Assembly: GCA_965215185.1 (NCBI GenBank) | Contig: OZ244034.1 | Span: forward strand, 2,336,001 to 2,400,000 | Length of the DNA stretch: 64,000 bases | DNA from: Acidimicrobiia bacterium | GTDB lineage: Bacteria; Actinomycetota; Acidimicrobiia; Spongiisociales; ZC4RG35 | Reading direction: 5' to 3' | Shown here: piece by piece, positions 1 through 64,000 of the stretch | How positions within the stretch are numbered: the stretch's first letter is position 1 | How the letters are laid out: every line of letters starts with the position of its first letter | The notes under the pieces: model-generated | Told to the model about the DNA's origin: nothing | The model's database searches: none | The model's input: only the letters and a program-made list of their open reading frames with translations | Program-made: the position numbers and the translations under genes

Positions 1-2469
1 CTTCAACGAATGGGTGCCGGGTGACTGAACGCGTACGTAGTAGATGCCTGAGGGGACCACGGCATTCACGTATTCCTCGACGTTCGACTCATTTGTGCTC
101 GAGGCGAGAACCGCCAGCGTCGAGTCGGACTGTGGCTGCTCGAGGAACACATCTGCATCACGGGAGATGTCCAACAAGACGGCCGCGACGAATCGTTCTC
201 GTGTCAACGTAAACTTGAAATAGTTCGATCCAGAACTCAGCCAGTCATGCCACACGAGGCTCAGAGCGCCCTGCGTGGTCATATCTCCAAGGTCAAGCGC
301 GCCGACGGGTCCCGCAGCATCGTCATCGGCCACCGTTGCCGACACTTGCGCCGACAGCCCAGCATAGTTCGCGTCAGCCGATGTCGCGGTCGCTGTCACC
401 GACACCGTCTCGAACGCATCGTCGTTGTCGTCGACACCGGCAACCGTGACGGTCTGGGCCGTGCCCCATGTCGCCGAGGTGAAGACCAGCAGCGCCCCGT
501 CGCTCACCCTCAACGCCCCGCTGTCACCCGAGGACACCACAACGACGACATCCGCCGACGGGGCAGTGGAGAGTCTCACCGAGAACTCCCCGGTGCCCAT
601 CTCGCCCACGCGCATCTGCGTGGCGTCCACCACCAACCCGGAATGATCGTCGTCTTCGACATCGACCTCCAACTCCACGCGTGTCTCGTCGTAGGCAGCA
701 TCGGTGGACGAAGCCACCGCTGTGACGGTCACGTTGTCATCGTCAGCATCGTCGTCGTCGACACCGGCAACCGTGACGGTCTGGGCCGTGCCCCATGTCG
801 CCGAGGTGAAGACCAGCAGCGCCCCGTCGCTCACCCTCAACGCCCCGCTGTCACCCGAGGACACCACAACGACGACATCCGCCGACGGGGCAGTGGAGAG
901 TCTCACCGAGAACTCCCCGGTGCCCATCTCGCCCACGCGCATCTGCGTGGCGTCCACCACCAACCCGGAATGATCGTCGTCTTCGACATCGACCTCCAAC
1001 TCCACGCGTGTCTCGTCGTAGGCAGCATCGGTGGACGAAGCCACCGCTGTGACGGTCACGTTGTCATCGTCAGCATCGTCGTCGTCGACACCGGCAACCG
1101 TGACGGTCTGGGCCGTGCCCCATGTCGCCGAGGTGAAGACCAGCAGCGCCCCGTCGCTCACCCTCAACGCCCCGCTGTCACCCGAGGACACCACAACGAC
1201 GACATCCGCCGACGGGGCAGTGGAGAGTCTCACCGAGAACTCCCCGGTGCCCATCTCGCCCACGCGCATCTGCGTGGCGTCCACCACCAACCCGGAATGA
1301 TCGTCGTCTTCGACATCGACCTCCAACTCCACGCGTGTCTCGTCGTAGGCAGCATCGGTGGACGAAGCCACCGCTGTGACGGTCACGTTGTCATCGTCAG
1401 CATCGTCGTCGTCGACACCGGCAACCGTGACGGTCTGGGCCGTGCCCCATGTCGCCGAGGTGAAGACCAGCAGCGCCCCGTCGCTCACCCTCAACGCCCC
1501 GCTGTCACCCGAGGACACCACAACGACGACATCCGCCGACGGGGCAGTGGAGAGTCTCACCGAGAACTCCCCGGTGCCTGCCTCGCCCACGTTCAGGCCG
1601 GTAGGCACGGCAAGGAGTCCCGCAGCTTCCCTGCTGCCTCCGCCGCCTCCTCCGCCTCCTCCTCCGCCGCTTCCGCTTCCGCCGCTTCCGCCGCTTCCGC
1701 CTCCTCCGCCGCTTCCGCTTCCGCCGCTTCCGCCGCTTCCGCCTCCTCCGCTTCCGCCGCTTCCGCTTCCGCCTCCTCCGCCTCCGATGGAGTCGTCGCT
1801 GCCGGGGCTTTCTTCCGAGGGTTCCAATTCCAAGGCGCGTGCGAGGAACGTGGCCATCTCTGCTCTGGTAACAGCTTGGTCCGGGCAGAACATGGTGTCT
1901 TCGCATCCTTTGGTGATACCCGAAGCGGCGAGCTTGGCGACACTTGCCGCGTACCAAGCGTCGGAAGGCACGTCGCTGAAACCAGGGTCGGGTCCTTCAT
2001 CCAGACCGAAAGCCCGCGACAGGAAGGCAGCCATCTCGGCGCGGGTCGTAGTCCGATCGGGGCAGAAGACACTGCCGTCCCCGCATCCCTTGGTGACGCC
2101 AAGTACTGCCAGGCGCTCAACGAAAGCTACGTGAGGATGCGCCGCGTCCACGTCCCCAAAGCGCCTTGACGCAGCCGGCCAGGGGTCCGCTCCGTCCAGG
2201 ACGCGAACAGTCCACACCGCCACCGTCGCGCGATCTATGTCATCCCCGGGGCAGAACCCCTCATCGCACTCAGTGCCCACAAACACCCCGGCGGCGGCAA
2301 GAGTGCTGACCGGCTCCGCGTAGTAGGTGTCCGGGGGAACATCCGAATACGGCGCACCGTCCTGCGCCACGGCCACCGACGTTGCTGCCCCCAGTACCGC
2401 AGCCACCATGGCCACAACAGCCAACCCCCAAACCACCCCAACACGAACGCCACTCAACCACAACCGCAC
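1..2469 (-). CDS. Large secreted surface protein: signal peptide, three SLH-like domains, Gly/Ser linker, about four Calx-beta/Ig-like repeats, PPC-like domain; 3' end lies outside the window
   Basis: Hand-translated minus frame from GTG 2469 is open to position 1 (missing from the ORF track): VRLWLSG...AVAQDGAPYSDVPPDTYYAEPV..., GCGDGSVFCPDRTTTRAEMAAFL (SLH-like), LVFTSATWGTAQTVTVAGVDDDDADD (repeat), YFKFTL...DADVFLE...PSGIYYVRVQ (PPC-like). Confidence 0.85.
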   Translation of the reverse strand, partial: MRLWLSGVRVGVVWGLAVVAMVAAVLGAATSVAVAQDGAPYSDVPPDTYYAEPVSTLAAAGVFVGTECDEGFCPGDDIDRATVAVWTVRVLDGADPWPAASRRFGDVDAAHPHVAFVERLAVLGVTKGCGDGSVFCPDRTTTRAEMAAFLSRAFGLDEGPDPGFSDVPSDAWYAASVAKLAASGITKGCEDTMFCPDQAVTRAEMATFLARALELEPSEESPGSDDSIGGGGGGSGSGGSGGGGSGGSGGSGSGGGGGSGGSGGSGSGGGGGGGGGGGSREAAGLLAVPTGLNVGEAGTGEFSVRLSTAPSADVVVVVSSGDSGALRVSDGALLVFTSATWGTAQTVTVAGVDDDDADDDNVTVTAVASSTDAAYDETRVELEVDVEDDDHSGLVVDATQMRVGEMGTGEFSVRLSTAPSADVVVVVSSGDSGALRVSDGALLVFTSATWGTAQTVTVAGVDDDDADDDNVTVTAVASSTDAAYDETRVELEVDVEDDDHSGLVVDATQMRVGEMGTGEFSVRLSTAPSADVVVVVSSGDSGALRVSDGALLVFTSATWGTAQTVTVAGVDDDDADDDNVTVTAVASSTDAAYDETRVELEVDVEDDDHSGLVVDATQMRVGEMGTGEFSVRLSTAPSADVVVVVSSGDSGALRVSDGALLVFTSATWGTAQTVTVAGVDDNDDAFETVSVTATATSADANYAGLSAQVSATVADDDAAGPVGALDLGDMTTQGALSLVWHDWLSSGSNYFKFTLTRERFVAAVLLDISRDADVFLEQPQSDSTLAVLASSTNESNVEEYVNAVVPSGIYYVRVQSPGTHSLK
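425..1577. repeat. Tandem 327-bp (109-aa) intragenic repeat, about 3.5 essentially identical copies
   Basis: Identical shadow ORFs start at 704, 1031 and 1358 (period 327); copies look identical by eye. Confidence 0.95.
1635..1786. repeat. Low-complexity microsatellite encoding a Gly/Ser linker on the minus strand
   Basis: (ccgctt/ccgcct/cct)n reads GGA GGC GGA AGC on the coding strand. Confidence 0.9.
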
Positions 2470-2656
2470 TAAAACGAACCCCCACCGAGGCCGACACAAT
2501 TACTACAGATACAACTCATTTACAGAGCAGAAGTTAGCACTTTATACTCGGCGCTCTCATTTTTACCTCACAATCGCCTTATAAATATAACACAGCGGGG
2601 CAGCGTCCCATTGACGTGGTGGGAATGATCCTTACCGCAGGATTGGATGGTATCTC

Positions 2657-2980
2657 GTGAGGACCGTCATGCGTCGGCTGGCAAGACTGGTGTGCTGGGT
2701 TCTGCTGTGTTTCGTGTTAGCAGAAGGCGGTGCTGCGGCGGGGACTGCTGTTGGTGCAAGAGTGGCTTTATTCGCGGTTCCTTCAATGAACGTATGCGAT
2801 CGCACACCAGCAGTTCGCGACACGATCGTCGCCGCGGTCGCCGGAATCGACGATTGCCAGGATGTGACCGAGGCGCACCTCTCCGGAATCGGAAGGTCTC
2901 TCATCCTGAGACGCATGGGCATCACGGCTCTTAGGGTTGGAGACTTCGACGGTCTGACCTCTCTGAGGAGATTGACGTTG
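2657..2980 (+). pseudogene. N-terminal fragment of a secreted leucine-rich-repeat protein, truncated by IS3 sequence
   Basis: Signal peptide then VCDRTPAVRDTIVAAVAGIDDCQDVTEAHL...ITALRVGDFDGLTSLRRLTL (LRR cap plus first LRR). Confidence 0.75.
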
Positions 2981-3170
2981 CCCGACCGCTATCGGCCCGT
3001 TCTATTCGCCATGCCTGGCTGACAGACATTATTCATCAGATCCACCAGCGGTCACGGGGCACGTATGGGGCGCTGCGGGTGCATGCCGAACTGCGGTTGG
3101 GTCATGGAATCTCGTAGGACACAACGCGGTGGCGATGCTGATGCCCAGGAGCCGGCCTGGCCGGTCTCAG
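2981..3170 (+). mobile_element. IS3-family OrfB N-terminal fragment
   Basis: Frame reads RPLSARSIRHAWLTDIIHQIHQRSRGTYGALRVHAELRLGHG, typical of IS3 OrfB. Confidence 0.75.
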
Positions 3171-3187
3171 TAGGTGACCGACGGCCC

Positions 3188-3462
3188 ATTGATGATCACC
3201 CCGAAGACGACAGCACCTTCGTAGCTTCTTACATGATCTCCGATCCGGAAGGAACCACCACCGCCACCATGTTGACCGGCACCGACCGAGACGACCTGCA
3301 AATCACCAACACTGGACAGCTCAGTTTCCAGGAAATCCCCGACTATGAAAACCCCACCGATTCCAACCGCGACAACACCTACCAGGTAACAATCGAAACC
3401 ACCGCCGGCAGCCACACCACCCGCCACAACCTCACCGTGAAAGTCACCAACCAAGACGAACC
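3188..3462 (+). pseudogene. Orphan cadherin-domain fragment
   Basis: SDPEG...GQLSFQEIPDYENPTDSNRDNTYQVTIE...VKVTNQDEP cadherin motifs. Confidence 0.8.
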
Positions 3463-3696
3463 TGAGGTTCCCCCGGTTTGGCGGACTGTTTTGGTTGGTG
3501 TTCATGCCACCAGTTGTTGTTGGTGGCGGTAGTTTACGGGGCTTTGTTGGTTGTTGTAGGAGTGTCTCCTTTCGGGGTTGTACCAGCCTTCGATGTACTC
3601 GAAGATTGCCAGGCCCTGCTGGTGGCGGGTCTCCCATTTCTGGCGGTCCAGCAGTTCTGTTTGGAGGGTGGCGAAGAACGATTCCACGACGGCGTT
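3463..3696 (-). mobile_element. IS3-family right end with transposase C-terminus
   Basis: Terminal TGAGGTTCCCCCGGTTTGGCGGAC; minus frame NAVVESFFATLQTELL...AIFEYIEGWYNPERRHS. Confidence 0.85.
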
Positions 3697-4355
3697 GACG
3701 CCCCTATAGTCAAATTTTGGGTTTAGGGGGTGGTGTGTTGTCGGGTTTTGTGGTCGGTCATGACGCGTTGGTAGACCTCGCGGGCGAGGAAGCGTTTCAG
3801 GCAGCGGATGATGTCCTTTTTTGAGAGGCCCTGGGCGGTGCGACGAGCGACGTAGTCGATGGTGGGCTAGTGGAATCGCATTCGTACTATCGCTACTCGG
3901 TACAGCGCCGCGTTGGCTTGACGGTGCCCGCCTCTGTATAGACGATGCCTGTTGGTCTGTGCGGAGGAAGCCGGAATCGGACACGTGCCACAGAGTTTGG
4001 CGAATGCGGCCTCGGAACGGATCCGTTCGGGGTTGTCACCGAACACGATGAGAAGCTCCGCCGCGGAATCGGCTCCGATGCCAAAGCCGTCTCGCAGTGT
4101 TGGGGAGGCTTGGGCGGTGAGGTCGTCGAGCACGGTGTCGTGGGAGCGGATCTCGGTGTCGAGGTGGAGCCAGCGGCGTGCTAGTGCTCTTGAGTGAGTA
4201 CTTGGCGGAGGCTGTGGGGGTGTTGATCACCGAGACCCGAAAGCGTGCGCAACGGTTGATGAGCGCTTTGTTAGAAAGCCCATCGAGGGATTCGCGCAGC
4301 TCGGCCGGGGTGTTGACGATGATTGCCTTGAGGGTGATGATCGCCGAGGTTCGGC
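3697..4355 (-). mobile_element. IS110-family element D: 3' half of recombinase (pseudogene) plus right end
   Basis: FGDNPERIRSEAAFAKLCGTCPIPASS...RHRLYRGGHRQANAAL; in-frame TAG at 3867-3869; right end TTGACTATAGGGGCGTC abuts IS3 codons AAC GCC. Confidence 0.85.
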
Positions 4356-4790
4356 GAGCCTGTATACATGTCTGTGTGAGGTGGGTTCTTTATTGCTGTG
4401 GCTGGTGTGAGAGCCGGTCCGAGAGGAGAGTGTTTTGATGCCTATTGAACATGATGTGACGGAGGCGGCTGTGGTGGCTGCTGGTGTGGTGTCTGATGAG
4501 GTGGTGGAGGCGGTGGTTTCGGACGCTGCTGCTGGTGGTGTGGACCTTCTGGGTCCTGATGGGGTGTTGGCTGAGTTGACGAAGCGGATTCTGGAACGTG
4601 CTTTGGCTGAGGAGATGACCGATCATCTGGGCTATGAGTCCGGTGATCCGATGGGTCATGGTACGGGTAAGAACCGTAACGGGTCCTCTCCCAAACAGGT
4701 GCTGACTAAAGATCGGCGCGGTGGATTTGGACATTCCACGGGACCGTAACGCTACGTTCGAACCGAGGATCGTTCCCAAGGGCGCCCGGC
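4356..4790 (+). mobile_element. IS256-family element: left end and 5' part of transposase (frameshifted)
   Basis: End GAGCCTGTATACATGTCTGTGTGAG; LLGPDGVLAELTKRILERALAEEMTDHLGY...RNG and DIPRDRNATFEPRIVPKG. Confidence 0.9.
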
Positions 4791-5230
4791 GCCGTAGCTG
4801 CCGGTGCCTTCCACCCCAACCCGCACCACACGACCCTGGGATCTCAACCAGCCGCCCAGTTCCTCAAAGCCGGTTGCATCGGCCGGGAACGGAGCGGTTC
4901 CCAGGACTCGACCGGCGGTGTCCACTACCGCCGCGACATGACAATCGCGATGGGTGTCCACCCCGCCAAACACCTCAACCAGGCTCTCTTTTTGTGACAT
5001 GAATGTCTTCTTCTTCCTTGGATAGACTCGCGGGTATCACCGGACCGGAAGCGGTGGACAGAACACTCATGATGGTGTGGAGAAGCAAGGCTCCTATAAG
5101 GTCACATCCGCTCCCGGGTCGGGGAGTGTCCCCAGGCCGAAAGCAGGCCGACAGATCATGATAAGGCACAAACGGCCAGTTTGTCAAGGGGTCAGACCCG
5201 CCCCGACCAGGGACCCCACCATTATCGAGT
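4783..5230 (-). mobile_element. IS110-family element C: left end, bridge-RNA region and recombinase N-terminus
   Basis: ORF from 5000: FGGVDTHRD...GVEGTGSYGAG; left end ACTCGATAAT at 5230; fused to IS256 through the microhomology cccggcgc. Confidence 0.85.
5045..5215 (-). ncRNA. Putative IS110-C bridge RNA (left target guide TTGACAAAC at 5187-5179, right target guide CATG, donor guides ATAGGAGC and GAGTG)
   Basis: Scaffold aligns with the A1 and A2 non-coding ends; variable segments fall at the guide positions; boundaries approximate. Confidence 0.75.
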
Positions 5231-5589
5231 GTTTTGCAAATCGCTTTTCGGGGGTGGGGGTTGTTTGAGCTTTTTGGTGGGGTGGTTTGGGGTTGGGGCG
5301 AGTTCTGGGGGTTTAGTGGGGGGTTTTCCAGTAGCCGGTAGAGGTGGCGGGCGATGTACCGTTTGAGGCAGCGTCGTGCTTCGCGGGTGGTTTTTCCTTG
5401 GCTGATGCGTTTGGCTATGTAGGCCTGGGTTTTGGGACAGTGGCGGGTGCGGGTGATGGCCATGTTGTGGAGCGCGCGGTTGAGTTGGCGGTCACCGCGT
5501 CGGTTGAGTCGGTGGCGGGTGCGTTGCCCTGAGGAGGCTTGGAGGGGTGCTACGCCGGCTAGCCGAGCGAAGGCGGCTTCGTTACGGCA

Positions 5590-5766
5590 GCGGCAGCGTC
5601 CGAAACCACCGCCTCCACCACCTCATCAGACACCACACCAGCAGCCACCACAGCCGCCTCCGTCACATCATGTTCAACAGGCATCACAACACTCTCCTTT
5701 CGGGCCGGCTCTCACACCAGCCACAGCAATAGAGAACCCACCTCACACAGACATGTATACAGGCTC
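5590..5766 (-). mobile_element. Second IS256 left-end fragment, inverted relative to the 4356 copy
   Basis: Reverse complement of roughly 4356-4530 with few differences. Confidence 0.9.
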
Positions 5767-6249
5767 GGTTTGAGCGCCTCGGCGGACGGTTTCCAGTACC
5801 CGCAGGGCTTCTCGGTCTCCCCGAGCGCGGGGAGCCGAAAGCCGGGAGCGTCCCAGCGCCTGGCGGGCGGCTCGTCGAGCGTCCAACGCGTCGGTTTTGG
5901 CGCCGTCGCGGGTCGGGTGGGGATGGCCGAACTCTATTACCCATTCACCAGCCTCAGAAAGGTAGTCGGTGACTCCTGCTCCGTAGCTACCGGTTCCTTC
6001 CACCACCCACGCTCGTTCCGCGGATGTGTGCTGGTTTGTCCACTCCAACAGTTGAGCATATCCCATGCTGGTTGTCCCAAAGCGCGCAGATGTCAACTCT
6101 CCGGTGGTGGCAGTGTCCACTACCGAAGCGGTGATCCAGTCACGGTCAGGGCCTATTCCTATCGTATGTTTTACCATCTCGGCTAGCATCGTATTTGTTC
6201 CTCTTTTCTGGTGTTACCGGTTAGAGCTGGCGTACCCCCGAGGAGCGGC

Positions 6250-6460
6250 AACCGTTACGGCAGACCTGTGATGGGTCACACCCATTTGGGTGGACAGGCT
6301 TCTGATCAGGCCAGCAACGAAGCACCCAGGCGGGCGCAGCGAAGGGTGTCGGACACATCGATTTGAAGACACGGACCGGTCGGTAAAGACAGAAACGGTC
6401 AGGGTTTTGGAGGGTCACGACACCACCGCTGCGCCTAGCCTGGCAGACTCTGAGAGCACC
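6250..6460 (-). ncRNA. Putative IS110-B2 bridge RNA (left target guide CCAAAACCC at 6410-6402, right target guide CAAATCGA at 6365-6358)
   Basis: Scaffold aligns with the B1 left end; donor guides AGAAGC and CACAG conserved; boundaries approximate. Confidence 0.78.
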
Positions 6461-6462
6461 CC

Positions 6463-7686
6463 CTACATACTCACAGGGTTTGGTGCGGTGAGCCATTGGT
6501 GGTATCGGGTGGCGAGTTGGTGGTTGTGGTAGAGGCCTCGTTCGAGTTGTGAGAGGCGGTTTGGGTGGGCGTGGACGGCTGTGGCGGCCTGAGCGAGAGT
6601 GGTCCGGGTTTTTTGGCGTAAACAGCGTAGATCGGCGCCGTTGGGTGTTGAGGGTGGGTCGGTCAACAGTCGGTAGACCTGGCGGGCGATGTGGCGTTTC
6701 AGACAGCGGATGATCTCTCGGCGGGTTTTGCCTTCCGCCCGGCGTTTTTCGACGTATTCGATGGTGGTCTGGTCGCAGCGCATCCGAGTGGTGGCGATCC
6801 GCCACAAAGCGTTGTTGGCTTGGCGGTCGCCACCGCGGTTGAGGCGATGGCGCACAGGTCCTGAGGATGCCTGGACGGGACTGGCGCCGCACAACGCCGC
6901 GAAGGAAGCTTCCGATCTCATGCGTTCGGGGTTGTCACCAGCTGCGACCAATAAGGCGGCGGCGGTGTCCGGGCCGATCCCTGTGGTGGCCAACAGCGCC
7001 GGGTTGGCCCGGGCGCAGAGATCTTTGATCCGGGTGTCGAGTTCTCCGATCTCTGCGGTGAGGGTCTGGTATCTGCGGGCCAAGAGACGGAGGACATGTT
7101 TGGCGTAGGTGATGGTGGTGTCACCATCACCCGGACGAAAACCGGCACAGACCTTCCCGCGGGCTTTGGGGGAGAGCCCCCGAAGTTGGTGTTTGACCTG
7201 GTCGGGAGCAGTGACCACCAGGGCGTGCAGCTGGTTGATGGCCTGGGTACGGGCCTTGATCGCCGAACGGTGGGCCACTGTCAGCATCCGTATTGCTTCT
7301 ACTGGTCCGTTCCCGCTTTTGGGCAACCCGGTGGCCTGCCCGTTCAAAGCAGCCCGCGCCGCTGCCCGGGCGTCTGTGACATCGGTCTTGCCGAAGCGGC
7401 GGCGTAACTGGCGGTTGGGCCGGTTCACTTCCACCACCTCAACACCAATGCTCATAAGGTGGCGGGTCAGGCCGGCGCCGTAGCTGCCGGTGCCCTCCAC
7501 CCCGACCCGCACAACACGACCCAGGGACCCCAACCAGTTGTTCAACCGTTCATAACCGGCGACATCGGCCCGAAACGGCGCCGAGCCAAGGACCCGACCG
7601 GTGGCATCCACCACCGCCGCGACATGGGTATCACGGTGGGTGTCGACCCCACCAAACACAATCCGATCATCCTCTGACATATGCAT
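6463..7686 (-). CDS. IS110 recombinase A1 with C-terminal XRE-type HTH extension
   Basis: DEDD residues (GVDTH, GVEGTG, KTDVTDA), ASSG serine, RHRLNRGGDRQAN; tail DLRCLRQKTRTTLAQAATAVHAHPNRLSQLERG; last codons come from the B2 end. Confidence 0.92.
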   Translation of the reverse strand: MHMSEDDRIVFGGVDTHRDTHVAAVVDATGRVLGSAPFRADVAGYERLNNWLGSLGRVVRVGVEGTGSYGAGLTRHLMSIGVEVVEVNRPNRQLRRRFGKTDVTDARAAARAALNGQATGLPKSGNGPVEAIRMLTVAHRSAIKARTQAINQLHALVVTAPDQVKHQLRGLSPKARGKVCAGFRPGDGDTTITYAKHVLRLLARRYQTLTAEIGELDTRIKDLCARANPALLATTGIGPDTAAALLVAAGDNPERMRSEASFAALCGASPVQASSGPVRHRLNRGGDRQANNALWRIATTRMRCDQTTIEYVEKRRAEGKTRREIIRCLKRHIARQVYRLLTDPPSTPNGADLRCLRQKTRTTLAQAATAVHAHPNRLSQLERGLYHNHQLATRYHQWLTAPNPVSM

Positions 7687-7753
7687 CTTCTCCTTCAAAG
7701 GTAGAATTCGTTTCTGTTCTCTCTGACCCGAAAAAACGGTGGACAGACCACTC

Positions 7754-9153
7754 TGTGAGTATTGGGGGGGCCTTGTAGAGGCTGCCAGGATTGGCGTCAG
7801 CGGTGGTGTCGTGACCCGAGACCACTCTGACCTTTGTGTCTTTGCCGTGATATGTCCGACACCGCCGCGACGCCCCTGGGCGTTCCGTTGCTGGCCTGAT
7901 CAGAAGCTTGTCCACCCATGGGGTGTGACTCATCACAGTCCTGCCGTCACGGTTTGCGCCTTGTGAGGCACTAGCCCAGTTCGCACAAGAAAGAGAAGGT
8001 TTCTTATGTTGGCCACAATGGTAGAGCATGTGATCGGGATCGATCCTGATCGTGACCGGGTCACCGCCGCGGTAGTAGACACTTCCACCACCGGAGAACA
8101 AGCGACTGCGGTGTTCGGAACCACCCGGCTGGGATATGACCGGTTGTTGAAATGGGCAGACCAGCACACTCAGACGGCTGAGCGGGTGTGGTCGGTGGAA
8201 GGCTCGGGCAGTTACGGAGCAGGCGTGACCACCTATCTCGCTGCCCGAGGTGAACTAGTGGTGGAGTTCAACGATCCCACCCCTACCCGCGACGGCGCCA
8301 AAACCGACGCACTGGACGCTCGGCGGGCCGCTCGCCAGGTGCTGGGCCGTCCTTGGCCATCTGTCCCGCGGGCTAGGGGAGACCGCGAAGCCTTGCGAGT
8401 GTTGGAGACCACCCGCCAGGGCGCCCAAGGGGCCAGAGTATCGGCCATCAACCAGCTAAAAGCCCTGGTAGTGACCGCGCCAGTCGATCTTCGGGACCAA
8501 CTCCGAGGTCTGAGCACAACTGCTCTGGTGGCCAAGTGCGCGGCGTTTCGAATCCGACCCGCCTCCGTCAACGAACTGACCGCCACCAAACAAGCCCTAC
8601 GTTCTACAGCCAGACGCATCCGCAACCTCAACAATGAAATAGCAGAGCTGAAAACGCCCATCGCCGAAATGGTCACAGCCGCAGCTCCGCAACTGCTCGA
8701 CCAATTCGGGATTGGTCCGGTCACCGCCGCCCAAGTGTTCATCGCCTGGTCCCACCCAGGCCGATGCCGCAACGAGGCCGCGTTCGCTCGCCTGGCCGGC
8801 GTAGCACCCCTCCAAGCCTCCTCTGGACAACAAACCCGCCACCGGCTAAGCCGCTACGGCGACCGCCAACTCAACCGCGCCCTCCACACCATCGCTATCA
8901 CCCGCGCTCGGGACTGCCCCAAAACCCGGGCCTACATCGCCAAACGCATCAGCCAAGGAAAAACCACCCGAGAAGCCCGCCGCTGCCTCAAACGGTACAT
9001 CGCCCGCCACCTCTACCGACTCCTACAAAACCCGCCCCCAACCCCGGCCGAACCAGCCCCACCGTTCCACTCGGAAACGCCGCAACACCCCCACAAGCTC
9101 AAACATCCTCAAATCCCCGCCAAAAGCCTCGATTTGGAGAACATAGAAGCATC
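7754..9153 (+). mobile_element. IS110-family element B1, apparently complete, TC core at both junctions
   Basis: ...AGACCACTC|TGTGAGTATT...CATAGAAGCATC|ACATGG; removing it restores the A-type non-coding end. Confidence 0.92.
7770..7960 (+). ncRNA. Putative IS110-B1 bridge RNA (left target guide AGACCACTC 7819-7827, right target guide GTGA 7847-7850, donor guides AGAAGC 7902-7907 and CACAG 7934-7938)
   Basis: All four guide segments match the observed target and the reconstructed circle junction; boundaries approximate. Confidence 0.85.
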
Positions 9154-9292
9154 ACATGGCAAGAGCAAGGCTCCTATCAGGTCACAGCCGCCCTGTCGGG
9201 AGAGCACCGCCCCCAGGCCGGAAGCAGGCCGACAGATCACCACAAAGGCACAACAGCCAGGTCGGAGTCGAGTCAGACCCGCCCCGGCCTAG
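8006..9292 (+). CDS. IS110 recombinase B1 (ORF reads through the right end into flanking DNA)
   Basis: GIDPDRD, VEGSGSYG, KTDALDA, APLQASSG, RHRLSRYGDRQLNRAL. Confidence 0.92.
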   Translation: MLATMVEHVIGIDPDRDRVTAAVVDTSTTGEQATAVFGTTRLGYDRLLKWADQHTQTAERVWSVEGSGSYGAGVTTYLAARGELVVEFNDPTPTRDGAKTDALDARRAARQVLGRPWPSVPRARGDREALRVLETTRQGAQGARVSAINQLKALVVTAPVDLRDQLRGLSTTALVAKCAAFRIRPASVNELTATKQALRSTARRIRNLNNEIAELKTPIAEMVTAAAPQLLDQFGIGPVTAAQVFIAWSHPGRCRNEAAFARLAGVAPLQASSGQQTRHRLSRYGDRQLNRALHTIAITRARDCPKTRAYIAKRISQGKTTREARRCLKRYIARHLYRLLQNPPPTPAEPAPPFHSETPQHPHKLKHPQIPAKSLDLENIEASHGKSKAPIRSQPPCRESTAPRPEAGRQITTKAQQPGRSRVRPAPA

Positions 9293-9300
9293 GGGCACCT
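9154..9300 (-). ncRNA. 5' part of the putative A1 bridge RNA (left target guide TCGACTCCGACC at 9271-9260, right target guide GGTG); continues at 7753-7735
   Basis: Near-identical scaffold to 61855-61990 with different guide segments. Confidence 0.8.
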
Positions 9301-9312
9301 ATAAGTATGAGT

Positions 9313-9845
9313 GGTTGGAGTCGACGTGGACGGGCGTAAACATGTGCTGGGGGTATGGCTGGGCGACGGCGGTGAAGGCGCCAAATACTGGTTGTCGGTA
9401 CTTACCGAGATACGCAACCGAGGCCTCGAAGACGCGCTGATCGTGTGCTGTGACGGCCTGAAAGGGCTCCCGGACGCGATCGAGGCGACATGGCCCCAGG
9501 CGCTGGTGCAGACCTGTGTGATCCACCTGCTGCGAGCCTCTATGCGGCTCTGCAGTTGGAAAGACCGAAAAACCATTGTGGCGGGCTTGCGACGCGTTTA
9601 CACCGCGGTAAACGCCGAAGCCGCTGTTGAGGCGTTGGACGAGCTCGAGGAACAATGGGGAAATCACTATCCCGGCGTTATACGAATATGGCGCCAGGCG
9701 TGGGAAGAGTTCACCCCGTTCCTGCGGTTCCCGCCAGAGCTTCGCAAGGTCGTGTACACAACCAACGTCGTCGAAAGCGTCCACTATCAACTACGGAAAG
9801 TCACCAAAACCAGGGGGCATTTCCCCACCGACCAATCCGCCCTCG
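9313..9845 (+). mobile_element. IS256-family transposase middle/C-terminal fragment (continuation of the 4356 element)
   Basis: VGVDVDGRKHVLGVW...CCDGLKGLPDAI...QTCVIHLLR...YTTNVVES...RGHFPTDQSAL. Confidence 0.9.
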
Positions 9846-9989
9846 CACTTGGATCGCGCCTCGCCCAACAGCATCCAAATGCTGGGGCCGAGCGAGTTGA
9901 TATCGGTGGCCTTGAAAGTGATCCACGGGTGGGACTTCAGATAGGAGCGCACAAGTGCCGCTCTACTATCGGTATATTGTTTTGACCAT
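9846..9989 (-). pseudogene. Short N-terminal remnant resembling a Fic-family protein
   Basis: YLKSHPWITF...IWMLLGEARSKCE, recalled as a Fic-family N-terminus; no Fic motif left. Confidence 0.5.
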
Positions 9990-10069
9990 TCTGATGTCCA
10001 ACTTGTTGTCCAGTAAAGAGACAGTGCAGTCAAGAGGTTTGCGGGAGTTCCCCCGCGTTCTAGTCGGGG

Positions 10070-11614
10070 CTAAGCCTCCGTCTGGAACTTGGCTTTCTCT
10101 GCGTCTCGGAGCCATCTTTTCATTACTTTGCCGGAGTCGTTGCGGACTAGGGCATCTACTACTTCGAAGTGTTTGGGGACTTTGAATTTGCCGAGGTTGG
10201 CGCGGCAGTGGGCGGTTAGTTCTTCTTCGGTGACGGTCATGCCGGGGAGGGCCACCACGAAGGCTTTGGGTACTTCGTCCCAACGCTCATCGGGCACTCC
10301 CACCACTGCTGTCTCGCTAACTGCCGGGTGTCTGGCCAGCACCCGCTCAATTTCGGCGCTTGCCACGTTTTCTCCGCCGCTTTTGATCATGTCCTTCTTG
10401 CGGTCCACAAACCACATATAGCCCTCGGCGTCGATGCGGCAGATGTCGCCTGAGTGGAACCATCCGTCGCGGAAGGCGGCGGCGGTCTCGTCAGGATCGT
10501 TCCAGTAACCCGGCGACACTTTGGGTCCACGGGCGACTAACTCTCCGGGCTCCCCGGGCGGCACCGGTCGGCCTTCGTCGTCCACTATCCGAAGATCTAT
10601 GTTGGCAAAGGGCCTTCCCACAGATCCTATTTTCTCGGGAGGGGGGTTGGCCTCCAGGTAGGCGGCGCCGTTGGTGAGTTCGGTCATCCCATACGCCTCT
10701 GACAACCGCACGTGCGGCAGGGTCTCCTGGAAACGGCGATAGACCGGCGCCGGCAGCCCTCCGAAGATGATCCACTTCAGAGAAGACAGGTCGTACTGAT
10801 GGCGGTCTTCCATCCTCATGATGTCGTGGATGATCTGAGCGGCCAGCACCCCTCCCGCCACCTTCTCCTTCGCCACCAGCTTCACGATCTCCCGGCCCGC
10901 ATAGCTGTGGACGATCACCAGCGTCGCTCCTATGTAAAGAGCAGTGAGTCCTGGGACATCCAGTCCGCTGACGTGAAATAGCGGCGCCGAAAGCATGATC
11001 CGGTCACTAGGAACCAGTTCCATTTCCAGAATCTGACCCACCTGATTCCAGATCACGTTTCCGTGGGTGGTGATCACCCCTTTGGGATGGCTGGTGGTAC
11101 CCGACGTGTAAAGAATCCGGGCCAGATCATCCAGCCCCATCTGGGCGTCAGGCACCTCTGCCCCGGCGGCGGCAGCCATCAATTCCTCGTAAACGTGCCA
11201 GCCGGCTGGGCCTTGGCCGGCATGGACGATGACGTGCCGGATGTCTGGAGAAGAAGCGAGCGTCTCTTGGGCTTTGTCGTGGAACCGTTGATCGACCACC
11301 AGTCCCACCGCTCCGGAATGGTTGAGGATGTAGGTCAACTCCCGAGGGTGAAGGCGCCAGTTGAGGGGGATAAAGGCCGCTCCGATCCGGTTGATGGCCA
11401 GGATCTCGATCAGGTAGTGATAGGAGTTGTCGGCCAGGATGGCGATGATGTCTCCCCTCCCATACCCCAGGTCCAAGAGCGCCTGGGCCATTTCGCTGAC
11501 CGCCGCGTCCAGTTGCCGGTAGGTAAGCCGGACCTCTCCATCAACCACGGCCTCCTTGTCTCCGAAGCGGTGCTTGTTGCGTTCCAGCAGGCGGCTCAGA
11601 TTGGCGGTGGGCAT
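10070..11614 (-). CDS. Acyl-CoA synthetase (AMP-binding)
   Basis: YTSGTTSHPKG, YGMTE, GWFHSGD, KKDMIKSGGENV, SGK. Confidence 0.93.
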   Translation of the reverse strand: MPTANLSRLLERNKHRFGDKEAVVDGEVRLTYRQLDAAVSEMAQALLDLGYGRGDIIAILADNSYHYLIEILAINRIGAAFIPLNWRLHPRELTYILNHSGAVGLVVDQRFHDKAQETLASSPDIRHVIVHAGQGPAGWHVYEELMAAAAGAEVPDAQMGLDDLARILYTSGTTSHPKGVITTHGNVIWNQVGQILEMELVPSDRIMLSAPLFHVSGLDVPGLTALYIGATLVIVHSYAGREIVKLVAKEKVAGGVLAAQIIHDIMRMEDRHQYDLSSLKWIIFGGLPAPVYRRFQETLPHVRLSEAYGMTELTNGAAYLEANPPPEKIGSVGRPFANIDLRIVDDEGRPVPPGEPGELVARGPKVSPGYWNDPDETAAAFRDGWFHSGDICRIDAEGYMWFVDRKKDMIKSGGENVASAEIERVLARHPAVSETAVVGVPDERWDEVPKAFVVALPGMTVTEEELTAHCRANLGKFKVPKHFEVVDALVRNDSGKVMKRWLRDAEKAKFQTEA

Positions 11615-11638
11615 GGCTGGTTTGTCCTCTGGTTGGGC

Positions 11639-12145
11639 CTAAGTGTCTTTGGCGTGCTTACTACGGTAGGCCAGAATCTCGGCCCGGGTGGGAAGAGCTA
11701 CGAATTCCAACAGATAACCGTCGGGATCCTTGGCAATAAAGGATCGGATCACCCCGTAGTTCTCGAGTTCCACAGCCAGGGGCTCGCAAAGAAACTCAGC
11801 ACCGGCCTCTTGCGCCCGACGGTACTGATCGTCAATCGTGTCGCCCTCTTTGATTTCAAACGACATGAGAAACCCGCCCAGGTCCTTCATCCCTCCCGGC
11901 CTGGTTCCCGGCGTGAGTCCATCATCCCATTCGATTAGTTCGATCTGGCCCAATTTCGACGGACCTTGCAGGAACACCGAGCGCCCGGTGGTGCCGGGGG
12001 GAAGCGCCAGGAACTTCTCCACGTCTTCTCCCTCCTGTTTCATCCTCAAAGTCGGCCGGTAGCCCAAGACCTGTTGATAGAACGCCACCGAGCGGTCCAA
12101 ATCGGTCACCGGCAAGGCGACATGGTGAATCTCGCTGACGCTCAT
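11639..12145 (-). CDS. VOC/glyoxalase family protein
   Basis: IHHVALPVTDLDRSVAFY, IELIE, KDPDGYLLEFV. Confidence 0.9.
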   Translation of the reverse strand: MSVSEIHHVALPVTDLDRSVAFYQQVLGYRPTLRMKQEGEDVEKFLALPPGTTGRSVFLQGPSKLGQIELIEWDDGLTPGTRPGGMKDLGGFLMSFEIKEGDTIDDQYRRAQEAGAEFLCEPLAVELENYGVIRSFIAKDPDGYLLEFVALPTRAEILAYRSKHAKDT

Positions 12146-13206
12146 ACCAGAGTCAACTGATCAGACATCTGCAATTGGGGTATTACCTCCGAGGCGAAGG
12201 TTTCCATGGCCGTCAGGGCGGCAGATCGATCCAGAGACGGTATCCGAAACCAACCTATGTAATGAGTGACGCCCAACTCTTCGCCCAATAGGCTCAAGGT
12301 GTTGACCACTTGGTCGACCGAGCCGAAGTTTCCTCCGTGGGTGAGAGTCTGCTCCAAGGTGAGAAGCTCGATGTTCTCCCGGACCTTGGCGTAGTAGGCC
12401 GCTTCCGAGGCAAGCGCATCGTCGGATCCGGGGATCACTTTTCCGACTGATTGGTAGTAGCGAAGCGCGGCTTCGGCGGCCTCCCGCAGGCCAGCGGGAT
12501 CGGCGCCCGCCCACACCTGCTGCATGAACGGCAATTCGTAGTCGGCAGGGTTGAAGCCCGCCTCCACCAGAGAATCCCGATACACCTGGAAGTTGTCTTT
12601 CATCTTGCCCAGCGGAGTGAAGTTGGGAGAGGTGATGATGTTGGATCCGTCCAAACCCCTCTTTCTGAAAGAACTGGGGGATACTGCTCCGTGTACCAGT
12701 GGTGGGCCGCCCGCCTGATAGGGCCGGGGATAGGTGGTGAGGTTCTCGTATTGGAAATGTCGCCCCTGATAAGACCAGCCCTCCTCATTCCAGGCCAGAC
12801 TCACAATGTCCATCGCCTCGGCGTAGAGTTCCCGAGACTGGGCCGGATCGACTCCGAATCCTTTGAATTCCTTGGGCTGGTATCCCCGTCCCACTCCCAT
12901 CTGAAACCGTCCCTTGCTGATCACATCCAGCGCCGCTCCCTCTTCGGCCAAACGGATCGGGTCATGGAAGGGAACCACCATCACTGCAGTTCCGACCATG
13001 ATCTTTCGGGTACTGGCGGCGATCGCCGCTCCAAATTGCAGTGGGTTGCCCAATATGCCATAGCGGGAAAAGTGGTGCTCGGCTAGCCACACCGAATCAA
13101 AACCCAGTTGATCGGCGATCTGGATCTCCTCCAAGGTGTCATGGAGCACCTGGTGGTCTTCTTGTTCACCGGCCGATGGGAACAGATTCATGATTCCGAA
13201 TTTCAT
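12142..13206 (-). CDS. LLM-class flavin-dependent oxidoreductase
   Basis: MKFGI, GFDSVWLAEHHF, DPIRLAEE, GRFQMGVGRGY. Confidence 0.93.
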   Translation of the reverse strand: MKFGIMNLFPSAGEQEDHQVLHDTLEEIQIADQLGFDSVWLAEHHFSRYGILGNPLQFGAAIAASTRKIMVGTAVMVVPFHDPIRLAEEGAALDVISKGRFQMGVGRGYQPKEFKGFGVDPAQSRELYAEAMDIVSLAWNEEGWSYQGRHFQYENLTTYPRPYQAGGPPLVHGAVSPSSFRKRGLDGSNIITSPNFTPLGKMKDNFQVYRDSLVEAGFNPADYELPFMQQVWAGADPAGLREAAEAALRYYQSVGKVIPGSDDALASEAAYYAKVRENIELLTLEQTLTHGGNFGSVDQVVNTLSLLGEELGVTHYIGWFRIPSLDRSAALTAMETFASEVIPQLQMSDQLTLV

Positions 13207-13284
13207 ATCCCGAACTCCGCTTCTCTTATCATTCCGACCGGTCAGTATGTTAGCGGATTCTTTCTGAATGTGCCGAGCGAGAAG

Positions 13285-14277
13285 CTAACGGTTGCGAAAA
13301 TGAGGAATGACCTCCTCGGCGAATCGCCTCACCGAATCAGTGGAAACAGAGGCCGGCATCCCGGTCCAGAACGGACGAAAGATCACATGGTTGATGCCCA
13401 GCGCCCGAAGCGATTCGATCCTGGCGATGAGGGTGGCGGGAGAGCCCACGTGAAAGGTGGTGCGGACCAGTTCCTCGATGCGGGACTTCTGCCAGGAAAT
13501 GGCCTCATACTCGGAGTAGATCATGTACTCCCTCTCCATGTACGGCAGAGCCGATTCGACCGCGGTCTTGTCATCGGGACCGCAGAAAAGTTCAACGATC
13601 AGAGGATATTCCCTTCCCTCCCGGGTCTTACCGGCCTCGGCCAACGCCTGGTCGTGCAATGCCAAAGCCTTCACCAGGTATCGGGGACTTGGCGAGTTAC
13701 CCGGAGCGAACCAGGCGTCTCCCATGCGAGCGGCTCGTTTCACCGCCGGTTTGCCTCCCGCTCCGATCCAGATGGGAGGGCCCCCCGGCTGGTGGGGAGG
13801 AACGCTGATGGTGTGGCCGGACACCTGGTAGTGCCGTCCTCGATAATCGACCTCCTCGCCACTCCACATTTGCCTGATGATCTCGATCGATTCGGTGAGC
13901 CGACCGGCCCGCTCCGCCCGGGGGATTCCGAAAGCGTCGAACTCGTTGTCCCGATATCCGGCGCCCAGACCCAGCACCACCCTTCCGCCAGAAATCTGAT
14001 CCAAGGTTGCGAACTCCTCGGCCACATGAACCGGATGAAGAAACGGCGCCAGCAAAATAGCGGTGCCGATGGTCATGGTGTCGGTAATCCCGGCCAGTCG
14101 GGCGGTCATCGAAATGGGCTGGAAGGTGGCGAGGTTGGCCAGATAATGGTGGATGGTCCACATCGAGTCGTATCCGAGTTGTTGGGCGGTCTCAGCCAGA
14201 TCCCACAACTCGGCGAGCCGCTGTTGAAGGTCGTCGGAATGCAGGTATTGATGGGAGGCCAGCAGCCCGAATTTCAT
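13285..14277 (-). CDS. LLM-class flavin-dependent oxidoreductase
   Basis: GYDSMWTIHH, HPVHVAEEFATLDQISGGRVVLGLGAGY, PPIWIGA. Confidence 0.93.
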   Translation of the reverse strand: MKFGLLASHQYLHSDDLQQRLAELWDLAETAQQLGYDSMWTIHHYLANLATFQPISMTARLAGITDTMTIGTAILLAPFLHPVHVAEEFATLDQISGGRVVLGLGAGYRDNEFDAFGIPRAERAGRLTESIEIIRQMWSGEEVDYRGRHYQVSGHTISVPPHQPGGPPIWIGAGGKPAVKRAARMGDAWFAPGNSPSPRYLVKALALHDQALAEAGKTREGREYPLIVELFCGPDDKTAVESALPYMEREYMIYSEYEAISWQKSRIEELVRTTFHVGSPATLIARIESLRALGINHVIFRPFWTGMPASVSTDSVRRFAEEVIPHFRNR

Positions 14278-15263
14278 GTCGAGGATCCACCGGAATCAGT
14301 GTGCTTCATCCTTCCTCCTAACCGGAAGAAGGGCGCCACCGCCTCGTCGCGCTCTCTTAGGGTCCGGGCCAGGCCCTTGTCTCTTCTTTCCCGGAGGAAA
14401 TTGAACTCTCCCTCCTCCAGCACCAGGTTGGTGGCCCAACCGTGGCCCACCCATCCGGTCATCTCACCCACTCCCTTGCCGCGGGCCTCCATCACCATCT
14501 GCATCATGGCCTTGCCCATCATGATTCCATCCAGAGGCATCATGGTGATGGCGGTTGCGTAGTCATCCACCCAGCGATCCAACTCTTCGCGGGGGACCAC
14601 CTTGTTTACGAACCCGATTTGCTCGGCCTCCGACGCCCCCAGAGGCCGCATGGTCAGCATGATCTCCTTCATCTTCTTGAGTCCCAGGTTTTCGATCCAG
14701 GCGTACATGTCCTGGGGAGCGGCGCCCAGGTAACGAAAAGCGGGATGCGTGAACAGGGCGTCGGGAGAAGCGATCACCAAATCGGTGGCCAGAGCGATCT
14801 GCATGTGCCCCCCATAGCAATAGCCGTGCACCTGGGAGATGGTGGCCTTCAGGCAGTTGGTGATGGGAGTGGTGAACGCCCCGAAGATCAGGTTGCGGTC
14901 GGGAAGCATTCGCTGGCGCTGAGCGGGGCGTCGCCGAGTGGCTCGGTCTTTGCCTTTGCCGTACCCGATGTAGTGGCCCAACTCGGAGGCGTCGGCACCG
15001 GTGCCGAAGCAGGGCCCGACGCCGCGGAAGACGATCACCTTGACGCTGTCATCCACCTCCGCCTCCTTCACCAGATCCCCGATCCGCTCCAGGGCGGCGA
15101 TGGGAAGGGCGTTGAGGCGTTCGGGAACATTGAAAGTCACATAGGCGATGGGCTTTTCGGGGTGCTTTTCGTAGAGGACGCTCTCTTCCAGCACGGCCGG
15201 GTCGGTCTGCATCGCCTCGGCGTCCCACTGTTCTCCCAGCAGATCGTATTCACTCTTTTTCAT
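14274..15263 (-). CDS. Enoyl-CoA hydratase/isomerase (crotonase) family protein
   Basis: TFNVPERLNAL, CFGTGAD, QVHGYCYGG, GFVNKVVP. Confidence 0.9.
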   Translation of the reverse strand: MKKSEYDLLGEQWDAEAMQTDPAVLEESVLYEKHPEKPIAYVTFNVPERLNALPIAALERIGDLVKEAEVDDSVKVIVFRGVGPCFGTGADASELGHYIGYGKGKDRATRRRPAQRQRMLPDRNLIFGAFTTPITNCLKATISQVHGYCYGGHMQIALATDLVIASPDALFTHPAFRYLGAAPQDMYAWIENLGLKKMKEIMLTMRPLGASEAEQIGFVNKVVPREELDRWVDDYATAITMMPLDGIMMGKAMMQMVMEARGKGVGEMTGWVGHGWATNLVLEEGEFNFLRERRDKGLARTLRERDEAVAPFFRLGGRMKHTDSGGSST

Positions 15264-16783
15264 GGGGCGGTCTTCTCCAAGTTTGGCTTATCCAACAGAG
15301 CCCGGTTGATCTTGCCGGTCTCGGTGCGGGGTAGGGCGGAGACGAACTCCACCTGTCTGATGGCTTTGAAGTGCGCCAGTCGATCTCTGACGTACTCCTT
15401 CAACTCGGCGCCCATACCCGCAGAAACGATATCGGGCGCCACCACATACGCCTTGGGAACCTCGCCCATCCGTTCATCAGGAACCCCTATTACCGCTACG
15501 TCCGCCACCACCGGGTGGGAACGCAACACCTCTTCCAGTTCGGCAGGCCACACCTGAAACCCCCCGGTCTTGATCATGTCCCGCTTTCGCCCCACCAGGA
15601 ACAACACTCCGTCATCGTCCAGATAACCCACATCACCGGAGTGGACCCATCCGTTGCGGACCAACTCCCCGCTGGCCTCCCGGTCGCCCAGATATCCCTT
15701 GGCCAGGTCACTGCGGACACAGATCTCGCCCACCTCCCGCAACCCGAGCGCCCTGCCCTCTTCATCGCGGATCTCCAAGCTAACCCCCTCATAGACCCGA
15801 CCGGCCGATCCGGGCTTCCAACGGCCCGCCACCAGATCGGCCCGGGTCCATCCCGCCACATGCCCTGTTTCAGTCGAGCCGTAGTTGGTAGCGATGGGGA
15901 TCCCGAAACGCTCTTCGAATCGTCGCCGAAGCTGGGAATCAAGCGCTTGGCCCGCCACCAGCACCGCCCGTACCGTGCTCAAATCCACCGGCTCGTCCAA
16001 CGCGCACAGGTCATAGAGCATGGTCGGCATCAGGAACAGATTGTCGATCCGGTACCGCTCGACCAACTCCACCACCCGGGCCGCGTTGAACTTTTCCATC
16101 AGCAATAGGGGTCTTCCCACATAGAAGGCGAACAGCATGGTCTGCTGACCCCCACTGTGGAACAGGGGCAAAGCCAACAGGTTGGGCGGGACGCCAGGAG
16201 GGGCCATTTGGTAGGGCCCGGGACGCCCTTTGGAGACCGCCGCCAACTTCCTCACCGCCCCGGTCGTTCCCCCGTGGGTGGTGACCACCGGTTTGGGCAA
16301 CCCGGTGGTCCCGCCGGTGAAAACCACCACCGCCTCATCGCTGTCTTGCATCTCCAACGGAGGATCGGAAAGCGCTGAGCTCGAGGTGCTTTCCTCCCAT
16401 TCTTCCATGCTGCCAGCCGCCAGGGTGAGAGTCTCCCATCCGCTCACCAGCGGCGTCTGGGGGGTGATCACTACCAGTCTCGGGCGGGTTTGCTTGAGCG
16501 TCTTGGTCAATTCGTCACGGTTGTAGAGCGATGAGATGGTGACAGGGACCGCCCCCAGCCTCCAGACGCCATACAGCAGGGCCACCACTTCCGGGCGGTT
16601 GGGAACCACAATGGCCACCCGATCGCCTCGGACCACTCCACTGTCCTGCAACAGCCGGGCCACTGCGGCTGAAGTCCGCTCCAGGGCTCCCCAACTCCAG
16701 TTGCGCCCGTCCTCGAAAACCAGGGCAGAGCGATCCGAAGCTTCCTGCGCTCGATCGGAGAGCACCGCGGCGATATTTACCAC
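15260..16783 (-). CDS. Acyl-CoA synthetase (AMP-binding)
   Basis: FTGGTTGLPK, YGSTE, GWVHSGD, RDMIKTGG, TGK. Confidence 0.92.
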   Translation of the reverse strand: MVNIAAVLSDRAQEASDRSALVFEDGRNWSWGALERTSAAVARLLQDSGVVRGDRVAIVVPNRPEVVALLYGVWRLGAVPVTISSLYNRDELTKTLKQTRPRLVVITPQTPLVSGWETLTLAAGSMEEWEESTSSSALSDPPLEMQDSDEAVVVFTGGTTGLPKPVVTTHGGTTGAVRKLAAVSKGRPGPYQMAPPGVPPNLLALPLFHSGGQQTMLFAFYVGRPLLLMEKFNAARVVELVERYRIDNLFLMPTMLYDLCALDEPVDLSTVRAVLVAGQALDSQLRRRFEERFGIPIATNYGSTETGHVAGWTRADLVAGRWKPGSAGRVYEGVSLEIRDEEGRALGLREVGEICVRSDLAKGYLGDREASGELVRNGWVHSGDVGYLDDDGVLFLVGRKRDMIKTGGFQVWPAELEEVLRSHPVVADVAVIGVPDERMGEVPKAYVVAPDIVSAGMGAELKEYVRDRLAHFKAIRQVEFVSALPRTETGKINRALLDKPNLEKTAP

Positions 16784-16786
16784 CGT

Positions 16787-17776
16787 TTACCTACCGCCGG
16801 AATGAAGGGGCGCCCCCTCGGGCTGAATACAACGAGACCCGTGGTCGTGATGAGTCTGTGTCCACCTCACATCGACGTCCGAGCAGGCTTGCACAGCGTG
16901 GGCACATCGGGAAGCGAACCGACAGCCCACGAACGCGGCCGTCACCCGCGGCGGGGTCCCGTCGATTCCCACCAGCGGCGCCTTTTTTGCCCACACCGGC
17001 ACCGACCTCAGAAGACCCAGCGTGTAGGGGTGGTGGGGTGAGTTGACCACAACCGACGTCGGGCCCAGCTCGACGATCTCTCCTCCGTACATCACCGCCA
17101 TCCGGGTGCATACTTCGGCGGCCAAAAGCAGGTCGTGGGTGACATAAATCAGAGAATGCCCCATGTCGGTAGCCAATTCCCTCACCAATTCCATCACCTC
17201 GGCCTGGGTGGTGACGTCGAGCGCCGAAGTGGACTCGTCAGCGATCACGATCTCGGGCTTGGAAACGATGGCGATGGCGATGGCGGCCCGTTGCCGCATC
17301 CCGCCCGACAGTTGGTGGGGATAGGATCGAAGCACCCGTTTGGGATCGTGGAATCCCATTCGTGAGATCACCTCTTCGATTCTCTCTGCCCTTTCGGCCG
17401 AGCTTTGGTCGGGTCGGTTGGCTCGCAGCACCTGCCTTATCTGGGTGTTGATTCGCAGCAACGGGTTGAGGGAACTGGAGGCGTTCTGGAAGACCATCCC
17501 CACATGACGGCCGCGAAGACGCTTCAGATTGTTTTGGCCATCTCCCAGCACTTGCTGGCCCTGGAAATAGATGGATCCCTCGGTGATCCGGACGTTTCGT
17601 TCGGTGAGGCCCAACAAGCTTCGCACGGCGGTGGTCTTTCCGCTTCCCGACTCTCCGATCAGCCCGATCACGTCTCCGGGATAGATATCAAGATCTAACT
17701 TGTCGACCGCCACGATGGTTCCCACGGAACTGGTGGCCTCCACCCTCAACGACCGAACGCTCAGCAGGGGTTCCAT
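16787..17776 (-). CDS. Oligopeptide-type ABC transporter ATP-binding protein (OppD-like)
   Basis: Start MEPLLSV at 17776; [32 protein letters not shown]. Confidence 0.92.
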
Positions 17777-17780
17777 GGCG

Positions 17781-18674
17781 CTACACGTAGGTCCGTTTGC
17801 GAGGGTCGTATCGGGCCCGCAGGGCGTCGCCCAGCAGGTTGATCGACAACACCACGAAGGTGATGGCGATCCCCGGGAAGGCCACCACCCACCAAGCATC
17901 CTGGATGAACTCCCGTCCACCCGCCAGCATCCCTCCCCAACTGATATCGGGAGAGACCACTCCCAGTCCCAGGAAGCTGAGCGCACTTTCGGCCAGAATC
18001 ATGGTGCCCACTTCCAAAGTAGCCAACACCAGCACCGTGCCCCCCACGTTGGGCAAGACGTGCCGGAGAATTATCCGCATGGATGAGGCGCCCGCCGCTC
18101 GCAACCCCAGGATGAAGGGGCGCTCGCGAAGAGAAAGGGCCTCGGCTCGGATGACGCGGGCGTACTGCGCCCAGCTGATGATGGCCAACACCGCCACCAG
18201 CACCGTCAATGACCTGCCCCGGCTGACGATGATGGCGATGGCCAAAAGGATGAAGGGAAGCGCCAGTTGGGCGTCGACTACCCGGGCGATGACGGTGTCC
18301 ATCCACCCCCGGCGATAACCGGCGATCATCCCCAGCAGCGTTCCAAACACCGATCCAAACAGCACCGCCGCGATAGCGATCACGAAGGTCAGCCGACCGC
18401 CATAGATAAGGCGGGCCAGCAGGTCCCGGCCCAGTTGGTCGGTGCCGAGTGGATGCTCCCACGTGCCGCCCTCCAAGAAGATGGGCGGAATCAGCCGGGC
18501 CCGCAAATCCTGGAGCCCCGGATCGACCAGGGGGAGGAGCGGCGCAACCAGTACCACCAGGCCCAACAGCACCAGGGGCAGTCCCATCATCCACAGCGAC
18601 CGGTTGTTGGCCCGGCGTACCCTATTGGCCTGCTTCCCCAACACAGCGCCGGTCAGCATTCTTCCAAACATCAT
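17781..18674 (-). CDS. ABC transporter permease (OppC-like)
   Basis: HPLGTDQLGRDLL, ESALSFLGLG, NLLGDALR. Confidence 0.92.
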   Translation of the reverse strand: MMFGRMLTGAVLGKQANRVRRANNRSLWMMGLPLVLLGLVVLVAPLLPLVDPGLQDLRARLIPPIFLEGGTWEHPLGTDQLGRDLLARLIYGGRLTFVIAIAAVLFGSVFGTLLGMIAGYRRGWMDTVIARVVDAQLALPFILLAIAIIVSRGRSLTVLVAVLAIISWAQYARVIRAEALSLRERPFILGLRAAGASSMRIILRHVLPNVGGTVLVLATLEVGTMILAESALSFLGLGVVSPDISWGGMLAGGREFIQDAWWVVAFPGIAITFVVLSINLLGDALRARYDPRKRTYV

Positions 18675-19600
18675 GATCCCTGCTCCCGGATCCGGGGATC
18701 GATGATCCCATAGACCAGGTCCACGGTCAGGTTGATCAGTACGAAGGTGACGGCCCCCACTATCACTATGGCCTGCACCAAGGAAAAGTCGCGAAATTGG
18801 ACGGCCTGGGTGGCCAGGGTGCCCAGCCCAGGCCAGGCGAACACGAATTCCACGGTCACCGCGCCGGAAAGAAGGGTGCCGGCCTGCAGCCCCATGATGG
18901 TCACCACCGGCAGGGCGGCATTACGAATGGCATGGGCGACAACCACGGTGCGTTCTTTGAGGCCCTGCGCTCGAGCGGAGGTGATGTAGGTCTCCTCCAA
19001 CACTTCGCTCAGACTGGACCGAGCCAGGCGGGCGATCCGGGCCATGGGCAGCACCGACAGAGTCACCGCCGGCAGCACCAGATGCTGCCAGGTACCTGAC
19101 TGCCCGGCCGGCAGCCATCCCCAGGCCACCGCAAACAAGAGGATGAACATCAGACCCAGCCAGAAAAGAGGTATCGACTGGCCCAGCAGCGCCACGAACA
19201 CTGAGATACGATCCCAGATCTTTCCCTCCTTGAGTGCGGCCACCACCCCCAAAGGAAGGCCGATCAGGGTGGCGATCAGCATGGCCGCCAAGGTCAATTG
19301 GATCGAAGAGGGAAAGCGGCCCAGAATCAACTCCCAGTTGGGGCGGCTGTAACGGAGGGATTTCCCCAGGTCGAACGAAGCCAACTGGCCGAGATAGTTC
19401 ACGAACTGAACGGGCAACGGCTTGTCCAACCCGAGTTCGATCTGCTTGTCCAGCACCTGCTCCTCGGTGGCGAATTCTCCCAGGATGTTGCGAGCCGGAT
19501 CGCCGGCGGTGCGGGCCAGGAAGAAGGCCAGGCTGAGAGCGATCAGAAGAGTGATCAGCGCTCCCAGGAGTTTCGGAGCCATGAACCGCACAAAGCTCAC
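18671..19600 (-). CDS. ABC transporter permease (OppB-like)
   Basis: LGLDKPLPVQF, YITSARAQGL, HAIRNA, FAWPGLG, IDPRI. Confidence 0.92.
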   Translation of the reverse strand: MSFVRFMAPKLLGALITLLIALSLAFFLARTAGDPARNILGEFATEEQVLDKQIELGLDKPLPVQFVNYLGQLASFDLGKSLRYSRPNWELILGRFPSSIQLTLAAMLIATLIGLPLGVVAALKEGKIWDRISVFVALLGQSIPLFWLGLMFILLFAVAWGWLPAGQSGTWQHLVLPAVTLSVLPMARIARLARSSLSEVLEETYITSARAQGLKERTVVVAHAIRNAALPVVTIMGLQAGTLLSGAVTVEFVFAWPGLGTLATQAVQFRDFSLVQAIVIVGAVTFVLINLTVDLVYGIIDPRIREQGS

Positions 19601-20433
19601 CGGGTGGCCTCCTCAACATCCTGACCAATGGCCTCCTCCAGAGCCGAGCGATCCCAGTCCTTGCCGGGAATGGCTGCTATCAGTTGACGGGTGTAGGGGT
19701 GGGAAGGTGACGCCAGCAGATCTTCGGTATCGCCGGATTCCACCACCCGGCCGTCTTTCATGACATACACCCGGTCGCACAGGTTTCGGACCACGCTCAG
19801 ATCGTGGCTGATCAAAAGTACCGCGATTTGCTCGTCGGAGCGCAGCTGCAACAGCAGATTCAGAATTTGGGCCTGCACCGATACATCCAGAGCCGAGGTC
19901 GGTTCATCGGCTACCAACAGCGAGGGACGAAGCAGGAGGGCTCGGGCTATCGAGACTCGCTGGGCCTGGCCTCCGCTCAGCTCGTGAGGGAGATGGTCAA
20001 GAAGGTCTTCGGTCAGACCCACCTTGGCCAGCAGTTCCAAGTCGGTTGCCCAACCGGTTCGATCGTGATGAAGAGATCGTAGTTCGGATAGCCCTTGGCG
20101 CACCGTTTGACGGGGATCGAGCGAACCGTGCGGATCCTGGAACACCACCTGGATTTGGGAACGCAAACGACGCATCCGCGAGCGGGAGATGCCGATGATG
20201 GATTCGCCTGCCAGGTTGATCCGGCCTTCAGTGATCTTCCCCAAAAGCGCCGTGGCCAAAGCCAGGGTGGTCTTGCCCGATCCCGATTCTCCCACCAGGC
20301 CGATTATCTCACCCGCCTCGATATACAAGGAGACGCCGTCCACCGCCACCACATCGGGTCTTCTACCGACACCCCGCTCAGAAAAAACCACCCGCAAATC
20401 TTCGATTTCGAGAACGGGTGGGGTGGTAGTCAC
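19597..20433 (-). CDS. ABC transporter ATP-binding protein (OppF-like)
   Basis: [37 protein letters not shown]. Confidence 0.92.
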   Translation of the reverse strand: MTTTPPVLEIEDLRVVFSERGVGRRPDVVAVDGVSLYIEAGEIIGLVGESGSGKTTLALATALLGKITEGRINLAGESIIGISRSRMRRLRSQIQVVFQDPHGSLDPRQTVRQGLSELRSLHHDRTGWATDLELLAKVGLTEDLLDHLPHELSGGQAQRVSIARALLLRPSLLVADEPTSALDVSVQAQILNLLLQLRSDEQIAVLLISHDLSVVRNLCDRVYVMKDGRVVESGDTEDLLASPSHPYTRQLIAAIPGKDWDRSALEEAIGQDVEEATR

Positions 20434-20445
20434 ATTCGGTCCTGG

Positions 20446-21468
20446 TTATCCAGAAAAGCGGGGGACGACTTGCGACCCTATCCCTTCAATGGCCTCCAGC
20501 GTCTCTTCTAGGCTGGGGCCTTGGAAGTGGCGAAGCCGCACGATTATCTCCTCCGGTCCCACCAGTTCGATCCACTTCGGCAGCGTCTCCAGCCAGTGCT
20601 CCAGCGACCCGCACAGCACCCGGTCGATCAGCACATGATCAACGGTCAGATCAGCCGGACCGGAGAGGTCGGCGAACCACGGCTCGTATTTGGGGTGGTA
20701 GCTGTTGCCTCTCTCCATGTATACCCGGTGATAACCGAGCACATATTCTCCGTAGGTGTCCCGAGCTACTTGATCGGTCTCTCCCAGCCAGGCTTCTCGC
20801 AGCATGACGATTCTGGGTTTTCTCCCCACCTTCTCGCATTCCTCCCGGTACACCTTGGCGAGGTCGGCCAGCCAGTGGATGTTGCGGATCGGTCCGGTTA
20901 TCCAACCGTCCGCATATCGGGCGGCTCGTCTAACGCCGCCCGGTGACCAGGCGCCAGCGAAGACTTCCAACTCCACATCTGCTACCGCCTCATCGCGGAT
21001 GGGGGTCCTGCCCTGATACGGGCCGTCCAGGATTAATTCCTTACCGGCCAGATAGGCGTTGATGGCCTCCAAACCCTGCTCCATCCGCGCCGCTCGTTGC
21101 CCGTGATCCACTCCCATTATCTGGAAATCCCCTTCCATGTAACCGGCCCCTACACAAAGCCGGAACCGTCCGGGGTGAAGAGCGGCCAGCATGGTGGCAT
21201 CCTGAACAACTTCCACCGGATGGTGCAGGGGCAGTACCACAAGCCCTGCAGCAAACATGATCCCCTCTACTTTCCCCAAGCCGTAGGCAGAGAGCAGTAT
21301 CGGGTTGTGCGAGTAGGACGTGGCACCGGAACTGCGCCGTTCGCCGGTGTACACGCAGTGGAACCCCGCAGCAGCCGCAGCGGCGGACTCCCGGACGAAA
21401 CCGGACAGGTCATAGATGCGCCGACCCTCTTCGAATACCTGGTTGGGCGGTGCGATACTGAAACGAAT
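20446..21468 (-). CDS. LLM-class oxidoreductase with no canonical start at the homologous N-terminus
   Basis: Frame extends upstream of 21354 to ATT CGT TTC AGT (IRFSIAPP), matching the paralog start MRFSLAVP at 28282; in-frame TAG near 21488. Confidence 0.8.
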   Translation of the reverse strand: MRFSIAPPNQVFEEGRRIYDLSGFVRESAAAAAAGFHCVYTGERRSSGATSYSHNPILLSAYGLGKVEGIMFAAGLVVLPLHHPVEVVQDATMLAALHPGRFRLCVGAGYMEGDFQIMGVDHGQRAARMEQGLEAINAYLAGKELILDGPYQGRTPIRDEAVADVELEVFAGAWSPGGVRRAARYADGWITGPIRNIHWLADLAKVYREECEKVGRKPRIVMLREAWLGETDQVARDTYGEYVLGYHRVYMERGNSYHPKYEPWFADLSGPADLTVDHVLIDRVLCGSLEHWLETLPKWIELVGPEEIIVRLRHFQGPSLEETLEAIEGIGSQVVPRFSG

Positions 21469-21570
21469 AGCTGAATCCGGTGACGACTATAGACAAAGAG
21501 TAGCCCCCTGCCACCATAATCCCGATAGCCTCACCTATCTTGGGACCAAGAGATCGAAAGGAGCTTGAGG

Positions 21571-22986
21571 TTGGAATACCAGGATTACGACGCCATGGGG
21601 CTGGCCGAGTTGGTGCGAGAAGGCGAAACGACACCATCTGAGTTGCTGGAGACGGCCATCGGCGAGATCGAACGGCTGAATCCGGTGCTGAACGCTGTGA
21701 ACCGCAAGATGTACGACGAAGCCCGCTCTGCGATCAACAGCGGTCTGCCCGAAGGGTCCTTCACCGGAGTTCCCTTTCTGCTCAAGGACCTACGGGCGGC
21801 TTACGCCGGGGTTCCCACCGTGGCAGGTAGCGCCTTCTTCGCGGACAGGGTTGCTCCTCACGACAGCGAATTGGTTCGCCGATACAAGGCGGCAGGCCTG
21901 GTGATCGCCGGCAAGACAAACACTCCCGAGTTCGGCGGAGCACCGACCACCGAACCCAGCCTGTACGGACCCACTCGTAATCCTTGGAACCTGAATCACT
22001 CAAGCGGCGGCTCGAGCGGCGGCTCTGCGGCGGCGGTGGCCGCCGGAATGGTGCCGGCCGCCCATGGGAGCGACGGTGGAGGATCGCTTCGCATTCCGGC
22101 GGCATGCTGCGGGGTGTTCAGCATCAAACCCACCCGGGGGAGGACACCGGCCGGGCCCGACTTCGGTGAAGCCTGGAACGGATTGAGCGCCGAGCACGTC
22201 ATCAGCCGCACAGTGCGAGATAGCGCCGCTCTGTTGGACGTCACCACCGGCCCCTCGCCGGGGGATCCATACTCGGTGCCGAGGGCCAAGGAGCCATTCT
22301 TGGATTCAGCCTCTCGGCCACCGGGTCGCCTCCGGGTGGCCTTCACTTCTTCCACTGCGGCCGGACCCGCTCATCCGGACTGCGTGGAAGCAGTGGACAA
22401 GACGGTAAGACTTCTTTCAGAGCTGGGCCACGAGGTCACAGAAGACAGTCCGGAATGGGATCGCCTCACCGTGGGCGCCGCCTTCCGGCTGCTGATCGCC
22501 GCCAACGTGCAGGCGGGAATCGACGAGTATGCCGAGCAGAAGGGTCGGCGCCCCCGAGACGACGAACTGGAGAACGTCATCCGGGTGCTAGGCGGCGAGA
22601 GCTACGACTCCACCTCGATAGACATGGTGAGAGCAACCTGGGCGATGCATCGCAGCGGTCGGGCCGTGGCGCCTTTCTTCGAGAAATACGATGTGTGGTT
22701 GACCCCCACGGTGGCCACACCTCCCCCGCCGCTGGGCCAGATCGACATGACAACCGATGACATCGACGGTTACCTGGTGACGGTGTTCGGGTTCATACCC
22801 TTCACCGCCATCGCCAACATAGCCGGGATCCCGGCCATGTCGGTGCCCCTCCACTGGAACTCGGATGGTTTGCCCATAGGAGTCCACTTCGTAGCCGGCT
22901 ACGCCCGGGATGATCTTTTGTTCAGCCTGGCAGCACAACTGGAGGAAGCCCGGCCTTGGGCCACGCGTCGCCCACTATTGAGGTAG
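21571..22986 (+). CDS. Amidase signature family protein
   Basis: [35 protein letters not shown]. Confidence 0.94.
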
Positions 22987-23151
22987 TCCCGCAGGCCAGC
23001 TAAAATTTGGAAGGCTTCGATCCGGCAGTTGCCGCGAGTCCACTCCCGGAAGGTCAGGATCGTACCGACAGGTTTCCTTTCTTGAATTCCGGAGCGAGCC
23101 AACAATGCCGCAGGTCGCAACCGGTACACAGTCCGGTGACGCAGTGGGCAG

Positions 23152-23951
23152 CATGTTCCTGGCCGCCCAGAGTTGGCCCGATCCCCTCGTTACCTGCCCT
23201 GGTTGTCATCTCCGGCTACCTGGCGTCCGGTGGAGCCAACGCTCTCAATCACGGCTTGGAAGATGACCTGGACCAGAAGATGCGGCGCACCCGCCGTCGC
23301 CCGGTTGCCAGCGGAAGATTATCCAAAACGCAGGCTTTCGTCTTCGGAACAGTTCTCAACCTGGCCGCCTTCACCGTCTTGGCGGCCTTTGTGAACGTCC
23401 TCAGCGGCGTGCTAGCCCTGAGCGGCACCATCATATACATATTCGTTTACACCAAAGGCCTCAAGCGGACCACCCCCCAGAACATCGTGATCGGAGGGGC
23501 GGCGGGTGCGGTTCCGCCGCTGGTCGGGTGGGCCGCCGTAACAGGAACGGTTGAACTGCCGGCCCTCTACCTCTTTGCCATCATTTTTCTGTGGACACCC
23601 CCGCACTTTTGGGCTCTGGCCTTGTTGATCAAGGACGATTACGCCCGCGCCGGGATCCCGATGCTGCCGGTCGTCTCCACTCTGGCAGTTACCAAGCGTC
23701 AGATCCTCATCTACACCGTGGTGCTGGTTGGGCTTTCCATGTCATTAGCGACCACCGGGGCGGTAGGGTGGATCTACCTGGTCGGCGCCTTCACACTGGG
23801 GGCAGGGTTCACAATCCGGGCAATCCGGCTCGCAAGGGGAGAAGGAATAGAGGGCGCCAAGGCTTTGTATCTGTTTTCGCTCTCATATCTTGCCCTGCTG
23901 TTCGTTGTTGTGGCGGCTGATTCGGTGCTGGGCAGGTTCGTCATAGGTTGA
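23152..23951 (+). pseudogene. cyoE: Heme o synthase (protoheme IX farnesyltransferase), 5'-truncated or frameshifted
   Basis: ANALN...DLDQKMRRTRRRP, LKRTTPQNIVIGGAAGA, WTPPHFWAL, DDYARAGIPMLP; the N-terminal helix is missing and MFLAAQSWPDP is out of frame. Confidence 0.75.
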
Positions 23952-24080
23952 GTCAAGACTTAAAGAGCAACACCGGACCGGTGAGCACGGTCCACACCGA
24001 GCTTCGCTTTGGTCGCTACCAAGGAAACGACGGGGCCGACTCATGTCGACCCCGTCGTATTCTCTGTTTGGATTCGGGTT

Positions 24081-25760
24081 CTACTCCTGGAAGTAGATCC
24101 CCTCGTAGTCGATTTGCAAATCGAGGCGATGGTTGAATCCGCCCACCCCGGTGGTGTAGGCGAAATTGTCCACCTGGTCGTACACCGAGACCCAGCAGAC
24201 CAAGTCGATGAGGACGATCCGCTCAACCTCGCTGTAGACCGCGTTGCGCTTCGCCTCGGTCTCTGCCGTTGCACCCAGCACTGCCAGTTTGTCCAGCCTC
24301 TCGTCGGTGCAGGCCTTCACCAATCCGGCGGAGGTGAAGGTTGTGCGCATAAAGACGTCCTCATGCGGATACCGCACATCGAAAGGAAGCTGGTGACTGC
24401 CGGCCAACTGGTTGGTAAACAGCGCAACAATGAACTCACCCGGTTCCAGACCGCGGGCATCCAGTGGCAACCCGACCGCCTCCAGCATGCCGACCACGGC
24501 TTCGCCGATGTCCCTGTCACTTATGTAGCGGCCGATCGTGTAGTTGATCGGAATGGGCGGGATGTCGCCCTCCGCCTGCACTTCGGCAATCAACTCCCTC
24601 GCCTTGTCCGGATCGTACGGGTAGTAGTCGTCAGCATGCGCCCCGGTGCTGGCGAAGAAATTGTGATAGGCGTTGGGGTTGGCGATACCACCCCGACCCA
24701 ATAGCACTCCTTCTACCAAGGCTTCCCGATCAATGGCATGGGCGATTGCCTTGCGGAGACGGACGTCTTCCAACTGCGGAGAGTTGATGTTCATGCCTAT
24801 GAAGAACTTGTTCCCGCCGGGCGCGGCGGAGAGGACCAGACTGTCATCCTCTTCAACTTCATCGAAGAGCTGGGGAGACAGGGTCACGATCATGTCGGCG
24901 TCGCCGGTTTGCAGAAGAGCCAAACGGGTGTTGGCGTCTGCCGCCCAGGTCCATTCGACACCGTCCAGGTTGGGAGCGCCGTTCCAGTAGTTCTCGTTGG
25001 CGGAGGCCCTGATCATCTCACCGGGAATCCACTCCTCAAGAACCAACGGGCCGGTGCCCACCGGCGCCAAACCGAATTGTTCGGCGCCCACTTCCGCCAT
25101 GTAGGCGGGCGGAAACACGAATGTCTCGGTGAGGAGAGCGGGGAGCAGTCCGATCCCCGTCCTGGTGGTGGTGGTGATCTCAAAGGTCGTGTCATCGATG
25201 GCCTGAGCGTCAGCGATCAGCGTGAAGTAGACCCGCAGTCCGCCGGTATCCCGATTGGCGCGCACGGAGGCAGCCGCAGCTTCGGCGTTGAAAGGCTCGC
25301 CGTTGTGGAAGGACACACCTTCGCGCACGGTAAACCTCCAGGTCAGATCATCGACCTGCTCGTAGGCGGTGATCAGGCCGCTGGGCTCGGGATGGTTGTC
25401 GGCGTTCTTTTCCATGAGAACGTCGATGATTCCCCGCGAGACCTGCTGGGCGAAGCGAGAAGTGGCTATTGAGGGGTTGAGAGAACGAGGCTCGGTGCCG
25501 ATCACCATCCGCAGGACGCCGCCGTCCACCTTGGTGGGCCCGGCCGCGGTGGTCTCGGTCATCTCCTCGTCATCCTCCATCTCTGCTGCCGTGGTAGTGG
25601 TGGCGGTCGTGGTGGCGGTCGTGGTCTCGGGGGTGGGCTCGGGCGCCGCAGTGGGGGCGGTTTCCTCATCGTCAGCGCCACAGGCGGCTACCAATAAGGC
25701 CAGCGTCGCCAAGACTGCAATCAGCTTGACGCCCAAAACCTGGCGGTTTCTCAGTCGCAT
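24081..25760 (-). CDS. ABC substrate-binding lipoprotein, family 5 (OppA/DppA-like)
   Basis: Lipobox LVAAC, Thr-rich linker, REGVSFHNGEPFNA, PVGTGP, RLRKAIAHAIDR. Confidence 0.93.
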   Translation of the reverse strand: MRLRNRQVLGVKLIAVLATLALLVAACGADDEETAPTAAPEPTPETTTATTTATTTTAAEMEDDEEMTETTAAGPTKVDGGVLRMVIGTEPRSLNPSIATSRFAQQVSRGIIDVLMEKNADNHPEPSGLITAYEQVDDLTWRFTVREGVSFHNGEPFNAEAAAASVRANRDTGGLRVYFTLIADAQAIDDTTFEITTTTRTGIGLLPALLTETFVFPPAYMAEVGAEQFGLAPVGTGPLVLEEWIPGEMIRASANENYWNGAPNLDGVEWTWAADANTRLALLQTGDADMIVTLSPQLFDEVEEDDSLVLSAAPGGNKFFIGMNINSPQLEDVRLRKAIAHAIDREALVEGVLLGRGGIANPNAYHNFFASTGAHADDYYPYDPDKARELIAEVQAEGDIPPIPINYTIGRYISDRDIGEAVVGMLEAVGLPLDARGLEPGEFIVALFTNQLAGSHQLPFDVRYPHEDVFMRTTFTSAGLVKACTDERLDKLAVLGATAETEAKRNAVYSEVERIVLIDLVCWVSVYDQVDNFAYTTGVGGFNHRLDLQIDYEGIYFQE

Positions 25761-25878
25761 CGTTCTTCTCCTTTTTGATTAGCTGCGAATCCGGTGTAGC
25801 GGATCTCTTTACACACCAATCGGTATCAAAACAATATTTAGCATAAAGCCCTTCAGGCCGTGATGGGGAATGCAGCGA

Positions 25879-26886
25879 CTATTGCCTTCGAGGTGTGGGA
25901 ATCATTTTGCCGGGCCATCCCACCCCGTAGGTGAACTCTCCGGGTTGGACCATGGCTGGCCGAGCAGGCGCCAACATGAGGAATGGCTTTTCTGTGACGG
26001 TGAACTCCCTCATCGGCCCCGGACCCCACAACTCGAACCCCGGACCCATGCCGGCCTGCGATCCGATTTCGTCAACAATGAACTCTTCGACACGCTCTCC
26101 CGTCACAAGATCTGTTATCCATCCCACCGGACCAGTCTCTGCCCTGATACCTACTTGAGACGGTCCGTACCGCCCGTCGAGTGCCCCGGCATGAGAAGCC
26201 AGGAACACTTTCACCTGATCCAGGATCGCAACCCGGTCGGGCCCGGTGGGATCTGAGTCAAGGTGACCGCGGTAGCGCAAGGTGTTGAGACACCCCTCCA
26301 CTCCCAGCGTCGGGTCGTTTGACTCTCCACCACCGAACTCGGCGAGGAAGGAGGACCCCCCGGCGGCGGTTACCGCTTGACTGAGTTGTCCGGGGACATG
26401 GCGGTTGATCACCACCGGGAGGTAACCGAACGAAGCGCTGAGATCCAGGTCACCGTAGTCGTAGGTGTAGTGCAATCCCCGCCCGGGAGTCCCGGAATGG
26501 AGGTCAACGACGCAATCAGTCTCGTCCAATAGAGCGGATAGCAGAGCATGCGCCAGCTGATCGCTCAAGAATCCGGCCTGCCGACCTGGAAAACGGCGGT
26601 TCAACTGGAAGCCATCGGGGTTGTCCCGGGTGCCGACGGTGAGCCCGAACAGATTGGAGGCTGGTACCAGTATGACCTTTCCGGCCAGATCGGAGTTGAG
26701 CAATCTCTTGCGCAATTCGTGGACCGCCAACGCTGCCAAGGGCTTGTCTCCTATGATCCCCGCCACGATGGCGGTGGCCGGACCGGACCGGGCGCCCACC
26801 AGGCGGTGAAACCTGATCTTCCAGGTTCCACCATCCACCCGGCGGGATCCGGCTTCAACCTCGTAAATCGCCTCTGTCACACCCAT
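25879..26886 (-). CDS. Succinylglutamate desuccinylase/aspartoacylase (M14-like) family protein
   Basis: Start MGVTEAI at 26886; LNRRFPG, VVDLHSG, LAEFGGG; HxxE replaced by IGDK. Confidence 0.8.
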   Translation of the reverse strand: MGVTEAIYEVEAGSRRVDGGTWKIRFHRLVGARSGPATAIVAGIIGDKPLAALAVHELRKRLLNSDLAGKVILVPASNLFGLTVGTRDNPDGFQLNRRFPGRQAGFLSDQLAHALLSALLDETDCVVDLHSGTPGRGLHYTYDYGDLDLSASFGYLPVVINRHVPGQLSQAVTAAGGSSFLAEFGGGESNDPTLGVEGCLNTLRYRGHLDSDPTGPDRVAILDQVKVFLASHAGALDGRYGPSQVGIRAETGPVGWITDLVTGERVEEFIVDEIGSQAGMGPGFELWGPGPMREFTVTEKPFLMLAPARPAMVQPGEFTYGVGWPGKMIPTPRRQ

Positions 26887-27235
26887 GTTTTGCTCCTTGC
26901 TTCTGATTTGTCGCCGTATTACGTGAAACCCCACTCTGCTCAGCCAACAATTTCCAACCGCCGTTCTTGAAATTGTCCCATGACCCGCCCATATTGATAG
27001 CAGCCACAAACACCTCCCGGACCACCCCGACGTCAGCGGTCCGCATGCAGGTCACATTTCCGAACCGACCCCCCGGTCTCACCGGGTCTCCCGCGCTCGG
27101 ACCTCGGCGGCGGGGGTGGGGGTGGGGCCCAATCGGAGAGGGGTCTGTCCGGGGATTTCGCGAGATAGTGATGGTATTGGAGGTCTGATGTCATGGTCGT
27201 TTTTGACCACGGCGGGTACGACAATACGGTAGCTC

Positions 27236-28282
27236 TCAATTGAACCGCGGGATAATCTCACGGCCGATGCGTTCGATTACCCGCAAAGTGTCATGGGGAG
27301 GAGGTCCGCTTTGGAAACGCAGCCGCAGCACGAACTCCTCGGGTTGAATGGTTTCTACCCATCCTTCGAGAAGCTCTATCCAGGTATCGACTGATCCCAC
27401 CATGAACCGATCCTCCAGCAGGTGGTGGAGGGCCAGTTCCTCCTTCCGGTCGATCTCCCGCAACCACGGATCCACCCCCACGTCATAGGGTTTGCCCTCC
27501 CCGGTCTCTTCACTCTTCCACCCTCCCTGCATGCGGGGGAAGTACTCCGCATGAGCATGAACAACATGCGGGCCGTATTCGGCGCGGGCCTGTTCGTCGG
27601 TGTCGGCCAGCCAGGCTTCCCGCAACAACCCGATGCGGGGCGCCTTGCCGTGCGCACGGCACTCCTCCCGGTAAACCTCGGCCAGTTCGGCCACGACCTT
27701 TCCGGTGCGCATCGGGTCGGGCAACCACCCGTCGGCCAGGCGAGCGGTCCGTCGCACCCCTGCCTCGGCCCATGAACCCACCCACACTTCCGGCATGTGA
27801 GGTCCCATAGCCGGATCGAGAGCCGGTACCGGTCCTCTTCCCACGTCGATACTGATCTCCCCATTGCGGAAAGCGTTGATGATCTCAAGCCCCTCCTCCA
27901 TGTCCCTGCCACGCCGGGACAATTCCTTCCCGAACATCTCGAAGGCGTGCTCGTTGTACCCCGCTCCCACTCCCAGCCGGAACCTTCCCGGATAAAGGGA
28001 GTTCAACACCGTGGCGTCCTGAATCACCTGGTACGGATCCCGCAGCGGCAACTGCACCACGGTCACCGCGAAATTCAAACGGGTGGTGGCTTGCAGCGCC
28101 GAAGCGGCCAGAACGTGGGGACTGGTGGTGTAGGCGGTCACGCCGATCCGTCGCTCCCCCACCACCACCGAGTAGAAACCGGCTCGCTCGGCAGCCTGGC
28201 ACTCGGCTATGAAGGCGTCAAAATCGAACTCGTAACGTCCGTTGACGATTCGCTGCAGGGGTACGGCCAGGCTGAAACGCAA
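27236..28282 (-). CDS. LLM-class flavin-dependent oxidoreductase
   Basis: AERAGFYSVVVGERR, GRFRLGVGAGY, RTARLADGW. Confidence 0.9.
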   Translation of the reverse strand: MRFSLAVPLQRIVNGRYEFDFDAFIAECQAAERAGFYSVVVGERRIGVTAYTTSPHVLAASALQATTRLNFAVTVVQLPLRDPYQVIQDATVLNSLYPGRFRLGVGAGYNEHAFEMFGKELSRRGRDMEEGLEIINAFRNGEISIDVGRGPVPALDPAMGPHMPEVWVGSWAEAGVRRTARLADGWLPDPMRTGKVVAELAEVYREECRAHGKAPRIGLLREAWLADTDEQARAEYGPHVVHAHAEYFPRMQGGWKSEETGEGKPYDVGVDPWLREIDRKEELALHHLLEDRFMVGSVDTWIELLEGWVETIQPEEFVLRLRFQSGPPPHDTLRVIERIGREIIPRFN

Positions 28283-28293
28283 CTTGCTTCTCC

Positions 28294-29034
28294 TCAGGCG
28301 ACCCAGGATTCGGGGTGCCGTAGGGTGTATTCATGTCTGACCACGTGGTAGCTGGGGCGAGTCAAACCCGATCCCATCGCTTCTTGGTGCCGAGCAATGA
28401 CAGTCTCCGTGTCCCCTTCTTCCAGGGAATGAGAAACCCTTCCCCACTCCAGCATCACCATGATCTCCGGCTCGGCGCCGGGATAGACGGTGTGTTTTCC
28501 ATCCTCAAAACATACCCTGCCGCGAAAAAACCCCGGCAAGCTCCGCAGACGGAAGAATTCCTCGGTTCGATACCACTCCAAGAGCCTGGGACGATCCGGA
28601 TCCGGCAGATCGAAGCGAATGGTGGTCACCGCCGGGCCGATCAGGGCGCCGGCCAAGCTGGGACGGTGCGGATCGTCATGAACCGAATCGGGAATGCCCT
28701 CGGTGAGCACCTGGTCGTAGATCATTAGAGAATGATTGGAGATCTTCTCGGCGATTATCAAATCCAGTTGCGGGTCGGAAGCCCTCATCTCGTCGTAGAT
28801 CTTGCCGAAGATCTCGATGCCCGGTATTTCGTAGAAGTTGCATATCCACGGCGACCCCACAACCGCCTGGTAGCCGTGAGCGCTGTACTGGCCCACCGAG
28901 ACCGCGTCGGGACCATGCCGACGTTTGTACCCATCGGTGAATTCCGGAATGTAGTCAGGGTCCACATCCATGCGGGAGTTGTACATCCTAGGCAGCAAGT
29001 AATGCTCCTCTCCTGGGGCTGAACAGGTCGGCAA
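28294..29034 (-). CDS. Hypothetical protein, possible dimeric alpha/beta barrel (EthD-like); tandem paralog 2, start uncertain
   Basis: RMDVDPDYIPEFTDGYKRRHGPD, two repeated half-domains. Confidence 0.7.
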   Translation of the reverse strand: MPTCSAPGEEHYLLPRMYNSRMDVDPDYIPEFTDGYKRRHGPDAVSVGQYSAHGYQAVVGSPWICNFYEIPGIEIFGKIYDEMRASDPQLDLIIAEKISNHSLMIYDQVLTEGIPDSVHDDPHRPSLAGALIGPAVTTIRFDLPDPDRPRLLEWYRTEEFFRLRSLPGFFRGRVCFEDGKHTVYPGAEPEIMVMLEWGRVSHSLEEGDTETVIARHQEAMGSGLTRPSYHVVRHEYTLRHPESWVA

Positions 29035-29186
29035 GATACTTGCTTCCAGCCTAATGCTTCCGGTTGGTCTCCTCCTTGGTCACCCTTCCCCAATACTGCC
29101 GGAGAGCAGGAACTTTCTCGACCAGTCGGAACCCCGTAGTCAGGACCGGCAGCGAACTCGGGGCAGTTCCGACCGCGGGCCTGGTT

Positions 29187-29891
29187 TCAAGCCACCCATG
29201 ATTCTGGGTGTCGCAGGGAGTACTCGTGTCGGACCACGTGATAGCTGGGACGGGTCAACCCCGCGCCCATCGAATCCTGGTGACGACCGATGACACTCTC
29301 GGTGTCCCCTAATTCCAGGGCGTGAGCGACGCTTCCCCACTCGAGCATCACCATGATCTCGGCTTCGCGTCCCGGGTACACCGTGTGCTTTCCCTCTTCG
29401 AAACAAACCCTGCCCCGAACGAACCCCTCCATACCCCGCAGGCGGGGGAATTCCTCGGCGCCGTACCACTCCAAGAGCCGGGGTCGCTGGGCGACGGGCA
29501 GGTCGAAACGGATAGTGGTGACCGCCGGGCCGATTACGGTGCCTGCCAAGCTGGGCCGGTGCGGATCGTCATGAACAGAATCGGCGATGCCCTCGGTGAG
29601 CACTTGATCGTAAATCATCAGTGAGTGGTTGAATATCTTTTCCGCAACGATCACATCCAACTGCTGGTCGGCCATCCTGGTGCGGTCGTAGGTCTCACTG
29701 AATATGTGCACTCCCGGGATCTCATAGAAGTTGCATATCCACGGCGACCCGACCACCGCCTGGTAGCCATGAGCGCTGTACATACCAACCGACACCACAT
29801 CTGGACCATGCCGACGCTTGTACCAGTCGGTGAACTCCGGCACATAATCGGGATCAACATCCATTCGGGAGTTGTACATCTTCGGCAGCAT
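29187..29891 (-). CDS. Hypothetical protein, possible dimeric alpha/beta barrel (EthD-like); tandem paralog 1
   Basis: RMDVDPDYVPEFTDWYKRRHGPD...LLEWYGAEEFPRLRGMEGF; colinear with its neighbour. Confidence 0.75.
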   Translation of the reverse strand: MLPKMYNSRMDVDPDYVPEFTDWYKRRHGPDVVSVGMYSAHGYQAVVGSPWICNFYEIPGVHIFSETYDRTRMADQQLDVIVAEKIFNHSLMIYDQVLTEGIADSVHDDPHRPSLAGTVIGPAVTTIRFDLPVAQRPRLLEWYGAEEFPRLRGMEGFVRGRVCFEEGKHTVYPGREAEIMVMLEWGSVAHALELGDTESVIGRHQDSMGAGLTRPSYHVVRHEYSLRHPESWVA

Positions 29892-29969
29892 CTGCGCTCC
29901 TGTCTTGCGGTAAAAAGGGCGGGAAAAGACGCCTCTCAGCCTAGTGCTCAGGGACGATCTCCTCCCGGG

Positions 29970-31223
29970 TCACCTCTCCTTTTTTGCGATCCCGAAGGTG
30001 ATGGGAAGAGTCTCCAACAGCCGGAATTGAAAGTGGGGGCGGCGGCGGAACTCGGTGGCCGCCAACCGGATGGGATCAAAGCGTTGGAGCAACTCCCTGA
30101 TCGCAACCTGCGCCTCCATGCGAGCCAGGGGCGCTCCCAGGCAAAGGTGCCTACCCCCGCCGAAAGAGAGGTGCTTGATGTCCGGACGGTGGATATCTAT
30201 TTGGTCAGGATGATCGTAGAGATCTGGGTCGCGGTTGGCGGCGGCGATCAGAGCCAGGACCCGCTCTCCCGGAAACATGCGCTCCCCGTCCACCTCCCAA
30301 TCGGTGGTCAGATAGCGATAGTGGGCATGCAGCGGCGCTTCCCAGCGCAGGAACTCCTCCACCGCGTTGGACACCAACTCTGGGGAGGACCGCAGGAGGT
30401 CCATCTGCTCGGGGTTCTGGAGGAGGCCCAGCACCATCGAGCCGATCAGGCCCATGGTGGTCTCGAACCCGGCAGTGAGCAGACCGCGAAGCGTGGCGAT
30501 CAGTTCGTCACGCGACAGCCGGTCTCCAACCTCTTCCAACGCCACCAGACGGGAAGTGAGATTGTCGGAGGGAAACTCTCGATGGCGGTCTACCAAAGCG
30601 CCCAGATACTCGATGAAATTGCCACAGGATCGATGGCACAACTCGATGCCCTCCTCGTCGTTGGCGTCGGGCACGAACATGCGGAGCAGATCGGGAGTCC
30701 AATCCATCAGCATCTGCCAATCCTGGTCGGGGATTCCCAGAAGGCCACAGATCACCCGCATGGGCACCACCATGGCGAAATCCGACATCACTTCCATCTC
30801 TCCCCGCGGCTCTACCGCATCCAACGCCTCGGTGACGATTCGCTCAACCATGGGGCGGTATCCCTCGGTAGCGCGAGGGGTGAAGGCCGGACTCAGCAGG
30901 CGGCGCAGTCGAGTGTGGTCGGGCGGGTCGGACATGGAGATGCTGTGCGCCCACATCCGGGCCGCCGGACCTCCGCGCAGGGCCTTGGGAATCTCTCCTC
31001 CGGGCGGGCGCATCCGAGAAGCCGAACTTCCCAACACCGATGCGGCGTCTGGGAACCGGCTCACCACCCGGGCGCCGCCGTCGCCCAAGGCCGCCTGGCC
31101 GACCGGGCATTGCTGGCGAAGCCGCTCGTACACCGGGTAGGGGTCGGCCAGTAACTCCGGGTCGGTGGGATCGTAGACGATCCTCGTCCCCTCATCCCCT
31201 TTTGGCGATGGCGCTGTGTTCAT
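29970..31223 (-). CDS. Cytochrome P450
   Basis: DPPDHTRLR, LLTAGFETT, EEFLR, FGGGRHLCLG. Confidence 0.96.
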   Translation of the reverse strand: MNTAPSPKGDEGTRIVYDPTDPELLADPYPVYERLRQQCPVGQAALGDGGARVVSRFPDAASVLGSSASRMRPPGGEIPKALRGGPAARMWAHSISMSDPPDHTRLRRLLSPAFTPRATEGYRPMVERIVTEALDAVEPRGEMEVMSDFAMVVPMRVICGLLGIPDQDWQMLMDWTPDLLRMFVPDANDEEGIELCHRSCGNFIEYLGALVDRHREFPSDNLTSRLVALEEVGDRLSRDELIATLRGLLTAGFETTMGLIGSMVLGLLQNPEQMDLLRSSPELVSNAVEEFLRWEAPLHAHYRYLTTDWEVDGERMFPGERVLALIAAANRDPDLYDHPDQIDIHRPDIKHLSFGGGRHLCLGAPLARMEAQVAIRELLQRFDPIRLAATEFRRRPHFQFRLLETLPITFGIAKKER

Positions 31224-31240
31224 GTGACTGCTTTTCGTGT

Positions 31241-32839
31241 CTAGGCCCCGCTCATCGCCCGCAGTTCCCGCTTGAGGATCTTGCCCTGGGTGTCGATCGG
31301 GAGGCTCTCCACCACGTGAACCGCCTTGGGGACCTTGTAACCGGCCAAGGATTGCTTGCAGTGGACGATCACCGCCGCCGGATCAACCTCAGCGCCGGGC
31401 GCGATCACCGCGAAAGCCGTCACCGCTTCCGACCAGTAGTCGTCGGGGACCCCCACCACCGCCACCTGCATGATTCCCGGATATCCGTACAGCACTCGCT
31501 CCACCTCTTGGCTGGAGACGTTCATGCCGCCGCTTTTGATCATGTCCTTTTTGCGGTCGAAGAAGAACAGGTTGCCATCGTCGTCGATTCTCACCAGGTC
31601 ACCGGTGCGCAGCCACCCATCCCGGAACACCTCGGCGGTCTTCTCCGGATCGCGGTAGTAGCCGACCATGGCGGAAGGAGACCGGCAAGCCAACTCACCG
31701 ATTTCGGCATGTTGGTCGTCGTCGTCGAACACCGCTACCTCCAGTTGCGGCACAGCCTTGCCGATCCAGGTGGGATCGCCGCCCGGGATCTCGTCCAGGC
31801 TGCTGAACCACCCGACCGAACCCAACTGGGTGAGTTCCGACTGCCCCCAATAGGTGGCCCACAGTACTTCGGGATTGGCCTTGGCCCATCCTTCCAACAT
31901 GGCCCGGGGAACCGTGCCACCGTAGGTGATGCATCGGCGCAGGCTCGAGAAGTCGTAGTCCTCGAACCCCTCCACCTGGGTCATCGCCAAATAGAAGGTG
32001 GGCGTCTGAGCCATGATGGTCACCTTCTCGTCAGCCATCATCTTGGCCGCCTTCGGCGGATCCACCGCATGAACCAGCACCAAGGTGGCGCCCAACAGGG
32101 TGAGAGTGGTCATGCTGCCCAAACCGGCGATGGTGAAAAAGGGCATCAGGAACAGCCAAACCTCGTCGGGAGCGATCCCCAGCGCCGACTGCCAGGCGGG
32201 CGTGGTGGAGATCAGGTAATTGCGATGGGGGATCATCACCCCCTTGGGATAGGCCTCGGTGCCACTCGTGTACTGGATGATGGCCAGATCGTTCTCGCCC
32301 ACGTCGGCCTCCGGTTCAGAATCGTCTCGGTCCTCACCGACCAATGTCGAGATCCGAGTCCAACCGGCCGGCCCGGCGTCTGAGACAACATCGGAAACTA
32401 AGAAGTGTTCCACGGCCGCCAATTGTTCGGCGATCGGCTCGAAGCGATCGACAAACACCGATTCCACCACTACCACCTTGGGCTGGCAGTGATCCACCTG
32501 ATAGGTGATCTCTCGGGCGGTGAAAGTAAAGTTGATACCGGTCAGCGCGGCGCCGAGCTTGAGGGTGGCGTAATAGATCGCCACATAGTCGGGGCTGTTG
32601 CGGGACATGATCGCCACCACATCGCCCCGGCCCACTCCTCGCTCGGAAAGGGCATGAGCCATACGGTTGACCATCCGGTTCAACGACCCGTAGGTGTGCA
32701 CCTCCCGTTCGCCTTCGGTGGTATAAAAGATAAGGGCGGGTTTGTGGGGCTGCAGGCTGGCGTTGCGCCGCAACTGGTCCCCAATGGTCGCCCTGCCTAT
32801 GACAGTGTCCCGCTGGTGCATTCCGGTATCGACGATCAT
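31241..32839 (-). CDS. Acyl-CoA synthetase (AMP-binding)
   Basis: YTSGTEAYPKG, WGQSE, GWLRTGD, KKDMIKSGG, QGK. Confidence 0.93.
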   Translation of the reverse strand: MIVDTGMHQRDTVIGRATIGDQLRRNASLQPHKPALIFYTTEGEREVHTYGSLNRMVNRMAHALSERGVGRGDVVAIMSRNSPDYVAIYYATLKLGAALTGINFTFTAREITYQVDHCQPKVVVVESVFVDRFEPIAEQLAAVEHFLVSDVVSDAGPAGWTRISTLVGEDRDDSEPEADVGENDLAIIQYTSGTEAYPKGVMIPHRNYLISTTPAWQSALGIAPDEVWLFLMPFFTIAGLGSMTTLTLLGATLVLVHAVDPPKAAKMMADEKVTIMAQTPTFYLAMTQVEGFEDYDFSSLRRCITYGGTVPRAMLEGWAKANPEVLWATYWGQSELTQLGSVGWFSSLDEIPGGDPTWIGKAVPQLEVAVFDDDDQHAEIGELACRSPSAMVGYYRDPEKTAEVFRDGWLRTGDLVRIDDDGNLFFFDRKKDMIKSGGMNVSSQEVERVLYGYPGIMQVAVVGVPDDYWSEAVTAFAVIAPGAEVDPAAVIVHCKQSLAGYKVPKAVHVVESLPIDTQGKILKRELRAMSGA

Positions 32840-32875
32840 ATAGGCGTCCTCCTTACGTTTTCTTTCGTGCCGATG

Positions 32876-33286
32876 TCATATCTGTTGCGCGCCTCGACGT
32901 CTGACTTCCACCAGTCGCCGCGCCTCTTCAACAATGTCCGCAAACATTGATCCGGGCGGAAAGGTGGAGGCTCCTCGGTCCTGCAAGACCGATCGGTGCT
33001 GTGGCTGGATGGTTCCACCCACCATCACCCCGGCGTCGGGAGCACAACTCTCCAGTTCATCAAGGATCCGCATCACCACCGGCAGACTACCCCCCACGTT
33101 CAGACCTACCACGTCCGCGTCTTCCTGAACGGCGGCCGCCGCTATCTCTTGGGCCGTGGCCATCCCCAGGTATATCACCTCGAACCCGGCGTCACGCAGC
33201 ACATGCACCACCACCGCCGGACCTCGCCAGTGGCCGTCTAGGGCAGTCTTGGCAAACAACACCTTGCCCGGCCGGTCAACGCTCAA
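32876..33286 (-). CDS. Cobalamin-binding small subunit of an acyl-CoA mutase
   Basis: TTG start overlapping the upstream stop; AKTALDGHWRG (DxHxxG), GFEVIYLG, QEDADVVGL, VGGTI. Confidence 0.9.
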   Translation of the reverse strand: MSVDRPGKVLFAKTALDGHWRGPAVVVHVLRDAGFEVIYLGMATAQEIAAAAVQEDADVVGLNVGGSLPVVMRILDELESCAPDAGVMVGGTIQPQHRSVLQDRGASTFPPGSMFADIVEEARRLVEVRRRGAQQI

Positions 33287-34917
33287 AATGAGATCGGCAC
33301 CTTCCAGTCCCCGAAAACCTCGCTGAACACATCTCCGAATTCTCCCAGAGTGGCCTGTGCGGCCACCGCTTCCATCACGGCGGGCATGATGTTGTCGTCC
33401 CCTCGACACGCCGTCTCCAAGTCGCGCAGAGCGGCCACCGCCGCTCGACCGTCCCGTTCCCGCCGGACCAGGCTCAATCTCTCCATGGAGCTCTCCCAGA
33501 CTCCCTCCACCGGCTCGAACCCGGTCATCTCCCAAGGCGCCACATCCTCGGTGAAGGCATTGACGCCCACCATCGTGGCGTTCCCCCAGTTGACCGCGCC
33601 CGCCAGGTCCAGTTGATTGACCGCGGCCAGCGAATGAAGCCACCCCTCGTCCAGCACCGCCGCGAAACCGCCCCGACTCTCGATTTCTTCGAACATCTCC
33701 CAGGCCCGGGCCTCCAATTCGGCGGTCAGCGCCTCCACATAGTGCGATCCACCCAATGGGTCGGCCACCGCCGGGATGTTGGTCTCATGATGGATGATCT
33801 GCTGGATGCGTAGCGACATCTGGTGAGCGTGCTCGGAAGGAACCGACATGGCCTCGTCATAAGTGGACACCCCCAGAGACTGGGTGCCGCCCAGCACCGA
33901 GGCCATGGCCATGATGGTTCCCCGGGCGATGTTGTTGAGAGGTTGCTGGTAGGCAAGAGCCGATCCGGCGGTCACAATGTGAATGCGCAGTCGGGTGGCC
34001 CGCGGGTCGGTTATCCCGTAGCGGCGTCTCAGCAGATCAACCCACATTTTGCGGGCCGCTCGCATCTTGCAGATGTCCTCGAAGAAGTCCATCGCCACCC
34101 GCAGGTTGATCCCTCCCACCATATAGGCCAGCCGGGCCAGGTTCTCCGGCGCCCGACGTTTGATCTCGTCCAGATACACCACCGCGTTGGCGAACAGCGC
34201 GGCCAACTCCTGATAGGCGTTCAAACCAGTGTCGGCCGCGTTGTATGCAGCGATCGAGACCGGGACCCAACGGGGCAGATGACGTCCGCAGAACTCGATG
34301 ATGTCGGTGTTGAGCCGGATCCCCGCTTCGGTGGGAACCTGACGTTTGGGAATGCACCCCAGGTAGGTGAGGAAGAAGTCGCTCTGCCCGGTGCCCGAGA
34401 GCCGGGATAGATCCAAGCCGCGCCGCTGCGCCACCGTCCAATAGCACCCCAGCGCAAAGGGGGCATGCTGGACCACCGCTCCCCCGGGGTGGGCGTAATA
34501 GCGACCCATGTCGATGCCGTCCAGCACCGTCTCGTAGTCCCGGACGCTTTGGATCACCGCCCCGGTCTGTCCCACATCTTCACGGCGGGCCACCACTTCG
34601 GGGTGATCCACGTTGTAGAGATGGTCGGCGGTGTTGCGGTCGTGCTCCATTATGAAGCCCGTCTCTCCCTGGCTCAGCAGGAACTTGATCCGCTCCCGCT
34701 CATCCTCGGGGTTGCCATGTCCGCTGAGCTGGAACACCCGCCAAGGCTTGGTCCGGTACATGCCGGGATAGGCACCGCGGAGATAAGGTGGGGCCCCCGG
34801 CGGACCAGCGGCGGCTTCCCGAGCCTCGTCGGGCACATCGTCGGGGCCGTACCAGCCCTGTACCGGTATCCCGGACGCTGTGAAAAACTGATCAGATGTG
34901 ACCTGGTCAGAACTCAT
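33283..34917 (-). CDS. B12-dependent acyl-CoA mutase large subunit (methylmalonyl-CoA mutase family, atypical specificity residues)
   Basis: PGAPPYLRGAYPGMY, EDICKMRAAR, QQPLNNIAR, LGGTQSL, DPLGGS, ATLGE. Confidence 0.92.
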   Translation of the reverse strand: MSSDQVTSDQFFTASGIPVQGWYGPDDVPDEAREAAAGPPGAPPYLRGAYPGMYRTKPWRVFQLSGHGNPEDERERIKFLLSQGETGFIMEHDRNTADHLYNVDHPEVVARREDVGQTGAVIQSVRDYETVLDGIDMGRYYAHPGGAVVQHAPFALGCYWTVAQRRGLDLSRLSGTGQSDFFLTYLGCIPKRQVPTEAGIRLNTDIIEFCGRHLPRWVPVSIAAYNAADTGLNAYQELAALFANAVVYLDEIKRRAPENLARLAYMVGGINLRVAMDFFEDICKMRAARKMWVDLLRRRYGITDPRATRLRIHIVTAGSALAYQQPLNNIARGTIMAMASVLGGTQSLGVSTYDEAMSVPSEHAHQMSLRIQQIIHHETNIPAVADPLGGSHYVEALTAELEARAWEMFEEIESRGGFAAVLDEGWLHSLAAVNQLDLAGAVNWGNATMVGVNAFTEDVAPWEMTGFEPVEGVWESSMERLSLVRRERDGRAAVAALRDLETACRGDDNIMPAVMEAVAAQATLGEFGDVFSEVFGDWKVPISF

Positions 34918-34953
34918 GTGCGGGAATTGCGGAAAAACACAACTCTCATCATC

Positions 34954-35853
34954 TTAGAAGCCAGGGCTCTTTCGGATACTCAAATGAACCACCGCAATTC
35001 CCAGGGCTGTCAGCGCCACTCCGGTCACTTCGAGAGAAGAAAGAGTCTGGCCCAAGACCATCCAGGCCGTCAAAACTCCCACAATCGGCTCGGAAGTGGC
35101 GGCAACCCCCGCCGGGCCGGGACTGATGTAGCGGAGGGCGCTCATCAGCAGCAGATACGCGAGCGCCATACCCATCACCGAGACCCAAGCCACTCCCACC
35201 CAGCCTCCCAGCGACAGTTGGGGCACTTCCACCGGAAGCACCACCAGCCAGATCAACGCGGCAATGGTCAGGCTGTAAGAACCGTAGGTGAGAGGATGCA
35301 GGGTCCTGCCCAGCTTTTCGGCCACGATGGTGAGGGCGGCGTAGGAGAAAGCCGATGCCAGGCCCGCCAGCACCCCCACCGCGTCCGCGTAGTCGGCGGT
35401 GAAGGCGCCGGTAACCAGTCCGATTCCCAACACCGCCCCCGCCGCTCCCAGCCAACCGGTGATCGGAACCTGCAAACGCTGGACGAAGCGTCTCCACATC
35501 AGCATCAGAATCGGTCCCAGGTACTGAATGGTGATTCCCGGGCCCACTCCCAGCCGTTCAACCGCTACATAGAAGACAAAGGTGATCACCGCGGTGATGG
35601 CGCCGAGCAGCATCAGCCAGCCCAGTTGTCCTCCATGATGCATCAGGCCCTTGCGAGCAGCCAACGCCGAGAGGACGACCGCCGCCACCACCAAGCGGTA
35701 TTGATTGAGTTCGGCCGGACCGATCGATGAGAACAGACCGGCGGCCACCGTGTCCGAGATTCCGAACAGGATTCCTCCGCTCAAAGCCATGGCAAAACCG
35801 AGACCGGGGCGCCGCGACAAGGAGGCCGGCTGGGGGGATGACGTCATTCCCAT
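34954..35853 (-). CDS. EamA/DMT family transporter
   Basis: About ten hydrophobic helices, IQYLGP, TSEPI. Confidence 0.88.
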   Translation of the reverse strand: MGMTSSPQPASLSRRPGLGFAMALSGGILFGISDTVAAGLFSSIGPAELNQYRLVVAAVVLSALAARKGLMHHGGQLGWLMLLGAITAVITFVFYVAVERLGVGPGITIQYLGPILMLMWRRFVQRLQVPITGWLGAAGAVLGIGLVTGAFTADYADAVGVLAGLASAFSYAALTIVAEKLGRTLHPLTYGSYSLTIAALIWLVVLPVEVPQLSLGGWVGVAWVSVMGMALAYLLLMSALRYISPGPAGVAATSEPIVGVLTAWMVLGQTLSSLEVTGVALTALGIAVVHLSIRKSPGF

Positions 35854-35987
35854 TTCAGACTATGCCCGGCGCTCCCCCTCCCCCATCCGCAAGTCACCTC
35901 TATCAAGCTGATACCTGGGTCTGGCTGGGTTTCCTACCGGTAATCTGGACTTTGTCAATGCCACTAGCCGATAGGTCTGTACGTTCC

Positions 35988-38108
35988 ATGAAAACTCCCG
36001 GCTCTCCAGTGGCCACCTATCGAATCGGGGTTGATATTGGAGGCACCTTTACCGATCTGCTGCTGATCGACGACCGGTCGGGAAAGACGGTGGTGGGAAA
36101 GGTGTTGACCACTGCCGACGATCCTTCCCGGGGGGTGGAAGACGTGCTTCTGCACGCCTTGGAGGGCTGCGGCATCACTGCGGCACAAATCAGACACCTA
36201 GTGCATGGAACCACTCTGGTGACTAACACCATCATCGAACGTAAAGGGGCTCGTACCGCCTTGCTGGCCACCCAGGGTTTTCGAGACTCGGTCGAGATAG
36301 GTCGGGAGCACCGCTATGAGCTCTATGACCTGTTTCTGGAGTTGCCGCGCCCCCTGACTCCTCGCCATCTTCGTTTTGATGTGCCCGAACGGACTTTGGC
36401 GGGTGGGGAAACACTTCAGGAGGTGGATGAGGAGTTGGTGGAGATTCTCGCCGCCGAGTTGGCGGAGCGGGGAATCGAGGCGGTGGCGATCAGCTTCTTG
36501 CACAGCTTCGCCAATCCAGCCAACGAACAGGCTGCTCGCCGGGCGGTTAACCGCGCCGCACCGGGGTTGCGGGTCTCCATCTCCTCGGAGGTGGCGCCCG
36601 AGATTCGAGAGTACGAACGCGTTTGCACCACCATCGCCAATGTTTATGTCCAGCCGCTGGCCGAGCAATACCTGCAGGACTTGGAGGGCCGGCTTGCCGA
36701 CCTGGGATTTCAAGGATCGTTTTTTGTGATGTTGTCCTCGGGAGGGATCGCCACGGTGGAGACCGCCACCCGCTTTCCGATCCGCCTGCTCGAATCCGGC
36801 CCGGCGGCCGGCGCTCTGGCCGCCGCCACCCTGGGCGCAGACGCCGGGGTGGATGACCTGCTGTCATTTGACATGGGTGGCACCACCGCCAAGCTGTGCG
36901 TCATCGCGGAGCGGCGCCCAGAAGTCACTTATGACTTCGAAGTCGACCGACGTTACCGGTTTCGCAAGGGCTCGGGGCTTCCGGTGAAAGCGCCGGTGAT
37001 TGAGATGATCGAGATTGGGGCGGGAGGAGGTTCCATCGCTCGGATAAACCAGCTTGGACTGCTCAAGATCGGACCGGATTCGGCCGGCTCGGATCCCGGA
37101 CCGGCGTGTTATGGGCTGGGCGGCGCCCAACCCACTGTCACCGACGCCGACCTGACGCTGGGCTATCTCGACCCCGACTATTTCCTGGGGGGTCGGATGC
37201 CCCTAGACGCCGAGTCGGCCCGCCGGGCCATCGAATCCCAGATCGCGGAGCCACTGGGACTGCCGGTCGCCGACGCCGCCTGGGGCATCCACCAATTGGT
37301 GAACGAAAACATGGCTAACGCCGCCCGGGTCCATGTGGTGGAGCGGGGCAAGAACCCCCGCTCGCTACCCGTGATCGCTTTTGGAGGGGCAGGTCCGATG
37401 CACGGGTACCGGGTTGCCGAGTTGACCGGCTGTCCCGGCTTGATTCTTCCCCCTGCCGCCGGGGTCACCTCGGCTCTGGGGTTCCTGGTCGCCCCGCTGG
37501 CTTTTGATTTCGTCCAGTCCTATTACGCGCAACTGGACGATCTGGACTGGAATTACCTCAACCGGATTTTTTCGGACCTCGAAGAGCATGGGACCGCGTT
37601 GCTGACCGATTCGGGCGCGGTACCCGATGACATCACCCACACTCGAAGCGTCGACATCCGCTACATAGGACAGGGCCACGAGGTGCGAGTTCCGGTTCCG
37701 GGGGGCCTGCTGAGCGAGAAGGACCAGCAAGCCCTGCAGCAGGATTTCGATCAGGTCTACAGAAGTCTCTATGGCCGGTCCGGCCCGGATGTGGGGCTGG
37801 AGGCCCTCACCTGGAGAGTGGTCAGCGCCGGACCGAAGCCGCTGATCCATCGGCAGCCACGTGAGGTGAGGTCCCTCGACCGTACGGCTCTCAAGGGACG
37901 TAGACCCGCCTATTTTTCCGAGTACGCCGCCTTTGCGGACACCCCCGTCTACGACCGTTACCGACTGCGGGAAGGAGACCAAATCAAAGGTCCAGCCATC
38001 ATCGAGGAGCGGGAGTCGACCGCCGTTATCGGCCCGGGTGGCGACATCCGGGTGGACTCCGGGTTCAATCTGGTGGTGTCGCTTCCTGGAAGGAATGGAG
38101 GAGGTTGA
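35988..38108 (+). CDS. Hydantoinase/oxoprolinase subunit A
   Basis: IGVDIGGTFTD, HGTTLVTN, ESGPAAG, DMGGTT, IGAGGGS, PTVTDA. Confidence 0.94.
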   Translation: MKTPGSPVATYRIGVDIGGTFTDLLLIDDRSGKTVVGKVLTTADDPSRGVEDVLLHALEGCGITAAQIRHLVHGTTLVTNTIIERKGARTALLATQGFRDSVEIGREHRYELYDLFLELPRPLTPRHLRFDVPERTLAGGETLQEVDEELVEILAAELAERGIEAVAISFLHSFANPANEQAARRAVNRAAPGLRVSISSEVAPEIREYERVCTTIANVYVQPLAEQYLQDLEGRLADLGFQGSFFVMLSSGGIATVETATRFPIRLLESGPAAGALAAATLGADAGVDDLLSFDMGGTTAKLCVIAERRPEVTYDFEVDRRYRFRKGSGLPVKAPVIEMIEIGAGGGSIARINQLGLLKIGPDSAGSDPGPACYGLGGAQPTVTDADLTLGYLDPDYFLGGRMPLDAESARRAIESQIAEPLGLPVADAAWGIHQLVNENMANAARVHVVERGKNPRSLPVIAFGGAGPMHGYRVAELTGCPGLILPPAAGVTSALGFLVAPLAFDFVQSYYAQLDDLDWNYLNRIFSDLEEHGTALLTDSGAVPDDITHTRSVDIRYIGQGHEVRVPVPGGLLSEKDQQALQQDFDQVYRSLYGRSGPDVGLEALTWRVVSAGPKPLIHRQPREVRSLDRTALKGRRPAYFSEYAAFADTPVYDRYRLREGDQIKGPAIIEERESTAVIGPGGDIRVDSGFNLVVSLPGRNGGG

Positions 38109-38113
38109 GCGGG

Positions 38114-39841
38114 ATGGATCCCATCATCTTGGAGGTGCTGTGGAACCGCCTCTTATCGGTGGTGAACGAACAGCAGGTGGCTCTGATGCGCACCGCTTTC
38201 AGCACCATCGTCAGAGAGACGCAGGATCTGGCCTGTGGGGTGTTCAACACCGAAGGCGCCATGGTCGCCCAGTCCCTGACCGGCACTCCCGGCCACATCA
38301 ATGCCATGGCCACCGGAATGCGTCACCTACTGGCCGAGTATCCGCCCGAGAGACTGTCGGAAGGTGACGTGCTGCTCACCAACGACCCGTGGATGACCGC
38401 CGGCCAAATCAATGACATCACCGTCGCCACTCCGGTGTTCCGGGCGGGACGGATCGTTGGCTATTTTGCCAACACCTGCCACGCGGCTGATATCGGCGGC
38501 AGAATTCTCTCCGCCGAAGCGCGGGAGGTCTACGAGGAGGGTCTGCGGTTGCCCATCATGAAGCTCTTCCGAGAAGGGGAGATCAACCGGGACCTCATCA
38601 AGCTGATCCGAGCCAATGTGCGTACCCCCGACGAGACGGTGGGCGACCTTTACGCGCAGACCACCAGCAACGAGGTGGGCACCCGCGCCCTCCTCAAATT
38701 CATGGACGAATTCAACCTCGACTCCATCGATCCGGTCGCCCAGGAGATAATGGACCGATCCGAGGAAGCCATGCGTCAGTCGATCGGCGCCATTCCCAAC
38801 GGCCGGTACGAGCATGAGACCTGGAGCGACGGGTTCGAGGAACCCATCAAGATCAAAGTGGCAGTCACCGTTGGAGACCGGGATATCCACATCGACTTCG
38901 CTGGGTCCTCGCCGCAGAGCCAAAGGGGGATCAACGTGGTCTTCAACTACACCCACGCCTATGCCTCCTTCGCCATGAAAGCCGCGGTCAGCCCCGAGGT
39001 TCCTCACAACGAGGGAGCCTTCCGGCCGGTGCATGTCTCCGCTCCTGCCGGCTCCATTCTCAACTGCCTCCCTCCGGCGGCGGTTGCCTCTCGGCACATC
39101 CTGGGGCATTTTCTCCCCGGGGTCATCTTCGGGGCCCTGGCTGAAGCGCTGCCCCTGATGGCGGCCGGATCAGACCCGATCTGGATCAGCGTTTGGCGGG
39201 GGCGGCCCCCTGGAAGCAAGCGCCTATTCACCTTCAGCCTCTTCCAGTGCGGAGGAGGGGGCGCCCGGGCCGGAAAGGATGGATTGAGCGCCACGGGCTT
39301 TCCGAGCGGGGTGGCGGGGGTGCCCGCCGAGGTGGTTGAAACCTTGTCTTCCCTTATCCAGCACCGCCGGGCACTTCGCCCCGACTCTGGTGGTCCGGGG
39401 CTCTACCGGGGGGGCCTGGGTCAATACACAGAGATGGGCTGCCGCACCGACGAGGTCTGGACAGTCTCGGCCATGGTCGACCGGATCAAATATCCCCCCG
39501 AGGGAATCTTGGGGGGCCTCACCGGCGCCCGGGGCGAATTGCTCCTCGACGGCCAGCAAAAGGGCCAGCCCAAAGCTCTGCTCACCCTGCAACCGGAGCA
39601 ACGGGTACAGCTCAATCTCCCCGGCGGCGGAGGGGTCGGAGATCCGCTTGAGCGCGATCCGCAGATGGTGATGGCCGATGTTGTGGAGGGCTATGTCTCG
39701 ATAGCTGGAGCAAAAAGGGATTACGGGGTTATCGTCCGGTACACCGGAGAGCCCGATCAGATGGTTCGTCTGCCTGAGGACTACCAACTGGACCAGGAAG
39801 CCACCGCAGCGCTGCGAACGCAACGCCGCAGTCTCGTATAG
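38114..39841 (+). CDS. Hydantoinase B/oxoprolinase family protein
   Basis: RTAFSTIVRE, TNDPW, HAADIGG, EEGLRLP, SGGPGLYRGG, PGGGGVGDP. Confidence 0.94.
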   Translation: MDPIILEVLWNRLLSVVNEQQVALMRTAFSTIVRETQDLACGVFNTEGAMVAQSLTGTPGHINAMATGMRHLLAEYPPERLSEGDVLLTNDPWMTAGQINDITVATPVFRAGRIVGYFANTCHAADIGGRILSAEAREVYEEGLRLPIMKLFREGEINRDLIKLIRANVRTPDETVGDLYAQTTSNEVGTRALLKFMDEFNLDSIDPVAQEIMDRSEEAMRQSIGAIPNGRYEHETWSDGFEEPIKIKVAVTVGDRDIHIDFAGSSPQSQRGINVVFNYTHAYASFAMKAAVSPEVPHNEGAFRPVHVSAPAGSILNCLPPAAVASRHILGHFLPGVIFGALAEALPLMAAGSDPIWISVWRGRPPGSKRLFTFSLFQCGGGGARAGKDGLSATGFPSGVAGVPAEVVETLSSLIQHRRALRPDSGGPGLYRGGLGQYTEMGCRTDEVWTVSAMVDRIKYPPEGILGGLTGARGELLLDGQQKGQPKALLTLQPEQRVQLNLPGGGGVGDPLERDPQMVMADVVEGYVSIAGAKRDYGVIVRYTGEPDQMVRLPEDYQLDQEATAALRTQRRSLV

Positions 39842-39895
39842 TCGTTACGGTCGACTCTTGGTCGACAGCGCCGAAAAAGTGGAAAGGGTGAATGA

Positions 39896-41008
39896 ATGAG
39901 CAATAACGATCCGGTACGAGTGGGAGTGGTGGGGGCCAGCCCGCCGGGGTTCGGCGACCGTGCTCATTTGCCGGCGGTGCAATCCGCCCCGGGACTTACC
40001 TTGGAGGCCGTCTGCACCACCCGTCCGGAGACGGCCAGGGCAGCTGCCGACCGGTGGGGCGCTCGTAAGTGGTATGCGGGCATAGAGGACCTGTGCAATG
40101 ATCCCGAAGTGGACCTGGTTACGGTGGCGGTGCGACCCCGGCTTCACTATCCGCTGGCCATGGAGGCACTTCGGGCCGGCAAACCAGTGTTCTGCGAATG
40201 GCCCTTGGCGCTCGACACCTCCCAAGCCTTGGAAATGGCCTCAACCGCGGCACAGGCGGGTATCCCCACCGCGGTGGGACTGCAGGGCAGGTTTGCGCCT
40301 GCCGTCGCCTGGGCGCGACAACTGCTGGCCCAGGGGGCGGTCGGACGGCCCTTGTCGTTCGTGGTCTCCCAAATGCTCTCCAAATTCGAAGTGGATTCCG
40401 ACCGATCCTGGTTGGTACGCCATGAAGAAGCAAGCGGCGCTCTATTCGTGGCTTTCGCCCATGTGATTGACTCGGTCCGTTTCATCCTGGGAGATGTGGA
40501 AAACATCTCGGCCCGCCAGTTGACCCTATCGCCGGAAGGGAAATACGCGGAGGGCGGGACCTTTGAGTGGAAGACCGCCGACACAGTGATGGCCATTGCC
40601 GAGTTAGCCGGGGCAATAGTGGGAACGGCCTATGTCTCCAACACCACATCGCCTCCCCAGGGATACTCTTTGCGAATCCTCGGAGAGGAGGGGCAGATCC
40701 TCTTGGGCGCCCCCTCCTACTACCAGTTCAGCCCTGTCAAGCTGTCCGTGGGTCCTATCAAGGTCTCGGTAGGCCGAAGGGAGACGGACAGACTGGAAGA
40801 GGCGGAAATTCCCACCGAGTATTTTTCTGACATGCCGGTAACCGAAGGCCACTCCGCCTACAACGTGGCCAGGGCCTTGACCGACTTCACAGACTCCATC
40901 CGGGAAGGGCGGCGTTTTAGGCCCGACTTCCAAGACGGCGTGGCCCTTCATCGGATCCTCGACGCGGCCATGACCTCCAGCGGGGAAGGCCGGATGGTGA
41001 CTGTCTAG
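39896..41008 (+). CDS. Gfo/Idh/MocA family oxidoreductase
   Basis: RVGVVGA, AGKPVFCEWP, PDFQDG. Confidence 0.9.
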   Translation: MSNNDPVRVGVVGASPPGFGDRAHLPAVQSAPGLTLEAVCTTRPETARAAADRWGARKWYAGIEDLCNDPEVDLVTVAVRPRLHYPLAMEALRAGKPVFCEWPLALDTSQALEMASTAAQAGIPTAVGLQGRFAPAVAWARQLLAQGAVGRPLSFVVSQMLSKFEVDSDRSWLVRHEEASGALFVAFAHVIDSVRFILGDVENISARQLTLSPEGKYAEGGTFEWKTADTVMAIAELAGAIVGTAYVSNTTSPPQGYSLRILGEEGQILLGAPSYYQFSPVKLSVGPIKVSVGRRETDRLEEAEIPTEYFSDMPVTEGHSAYNVARALTDFTDSIREGRRFRPDFQDGVALHRILDAAMTSSGEGRMVTV

Positions 41009-41084
41009 ACGGCCCGCTCCAAGACGAGATCTCGCCACCCGGCGCTTGTCGGCTTCCTTCTAGACTGAAGATTCAATACTCTCA

Positions 41085-41158
41085 GCGGGTGTAGTTCAAT
41101 GGTAGAACACGAGCTTCCCAAGCTCGGAGTGGGGGTTCGATTCCCCTCACCCGCTCCA
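41085..41158 (+). tRNA. tRNA-Gly (CCC)
   Basis: GCGGGTG acceptor stem, anticodon arm CGAGC-TTCCCAA-GCTCG, GGTTCGATTCC T-arm, encoded CCA. Confidence 0.96.
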
Positions 41159-41283
41159 GTTAGAAGAATAAAGATCTCCTGAGGATAGTCCGTGGGTAGG
41201 GAGGGTCGGAGGGAACCGATAACACATCCAGACCATTACTCTTTGGTATTGATATTTTCTCACCATTCTTCCGGAGATTCGTT

Positions 41284-44200
41284 GTGACTCTTAAGTCGTC
41301 CCCATTTATGACCGTACTCGTCGCCCTGGCGCTGCTTGCAGCACTTGTGGTCAGCCCTGCGGCGGCTGCCGACGGTGGTGGTGTTTACGAAGATGTCCCC
41401 ACCGATAACACTCATGCCCCGGCTATTGAGGCTCTGCAGATGGTGGGACTTCTGTTGGACACGGATTGCGCAGAGGGGAGCTTTTGTCCCAGCGAGCCCG
41501 TGCAGCGTTGGGTGGTGGCCGTGTGGCTGGCCAGGGCAGTTTACGGCTTCACACCAATGCAGGAGGCGCCGTCAACACAGTTCGCCGACTTGGACGACGA
41601 AATACAATGGGCTGCCCCCCATATAGAACGGATTGTCGATCTGGGCATCATCGAGGGATGCGGCGTCGATCCGCTCCGGTTCTGCCCTGAGGAAGCCCTG
41701 ACCCGTGCGGAGGTTGCGACTGTCCTGACCCGTGCCTTCAAACTCCCACCCGCAGGCTATGTGGGATTCGCAGATCTGGCGGGCGTCGAAAACGCTGGGG
41801 ACATCAATGCTCTCGCCGCCGCTCGGCTGACCGCCGGTTGTTCCGCCGACCCTTTCCTTTACTGCCCCTCTTTGGTGGTGACACGAGCCGAGATGGCGTC
41901 GTTCCTGGCGCGTGCCGTGGGCCTGATCCCCAAGCCCGGTTACCAGCCGGCGATGGACTCGACTTCGCTGTCCACCGATCCGGCGGTGCGTATCGGAACT
42001 CTGGACAACGGTTTCACCTACTACTTGCGACACAATGAAAGGCCTGGGAAGAGCGTAACTCTTCGACTGGTCGTGAAGGCGGGGTCGATCAATGAACCCG
42101 AACCGGGCCGGGGTATCGCTCACTTCCTGGAGCACATTCTTTTTGAGGGAACCGAGGCGTACACGGCCGAATCTTTCAACGCCACCATTCGTTCCTTGGG
42201 CGCCGAACTTGGTCCGGACATCAATGCCGGCGTCTGGTACGACCAGACCGTCTACGAATTGACAGTGACGGCCGATCCGATAGAAAATGTGAGCACGGCG
42301 CTGCATGTCCTGTCGCAGATGGCCCATGCCGCCCTTATTGACCCGGACGGGGTAATCGCAGAGCGAGGGGTGGTTCTGGACGAGTTGCGTTTCCGGACCG
42401 AGACCAGTGGTGGTCAGATCGGCGCCGAGTTCGATCGTATCTACACCCAGGGCACGCCTTATGAGGGGTATTACCCGGGCGGTACGGCGCCGTCTCTGGA
42501 GTCGATGACCGCTGAGGACCTGAGGGATTTCTATGAGACCTGGTACGTCCCGTCCAACATGGCCATCGTGGCGGTGGGTGACGTACCAGAAGACGACCTC
42601 TTTGCCCTGGTGGAGGAACACTTCGGACCGATAGAACCAGGTACCCCTCCAGCATTCTCGCTTCTCGAGGTGACACCTGACCCGGCGCCGTCCTATCACG
42701 TGGTCACCAACGAAGCGCAAGGCTACACATTCATTTCCCTCGACATCCCCATTCCGTCGTTTAATGCCGGCACGTTTGGCGGAGAGCGCCTCCTGCTATT
42801 GGACAGCCTGGTGGAATTGATGATCGCCAATCGGCTGGAAGACGCCTTCTACCGCGGTGAACTGGCACAGGTGGATCGCCCTCGCTTCCAAACCTTCAAC
42901 CACAACCGGGGATTGCGCTACTACGGCACCAACTGGCAGGGCGAGAATCTCGACACGGCTTCCAGCAACTACTTGTCGGTGTTGCAGACCGCACAGAGGT
43001 ACGGCTTCACCGATGCCGACCTGGTCCGCGCCAGAGAAGCAGTCGCCACCGCATTGGAGCACCGGCTTGAAACGGCCACTACTTCCACGGACCCCCAGTA
43101 CACGGGAAACTACGTAGACCACTACCTGTACGGCGCTGACATCAGTGCCCCTGAGGATCGGCACGACCGGATCTCGGCCCTTCTCGAAGAGGTGACGCCC
43201 GAGGAGTTGACCGATCACTACCGGTGGCAGATGAACCAGGCCGGGCCGATTGTGGTCGCAGTCGGTCCCAACGCCGCCAGCCTCCCTTCCACCGCTGATC
43301 TGGAAGCTGCGGTGGCGGCCGCAACGCCGCGCAGCGAGCCTCCACCAGTCGAGCCGGAGATCGATCAGTTGATGGCGGTTCCCGAGCCGGCGGAGCCGGT
43401 TTCCAGTGGCCCCTTCGCCCTACTGGAAGGCACCCAGTGGGAGTTCGCCAACGGGGCCCGGGTGGTGTTCGTGTACTCCGACATCGCCGAAGCGACTGTG
43501 CACCTGCGAACCCGGTCGCTGGGGGGATGGTCCCAACTGGAACCGGGCGCGCGGGCGCTCGCTCCCCGAGCGGTAGAAGCGGTGGTGCGCAGCGGCTTCG
43601 GTGACCTGACGCAATTGCAGATCAACCGTTTCCTCGGGGATAGCACCGCCTCCTTGAGCGCGTCGATCGGAGAGACCACCGAAGGTTTCGATGGCGGCGC
43701 CAACAGCCACGACCTGGAAACGCTGTTCCAACTCCTGCACCTGCTCATCACCGCTCCCCGGGTGGACGACATCGCCTTCGAACAGGCACTGAACAGTGCC
43801 ACCATCCGCACTCAACTGGCCGAGGTAAATCCTGGCTGGCAGGCATGGGTGGCCTATAACGAAGCCCGTTTCGATCCCGCCTGGCACCGACCGGTGGCGA
43901 CCTGGGAACAACTCGCCACGATGAGCGCCGAATCGCTACTCGATCTCTACCAGCGCCGACTGGGTGACGTGGACGACATGGTGGTGGCGGTGGTGGGTGA
44001 CACCGACGCCGAGGTCATCGAACGACTGGCTCGTCATTACATCGGGACTCTCCCCGCTGGCGAGTCCGACACCTTCGCCAACCGCCATCCGGCGCCACCC
44101 GATGGCCTGGTGCGGCGAGAGATACCGATCGGCGAGAATATGAGCGCCGTTCTGCAGATGTACCACGAAGCCGAGGGCACTGTTACCCCGTCAACAAGAG

Positions 44201-44667
44201 TCAACGCTCACATCCTTCGAGTGATTCTGGATGATCGTCTCACCCAGTTGGTGCGTGAGGAGTTGGGCGCCTCCTACATTGCGGGAGTCTCGATCCAACC
44301 GGCCCTCACGCCCAAACCCACGATCTACTCGGACCTGTTCTTCACCGTCGATGCCGACGGCTACCAGGACGCCTACAACCGGGTCCTTGCGATTCTGGCC
44401 GATATGGTGGCCAACGGACCCACGAGCGAGGAACTCGAACAGGCCAAGGCCGTTGCCCGGGCCGACTTCGACAAAGTCAACAACGACGGGTTGCTCAATG
44501 TCATCACGAGTCAATTGCATCTTGACGACGAAGACCTCTTCACGTCGGGACGTTCTCTGGAAGAACTCCAAAAGGTCACTGCCGCCACTGTGCAGGCTCT
44601 CGCCGCCCGGCTTTACGACAAGGAAACTCGGGTCGAGGTAATCCGGGTGCCCACCCCCAGGCAGTAA
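41284..44667 (+). CDS. Secreted SLH-domain plus M16 (PqqL-like) zinc peptidase
   Basis: Signal peptide, three SLH-like repeats (FCP...TRAEMA), GTLDNGFTYY, AHFLEH (HxxEH), ERGVVLDE, second half ANGARV. Confidence 0.9.
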   Translation: MTLKSSPFMTVLVALALLAALVVSPAAAADGGGVYEDVPTDNTHAPAIEALQMVGLLLDTDCAEGSFCPSEPVQRWVVAVWLARAVYGFTPMQEAPSTQFADLDDEIQWAAPHIERIVDLGIIEGCGVDPLRFCPEEALTRAEVATVLTRAFKLPPAGYVGFADLAGVENAGDINALAAARLTAGCSADPFLYCPSLVVTRAEMASFLARAVGLIPKPGYQPAMDSTSLSTDPAVRIGTLDNGFTYYLRHNERPGKSVTLRLVVKAGSINEPEPGRGIAHFLEHILFEGTEAYTAESFNATIRSLGAELGPDINAGVWYDQTVYELTVTADPIENVSTALHVLSQMAHAALIDPDGVIAERGVVLDELRFRTETSGGQIGAEFDRIYTQGTPYEGYYPGGTAPSLESMTAEDLRDFYETWYVPSNMAIVAVGDVPEDDLFALVEEHFGPIEPGTPPAFSLLEVTPDPAPSYHVVTNEAQGYTFISLDIPIPSFNAGTFGGERLLLLDSLVELMIANRLEDAFYRGELAQVDRPRFQTFNHNRGLRYYGTNWQGENLDTASSNYLSVLQTAQRYGFTDADLVRAREAVATALEHRLETATTSTDPQYTGNYVDHYLYGADISAPEDRHDRISALLEEVTPEELTDHYRWQMNQAGPIVVAVGPNAASLPSTADLEAAVAAATPRSEPPPVEPEIDQLMAVPEPAEPVSSGPFALLEGTQWEFANGARVVFVYSDIAEATVHLRTRSLGGWSQLEPGARALAPRAVEAVVRSGFGDLTQLQINRFLGDSTASLSASIGETTEGFDGGANSHDLETLFQLLHLLITAPRVDDIAFEQALNSATIRTQLAEVNPGWQAWVAYNEARFDPAWHRPVATWEQLATMSAESLLDLYQRRLGDVDDMVVAVVGDTDAEVIERLARHYIGTLPAGESDTFANRHPAPPDGLVRREIPIGENMSAVLQMYHEAEGTVTPSTRVNAHILRVILDDRLTQLVREELGASYIAGVSIQPALTPKPTIYSDLFFTVDADGYQDAYNRVLAILADMVANGPTSEELEQAKAVARADFDKVNNDGLLNVITSQLHLDDEDLFTSGRSLEELQKVTAATVQALAARLYDKETRVEVIRVPTPRQ

Positions 44668-44746
44668 CGTTTGTGCAGTTACAGTGATAGCGGAAGAGAC
44701 CTGTACCCCAAAGGCGGAAGCGGTATTTGCTTGAGACGAGGACACC

Positions 44747-45307
44747 ATGATTTTCTCTGACCGATCGATAAAGGAAGCCTTGGCGGAGGGTCGGCTGGAG
44801 ATCGATCCCTTTGAAGAGTCGAATGTCCAGCCATCCAGCGTAGATCTGCGAGTGTCATCCACCTTCCGGGTCTTCGCCAATCACCTCTATCCCTACATTG
44901 ATCCCCGCCAGCACCAGGAGAACCTCACCTCAATCCACGAAGTGGAGCCCGACAATCACTTCATTCTCCACCCTGGCGAATTCGCGTTGGGGGCCACCTT
45001 GGAACGGGTCCGGTTGGGAGATGACGTGGTCGCCCGACTGGAAGGCAAATCCAGTCTGGGACGCTTGGGTCTGATGATCCACTCAACAGCCGGGTTCGTC
45101 GATCCGGGGTTCAACGGCCACCTCACACTGGAACTCTCCAACGTGGCTCAACTCCCCATCGCCATCTACCCGGGGATGCAGATCGGGCAAATCAGCTTCT
45201 ACCAGATGACCACCCGGGCCGACCACCCGTATGGAAGCGGAGTCACCGGTTCCAAATACCAAGATCAGATGGGACCAACCGCCAGCCGGAGTCATCAGAA
45301 CTTCTAG
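44747..45307 (+). CDS. dcd: dCTP deaminase
   Basis: [38 protein letters not shown]. Confidence 0.96.
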
Positions 45308-45345
45308 ACCCGGCAATAGCCCTCGTTTATCCCAGCAGGGCAACC

Positions 45346-46353
45346 TCAGTACTCGTGGTCGGCGCGGCGCTGGCGGGAGGGCTGCACCCGGGGAGGCTCC
45401 CCCGGTTGCTTGGGGTAGTGGGGTGGCCAAGGGGCATCTCCCAAGCCATATTCTTCTTCGTCACGCACCACCCACTCCAAAAGAGTGTGAATTTCCCCCG
45501 CCGACTGGTCGATGCCGTCCGTCAAATCACCCACCACCCGGTAGCGATCGGCGAACCGGTCCATCGGGAAATCCTCGATCTGGACATCCGGCAGTTCGTC
45601 CCAGGTCAGGGGCGCCGAGACATATCCGGTGGGCCGAACCCCATAGGCGGATGAGACGGTTTTGTCTCGGGCGTTCTGGTTGTAGTCAACAAAGATTCCC
45701 GTGCGTTCTTCCTTCCACCACTTTGTGGTGACCAGACCAGGCAGGCGCCGCTCCAACTCCCGGGCGAAAGCCAGCACCGCCCGACGGGTGTGGTGGAAGT
45801 CGTACTCACGTGCGACCCGGACGTACACATGGATACCACGACTTCCTGAAGTCTTGGGCCACCCCCTAAGCCCCACCTCCGTCAGCAGACCACCGGCTGC
45901 CAGAGCAACTTCTTTCACGTGCGCAAACCCAAAGCCGGGGGTGGGATCAAAGTCGAACCGCAGTTCGTCGGGGTGATCGATGTCGTCAGCCCGGACCGGC
46001 CAGGGATGGAAGTCGAGACACCCCAACTGCGCCAGCCGCACGATATCCGCCGGATGGGTGGGAACATTCATCACCCCCGGCCGTTGGGAGGGAAAACGAA
46101 TATCGACGGTCTGGAAAGGCGTGCCCCGCTGGGCGCGCTTCTGATAGATGGGCGGCTTATCCACCCCCTTCATATAGCGCTTCAGCATGGTGGGGCGGTT
46201 GGCCACTCCCCGCAGAGCCCCCTCCGCGCAGACCATAAAGTGGTTGATGACGTCCAACTTGGTCCATCCCCGCTTCGCAAAGACCACCCGGGAGGGACTG
46301 GATATCCGCACCGTTTCGCCGGCTACCTCGACAGTGGTGACTTCTTGGGCCAT
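45346..46353 (-). CDS. Stand-alone LigD polymerase (primase-polymerase) domain protein
   Basis: Start MAQEV at 46353; PDELRFDFDP, KTSGSRGIH, WWKEER..FVDYNQN. Confidence 0.9.
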   Translation of the reverse strand: MAQEVTTVEVAGETVRISSPSRVVFAKRGWTKLDVINHFMVCAEGALRGVANRPTMLKRYMKGVDKPPIYQKRAQRGTPFQTVDIRFPSQRPGVMNVPTHPADIVRLAQLGCLDFHPWPVRADDIDHPDELRFDFDPTPGFGFAHVKEVALAAGGLLTEVGLRGWPKTSGSRGIHVYVRVAREYDFHHTRRAVLAFARELERRLPGLVTTKWWKEERTGIFVDYNQNARDKTVSSAYGVRPTGYVSAPLTWDELPDVQIEDFPMDRFADRYRVVGDLTDGIDQSAGEIHTLLEWVVRDEEEYGLGDAPWPPHYPKQPGEPPRVQPSRQRRADHEY

Positions 46354-46479
46354 CACCGAATCACGGTACCTTATCTGAGAGAGTGATTCATCATTTCTTG
46401 CCACCATCGATCCCGCACCGCCGAAGAAATCCAAGCCTGAGCGCAACGCAACGGGACGGTTGCGGGTTCTTATAAACAG

Positions 46480-47025
46480 ATGGAAAACTTGGCAAGGGCT
46501 TTGGCATCCGATTTGGACAAGGCATTTGCGGAGTTGGTGTGTGAGCTGCAGCACGGTGTGTTCAGCGGGATTCTTCAACTCACCGGAGACCATCACCGGG
46601 CGCAAGACCTGACACAAGAGGCTTTCATCCGGGCCTACCTGGCCCTTCGGACCTATCCGAGCGAACGCATCCGTAGCATGCGGCTGCGGGGATGGGTGTG
46701 GACCATCGCCCTCAATCTCCTCCGCAATCAGATCCGCTCCCAGACTCTAAGACCTGTCCCGGTGAGACTGGAGGACGTCGGGTACATCCCGACGGAACCC
46801 CCCGACTCCTGCGCCTGGCAACGCAGGTGGGCGCTCCTGCCTTCCACCCAGCGGCAGGCAGTGATCCTGCGACATGTGGCGGGACTCTCCTATCAGGAGA
46901 TATCGGAAGCCACCGCCCGTCCCCGCAGCACTGCCAGAAGCGATGTCCATCGTGGTTTGAACCGACTACGTGCCATCATCGAACAAGAACACTTCGAGGA
47001 GGAAAGAAATGAAACTGGAAAGTGA
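46480..47025 (+). CDS. ECF RNA polymerase sigma factor
   Basis: AQDLTQEAFIRAY, WVWTIALN, GLSYQEIS...TARSDVHRG. Confidence 0.9.
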   Translation: MENLARALASDLDKAFAELVCELQHGVFSGILQLTGDHHRAQDLTQEAFIRAYLALRTYPSERIRSMRLRGWVWTIALNLLRNQIRSQTLRPVPVRLEDVGYIPTEPPDSCAWQRRWALLPSTQRQAVILRHVAGLSYQEISEATARPRSTARSDVHRGLNRLRAIIEQEHFEEERNETGK

Positions 47026-47581
47026 TTTGCAGCGATTGTCGACCATCGCACCCCGAGGCATGGTTGAGGGGGTGGAGTTGGGAACCGGTCTGGCTGACGG
47101 ATTCTCGGTGTTCGAATCCCCGCTGGGACCGGTGGTGGTGGCTTTCAATCCCGTGGGCGTGTCAGCGGTGGACCTATTCAATGATGGGTTCAAGGAGCGT
47201 TTCGAACAACGGTTCCGAAGACGGCTGTTGGAGGCTCGTCCGCCCCGGAGTTGGAACGATCTGATCCTTCAGGCCCTGGCGAAGGGTACGCCCGGCACTC
47301 TGCCGGTCGACTTTCGCTCGGTCACCGACTTCCAGAGGCAGGTGCTGAGAGAGACTTCCGCTATTCCCCGCGGCGAGACGCGCTCCTACGGATGGCTTGC
47401 CCATCGGGCCGGGCGCCCCAAGGCTGCCCGAGCAGTAGGACAGACCATGGCCCGTAACCCGGTTCCTTTGGTGATCCCCTGCCACCGGGTGGTCCGTTCC
47501 GACGGCCGCGTCGGACACTACGGCCTGGGGGGGGTCGAGCGCAAACGCACATTGCTCCAAGTCGAAGGCGCCATCAGGTAA
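47009..47581 (+). CDS. ogt: Methylated-DNA--protein-cysteine methyltransferase
   Basis: IPRGETRSYG, AARAVG, NPVPLVIPCHRV; RBS GAGGAGG upstream of ATG 47009. Confidence 0.92.
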   Translation: MKLESDLQRLSTIAPRGMVEGVELGTGLADGFSVFESPLGPVVVAFNPVGVSAVDLFNDGFKERFEQRFRRRLLEARPPRSWNDLILQALAKGTPGTLPVDFRSVTDFQRQVLRETSAIPRGETRSYGWLAHRAGRPKAARAVGQTMARNPVPLVIPCHRVVRSDGRVGHYGLGGVERKRTLLQVEGAIR

Positions 47582-47637
47582 TCCCCAGATCCCAACCTCC
47601 CCGGTCACAGACATCCGGGGCGAGTTAGGCTGGCCAC

Positions 47638-50034
47638 ATGGCTTGCCGTTTCCCTGAAATAGTTAGCCGTTGTGGTGGGGTTTCTCGAGTGGTTGCGGGA
47701 GTCTTGGCGGTGCTCGTGATACTGGCCCCATCCGGATCAGCACTCGCCGAAGGGGAGGCGGTTGCCGACGATACACCCCCACCGGGCATTGTTTTTGCCA
47801 GCGATGTCGGAGACACGATTTGGGCGATGGACGCCAACGGCGACAACCAACGGCAGCTCACCACCGACCGCAGCGGTGATCCGGCTTGGTCACCCAACGG
47901 GACCCGGATCGCCTACACCCGTTACAACGGGTCCACCTATGACGGTGTCTGGGTGATGGATACGGACGGGCGAAATCAGAGAAGACTCACCAACGGGTTC
48001 ACCGGTGGACCGTCATGGTCACCCGACAGCACTCACCTCACGTACAGCGGCCCGGTGGGGATCGGGGTAGTGAATGCCGATAGCGCCGTTTCACACCAAA
48101 TCACCATCAACTCCGACTGGGGCCCCGCATGGTCACCCAACGGAACCCGGATCGTCTATACCAGCCGCCAGCTCGATGAAATCTGGGTTATGGATACCAA
48201 TGGCGGCGACCAAAAGCAACTCACCACCCACGGCGCCCACCCGGTGTGGTCACCCGACGGAACCCGCATTCTCTATACCAGCTCTCATCTCGACGGCATT
48301 TACATAGTGGAAGGCAAAGAGAACCTTCAGAGACAACTAACCAGCGACGGGTCTGACCCGACCTGGTCACCCAACGGCGCCCACATCGCCTACACAGGCA
48401 CAGGAAACGACTTTTTCCTGTGGACGGCAGACACCATTGGGGGGATTCTCGTGGTGGACGCAGGCGGCGGAAACCAACAACAACTCGCCCCAGACGGGTC
48501 TGACCCAACCTGGTCACCCAACGGCGCCCACATCGCCTACGTGGGCACGGCTGGGGGCATCTATGTGATGGACGCAGACGCGGCTAACCAACGGTCGATA
48601 ACCCTTGAGAGGGGCCTGCGACCACAGTGGTCGACCGACAGTCAACGCCTTGCCTATTACACCCCGGGCGGGATCTTTGTAGTGGAGATCGACGGCGCCC
48701 CGCCACAGCAATTGACCGGCTACGGGGTGACTCCGGCGTGGTCACCGACAACAACCCTGACAGCAGCCACAGAACCCACAACTGCGGATACGCCAGCCTG
48801 TCCGGCGACTACCAACATGCACGCCCCCAGATTCCTCCCACTCACGGTGAGGATAACCTCCTCGGCGCCGCAGACCGTGAAAGGGCCCTTTGAGATCTCG
48901 ATCGAGTTCTCCCGTCCGGTGACCGGCTTTTCTGCAGATGAGGCGTCAGTTGTCAACGGCCATGTAACGACCCTAGTGGACTGCGGCTCTACTTATCGAG
49001 TGCGAATCTCACCGGCCTCGGTGGGGACCGTGGTAGTGCGGATACCACGGAACGTGGCTCGCGATATAACCAACCAAGGCAACTTCGCCTCACTACCTCT
49101 GTTGAGAACCGGCGTTTCAACGCAGGATCTAGCAGTTGCGGGTATCGATACGTGGGACCGCATCGAGGTGCTAAGGGCATACAGGGTGGAATTTAATCGA
49201 AGCCAGCCGGTGGGGGAATACACCAGCCGGGTTGAAAGATGTCTGGCGGGATCGACTAGCCAGGAGTTCCGTGACAGCGTAATCCAGCGTGTCAACTGGT
49301 ATCGCCGGATGGCCGGGTTGGAGGTGGTGGCGGAACGACCGGAATACTCCCAATGGGCGCAGGAAACCGCCATGATGATGTCCGCTGCAGGCGCCCTCTC
49401 ACACCGCCCGGGCAGCGATTGGGCTTGCTACACCAGCGTGGGCGGAGCCACCGCCAACCAAAGCAATCTCCTATTGGGGGCCGTGGGGATCCTTGCCATC
49501 GACGGATACATGAGAAACCATGGCCCTCCAAACCTTCATGTAGACCATCGACGCCTCCTCCTTTACCCGCAACTCCTCGAGATTGGTACCGGTGACGTTC
49601 CAGGCGACCAGGGCAGACGGTCGGCCAATGCTCTCTACATACGGGGGGAGGATGTCCCGCAATCTCGCTTGAGGGTTCGGGAGCAACGGAGATTTGTAGC
49701 ATGGCCTCCGCCGGGCTACGTACCTGCCGAAACCGTGTGGGGCCGCTGGTCGTTTTCGGTGCCCGGCGCTGACTTTTCCCATGCCGAGGTCACCGTCACC
49801 GACGATCAGGGCCGGGTCCCGGTGGAAGTCCTGGTCAGAAACCCGGCCTCTTCCGGTTCGCGAAATATCCCGGAAACAGCCTTCGTGTGGGCCGTAGCCG
49901 GGGATACAGACTCGAACCGGCTGCCGCCCCCCACCGATGGCGACCATTGCTATTCAGTCGTGATCAGCAACGTGCGGATCGAAGGCAACACCCAACCACC
50001 CTACGAATATGCCACCTGCGTTATCGACTCCTAA
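47638..50034 (+). CDS. Secreted TolB/PD40-repeat beta-propeller plus Ig-like plus CAP-like domain protein
   Basis: Repeated QLT...PAWSPNG.RIAY; FEISIEFSRPVTGF; RVNWYRRMAGL, LSH, HRRLLL. Confidence 0.85.
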   Translation: MACRFPEIVSRCGGVSRVVAGVLAVLVILAPSGSALAEGEAVADDTPPPGIVFASDVGDTIWAMDANGDNQRQLTTDRSGDPAWSPNGTRIAYTRYNGSTYDGVWVMDTDGRNQRRLTNGFTGGPSWSPDSTHLTYSGPVGIGVVNADSAVSHQITINSDWGPAWSPNGTRIVYTSRQLDEIWVMDTNGGDQKQLTTHGAHPVWSPDGTRILYTSSHLDGIYIVEGKENLQRQLTSDGSDPTWSPNGAHIAYTGTGNDFFLWTADTIGGILVVDAGGGNQQQLAPDGSDPTWSPNGAHIAYVGTAGGIYVMDADAANQRSITLERGLRPQWSTDSQRLAYYTPGGIFVVEIDGAPPQQLTGYGVTPAWSPTTTLTAATEPTTADTPACPATTNMHAPRFLPLTVRITSSAPQTVKGPFEISIEFSRPVTGFSADEASVVNGHVTTLVDCGSTYRVRISPASVGTVVVRIPRNVARDITNQGNFASLPLLRTGVSTQDLAVAGIDTWDRIEVLRAYRVEFNRSQPVGEYTSRVERCLAGSTSQEFRDSVIQRVNWYRRMAGLEVVAERPEYSQWAQETAMMMSAAGALSHRPGSDWACYTSVGGATANQSNLLLGAVGILAIDGYMRNHGPPNLHVDHRRLLLYPQLLEIGTGDVPGDQGRRSANALYIRGEDVPQSRLRVREQRRFVAWPPPGYVPAETVWGRWSFSVPGADFSHAEVTVTDDQGRVPVEVLVRNPASSGSRNIPETAFVWAVAGDTDSNRLPPPTDGDHCYSVVISNVRIEGNTQPPYEYATCVIDS

Positions 50035-50110
50035 AAACGACGCCATATCAATCTCGGCGCATCTCTACCCAACGTTTGGCGACGATGATCCTGATCAAGC
50101 TCTAGGTGAC

Positions 50111-51577
50111 GTGTTGAGCAACGATCAACCCAAGAACCATCTTCCCATCACCAACGGACTGGTAGTGGTAGTCAAAGACGATTGCGAAACCTGCCACCTG
50201 GTGATACCCGTTCTCGCCGAGTTGGCTCGGGGTGAACAAGCTCTGGTGGTGGTGTCCCAGGACCGAGCCGATTTTCCCCGGGGATTCGCGGTCACTCACG
50301 ACCGGGAGTTGGATATCTCCTGGCGCCTTCAAACCGAGACCACCCCCACCATATACCGAATTGAGAGCGGCAAGGTGGTGGATCAGCAGCCAGGGTGGCT
50401 GAGAGGCGGTTGGGAGCGGGTCGCCGGGACTCAAGACCTGGGTGCGGGTCTTCCCGACCAACGCCCCGGCTGCGGGTCTGACACCATGCTGCCCGACGTC
50501 TACCAACGTCTGTTCCGACGACACTCCCCTAACCACTTGACATCTCGCCGAATCGAATTGGGAAGCTCCGAAGATCCCATGGAAGCAGCCTTCGCCCGCG
50601 GATGGACAGATGGCCTTCCCGTTACTCCCCCCACCGAGGAGCGGGTGGCGAGGATGCTGGGAGGCACCGCCCTTTCTCCTAACGAGGTGGTCTGTGCGCT
50701 GCCCCCCGACTTAGCCGAATGCACGGTAGAGAAGGTGGCGATCAACGCCGTGATGGCGGGATGTCTACCCGAATACCTGCCGGTGGTGTTGGCGGCGGTG
50801 AAGGCAGCTGCCGGAAGGCGCTTCAACATCCATGGGATCTCGGCCACCACCTACTTCACGGGACCCGTGATGGTAGTGAACGGTCCGATCCGCCACAGGA
50901 TCGGAATGAACGCGGGGATAAACGCGCTCGGGCCGGGCAACCGGGCCAATATGACCATCGGGCGGGCTCTCAACCTGGTGGTCCGCAATGTGGGCGGCGC
51001 CCGGCCCGGTGGGGTGGACCGGGCCGCGCTGGGCAGCCCCGGAAAGCTGTCCTTTTGTTTTCCCGAGGACGAGGAAGGATCCCCATGGGAGTCTTTGTCA
51101 GTAGAGCGGGGCTACTCCTCCCAGGATTCCACCATCACCCTCTTCGCCGGACACGGGCCGATCGAGATAGTTGATCAGAGATCCCGCCACCCCGAATCCC
51201 TGGCCCGCACTTTCGCATTGCAGCTGCGCATGATCGGTCATCCCAAGATTGCCGGATTGTCCGACGCCATAGTGGTGGTTTCTCCCGAGCATGCCCGAGT
51301 CTTCCGGGAAGCGGGTTGGTCCAAGACCCGGCTTCGCCAAGAGATCTTTGCCCTTCTCACGCTCCCCACCGACGAGATGGTGGCCGGCGCTGGTGGAGTG
51401 GCGGAGGGCCTGCCGCCGGCCGTGGCTGCCACGAAGAAGAAAGTATTGAAGTTCACTCCCGAGGGCCTTTGGTTTGTTCACGCCGGCGGGGACGCCGGAA
51501 TGTTCTCCGCGATAATCTCAGGTTGGATCGGGGGATCATCCAGTTCGCAAATGACCACCATCGCTATCGACTACTAA
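50111..51577 (+). CDS. Thioredoxin-like (CxxC) domain fused to a conserved domain found beside UGSC proteins
   Basis: KDDCETC, RPGCGS, GWTDGLPVTPPTEERV, NAVMAGC, NRANMTIGRA. Confidence 0.8.
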   Translation: MLSNDQPKNHLPITNGLVVVVKDDCETCHLVIPVLAELARGEQALVVVSQDRADFPRGFAVTHDRELDISWRLQTETTPTIYRIESGKVVDQQPGWLRGGWERVAGTQDLGAGLPDQRPGCGSDTMLPDVYQRLFRRHSPNHLTSRRIELGSSEDPMEAAFARGWTDGLPVTPPTEERVARMLGGTALSPNEVVCALPPDLAECTVEKVAINAVMAGCLPEYLPVVLAAVKAAAGRRFNIHGISATTYFTGPVMVVNGPIRHRIGMNAGINALGPGNRANMTIGRALNLVVRNVGGARPGGVDRAALGSPGKLSFCFPEDEEGSPWESLSVERGYSSQDSTITLFAGHGPIEIVDQRSRHPESLARTFALQLRMIGHPKIAGLSDAIVVVSPEHARVFREAGWSKTRLRQEIFALLTLPTDEMVAGAGGVAEGLPPAVAATKKKVLKFTPEGLWFVHAGGDAGMFSAIISGWIGGSSSSQMTTIAIDY

Positions 51578-51591
51578 AAAGGGGGCGCCAG

Positions 51592-52104
51592 ATGACTGCC
51601 TTGTTGGACCCGACCAGCGAAAGAACCACCCATAAGCGGCCTCTCAGTCCTCGAATCGCCGATCTTGCCGGACGGACCGTTGCCCTGCTGGACATTTCCA
51701 AACCGCGCGGCGATGTCTTCATAAAGAGACTGGAAGAGCTGTTCTCGCAAAGGGGGGTGTCGGTAAGGCACTACCGCAAGCCCACTTTCTCCAAACCGGC
51801 GCCAATCGATCTGCGCCAGCGGATCGCTGCCGAGTGCACGGCGGTGGTGGAAGCCTTAGCTGACTGAGGATCATGCGCGTCGTGCAGTGTGCACGATCTC
51901 GTTGATCTCGAAGAACGTGGCGTGGCTGGCGTGTTCGTGGCGTCGGACCGTTTCGCCCAGGCAGCCGATACCCAGGGGGAGGCACTGGGAATGCATCCCC
52001 GTCGGGTGTTGACTGCCCATCCCATCCAAGATCGAAGCGACGACGAGATGCGTACCCTCGCCGAAGCTGCCTTTCCCGAGATCCTCGCCGCCCTCTCCCG
52101 CTGA
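51592..52104 (+). CDS. UGSC-family selenoprotein (Sec at TGA 51865-51867)
   Basis: ALAD-TGA-GSCASC in one continuous frame joining two track ORFs; hairpin directly downstream. Confidence 0.88.
51868..51899 (+). promoter_or_regulatory. Putative bacterial SECIS hairpin
   Basis: TCGTGCA-GTG-TGCACGA (51880-51896), 12 nt after the UGA, with G in the apical loop. Confidence 0.7.
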
Positions 52105-52111
52105 AACGGGG

Positions 52112-52862
52112 GTGCGCGGCATCGTCCGGTTGGTAACGTCCGGGGCTACCGGACCTGACAGCATCCTGGAATTGGTGGAAAGAGCCACGAGAGGCTCCGA
52201 CATCAGCATGGCCGCCGGTGGAGTGGGCGAGGGCAACTACAACGAGGTGTTGTTGGAACAGATCGCCGACCAGGCCCAGGGCTGGTATCAGTACATATAC
52301 GACTACCGAAGCGGCGTTCGGTTCCTAGACAAGGTCCTGTCGGGAATCGTGGGTTGGGAAGCAAAAGCCCAGGTGGAGTTCAATCCCGACTCGGTCGAAC
52401 TGTGGCGTCTGATCGGCTACGAAAACCGTAAGATCGACTCGGAGTTGTTCCGAGAGGACGAGTTGGTGAAGAGTCAATCCGCTCCGCTGCTTGGCGGAGT
52501 TGCCACTGCTGCCTTCTTCGAGGTGAAACTGGCTGGTGTCGGCCACCGTGCGTTACCGACCCTGCCTGGACTGCTTCTTCAAGGAGTTGAACATCCGCAC
52601 CCCGGTGGGAGCCGTGGATCTGCCATTCAGCGACGGCGCCTGCGACTATCGGGGCCAGTCCTACGTGATGCAATATGCCGAGTTCGCTCGGAACAGCTTC
52701 TACGCCTGGGACCGCAACACCCCCGACGCGTTGGTGGACGCCCTTTACCGAGATCTGGACACCCTGTATCGGGACGAGCGGGGATCTTGCGAACAGGACT
52801 TGGAGACGGTAGCGCGAACCGTACGCAAGTACCGCAACGCCTCCCCCCTGGAAACCAGATAG
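52112..52862 (+). pseudogene. C-terminal remnant of a vWA/YfbK-like protein, frameshifted near 52540
   Basis: GNYNEVLLEQIAD, KAQVEFNP...WRLIGYENR; continues in another frame (ATVRYRP...QYAEFAR); no N-terminus. Confidence 0.7.
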
Positions 52863-52878
52863 GACCATCCGACCAAGA

Positions 52879-52907
52879 GGAAGGGGGCGGGACACCCACC
52901 CCCTTCC
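52879..52907. terminator. GC-rich stem-loop after the vWA remnant
   Basis: GGAAGGGGGCGGG...CCCACCCCCTTCC; no strong U-tract. Confidence 0.45.
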
Positions 52908-52974
52908 TTACCGACGGCCGGGTGCCCCATGCAAGACGGTAATTTCATGGTAAGTCCCGTTGGCGGAAGGAAAC

Positions 52975-53670
52975 ATGGTCTTAGAACACCCACGCGCAGA
53001 TGACTACCGAGTGCTTACCTTTGACTGCTACGGGACACTGGTGGATTGGGGTTCAGGAATAACCGGCTATCTACTACCACTGCTTGAGAGCCACAGAGTT
53101 AAGATTTCAGGCGATGTCCTGCTGAAATTGTTCGCAGAGTTGGAGCCGCAAGTTCAGTCCGAAGGCGGTCGCTATGTGCAGGTGTTGCGAGAAGTGCTCA
53201 GGCGCATGGGCGCTCGCCTAGGATTCACCCCGTCCGAAAACGATCTCCAAGGATTCGCGCAGAGCGTCGGCGACTGGGAGCCGTTTCCTGACACCGTGGA
53301 TGCTTTATCGCGACTGGCAGAGCGATTCGATCTGGCCATCATCTCCAATGTGGACAACGACCTCTTCGCCCGCACCAACCGGCTGTTGGAAGTCTCGTTC
53401 AGTCACATCATCACGGCCCAGGACGTGGGCCTTTACAAACCCGACCGCGCCATGTTCGATGCCGCCTTTTCCACTCTGGGTGAGCGGAGCCGAGTCTTGC
53501 ACGTTGCTCAGAGCCTATTTCATGACATCGCCCCGGCCAGCGCTCTGGGCATCAAAACGGTGTGGATCCGGCGCGATCACAACGCAGCAAGGGTGGTAGA
53601 CGCCCGACCCACTTGGAGTTACGCCACTCTCGGGGACTTCACTGACGCCATCTTGGGGGATGCGTCATGA
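52975..53670 (+). CDS. HAD hydrolase, haloacid dehalogenase type II-like
   Basis: LTFDCYGTLVDW, IISNVD, YKP, HVAQSLFHD. Confidence 0.9.
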   Translation: MVLEHPRADDYRVLTFDCYGTLVDWGSGITGYLLPLLESHRVKISGDVLLKLFAELEPQVQSEGGRYVQVLREVLRRMGARLGFTPSENDLQGFAQSVGDWEPFPDTVDALSRLAERFDLAIISNVDNDLFARTNRLLEVSFSHIITAQDVGLYKPDRAMFDAAFSTLGERSRVLHVAQSLFHDIAPASALGIKTVWIRRDHNAARVVDARPTWSYATLGDFTDAILGDAS

Positions 53671-53713
53671 CCGTGGTCACTACTTGTTTTTCACCGAATG
53701 GCGAGTCTTGACT

Positions 53714-54178
53714 ATGGCCCCCCGAGCCAGTGCAGGATTGCTGATCTATCGCCGCCGTGCATCCGGGGCTCTGGAAGTGCTGCTCGGCCATTACGGTGGG
53801 CCGTTCTGGGCTCGCCGGGACCAGGGCGCGTGGACGGTGTTCAAGGGAGCGCCGCATCAAGACGAAACTGTTTTGGAGACTGCTACCCGCGAGTTCGAGG
53901 AGGAAACGGGTTGGAAGGCGCCATCGGATCCGTGGCTACCGCTCCCCCAGGTCAAGGCCGCCAACCAGATCATGAACATCTGGGCGGTGGAAGCCGATTT
54001 CAATACGGCCGCACTTGCCCCAGGGCTCTTCTCAATGGAATGGCCGCCCCGCTCCGGAAAGACCCAGGAGTTTCCTGAAATCGACCGGGCCGAGTGGTTT
54101 TCCATTTCCGAAGCCCGGGGCAAGCTGTCCTCCAGCCAGACAGTGCTGTTGGATCACCTGATCTGTCTCCTTCAATAA
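53714..54178 (+). CDS. NUDIX domain protein
   Basis: SAGLL, GGPFW, ATREFEEETG, MEWPPRSG...FPEIDRAEW. Confidence 0.9.
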   Translation: MAPRASAGLLIYRRRASGALEVLLGHYGGPFWARRDQGAWTVFKGAPHQDETVLETATREFEEETGWKAPSDPWLPLPQVKAANQIMNIWAVEADFNTAALAPGLFSMEWPPRSGKTQEFPEIDRAEWFSISEARGKLSSSQTVLLDHLICLLQ

Positions 54179-54293
54179 TGCTCTTTGTATCCGAAACGCT
54201 GCCAGACCATGTTCGCTAGGACCGGCAACACCCCCTAAGACTGTCCGACATACCCAAATGTGATTGCGGTGGTGGGTCGGTTTCGGCCAGGCG

Positions 54294-55283
54294 TTATCGC
54301 TGCACCCGTCCCGGGGTGGGGCGGTTCTCCAGCAAGGCCGCGATCTCGTCTTTGTCCACAACTGCCATGTCTCCGGGGGTGGCGTACTTCAGGCTGGCGG
54401 CGGCCACGCCCCAGTCCAGGCAGCGTCCCAACTTGTCGGGACCCGGAGGGAACTGCAGCCAGCCGTACAGAAAACCGGCGTTGAAGGCGTCGCCGCCGCC
54501 CAGCCGGCCGATGGGCGTGGTGGGAATGGCCGGACGATACACCATTTCGCTCCCCGGGAGGCAGGCGATCGCCCCCTCGGCCCCCCGGGTGACCACGCAT
54601 ACCTGGTCGGGCAACCGCCGCCGGAGCCATTCCAGGGCGCCTTCGGGGTCCGACCCGGTCGAGAACACCGTCATCAGGTCGCTGGCCGAGGAAATGACAA
54701 TCGACGCCCGCTGCATGTGGTGCAACAGTTCGCCGCGGGCTTCTCTTGGCGACCACAGGCCGGCCCGGTAGTTGGTGTCGAAGCTGATCGGCCGCCCGGC
54801 GGCGCGGGCCACTTCCATGACATGGCGCGTGGTCAGTCGAGCTGACTCGCCGATGGCCGGAGTGATACCGGTGAGGTGCACCAGCCGGCAACGCTCAGAG
54901 GAGAACAGCCCGGGGTCGATGTCGGTGGGACTGAGGCCACTGGCGGCGCTGGCCGCCCGGTCGTAGACCACCCGCTGGCGCCGGGCCGGTGGGCCATCCT
55001 CGTAGAAGTAGAGGCCGAGGCGTTCGCCGGGGCGTCGCACCACATGGGAGACATCCACCCCGTGGCGGGAAAGCTCGGCGCATACCAGGTCCCCCAGCGG
55101 CGACCTGGGAAGGCGCGAAATCCACGCGCAGCGTAACCCCATCCGGGCCAGTCCCACCGCCGTGTTCGATTCGGTGCCGCCTACCTCCACCTCGAAGCGA
55201 CGAGCTTGGTCCAGCCGGCCCGCCCCAGGCGGGGTCAGGCGCAGCATCGTCTCACCCAGGGTCACGACATCATAAAAGGTCAT
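54294..55283 (-). CDS. PfkB-family sugar kinase (KdgK-like)
   Basis: LGETMLRL, GGTESNTA, SFDTNYR, GGGDAFNAGF. Confidence 0.9.
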   Translation of the reverse strand: MTFYDVVTLGETMLRLTPPGAGRLDQARRFEVEVGGTESNTAVGLARMGLRCAWISRLPRSPLGDLVCAELSRHGVDVSHVVRRPGERLGLYFYEDGPPARRQRVVYDRAASAASGLSPTDIDPGLFSSERCRLVHLTGITPAIGESARLTTRHVMEVARAAGRPISFDTNYRAGLWSPREARGELLHHMQRASIVISSASDLMTVFSTGSDPEGALEWLRRRLPDQVCVVTRGAEGAIACLPGSEMVYRPAIPTTPIGRLGGGDAFNAGFLYGWLQFPPGPDKLGRCLDWGVAAASLKYATPGDMAVVDKDEIAALLENRPTPGRVQR

Positions 55284-55485
55284 TTTCTTCCTTGGGCCTC
55301 TCGCCGCGGCGGCCTCTTCAATCATATCGAAGGAGGGGAACTGCCCTTGGCCTGCCACCCACCGAGGCACGGATACAAGAAAGGTTCACTGCATCCGCCG
55401 CCCGACCGAACGGGGCAACACCTGGTCGCAAAAGCAACTGCAACCACCGGAACAACCGAAACCTCTTTCTGTAAAGTTCATGGAT

Positions 55486-55890
55486 ATGAGCGAAAAGACT
55501 GCCCTACCCCAATCCGACGGCGAGTGGCGGGAGCGCCTTGACCCGATGCAATACCGCGTGCTGCGGGAAGGCGACACCGAGCACCCCTTCACTGGCACTT
55601 ACTGGAACACCAAGGACCCCGGAATCTACGCCTGCGCGGGATGCGGAATGGAACTGTTCGATTCCAACACCAAATTTGATTCGGGCACCGGGTGGCCCTC
55701 CTTCTGGGAAGCCATGGATCCGCAACGAATTGAAACCCGTATCGACACTGCACACGGCATGGTCCGCACCGAAGTGCTGTGCAAGGCGTGCGGGGGTCAC
55801 CTCGGACATGTGTTCCCGGACGGCCCCGGCCCTGCCGGGATGCGTTATTGCCTCAACTCCTGCTCACTGGACTTGAAGCCCTCCGACTAA
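55486..55890 (+). CDS. msrB: Peptide-methionine (R)-S-oxide reductase
   Basis: KFDSGTGWPSF, CxxC pairs, HLGHVFPDGP, RYCLNS. Confidence 0.96.
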   Translation: MSEKTALPQSDGEWRERLDPMQYRVLREGDTEHPFTGTYWNTKDPGIYACAGCGMELFDSNTKFDSGTGWPSFWEAMDPQRIETRIDTAHGMVRTEVLCKACGGHLGHVFPDGPGPAGMRYCLNSCSLDLKPSD

Positions 55891-55918
55891 GCACATCGGC
55901 TCCAGCAGAAAAGTCGAT

Positions 55919-55947
55919 TTGACAATTAGCGATTGCGGAAATATGAT
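55919..55947 (+). promoter_or_regulatory. Housekeeping-sigma promoter of the dnaK operon
   Basis: TTGACA-N17-TATGAT. Confidence 0.8.
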
Positions 55948-56050
55948 AGCCCCTTTGTTAGGTTGTAATAGATAGAACAGCCAATACGGACCCTTCACCG
56001 ACTGGTGCGGGGACCGTGCCTCAAATCGAAACAACGGAGGAGCAATCAAT

Positions 56051-57877
56051 ATGGCATCCGCAGTCGGAATTGACCTCGGAACCACTAACAGCGTGATCGC
56101 CGCCTTGGACGGCGCCGATCCGGTTATCATCGCCAACGCCGAGGGGTCGCGTACCACGCCCTCGGTGGTGGCTTTCAAGGACGGAGAGATCCTAGTGGGA
56201 GAGGTAGCCAAGCGGCAGGCCATCACCAATCCCGACTTCACCGTCCGCTCGGTGAAGAGAGAAATGGGCACCAACTGGTCCATCGAGGTCGACCAAAAGA
56301 CCTATCGGGCGCAGGAGATCGCGGCCCGGGTACTGCTCAAACTCAAGCGCGACGCCGAAGCCTATCTGGGGGAGCCCATCACCGACGCGGTGGTCACCGT
56401 CCCCGCCTACTTCAACGACGCGCAGCGTCAGGCCACCAAGGAGGCCGGAGTCATCGCCGGGCTGAACGTGCTGCGCATTATCAACGAGCCGACCGCGGCT
56501 TCACTTGCTTATGGCCTCGACAAGGAGGACGATCAGACCATCCTGGTATTCGACTTGGGTGGCGGAACTTTCGATGTCTCCATCCTGGAGATCGGCGAAG
56601 GCGTCTTTGAGGTAAAGTCGACCAGCGGTGACACCAATCTGGGTGGCGACGACTGGGACCAGGCCATCATCAACTGGCTGAACAAGCGTTTCCGCGATGA
56701 ACACGGAGTTGACCTCGCCGCCGATCGGATGGCCGTCCAGCGACTCCGGGAAGCCGCCGAGAAAGCCAAGATAGAGCTTTCCTCCGTGGCCGAGACCGAA
56801 GTCAACCTTCCCTTCGTGACAGCTACCTCGGCCGGACCGCTGCACCTGCAGTACAAACTGACCCGCTCGGAGTTCCTAAGGCTTTCCGAGCCTCTCCTCA
56901 AGCGTTTGGAAAGGCCCTTCCTCTCCGCCGTGAAGGACGCGGGTGTCAAGACGTCGGACATCGACCATGTCGTGATGGTGGGAGGGTCCACCCGCATGCC
57001 CGCCGTGCAGGAGTTGGTGGAAAGGCTGTCCGGACGCAAGCCCCACCGGGGAGTCAACCCGGACGAGGTGGTGGCAGCCGGAGCTGCTATCCAGGCCGGT
57101 GTGCTCAAGGGCGAGGTGAAAGATGTCCTGCTGCTGGACGTCACTCCGCTGACCCTGGGGGTGGAAACCAAGGGAGCGGTGATGACCAAGATGATCGAGC
57201 GCAACACCACCATCCCCACCCGCCGCTCGGAGATCTTTACCACCGCGGACAGTAACCAACCGTCGGTGGAGATCCATGTGCTGCAGGGAGAGCGCGCCAT
57301 GGCCATGGATAACAAGAGCCTGGGCAAGTTCCTTCTGACCGGGATTCCCCCCGCCCCCATGGGGGTGCCCCAAATCGAGGTCACCTTCGACATCGACGCC
57401 AACGGGATAGTGAACGTCTCCGCCAAGGATTTGGCCACCGGCAAGCAGCAGGCCATGACCATCACGGGCGGAACTGCCCTGGGCCGGGACGCGATCGACG
57501 AAATGGTCCGTAACGCCGAGCAGTACGAGGAAGAGGACCGCAAGAAGCGAGAGGCCGTCGAGACCCGCAACCAAGCTGAGCAACTGGTGCATCAAACCGA
57601 GCAACTCATGTCGGAACAGAGCGAACAGTTGACCGACGAAGAGAAGAGTGCCTTGGAAACGGCGCTATCCGACCTGCGGGCGGTACTGGAGGATCAAAAC
57701 GCCGACTCCGCGGCGGTGCGCGAGAAAATGGAAGCGATGATCGCGGCCAGCCAGCAGATGGCTACCCGCCTCTACCAAGAGGCAGCCGCCCAAGCCCAGC
57801 AGAGCGAAGCCACCAGCGGCGAAGACCATGATGACGATGTGGTGGAGGCCGAGATCATCGAAGACGAGGACGAATAG
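56051..57877 (+). CDS. dnaK: Chaperone DnaK
   Basis: [33 protein letters not shown]. Confidence 0.98.
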
Positions 57878-57880
57878 ACA

Positions 57881-58516
57881 GTGGACGACTCCCAACACAC
57901 CCTTGACGCGGTGGGCTCCGATCTCACATTGGAGCACGTTCCTGCCCAAGAGGTGGAGATAGTCGCGGAGCAGGACGAGGCGGGACCGGATGCCGACCTT
58001 CCCGAAGGGACGGAAGAGCCTTCCCAGGATCCCGCCGAGACCCTGACCATCGTTATGGCGGCCCTTCATGAGGCGGAGCAGAGAGCCGAGCAAGCTCATC
58101 AGTCCTACCTGCGGGCGGTGGCCGACCTGGACAATTACCGCAAGCGAATGCGCCGGGAACAGTCAACCATCGCCTCCCGAGCGGAGGGGCGGGCCGTGAC
58201 GTCTATGCTGCCCGTCCTGGACAGCTTCGATGCGGCACTGGGGATAGAGGTGTCCTCCGACCAGGAACAGAACGTCCTGTCGGGGATAAGGGCCACCTAC
58301 GAGTTGATGCTGAGCACCCTGCAGAACCATGGCCTGGAGATCGTCCCCACCGCCGGCCAAGACTTTTCCCCCGACATACACCAACCGATCAACGCCCCAC
58401 CGGAGGGAGACGGAGCGGTGATTGTGTCGAACGAGGTGCGCCGCGGGTATCAGCTTAAGGGACAACTCCTACGGCCCGCCTTGGTCCTGGTTACCAGAAG
58501 GGGTGAATCTGAGTAG
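57881..58516 (+). CDS. grpE: Nucleotide exchange factor GrpE
   Basis: ADLDNYRKR, LPVLDSF, GYQL...LLRPALV; operon position. Confidence 0.95.
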   Translation: MDDSQHTLDAVGSDLTLEHVPAQEVEIVAEQDEAGPDADLPEGTEEPSQDPAETLTIVMAALHEAEQRAEQAHQSYLRAVADLDNYRKRMRREQSTIASRAEGRAVTSMLPVLDSFDAALGIEVSSDQEQNVLSGIRATYELMLSTLQNHGLEIVPTAGQDFSPDIHQPINAPPEGDGAVIVSNEVRRGYQLKGQLLRPALVLVTRRGESE

Positions 58517-59638
58517 ATGAATCGCGACTGGGTAGATAAGGACTTCTATCAGACCCTGGGGGTCAGCAGATCCAACAGCGCCGAGGAGATCAAGCGCGCT
58601 TATCGTAAGCTCGCCCGGCTCCACCACCCCGACGCCAACCCCGGTGACGACAGCAAAGCGGAGAGGTTCAAGGAGATCTCTGAGGCCTACTCGGTTCTCT
58701 CGGATGCCGAGCGGCGCAAGGAATACGACGAGGTCCGCCGCCTGGTCGAGTCGGGAGGGTATCGACACTTCCCAGGTGTAGGTGGCGGCGGTTCTCCGTT
58801 CGGGGGACAGGTCAATCTGGAAGACCTACTGGGGGGCCTGGGAGGCTTCGGGGATCTGTTCGGACGGGCGGGACGGCAGACGAGGACCGCCAAAGGTGCA
58901 GACCTCACCGCTGAGTTGCAAATCGCCTTCGAAGAATCCCTGGAGGGCCTCACCAGATCCATTGCGGTGAAGGGCCAGGCCACCTGTCCCGACTGTCGGG
59001 GTACGGGAGCTCGGGCAGGCACCATACCCGACATCTGTCCGGCCTGCTCGGGACAGGGCACGAGCGTCCAGAACCAGGGAATGTTTTCGTTCAGCCGACC
59101 CTGCCGCCAGTGCCAAGGCTCGGGAAGGATGATCAAAGACCCCTGTCCGGGGTGTCGGGGAAGAGGAGCCCGCCACCGCACCCGCAAGGTACACGTCAAG
59201 ATTCCCGCCGGCGTCAAGGACGGGAGCCGCTTAAGGATCAGAGGGAAGGGCGCGGCGGGCCAATCCGGTGGACCACCGGGTGATCTGATATTGAAGGTGG
59301 AAGTCGAACGCCACCCACTATTCGAGCGGCGCGGCAACCATCTCAATTTGGTGCTGCCCCTTACCTACAGCGAAGCCGCCCTGGGCGCCACCTTGGAGAT
59401 TCCCACCCTCAACGGGGCCGTCAAGCTGCGGGTTCCACCCGGTACCCCCAACGGCAAGACCTTTCGAATCAGAGGGCGAGGAGTGCCCACCCGCAAGGGC
59501 AAAGCCGGTGACCTACTGGTGGAAGCCAGAGTCCAGATCCCCAAACGTGTCACCACACAGCAGCGGAAACTGCTGGAAAACCTCGCCGAGTTGGATGGCA
59601 ACGATATACGCTCCCATTTTGTGTTGAACAATGAGTAG
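58517..59638 (+). CDS. dnaJ: Chaperone DnaJ
   Basis: HPD motif and four CxxCxGxG repeats. Confidence 0.97.
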   Translation: MNRDWVDKDFYQTLGVSRSNSAEEIKRAYRKLARLHHPDANPGDDSKAERFKEISEAYSVLSDAERRKEYDEVRRLVESGGYRHFPGVGGGGSPFGGQVNLEDLLGGLGGFGDLFGRAGRQTRTAKGADLTAELQIAFEESLEGLTRSIAVKGQATCPDCRGTGARAGTIPDICPACSGQGTSVQNQGMFSFSRPCRQCQGSGRMIKDPCPGCRGRGARHRTRKVHVKIPAGVKDGSRLRIRGKGAAGQSGGPPGDLILKVEVERHPLFERRGNHLNLVLPLTYSEAALGATLEIPTLNGAVKLRVPPGTPNGKTFRIRGRGVPTRKGKAGDLLVEARVQIPKRVTTQQRKLLENLAELDGNDIRSHFVLNNE

Positions 59639-60089
59639 CCGACAGGAAGCCGTGTTCGTGATATCGGTGGCGGCCCGGTTATCGGGCATGCATCCTCAGA
59701 CCTTGCGCATCTACGAACGGCGCGGCCTGTTGTCGCCCTACCGCACCGAGGGAGGCACCCGCCGCTACTCCCAGCAGGACATCGACAGGCTGCTACTCAT
59801 CAGTGAACTCACCTCGGCCGGGCTCAATCTGGAGGGGGCGAAGATGGTGATGGAACTACAGGACCAACTTCTAGAGATACAAAGAGAGAGGCGAAGCCGA
59901 CGACGGCACCGGGAAATATTGGCCAGCACCGCCGGGCGGGCAGTCCAACTGGAAGCAGAAAACAAGCGGCTGCGGGCCAAGATCCGCGAACTCGACGACC
60001 GCTTGGGTGCCGTCTCCGGAGAATTGGAGGGCCTGCGCCGCATCTACTACCAGAACCTGTCGAGCCAAGGCGCGCATGAGCATGGCTAA
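59631..60089 (+). CDS. hspR: Heat-shock repressor HspR (MerR family)
   Basis: ISVAARLSGMHPQTLRIYERRGL, GGTRRYS, GLNLEG; follows dnaJ. Confidence 0.93.
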   Translation: MSSRQEAVFVISVAARLSGMHPQTLRIYERRGLLSPYRTEGGTRRYSQQDIDRLLLISELTSAGLNLEGAKMVMELQDQLLEIQRERRSRRRHREILASTAGRAVQLEAENKRLRAKIRELDDRLGAVSGELEGLRRIYYQNLSSQGAHEHG

Positions 60090-60101
60090 TCTGATAAACC
60101 C

Positions 60102-60383
60102 GTGAGCGACTCCTACCAAGGCATCCTGAGAGTGATGGACCCTAACGGGTTCCTGCTGGACATTGGGTCGGCCGGACTGCAGATCATCAATTCGGCGCGA
60201 AGGACTTGGGGCGGCGAACTCACCGTTTCAAGAGGTTCGTGTCTGGACAGAAAGAGCTTGACCACTTTGGTGGAGACGACCGACGGAACCCGATCACTGG
60301 CTCAGATAGGCCCGACAGACAGATCCGATCCGGGCCGCTTCGTCAAGATGGACGTGGTTGGTCTGGGAGAGGCGCCCTTTTAA
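60102..60383 (+). CDS. Small hypothetical protein
   Basis: Plausible coding frame directly after hspR, ends GLGEAPF. Confidence 0.6.
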   Translation: MSDSYQGILRVMDPNGFLLDIGSAGLQIINSARRTWGGELTVSRGSCLDRKSLTTLVETTDGTRSLAQIGPTDRSDPGRFVKMDVVGLGEAPF

Positions 60384-60510
60384 CCCCGCACCCAAACTGG
60401 GCACCGCCCGCCCACCAACAGCCGGACCGTCGATCAACGCTCGTTCCTAGCGGCCCGGCATCCAGGCCGGGGCTTGATCGGCGTAGTCGTTGTCGATGCT
60501 CCTATGGTTG

Positions 60511-61772
60511 TCAAATCGAGTTTTGGTGGGGTGTGAGGGCGGTGAGCCATTGGTGGTATTGGGTGGCGAGTTGATGGTTGTGGTAGATGCCTCGCTCGAG
60601 TTGTGAGAGGCGTACTGGGTAGGTTTGTAGGGCTGTGGCGGCGTGGGTGAGGGTTGTTAGCGCGTTTTTGCGTAGACAGCGAAGATGGGCGCCGTTGGGA
60701 GTTTCGGGTGGATTGGTGAGCAGGTGGTAGATCTGGCGGGCGATGTGGCGTTTCAGGCAGCGGATGATCTCCCGGCGGTTTTTGCCTTCTGTTTGTCTTT
60801 TTTGGGCGTAGGCGATGGTGGTCTGGTCGTAGCGCATGCGGGTGATGGCGATCCGCCACAGGGCATTGTTGGCTTGGCGGTTGCCGCCCCGGTTGAGACG
60901 GTGGCGTATGGTCCGTCCCGACGACGCCTGGACGGGACTGGCGCCGCACAATGCTGCGAAGGACGCTTCCGATTGCATGCGTTCGGGGTTGTCACCAGCG
61001 GTGACCAACAGGGCAGCGGCGGTGTCGGCGCCGACTCCGGAGGCGGCTAACAGCGCCGGTGTCGGCGCCGACTCCGGAGGCGGCTAACAGCGCCTGGGCG
61101 CAGAGATGGTTGATCTGGGTGGTGAGCTCTTCGATCTCGGCGGTGAGCGCCTGATATCGGCGGGCCAGGGAACGCAGCGCCTTTTTGGCGTAGGTGACGG
61201 TGATGGTGGCTGTTCGGGGACGGAAACCGGCGCAGGCCTTGACGCGGGCTTTGGCCGGCAGTCCCCCCAGTTGGTGTTTGACCTGGTCGGGGGCGGTTAC
61301 CACCAAAGCGTGCAGCTGGTTTATGGCCTGGGTGCGGGCTTTGGTCGCCGAACGGCGGGCCACCGAAAGCATCCGTATTGCTTCCACCCGACCGTTGCCG
61401 CTTTTGGGCACCGCAGTGGCCTGTCCGTTGAGAACCGCCCGTGCCGCTCCTTGGGCGTCGGTGGCGTCGGTCTTGCCCAACCGGCGGCGCAACTGCCGGT
61501 TGGGACGGTTCACCTCTGTCACCTCGACACCGGCCTCGGTTAGATAACGGGCCAGGCCGGCGCCGTAACTGCCCGTGCCCTCTATACCGACCCGGACCAC
61601 TCGACCGTGTGACCCCAACCAGTCGCCCAGTTGCTGATAACCGGCCTGCATCGGCCACGAAGGAGGCTGTTCCCAAGACCCGACCGGTGCTGTCCACCAC
61701 CACCGCCATATGAACATCCCGGTGGGTGTCCACCCCACCAAACACAATCCGATCATCCTTTGACATATGCAT
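60511..61772 (-). pseudogene. IS110 recombinase A2 with C-terminal HTH; frameshift near 61650 and a 37-bp duplication
   Basis: Three frames homologous to A1; tandem 37-mer at 61021-61057 and 61058-61094. Confidence 0.9.
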
Positions 61773-61809
61773 CTTCTCCTCTCAAAGGTAGAATTCGTTT
61801 CTGTTCTCC

Positions 61810-61990
61810 ACTGACCCGAAAAAGCGGTGGACAGACCACTCAGAATGAGGGAGAAGCAAAGCTCCTATCAGGTCACAGCCGCTCTGTCGGGAGAGCACCG
61901 CCCCCAGACCGAAGGCGGGCCGACAGATCGACTCAAAGGCACAATCGGCCAGGTAGCTGTCGGGTCAGACCCGCCCCGGCCTGGGGGCAC
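61810..61990 (-). ncRNA. Putative IS110-A2 bridge RNA (left target guide GACAGCTACC at 61961-61952, right target guide GTCG, donor guides ATAGGAGC and TGAGTG)
   Basis: Guides match the flanks GACAGCTAACC|GAC and the circle junction ATAGGAGCATC|ACTCA; boundaries approximate. Confidence 0.82.
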
Positions 61991-64000
61991 CTATAAGTAT
62001 GAGTGGTTAGCTGTCTCAGGTTGCTGCCATCCGCATACATGACAAAGATCTCATCATCACCGTTAAGATCACTGGTGAAGGCAATTGCATAGCCATCCGG
62101 GGACCACACAGGACCACGGTCATCAGCGTCGTTGTCGGTGAGTCGCTGCTTGTTGGACCCGTCCGCGTCCATCACATAGATCTCATCATCACCGTCACGG
62201 TTACTGGTAAAGGCCACGCGGGTCCGATCCGGTGACCACACCATCCCATCTGCCGGGCTGTAGTTGTTGTCGGCCAAGGCTTGCGGCTCGCCCCCCTCCA
62301 CATTCACTGCGAATAGCCCGAAGTTACGACCGCGGGCATTGGCTACATACAACTGCCCACCATCCAGAAACCAGACAAATCCTTCCACCGAAGTGGTGTC
62401 GTCGGTGAGCTGCCGAACATATCGGCCTTGGTCTCCCACCACAAATACCTCCAGGTCGAAGCCGGAACCCCGACTGGTGAAAGCAATTGTGGCACTGTCG
62501 GGCGCCCAAGTTGGATCCCACACCTGATAGTCACTGTCGGTCATTTGGTACAGGTTGCCGCCAACCGGATCCACCACAAAGATCTCACTGTCCCGGCCCC
62601 GGCTGCCCAGAAAAGCTATCCACATGCCGTTGGGAGACCACACCGGCCCAGTGTCATTGTCGTTGTTGTAGGTGAGTTGCTGCTGATTGGCGCCGTCATC
62701 ATCCATCAGGAGAATCTCGCTTCGGTAGGAGCGGGTGAAGGCGATGGTCTTGCCGTCAGGCGACCAGGCCTGTTCGCTTTCAGCAATGTGGTTGCTGGTG
62801 AGTTGTCGACGCGTCCCACCTTCGGCCTCTACCACGAAGATCTCGGTGTCACTGCCCAAAACGCCCTGATAGGCCACATACTTGCCGTCGGGGGACCATT
62901 CGGGATGGCTGTCCTGGATAGAGTCATCGGTGATTTGCTGTAGGTTGCCACCATCAGAATCCACTACAAAGATGTCTCCATGCAGGGAGAAGGTAATCCG
63001 CTTGCTGTCAGGCGACCACGCCGGATAGGCACCGTGTACAAGGAGGCGCGGGTTTCCGCCGTCCGAATCCATCAGAAAAATATTTGAATGGCTATAGAAG
63101 GCGATGGTTGTGCCGTCAGGCGACCACGCCAACGCCCAATCGCTGTAATCGTTGTCGGTGAGTTGTCGATCGTTAGTACCGTCCGAATCTATCAAGTAGA
63201 TCTCGGCGTTGGGATCTCCCTGAGGGTGACTGTGGTAGGCGATTCGCTTACCATCCGGTGACCAAATCAGGTCATCGATGGAAGCCCTTGGGACAGTTGG
63301 CGCAGATCCCCGCCATCGGCATTAACCACGAAGAGATCCCCCGAAGAGACAAAAGCGACTTGGGTGCCGTCAGGCGACCACGCCGGAAGCCGACCACTGG
63401 CAAGATATTGCTTGCCTTCCCCATCCGCATCAATAGCGAAGATCTCACCCCGGCTGTGGAATACAATTCGAGAACCGTCAGGCGACCACGCCGGGTCGTC
63501 TCCGTGAGTCAGGATTCGGTGATTGCTGCCGTCAGCATCCATTACCACTGCGTCATCATCCTGTCCGCGGGTGTCGTACCTGGTGAAAGCGATCCGCATC
63601 TTGGCTTGTTCAGCAACCGCGTAATCCGCAACCGGCAGGGCAACCAGACCCAGAGAACGGGCCAGGAATGTGGCCATCTCCCCTCGGGTCACCGGAACCT
63701 CGGGACAGAATCTCGCCGGGTCAGTGGCACACCCTCGCGTAACATTGGCGGCCGCCAAAGAGTCGATGCTCCCCGCGTGAGTGTTGCCCACGGTGTCAAC
63801 AAACCGGCGGAAGCAGCGGGGCGCAGACCCATGGCGCGGACGAGGAATGTTGCCATCTGCCCACGACTCACGAAAGCATCGGGACAGAACTTCTCCGGAT
63901 CGGCGCTGCGACCTTTGGTTAGACCCAACTCGGCCAGCCTTTCCACATACGGTGCCCACCACTGTCCGGCGTCCACATCCGCGAATCGCGAGGAAATCAC

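Follow-up and report, generated by a model that had tools for sequence, protein, structure and literature searches.

Why does a short sequence in the non-coding end of an IS110-family element recur, almost unchanged, in the truncated IS256-family transposase gene beside it, and to which element does that sequence belong? The question is raised by positions 9238-9324 of the window, the 64,000-nucleotide stretch of DNA analysed here. The evidence set out below makes it highly probable that these positions hold the junction of an IS110-family insertion sequence with its target, together with the part of the bridge RNA gene that specified this target. The window contains two kinds of IS110-family element, both with the Pfam domains PF01548 and PF02371, termed B (transposase at 6463-7698 on the minus strand) and A (8006-9292 on the plus strand). 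The features that bear on the question are as follows; coordinates prefixed by C1 refer to positions elsewhere in the genome.

4777-5231, minus strand: B3, consisting of a left end and about 75 codons, 98.9% identical to the copy at C1:1097038-1097485
5232-6475, minus strand: A2, an A-type IS110 element that is internally damaged; its guides TCCAAAACCC and GATTTG match a B-type right end (CCAAAAC.C / GATTTG)
6477-7686, minus strand: B1 transposase gene (ORF 6463-7698, 411 aa; PF01548 E=1.3e-24, PF02371 E=1.2e-18) and truncated right end
7687-7753, minus strand: remainder of the B1 5' non-coding region, with the right donor guide GAGTGG (7748-7753) and the leader to the transposase start; homology to B2 covers 7698-7753, then breaks
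7754-9153, plus strand: A1, a second IS110-family element (PF01548 and PF02371 in Pfam) nested in the donor-binding loop of B1
9154-9312, minus strand: B1 left end, with the tip ACTCATACTTATAGG..., a stem-loop for target binding and, at 9170-9177, the left donor guide ATAGGAGC; 90-92% identical to B2 at 61855-62008
9238-9244, minus strand: right target guide TGTGGT plus core-pairing G (TGTGGTG); the plus strand reads CACCACA, which contains CACC at 9238-9241
9260-9271, minus strand: left target guide of the predicted bridge RNA, TCG + ACTCCGA + CC, the working guide being the final 9 nt
9313-9324, minus strand: left target and 2-nt core retained in the junction, TCGACTCCAA+CC, in a register fixed from 12 aligned left ends
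9313-9843, plus strand: 3' fragment of an IS256-family transposase gene (the target DNA), 94.4% identical by blastn over 534 nt to C1:2505993-2506526
60504-62008, minus strand: B2, a B-family copy with a frameshifted transposase gene (60434-61780), whose target is a PD40 beta-propeller gene (61933-63195), at its 3' end

Guides and flank at the B1 junction

On the plus strand the guide-side 12-mer at 9260-9271 reads GGTCGGAGTCGA (minus strand, TCGACTCCGACC) and the flank-side 12-mer at 9313-9324 reads GGTTGGAGTCGA (minus strand, TCGACTCCAACC). The two are identical at 11 of 12 positions, the sole mismatch being a guide G against a flank A. The initial annotation had reported this 11/12 match, and the count is correct as read; the effective match at B1 is 8/9, comprising ACTCCGA+CC against ACTCCAA+CC (7 nt and the 2-nt core), because the extra TCG upstream of the working guide is also kept in close relatives that are aimed elsewhere and whose flanks lack a matching TCG. 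As both positions are set by homology, there is no free register in the comparison. The proposal that the mismatch would be a G-T wobble is right as regards geometry, in which bottom-strand pairing of the left guide (given in the accessible text of PMC11208160) places rG opposite a bottom-strand dT (top-strand A).

In the predicted fold the left guide forms the 5' side, and the right guide the 3' side, of one and the same internal loop of stem-loop 1. The GGTG originally read as the right guide is present, as CACC at 9238-9241, within a guide that is 6-7 nt long (TGTGGTG) rather than 4. Next to it, GAT at 9235-9237 matches B1's own right tip, ATC, at the handshake/core positions. Jointly the two guides specify the IS256-sense 18-mer TGTGGTGGTCGGAGTCGA; the specified site, TGTGGTG followed by GTCGGAGTCGA, encodes YVVVGVD of an IS256-family transposase. 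In B1's own genome the 18-mer has no site at ≤1 mismatch and one unrelated site at ≤2 mismatches.

The IS256 target site

The reading frame at 9313 and a partial match to PF00872 show that the B1 flank is antisense to an IS256-family gene interrupted partway along its length. From 9313 onward the DNA reads GG TTG GAG TCG ACG..., the IS256 frame being GTT GGA GTC GAC GTG GAC GGG CGT AAA (VGVDVDGRK), and ORF 9311-9985 matches the Pfam profile Transposase_mut (PF00872) with E=1.5e-54 over positions 187-364 of 379. This bears out the earlier assignment of the flank to the antisense of the VGVD codons. The protein is a Mutator-type DDE transposase, of which the 3' part only is present in the window; the fragment aligns to positions 705-1238 of the other genomic copy and its homology ends at 9843.

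A search for IS256 relatives gave a match in 17 of 41 genomes, and in 12 of the 16 within the same genus. The full-length relatives in congeners are ~1.36 kb and 82-85% identical to the window IS256. In 11 intact congeneric copies the site reads TA[C/T]GTGGTGGTCGG[T/C]GT.GA, and all 11 agree with the guide-specified word at 15-17 of 18 positions; the exact 18-mer was not found in any intact IS256, the best score being 17/18 among copies that are 82-85% identical to that of the window. GTGGTG is present in 10 of the 11 copies and GGT precedes GGT[C/T]GG in the same proportion (10/11). The initial annotation had predicted a GTG valine codon in the missing flank and had named intact IS256 copies with GGT ahead of the retained sequence as the check on its reading; both expectations are upheld by these copies, and the GTG also by the second junction described below. 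At the base that forms the 'wobble' in the window, 10 of the 11 congeneric copies carry C (GTC), so that a different IS256 allele may simply be the one that the guide matches.

The alleles at this site are TGTGGTGGTCGGCGTCGA in the congeners and ..GTTGGAGTCGA in the window. The single uninterrupted IS256 copy of this genome, C1:2505850-2507230, is frameshifted and reads TACGTGGTCGTTGGAGTGGA, which agrees with the guide-specified 18-mer at 14 of 18 positions and differs at the core base (C in place of G); its GGTCGTTGGAGTGGA scores 13/15 against the predicted 15-mer.

A second junction between IS256 and a B-type element

An IS256 5' fragment at C1:1612508-1612678 ends ...CAGCGTACGTGGTG, which is followed by T and then by the reverse complement of a B-type right-end remnant. 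The fragment end, ...TACGTGGTG (GTGGTG), adjoins the IS110 right-end remnant ATAGGAGCGTC, and this remnant is preceded by the right end of another B element. The junction lies at the predicted base, GTG, and in the predicted orientation, and holds two bases more than a clean join would leave (AC, as read in the sense of the element). Neither a duplication of the core nor a shift of the cut accounts for these two bases. Each type of IS256 junction is unique in the genome, the left-side junction occurring only in the window and the right-side junction only at C1:1612678, where the host body is absent. The two junctions may be halves of one insertion that were later separated. The C1:1612678 junction may also not be the other half, in view of its two unpredicted bases and of the nested elements beside the junctions, which are 98.9% identical to the reference copy in the window and 92.6% identical at C1:1612678.

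Further IS256 copies interrupted at the same base, which the earlier reading had proposed as a check, were found neither in 16 congeneric genomes nor in a scan of the species collection. A search of the congeneric genomes for the left-tip/IS256 junction, with ≤2 mismatches allowed, located it in no genome but that of the window; an exact IUPAC pattern of this junction had no match in the species collection, in which the own genome is perhaps not included. A loose pattern for the right junction matched at least 120 loci of that collection. Among the matches listed none has IS256 context and four have right-end-like context, with only L141 close to the B-family right end.

Retargeting relative to congeneric elements

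Left ends about 95% identical to that of B1 occur in seven elements from five congeners; a complete right end, at about 1.47 kb, is present in five of these elements, and the IS256 sequence flanks the left end of none. Their guides read TCGACACC[A/T]AC or TCGACAGCGAC, with right-guide complements of AACACA, GAAACA or AACAGA. The match to the element's own left flank extends over 8 nt in L024 (ACACCAAC) and L026 (ACAGCGAC) and over 7 nt in L028 (CACCAAC), includes one or more mismatches in L029, L030 and L025, and is hardly present in L031. On the right flank the agreement is 5/6 in L030, 4/6 in L026 and L029, 2-3/6 in L028 and poor in L031. Three substitutions separate the guides of B1 from those of the two G004 elements (L028 and L030), which sit in non-IS256 sites; two of these changes fall in the left guide and the third in the right. 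B1 and its congeneric relatives are an apparent case of natural redirection, in the sense in which the accessible text of PMC11187229 reports it for ISEc21/ISMch6.

The same small difference favours the alternative that survives best, namely that B1 and IS256 were joined by a later rearrangement and that the guides match through earlier targeting of IS256 elsewhere, or partly by coincidence with an ancestral TCGAC..AC guide. Only three bases separate the B1 guides from the non-IS256 guides of its relatives, the region is heavily rearranged, with IS256 pieces at 4355-4793, 5588-5767 and 9313-9843 and illegitimate joints, and the right-side junction found elsewhere (C1:1612678) carries two extra bases. 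A rearrangement would not be expected, however, to join B1 to IS256 at the exact base and in the orientation that the guides specify, and in the register seen in other copies, which makes this explanation unlikely and leaves guide-specified insertion as the preferred reading.

The guide lies in the 5' non-coding region of B1

The stretch of B2 that is homologous to 9154-9312 is non-coding and lies directly upstream of the B2 minus-strand transposase gene; in the other copies examined the guide-bearing homologous regions likewise sit 5' of B-type transposase genes. Homology between B1 and B2 extends from the gene to 7753 and starts again at 9154; the gap of 1,400 bp is occupied by a complete A element. 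A copy of A1 at C1:1665806-1667201 is 98.6% identical, shares both ends (TGTGAGTAT... ...CATAGAAGCATC) and has unrelated flanks. Because the homology to B2 is interrupted exactly by an A element that has a copy in other flanks, the guide at 9238-9324 is assigned, on homology, to the 5' non-coding region of the minus-strand element B1, split by the nested A1.

The initial annotation had recognised an IS110 guide programmed against an IS256 transposase gene, which the match of the guides to the site supports; as a correction to it, the guide belongs to B1 and not to the plus-strand transposase gene (8006-9292) that it abuts. Had the plus-strand element been the owner, the guide would form its 3' non-coding part, as in IS1111-style elements with a downstream seekRNA, and that element would be the one aimed at IS256. 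ORF 8006-9292 (428 codons) does span the guide region, and the guide comes immediately after the stretch that encodes its conserved domains. This assignment is nevertheless very improbable. The 98.6% identical copy of A1 ends ...CATAGAAGCATC and then gives way to unrelated DNA, the tail of the ORF past ~9050 is low-complexity read-through into B1, and the homologues of 9154-9312 lie 5' of minus-strand-type transposase genes, as described above. In addition, A1 has a 5' guide region of its own, in which the left guide GAGACCACTC has a 9-nt match in the flank AGACCACTC; the right side agrees at only 2/6, so the A1 insertion was perhaps half-matched.

B1 is a fossil and now defunct, as A1 interrupts its donor loop, its right end is truncated by A2 at 6476/6477 (seen in the right-end alignment) and the IS256 halves are separated, the match to the IS256 fragment ending at 9843. 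Beyond A2, B3 is joined at 4776/4777 to an IS256 5' fragment (4355-4793) and carries a guide, TTGACAAAC, that is aimed at an IS110 right end (GATTTG.CAAA).

Guides covary with flanks across the B family

The left ends of all 12 B copies in the genome (one 3.12-Mb contig) were aligned with 40 nt of flank. The left-end scaffold is constant (...CACTCATACTTATAGG..GGGTCTGAC[variable]CTGGC..TTGTGCCTT[variable]GATCTGTCGGCC...), and the two variable blocks differ between copies. The first block repeats the element's own left flank, examples being AACTCAACC, TATGAAACC, TTGACAAAC, ACTGAAATC and TACCAAACC. Matches were scored as the longest exact match and not in a fixed register; B sublineages differ by one base at the left tip. 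The longest stretch shared by a guide and its own left flank is 8-9 nt in 10 of the 12 copies and 6 and 4 nt in the remaining two, compared with mostly 3-6 nt against the flanks of other copies, and in a permutation of the 10 non-redundant guide/flank pairs none of 20,000 reached the observed sum. The left guide of the B family is therefore real, covarying with its own left flank, and the 9-nt matches fit the IS621 scheme of 7 nt plus a 2-nt core.

The second variable block, read as its reverse complement with ATC before it, gives the right tip (..GGAGCATC) and then the right flank. Six complete B copies in the genome could be scored, the right flank of B1 itself being missing from the window. 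Right guide and right flank agree at 6/6 positions for C1:979958 (flank AAGCCA), at 5/6 for C1:3012710, C1:3102721 and C1:1098936, and at 3/6 for B2 and C1:1097487.

That the 11/12 repeat at B1 is a chance direct repeat, or a duplication made by insertion, with no guide function is scarcely credible: short GC-rich repeats are common in this genome and a single pair spans just 12 nt, but the covariation across the 12 copies and in the congeners contradicts it, and a second segment, the right guide, independently agrees with the opposite side of this IS256 site in relatives.

Predicted RNA, core and recombinase

RNAalifold, applied to eight family copies, predicts a pair of stem-loops, both with internal loops, in the non-coding region ahead of the transposase gene; the consensus has 50 predicted pairs, of which 11 show compensatory change. 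The two variable blocks form opposite sides of the internal loop of the first predicted stem-loop. The second holds ATAGGAGC, which matches the right end ...CATAGGAGCATC, and CATGAGTG, the complement of the left tip CACTCAT (RNA (C)ATGAGTG); both of these matches were read by inspection of the alignments. A scan of window positions 4900-9500 against Rfam 15 gave no match at E≤1, and Rfam may lack a bridge RNA model. The right junction of B elements is always ..GCA-TC, and the left junction has CC, AC or TC before ACTCAT, the second base, C, alone being common to both. In B1 the donor core is TC and the target core CC, which likewise share only that base.

The B1 protein has the architecture of an IS110 recombinase, in which a DEDD (RuvC-like) domain at the N-terminus is combined with a Tnp domain, bearing the catalytic serine, at the C-terminus (PF01548 and PF02371). 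Against the PDB it matches the ISCro4 transposase (9t56, E=2.7e-10) and IS621 (8wt6, E=1.3e-8). The alignment with ISCro4 retains the D (GGVDTH), E (VEGTGSYG), D..D (KTDVTDAR) and SG motifs, which are probably equivalent to D11/E60/D102/D105/S241 of IS621.

These features point to a mechanism in which the 5' non-coding region of B1 would encode an RNA of two stem-loops, both of which contain an internal loop. The left guide, ACTCCGA+CC, would represent the top strand of the target on the left side of the crossover and would pair with the bottom strand, while the right guide, TGTGGT+G, would be complementary to the top strand to the right of the crossover. The recombinase would have joined a circular copy of B1 to the IS256 site, with a probable cut after the 2-nt core; we infer both the DNA cut position and RNA pairing as the cause of the insertion from the sequence. 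In the decay that followed, A1 landed in the donor loop, the right end was cut by a further IS110 element, and the IS256 halves became separated.

Relation to known systems

Mechanism and architecture are those of the known IS110 bridge RNA system, and the known mechanism is unchanged. In IS621, as far as the accessible text of the two reports extends, the core is included in both target guides (PMC11208160), and, once strands have been exchanged, bases adjoining the right guide pair with the donor tip (PMC11208158). B1 resembles this system (Durrant et al. 2024, PMC11208160; Hiraizumi et al. 2024, PMC11208158) in its recombinase of DEDD and Tnp domains, in a guide RNA gene with two internal loops that is located in the left end upstream of the transposase gene, in a 9-nt left guide that represents the top strand (7 nt and the 2-nt core) and a right guide complementary to the top strand, in donor-loop guides that match its own ends, and in a match of the donor tip to the bases that adjoin the right guide (handshake positions). 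It differs from IS621, on the same text, in its distant sequence (PDB E=1.3e-8, with the best stretch C-terminal, query residues 213-346), in the core, where the B donor has TC and the targets CC, AC or TC with the second base alone shared, and in the target, which is a transposase coding sequence in place of a REP element; B1 is moreover known from sequence alone.

Like the pairs ISEc21/ISMch6 and ISEc11/ISXne4, for which the accessible text of Siddiquee et al. 2024 (PMC11187229) reports seekRNA 'natural redirection', B1 and its relatives keep the RNA scaffold and differ in target segments and sites. Unlike those pairs as described there, the redirection of B1 would have taken as few as three substitutions relative to its nearest relatives, and its new site is within another insertion sequence. 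The window also resembles the expanded IS110 loci (bioRxiv 10.64898/2026.08.14.744561) in that IS110 copies are piled at one locus by repeated local insertion; the available portion of that preprint describes cargo and tandem growth, and does not describe guides at other transposase genes or sibling ends. In a literature search no paper joined bridge RNA, IS110 and IS256, none by title or abstract dealt with IS110 nested insertion or hyperparasitism of this sort, and none was found on IS110 aimed at other transposase genes, which the supplementary target tables of PMC11208160 may list.

The points of interest are small ones, namely retargeting onto a conserved transposase motif by few substitutions, and the donor core, in which TC has just its second base in common with most targets (CC, AC). 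The locus provides a natural sequence in which a bridge RNA appears re-aimed, by about three point changes, onto a conserved motif of an unrelated transposase. It is also a concrete case of transposon-on-transposon targeting, from a family that in one genome is mostly found inside other insertion sequences, and it gives bridge-recombinase engineering naturally occurring pairs of guide and target that have mismatched first core bases and a G-T position. IS4321 and IS5075, relatives of IS1111, are said to target the ends of Tn21 specifically. On the accounts available they are similar to B1 as DEDD-transposase insertion sequences with a specific target in another mobile element, and differ from it in belonging to a different subgroup, in having the guide downstream of the gene, and in targeting a transposon end and not a transposase coding stretch.

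Wider targeting by A and B elements

Four of the five guides in the window are aimed at mobile DNA, in agreement with the count in the initial annotation. B1 is directed at IS256, B3 at the right end of an IS110, A1 at the donor loop of B1 and A2 at the right end of B; the guide of B2, directed at the PD40 beta-propeller gene, is the only one in the window with a non-mobile target. Genome-wide, insertion-sequence DNA is found at the left flank of 9 of the 12 B copies. The left flanks comprise:

IS256, 1 copy
an A-type IS110 transposase gene, at one shared site, 2 copies
IS110 right ends, 3 copies
the C-terminus of an ISL3 transposase (PF01610), 2 copies
IS3-type orfA (PF01527), 1 copy, with a flank that occurs 14 times in the genome
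the PD40 gene, 1 copy
no assignment, 2 copies

A tentative reading of this pattern, towards which we do not lean, is that the B family is a parasite of other mobile elements, with sublineages that would home into transposase genes (IS256, ISL3, IS3-type orfA and sibling IS110) and into the promoter-bearing right tips of sibling IS110 elements by guides diversified through a few substitutions each, the A type homing into the B guide RNA gene. If so, multi-copy, dispensable and conserved transposase genes would be selected 'safe harbours' for IS110 guides, IS110 elements would be natural inactivators of competing transposons, and, as a side inference, donor and target would need to share only one of the two core bases.

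The IS256 DNA upstream of B1 is without a -35 box. On inspection, the B-family right end carries TTGACA and the left tip CATACT, and joining the ends in a circular intermediate, whose right-left junction is expected to rebuild a promoter in the IS110 subgroup, is the only arrangement that would place the two 17 nt apart.

Core dinucleotides of the B family

The B family comprises IS110-type elements whose transposase gene lies on the minus strand in the window. Among the 12 B copies of the genome (window 9312, 62008 and 5231, and nine others), each right junction carries TC, the core dinucleotide of the donor; the left junctions retain the target's own CC, AC or TC. Across these copies the left guide of the bridge RNA tracks the target and the right guide tracks the donor. 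Donor and target have only the second core base in common. This differs from IS621, where the core is strictly CT.

IS256 copies at the guide-defined site

The guides of B1 match a site in the IS256 transposase gene, and only one IS256 copy in the genome, C1:2505850-2507230, is uninterrupted there. This copy, which is also frameshifted, has GTC where the guides specify GTG, a difference at the core base that donor and target share. At the junction between an IS110 right end and IS256 (C1:1612679-1612715), two extra bases (AC) separate the right tip, ..GCGTC, from the expected ACCACG; cut and duplication models were tried, and none accounts for them.

Two further IS256 fragments in the window lie in opposite orientations:
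4355-4793, IS256 5' fragment, orientation opposite to that at 5588-5767
5588-5767, IS256 5' fragment, orientation opposite to that at 4355-4793

Their 180-nt arms are 97% complementary. One of the pair is joined to the transposase fragment of B3 at 4776/4777, through a short GC-rich stretch common to both, and the other takes the place of the middle of the transposase gene of A2, a damaged copy of the second IS110-family kind (A).

Insertions of A and B elements into one another

A1, which lies within B1, has a left guide with a 9-nt match (AGACCACTC) to its own left flank (window 7744-7759 and 9148-9165). On the other side the agreement is just 2/6 positions between the complement of its right guide (ACGGCA) and the right flank (ACATGG); in a twin that is 98.6% identical (C1:1665806-1667201) the right flank is ACGGGA, a 5/6 match. 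A1 may represent a half-matched, off-target insertion into the guide RNA gene of a sibling family.

The transposase gene of A1 contains AACTCAACC (window 8868-8876). This is the complete 9-nt left half-site of one B sublineage, members of which are inserted at the corresponding point of two further A-type copies (C1:979958 and C1:374096).

B copies also form another three-deep nest at C1:1095538-1099236, in which one copy adjoins a truncated B left end of opposite orientation and the third (guide TTGACAAAC) has inserted at the TTGACA box within the second one's right end.

Damage to B2 and tandem repeats

The transposase gene of B2 contains a direct tandem duplication of ∼37 nt (cggtgtcggcgccgactccggaggcggctaacagcgc, twice; window 61008-61085), which leaves two separate ORFs, 60434-60949 and 60992-61756, in place of one frame. 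Elsewhere in the window, a long open frame holds four tandem copies of a 327-nt unit (391-1671), of which the second to fourth share 95%, 95% and 77% identity with copy one; a microsatellite of the CCGCCTCC type follows them (1613-1816).

Follow-up and report, generated by a model that had tools for sequence, protein, structure and literature searches.

The closest described systems to the element reported here are the bridge recombinases of IS621 and the IS110 group (Durrant et al. 2024, PMC11208160; structure in PMC11208158). In the published IS621 model, a left guide of 9 nt pairs with the bottom strand and a right guide of 4–7 nt pairs with the top strand (PMC11208160). For engineered bridge recombinases, tolerance of mismatches and bulges has so far been only an aside (PMC11208160), and a literature search on bridge RNA, bulge and IS110 gave nothing on target bulges among the matches listed. 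Natural guide variation is already the basis of the published bridge-RNA model, and a changed guide on a common scaffold is a known principle, not a new one.

Excision of IS492, an IS110-family element of Pseudoalteromonas atlantica, restores a gene and has a role in phase variation. Its precise excision appears in the reference list of PMC11208160. In their abstracts, two recent preprints argue for a copy-out mechanism in IS110 elements, by which the donor site stays occupied. ISPpu10 and other IS110 members target conserved repeated sequences, according to 10.64898/2026.03.19.712850.

Here we compare A2, an IS110-family element in a 64,000-nucleotide stretch of DNA from an Acidimicrobiia bacterium (the window), with A1 and B2 in the same window and with relatives from the genus. 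Like IS492, A2 lies in a surface-related gene and its removal leaves the frame of the site intact. It differs from IS492 in that its recombinase is broken and its host gene is broken elsewhere; for its empty allele excision is one possibility.

Results

The ends of A2 (Table 1) were set by homology to 12 further copies in the genome, and its exact limits by contig joints in the public runs X1 and X2, which pass from 60494 to 62005. The left junction reads ...CTGAGACAGCTAACC|ACTCATAC... and the right junction ...ATAGGAGCATC|GACAACGACTAC..., and the end sequences (ACTCAT... and ...GCATC) show no inverted repeats by eye. A span of 60447–62015, given for the element earlier, contains A2 but also takes in the tail of the host gene and the 11-nt left target. 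As in other IS110 insertions, the site is specific and there is no multi-base target duplication, only one ambiguous base. This is a C which, as had been noted from the sequence, is common to both junctions: in the contig joints the single letter fits either side.

Table 1. Positions of A2, its host gene and A1 in the window.
Feature	Position	Strand	Details
A2	60495..62004	minus	IS110-family insertion sequence, 1,510 bp, end to end but decayed; ACTCATAC... at 62004, ...ATAGGAGCATC at 60495
A2 right end	60495..60520	minus	...CTCGATTTGACAACCATAGGAGCATC; TTGACA at 60509-60514, 14 nt from tip
A2 transposase gene	60511..61772	minus	Three frames: 61047-61772, 60992-61756, 60511-61008
A2 left non-coding end	61773..62004	minus	Predicted bridge RNA, 232 nt, upstream of transposase start
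Target-binding loop, 5' side	61951..61963	minus	Predicted; CCGACAGCUACCU; left target guide ACAGCUACC at 61952-61960, in left-flank sense
Target-binding loop, 3' side	61925..61937	minus	Predicted; UUUGAGUCGAUCU; right target guide GAGUC at 61930-61934
Donor-loop left guide	61861..61869	minus	Predicted; GAUAGGAGC; same sense as right-end tip ATAGGAGC(ATC)
Donor-loop right guide	61836..61842	minus	Predicted; UGAGUGG; reverse complement of CCACTCA at the left junction
Left target	62005..62015	minus	GACAGCTAACC; RQLT codons
Right target	60486..60494	minus	GACAACGAC; DND codons
Host gene body	62005..63195	minus	PD40-repeat beta-propeller (TolB-like) protein; Pfam PD40, E = 2.9e-48
Host gene tail	60448-60494	minus	Last 15 codons and stop, by translation
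A1 distal left end	9160..9316	minus	Guide loop TCGACTCCGACCT at 9259-9271
A1 remainder	6463-7753	minus	B2 (about 7754-9159) nested between the A1 parts

The transposase ORF of A1 is intact (411 aa) and carries both Pfam domains of the IS110 family (PF01548, E = 1.3e-24; PF02371, E = 1.2e-18). In A2, whose transposase gene is 79% identical to that of A1, DEDD_Tnp_IS110 and Transposase_20 fall on separate ORF fragments, and alignment to A1 revealed two frame-breaking lesions, +1 nt near 61647 and +28 nt near 61092. The base at 61647 is absent from other copies in runs X7, X1 and X2. The 28-nt lesion sits in a tandem-repeat region (61014–61094) with copies 37 nt apart. A2 is a dead copy of an IS110-type (bridge-recombinase) lineage that is abundant in the genus.

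The propeller gene that houses A2 has orthologues in five congeners. The two flanks of A2 share one frame (LRQLT, then DNDYADQAPAWMPGR*); the gene also has a frameshift of its own, separate from A2. The original prediction held that clean removal of A2 restores the site, and an allele of this form exists: contigs of X1 and X2, from two studies, carry the empty site ...CAGCTAACC|GACAAC..., with 60494 joined to 62005 and 1510 nt skipped. The occupied form was found in run X7 with 0 differences. The strain carrying the empty allele differs at 11 positions in 495 nt, and this allele is as likely to be ancestral as excised. We also considered that A2 might have caused the loss of a propeller blade, as in five congeners (G007, G002, G011, G013 and G016) a further blade of 44 aa separates the two sequences next to A2. 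This idea was rejected: in the empty allele of X1 and X2 these two sequences are likewise directly joined, and blade loss is therefore unlinked to A2.

The left end of A2 probably encodes a bridge RNA. None of 200 shuffled sequences folds as stably as this end (z = -3.5), and a consensus fold over 9 copies has a basal stem, an internal loop and a distal hairpin, with few compensatory changes (6 of 39 pairs). At gathering thresholds Rfam found only one tRNA in the window, and for the A2 left end chance-level matches only. The minus strand reads ...GGTCTGAC-CCGACAGCTACCT-GGCCGATTGTGCC-TTTGAGTCGATCT-GTCGG... and includes both GACAGCTACC and GTCG, the guide sequences that had been proposed for this end. 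By the IS621 model, the left guide in the internal loop, in left-flank sense, would pair with the bottom strand; the right guide in the same target loop is complementary in sequence to the right flank, and a constant G directly after it (GAGUC) may pair with the crossover C. A second region of the predicted RNA contains sequences that match A2's own two ends. One putative donor guide sequence, ATAGGAGC, is shared by the left end and the right-end tip of every copy for which both were found, and the other co-varies with the two bases before ACTCA, such that a CC junction goes with a ..CCACTCA guide and an AC junction with a ..AACACTCA guide. By sequence, then, the donor guides match both element ends and follow the junction dinucleotide; the consensus fold of the 9 copies did not show the donor-binding loop as a clean internal loop. 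Both the transcription of the left-end RNA and its pairing geometry are predicted.

In an alignment of 158 columns, the non-coding ends of A1 and A2 differ at 19. Seven of these fall among the 17 guide columns and only 12 among the 141 others (Fisher p = 0.0011). The ends had been described as nearly identical except around the guides; differences are indeed enriched in the guide columns, but with 12 elsewhere the description was somewhat overstated. A2 has a target loop unlike that of A1 on a similar scaffold, and a guide that matches its own flank, as predicted for an IS110 element of the bridge-RNA type.

A2 would have entered the propeller gene between ...CAGCTAACC and GACAACGAC..., with no duplication beyond the one ambiguous C. 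Its left guide, ACAGCTACC, agrees with the flank on that side at 8/9 positions in register +1, which is one base farther from the crossover than the canonical register (register 0), where the match is 3/9; the 1-nt displacement of the original prediction is therefore needed. In an equivalent view, the left pairing would comprise 10 pairs, with a single A of the target bulged out. On the other side, the right guide read as its reverse complement (GACTC) agrees with the flank (GACAA) at 3/5 positions, and this guide would pair only with C+GAC. For a random 9-mer, a match of at least 8/9 in either of two registers has p ~2e-4 by our own arithmetic, and 2.2% of 1,750 mismatched guide/flank pairs from A2's family reach this score, a conservative null because the guides within the family are related. 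Over both guides A2 matches its site at 11/14 positions. As 49 sites in the genome score 12/14 and 597 score 11/14 (either register), counting bases alone does not explain the choice of this site. The genome contains no perfect 'design' target, in that no site has at most one mismatch to the 14-mer and none scores at least 13/14 in either register.

The relationship between guide and flank was examined in 43 distinct flank/guide pairs from this genome and from the congener loci fetched, which include paralogous copies and kin and so are not 43 independent events. The left guide matches its own left flank in register 0 or +1 at 8/9 or better in 28/43 pairs and at 7/9 or better in 35/43; three more pairs reach at least 7/9 in register +2, giving 38/43. 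In permutation controls the mean left match was 4.4, compared to 7.4 observed. Right guides were scored for 18 of the 43 elements, 25 being omitted because no right end was found by regex (nested or truncated copies, short loci). Nine of the 18 score 5/5, four 4/5, three 3/5 and two lower, so that at least 4/5 was reached in 13/18.

Of the 38 pairs with a left match of at least 7/9, register 0 accounts for 20 and register +1 for 15. A full 9/9 match in register +1 is reached by six different guides, and the guide AACCTAACC occurs in both registers. Whichever the register, empty sites place the limits of the element identically (L013 and c1005 in register 0; c3102, c1098, c1095 and A2 in register +1). 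The suggestion that one extra target base is tolerated was therefore borne out, with register +1 in 15/38 guide-matched insertions and four target types with empty sites. Register +1 is, on these alignments, an apparently regular alternative in A2's family and no special adaptation of A2 to a motif. B2 had been credited with the opposite slip, which was not found: by eye, its 9-mer AGACCACTC adjoins the crossover C in register 0.

In IS621 a two-base core, CT, is common to target and donor and lies under all four guides. A2's family lacks such a core: before the crossover the target reads CC or AC, whereas the donor right end reads TC, so one base is common to the junctions, not two; by eye, the single common C (target CC, donor end TC) looks general for the family. 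Register +1 could not be derived from the geometry of IS621. In register 0 the left guide extends over the crossover C; in register +1 it ends before it. We tentatively read this, at a little short of an even chance, as a left target guide that works in two registers, with its last base either on the crossover C or one base before it. With the same reserve, the left and right guide duplexes would overlap by one base or merely abut, about 40% of guide-matched insertions being displaced. Register +1 may be possible because the guide ends in C-C-U and the target core is CC. Three other models were rejected: a CA core agrees with c979 but not with c3102 or A2; a core at loop positions 12-13 predicts left junctions one base short; and the idea that '+1' elements carry the extra C themselves is contradicted by the empty sites. 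Two relatives, L019 and L028, occupy sites that their own guides do not match. Thus an element may have been placed by a guide other than its own, and such mismatches between guide and site suggest possible guiding in trans within the family.

As to the origin of the A2 guide, guides such as TCGACAGCGACC/GTTTC occur in sister genomes, where they target a multicopy IS at its 3' end. From these the A2 guide differs by 1–3 bases, and their home target is absent from this genome. It looks as though the guide was inherited with small changes. Because it is a variant of the sister guides and their home IS is missing here, the propeller site would be a stray landing and not an adaptation to the RQLTD motif.

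Discussion

What placed A2 in the propeller gene? We think it quite probable that A2 is a dead bridge-RNA IS110 element that entered by near-cognate RNA guidance in register +1, as the stray landing of a drifting guide, and then decayed. The choice of site would have been RNA-guided, a near-cognate landing being the most likely account of the propeller site, and the transposase gene would have decayed after insertion. The timing of the guide mismatches relative to insertion is inferred. A less likely history, to which we give some weight, is that the guide matched perfectly or nearly so at insertion, and that the one left and two right mismatches are later drift in a dead element. This would suit a decaying copy with two frame-breaking lesions and a left end ~11% different from its nearest relatives, in a family most of whose members match at 13-14 of 14 positions. 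However, the extra target A lies in a kept coding frame and the flank is identical (0 differences) in the X7 contig, so the displacement is not a later change of the target. Nor does an indel in the guide explain it, as the guide loop is 13 nt in A2 as in the other 42 tabulated pairs, and another element, L017, has a like mismatch in register +1, also at guide position 8.

The original prediction had the A2 guide reprogrammed to the repeated RQLTD-coding motif of an expanded propeller family, with clean excision acting as a reversible switch of a surface protein. The site does encode QLT|DN at the start of a PD40 blade, and a regex search of the genome returned 74 PD40-like blade starts, 35 of them with Q[LIVM]T. 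By eye, two of the three changes from an L013-type guide create matches to the site, but the third loses one. Among the 74 other blades the left guide never exceeds 6/9 and the whole guide never exceeds 9/14, compared to 11/14 at the occupied site; no other blade is occupied, and none of the 12 other left ends in the genome lies in a propeller gene. Owing to codon degeneracy the motif is not repetitive as DNA: a genome scan for GACAGCT[AC]ACCGAC, the count that had been proposed, gave 0 further exact copies, and the 13-nt restored target has 0 other exact copies and 5 with one mismatch. Other copies of the guide were expected in QLTD codons, a check that could not be passed since no second copy was found among guide-read BLAST hits from 61 genomes, in a one-genome-per-species collection or in metagenome contigs (0 hits to the exact pattern in each of the latter two, where records of this or a near genome may be absent). 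An empty allele in related populations and the precise excision cited for IS492 in PMC11208160 would accord with a switch, but that allele comes from the diverged strain described above, the host gene is frameshifted separately, and the copy-out reported in the preprint abstracts leaves the donor site intact. We regard a motif-directed switch as highly improbable. We think it just as improbable that the bridge RNA of another element placed A2 in trans, through ends common to all subfamilies, and that its own guide resembles the flank by coincidence. L019 and L028 do lie at sites that match the guide of a different subfamily, and from one subfamily to another the donor ends and their guides hardly vary. 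Against this, A2's own 8/9 match lies next to the crossover (p ~2e-4 for random sequence, 0.022 under the conservative family null), and by eye no tabulated left-end guide of this genome fits ACAGCTAACC|GACAA better.

A2 and IS621 have several features in common. Both have a two-domain DEDD + Tnp recombinase whose gene is preceded by a long non-coding left end, a short right end with a -35-like hexamer, and donor guides that match the element ends. In both, the 5' side of the target loop has left-flank sense over 9 nt, while some 5-6 nt of the 3' side are complementary to the right flank. In both, guides vary naturally while the scaffold is conserved, mismatches number 0-2, and there is a preference for repeated DNA, which in A2's family is mostly other insertion sequences. 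Apart from the core, the differences from IS621 are a left guide that, as judged from the alignments, is used in registers 0 and +1, and a left donor guide match (ATAGGAGC) that ends 3 nt short of the tip. The RNA of A2's family, known from sequence alone, also matches no Rfam or other curated model.

A2 by itself is an ordinary dead IS110 copy. The family shows guide evolution in small steps, a single-base common core, an occasional mismatch between guide and site, and a frequent one-base displacement of the left guide. With dozens of insertions with known empty sites in one genus, it provides natural data on mismatch and bulge tolerance that may be useful. If the two registers are real, they would amount to a built-in one-base slack at the bridge-RNA core, which would matter for predicting the off-targets of bridge editors, and would reveal a core geometry unlike that of IS621.

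Relatives of A2 target multicopy DNA, as do ISPpu10 and other IS110 members; one such target IS has 19 copies in the congener genome G012, and other family members target the right ends of sibling elements. Unlike ISPpu10, A2 occupies a single-copy site whose DNA is not repeated. By eye, the TTGACA of the A2 right end and CATACT at positions 4-9 of its left end may form a promoter, with 17-nt spacing, across the junction of a circle.

Limits, decay and predicted bridge RNA of A2

The limits of A2, a decayed IS110-family element in a PD40/TolB-like propeller gene, were set by homology to further copies in the same 3.12-Mb genome, where 12 left ends besides its own and about 15 right ends were available for comparison. 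In contigs of two public runs from two studies (X1 and X2), position 60494 is joined straight to 62005, skipping 1510 bases, and one letter at the joint fits both sides. From this joint the site before insertion can be read as ...CTGAGACAGCTAACC/GACAACGACTAC... (a slash marks the junction), with ambiguity limited to one C. This bears out the empty site and single shared C of the original prediction, whose sequence observation is confirmed. The occupied form is present in a further run, X7, with 0 differences across both junctions. Both flanks translate in a single frame, as ...GSNLRQLT and DNDYADQAPAWMPGR to a stop, and belong to a protein with PD40 repeats (Pfam PD40, E = 2.9e-48). One 331-nt contig of run X2 leads from the left-end tip at 62007 back to 60555, its two matching parts separated by 64 other letters; it resembles a right-end/left-end junction formed by a related copy as a circle, as a tandem pair or through nested insertion.

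The A2 transposase gene is 79% identical to that of the intact sister element A1. Like A1 it encodes DEDD_Tnp_IS110 and Transposase_20 domains, but on separate frames; it is broken by one extra base near 61647 and by 28 extra bases near 61092, in a tandem-repeat region. A2 adds one new, dead member to an already known kind of element, the IS110 bridge-RNA type.

Coordinates of A2 and other features (window positions unless marked as genome)
Feature	Position	Strand	Remarks
A2 insertion sequence	60495-62004	minus	1,510 bp; homology and public contig joints
A2 tandem-repeat region	61014-61094		copies 37 nt apart
TTGACA, right end	60509-60514		14 nt from tip
CATACT, left end	61996-62001		left-end positions 4-9
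331-nt X2 contig, matching parts	60555-60654 and 61855-62007
Flanks of the extra blade in congeners	60486-60494 / 62005-62050
Host-gene frameshift region	63050-63420	minus
A1, intact sister	6463-7698
Mobile-element nest	3000-9990
IS256-like transposase gene	4435-4790 and 9317-9985		split by A1
B2, second IS110 type	about 7754-9159		intact 428-aa ORF; inside A1 left end
B1 remnant	5743-6478		adjoins A1 right end
C1, truncated third type	about 4790-5235
Right-end-targeting subfamily	genome C1:1095800-1099000, 909100; window 5235

The A2 left end measures 232 nt from element tip to start codon. Its fold was more stable than 200 of 200 shuffles (z = -3.5), and an Rfam search with it returned no matching family. 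The consensus fold of nine copies, with few compensatory changes, comprises two hairpins, one 5' and one short and distal, together with a basal stem (GGUC.GAC / GUC.GGCC) and an internal loop of 13 + 13 nt, which in A2 has CCGACAGCUACCU as its 5' side and UUUGAGUCGAUCU as its 3' side. A second left-end region carries AUAGGAGC, the same as the right-end tip, and also the reverse complement of the left-junction (C/A)CACUCA, which co-varies with CC versus AC junctions. The family shares, as judged from sequence, the guide architecture that PMC11208160 gives for IS621, where a left guide of 9 nt pairs with the bottom strand and a right guide of 4-7 nt with the top strand, donor guides lie in a second loop and natural guides carry 0-2 mismatches. 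A perfect -35 hexamer, TTGACA, lies in the right end and CATACT in the left; brought together at the junction of a circle or tandem, the two would form a candidate promoter with 17-nt spacing. IS621 is likewise described with a promoter across its junction; the A2 counterpart was read by eye.

Guides match their flanks in two registers

Left ends from A2's genome and congeners gave 43 distinct flank/guide pairs. Paralogous sites and kindred genomes are among them, and counts of pairs are therefore not counts of independent events. The left guide (loop positions 4-12) has the same sense as the left flank. With its last base on the crossover C (register 0) or one base before it (+1), it matched its own flank at 8/9 or better in 28 of the 43 pairs and at 7/9 or better in 35, or in 38 when register +2 was included. 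The mean match was 7.4, compared to 4.4 on permutation (highest mean 5.1 in 2,000 permutations). The right guide, the five bases before a constant GAUCU, is the reverse complement of the right flank; for the 18 elements whose right end the search located (the other 25 are left out of this count), it scored 5/5 in nine, 4/5 in four, 3/5 in three, 2/5 in one and 1/5 in one. That of A2 scored 3/5. Two complete elements, L019 (genome G011) and L028 (G002), occupy ...CTGAAATC(C)/ sites suited to the guide of another subfamily; with the guides that they carry themselves they match the flanks at just 3-4/9 on the left and 1-2/5 on the right. The bridge RNA of a sibling may have guided them in trans, or their left ends may have been converted later.

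The A2 9-mer ACAGCTACC matches ACAGCTAAC, the nine bases ending one position before the crossover C, at 8/9, compared to 3/9 in the canonical register. Equally, GACAGCU-ACC can be aligned with GACAGCTAACC if one A is bulged out. The suggestion that bulges are tolerated is supported. Other elements show the displacement too: of the 38 pairs that match at 7/9 or better, 20 are in register 0, 15 in +1 and three in +2, the last being one subfamily whose left-end start the regular expression may misplace. The 9/9 matches in register +1 come from six different guides, and one guide, AACCTAACC, occurs in both registers (8/9 in register 0 at L054, 9/9 in +1 at L016). Empty sites give identical element limits in register 0 (L013, whose genome also contains the empty copies ...ACAGCGACC/GAAAGG; c1005, with three empty paralogues) and in register +1 (c3102/c3012, c1098, c1095 and A2). 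Because the limits agree, the duplexes predicted for the left and right guides share the crossover C in register 0 and abut in +1. The two registers may arise from a guide ending in C-C-U and a target core of CC, which together would permit two pairing frames, one with a U-G wobble. These data support the displacement as a two-register habit of A2's lineage.

Origin of the A2 guide and its landing site

The left ends closest to A2 are 87-89% identical to it and carry the guides CCGACACCAACC (L012), TCGACAGCGACC (L013) and TCGACACCTACC (L014), each with GTTTC on the right. L013 and L014 occupy versions of a single site, ...A(A)ACAGCGACC/GAAAGGAG, which is the 3' end of a different insertion sequence with 19 copies in congener G012, 8 in G015 and 6 in G007 (L077, L080, L074, L075 and others); target variants ACAGCGACC, ACAACGACC and ACACCGACC parallel the guide variants. 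This home target is absent from A2's genome. The A2 guide differs from that of L013 by one base in the left 9-mer, one in the three preceding loop bases and two in the right 5-mer. It fits the home target at 8/9 + 2/5, about equal, by eye, to its propeller match. Among the three changes in the 9-mer and 5-mer, two create propeller-site matches and one destroys a match, a pattern that is suggestive but weak. The insertion is therefore most probably a near-cognate landing of a drifting guide in a genome that lacks its home target. That the guide/site mismatches instead arose by drift after insertion seems unlikely; such drift could not account for the one-base displacement, since target frame and guide-loop length are both conserved.

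The proposal that the guide exploits a motif repeated among propeller blades was not supported. A blade-start regular expression found 74 sites in 33 loci, 35 with Q[LIVM]T, and the best scored 6/9 with the left guide and 9/14 in total, compared to 8/9 and 11/14 at the occupied site. The predicted target pattern has no other exact copy genome-wide. For the restored 13-nt target the genome contains no exact copy and 5 copies with one mismatch, none of them in a propeller gene, and paralogous blades differ from it by at least two mismatches. No other left end in the genome lies inside a PD40 gene. No second copy of the A2 guide was found among the BLAST matches from 61 genomes whose guide was read, in a one-genome-per-species collection or in metagenome contigs. 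Nor is the A2 site the genome's best match: 49 sites score 12/14 and 597 score 11/14.

The A1 and A2 distal left ends had been called nearly identical except around the guides. Their 19 differences in 158 aligned columns do concentrate there (7 of 17 guide columns, 12 of 141 others; Fisher p = 0.0011), but the scaffolds are 88%, not nearly 100%, identical. The 'natural reprogramming' is the already known covariation principle.

Host gene and excision

Precise excision has a known precedent in IS492, of the IS110 family, and clean excision of A2 had been proposed as a reversible switch. A2 is unable to excise itself, and the X1/X2 empty allele may simply be ancestral, as it comes from a strain with 11 differences over 495 nt. 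The host gene, barring an assembly error, is broken independently of A2, since near 63270 it passes from one frame (...DLRQLSQGLPSMT, then a stop) to another (...SIDDLIWSPDGKRIAYHS...), and the G007 orthologue reads through this point. A switch is unlikely for this copy. Two preprints report that IS110 copy-out leaves the donor site intact. Orthologues in five congeners (L042-L045, L048) have an extra 44-aa blade (HNQATDREPAWSPDG...QLT) exactly between the A2-flanking sequences. Its loss was not caused by A2 and is a lineage feature, because the empty allele is also without it.

Elsewhere in the window, a mobile-element nest surrounds A1. Nested arrays are built by one subfamily, with the guides TTGACAAAC and TTTGCAAAC, whose members insert into sibling right ends (...CTCGATTTGACAAAC/).
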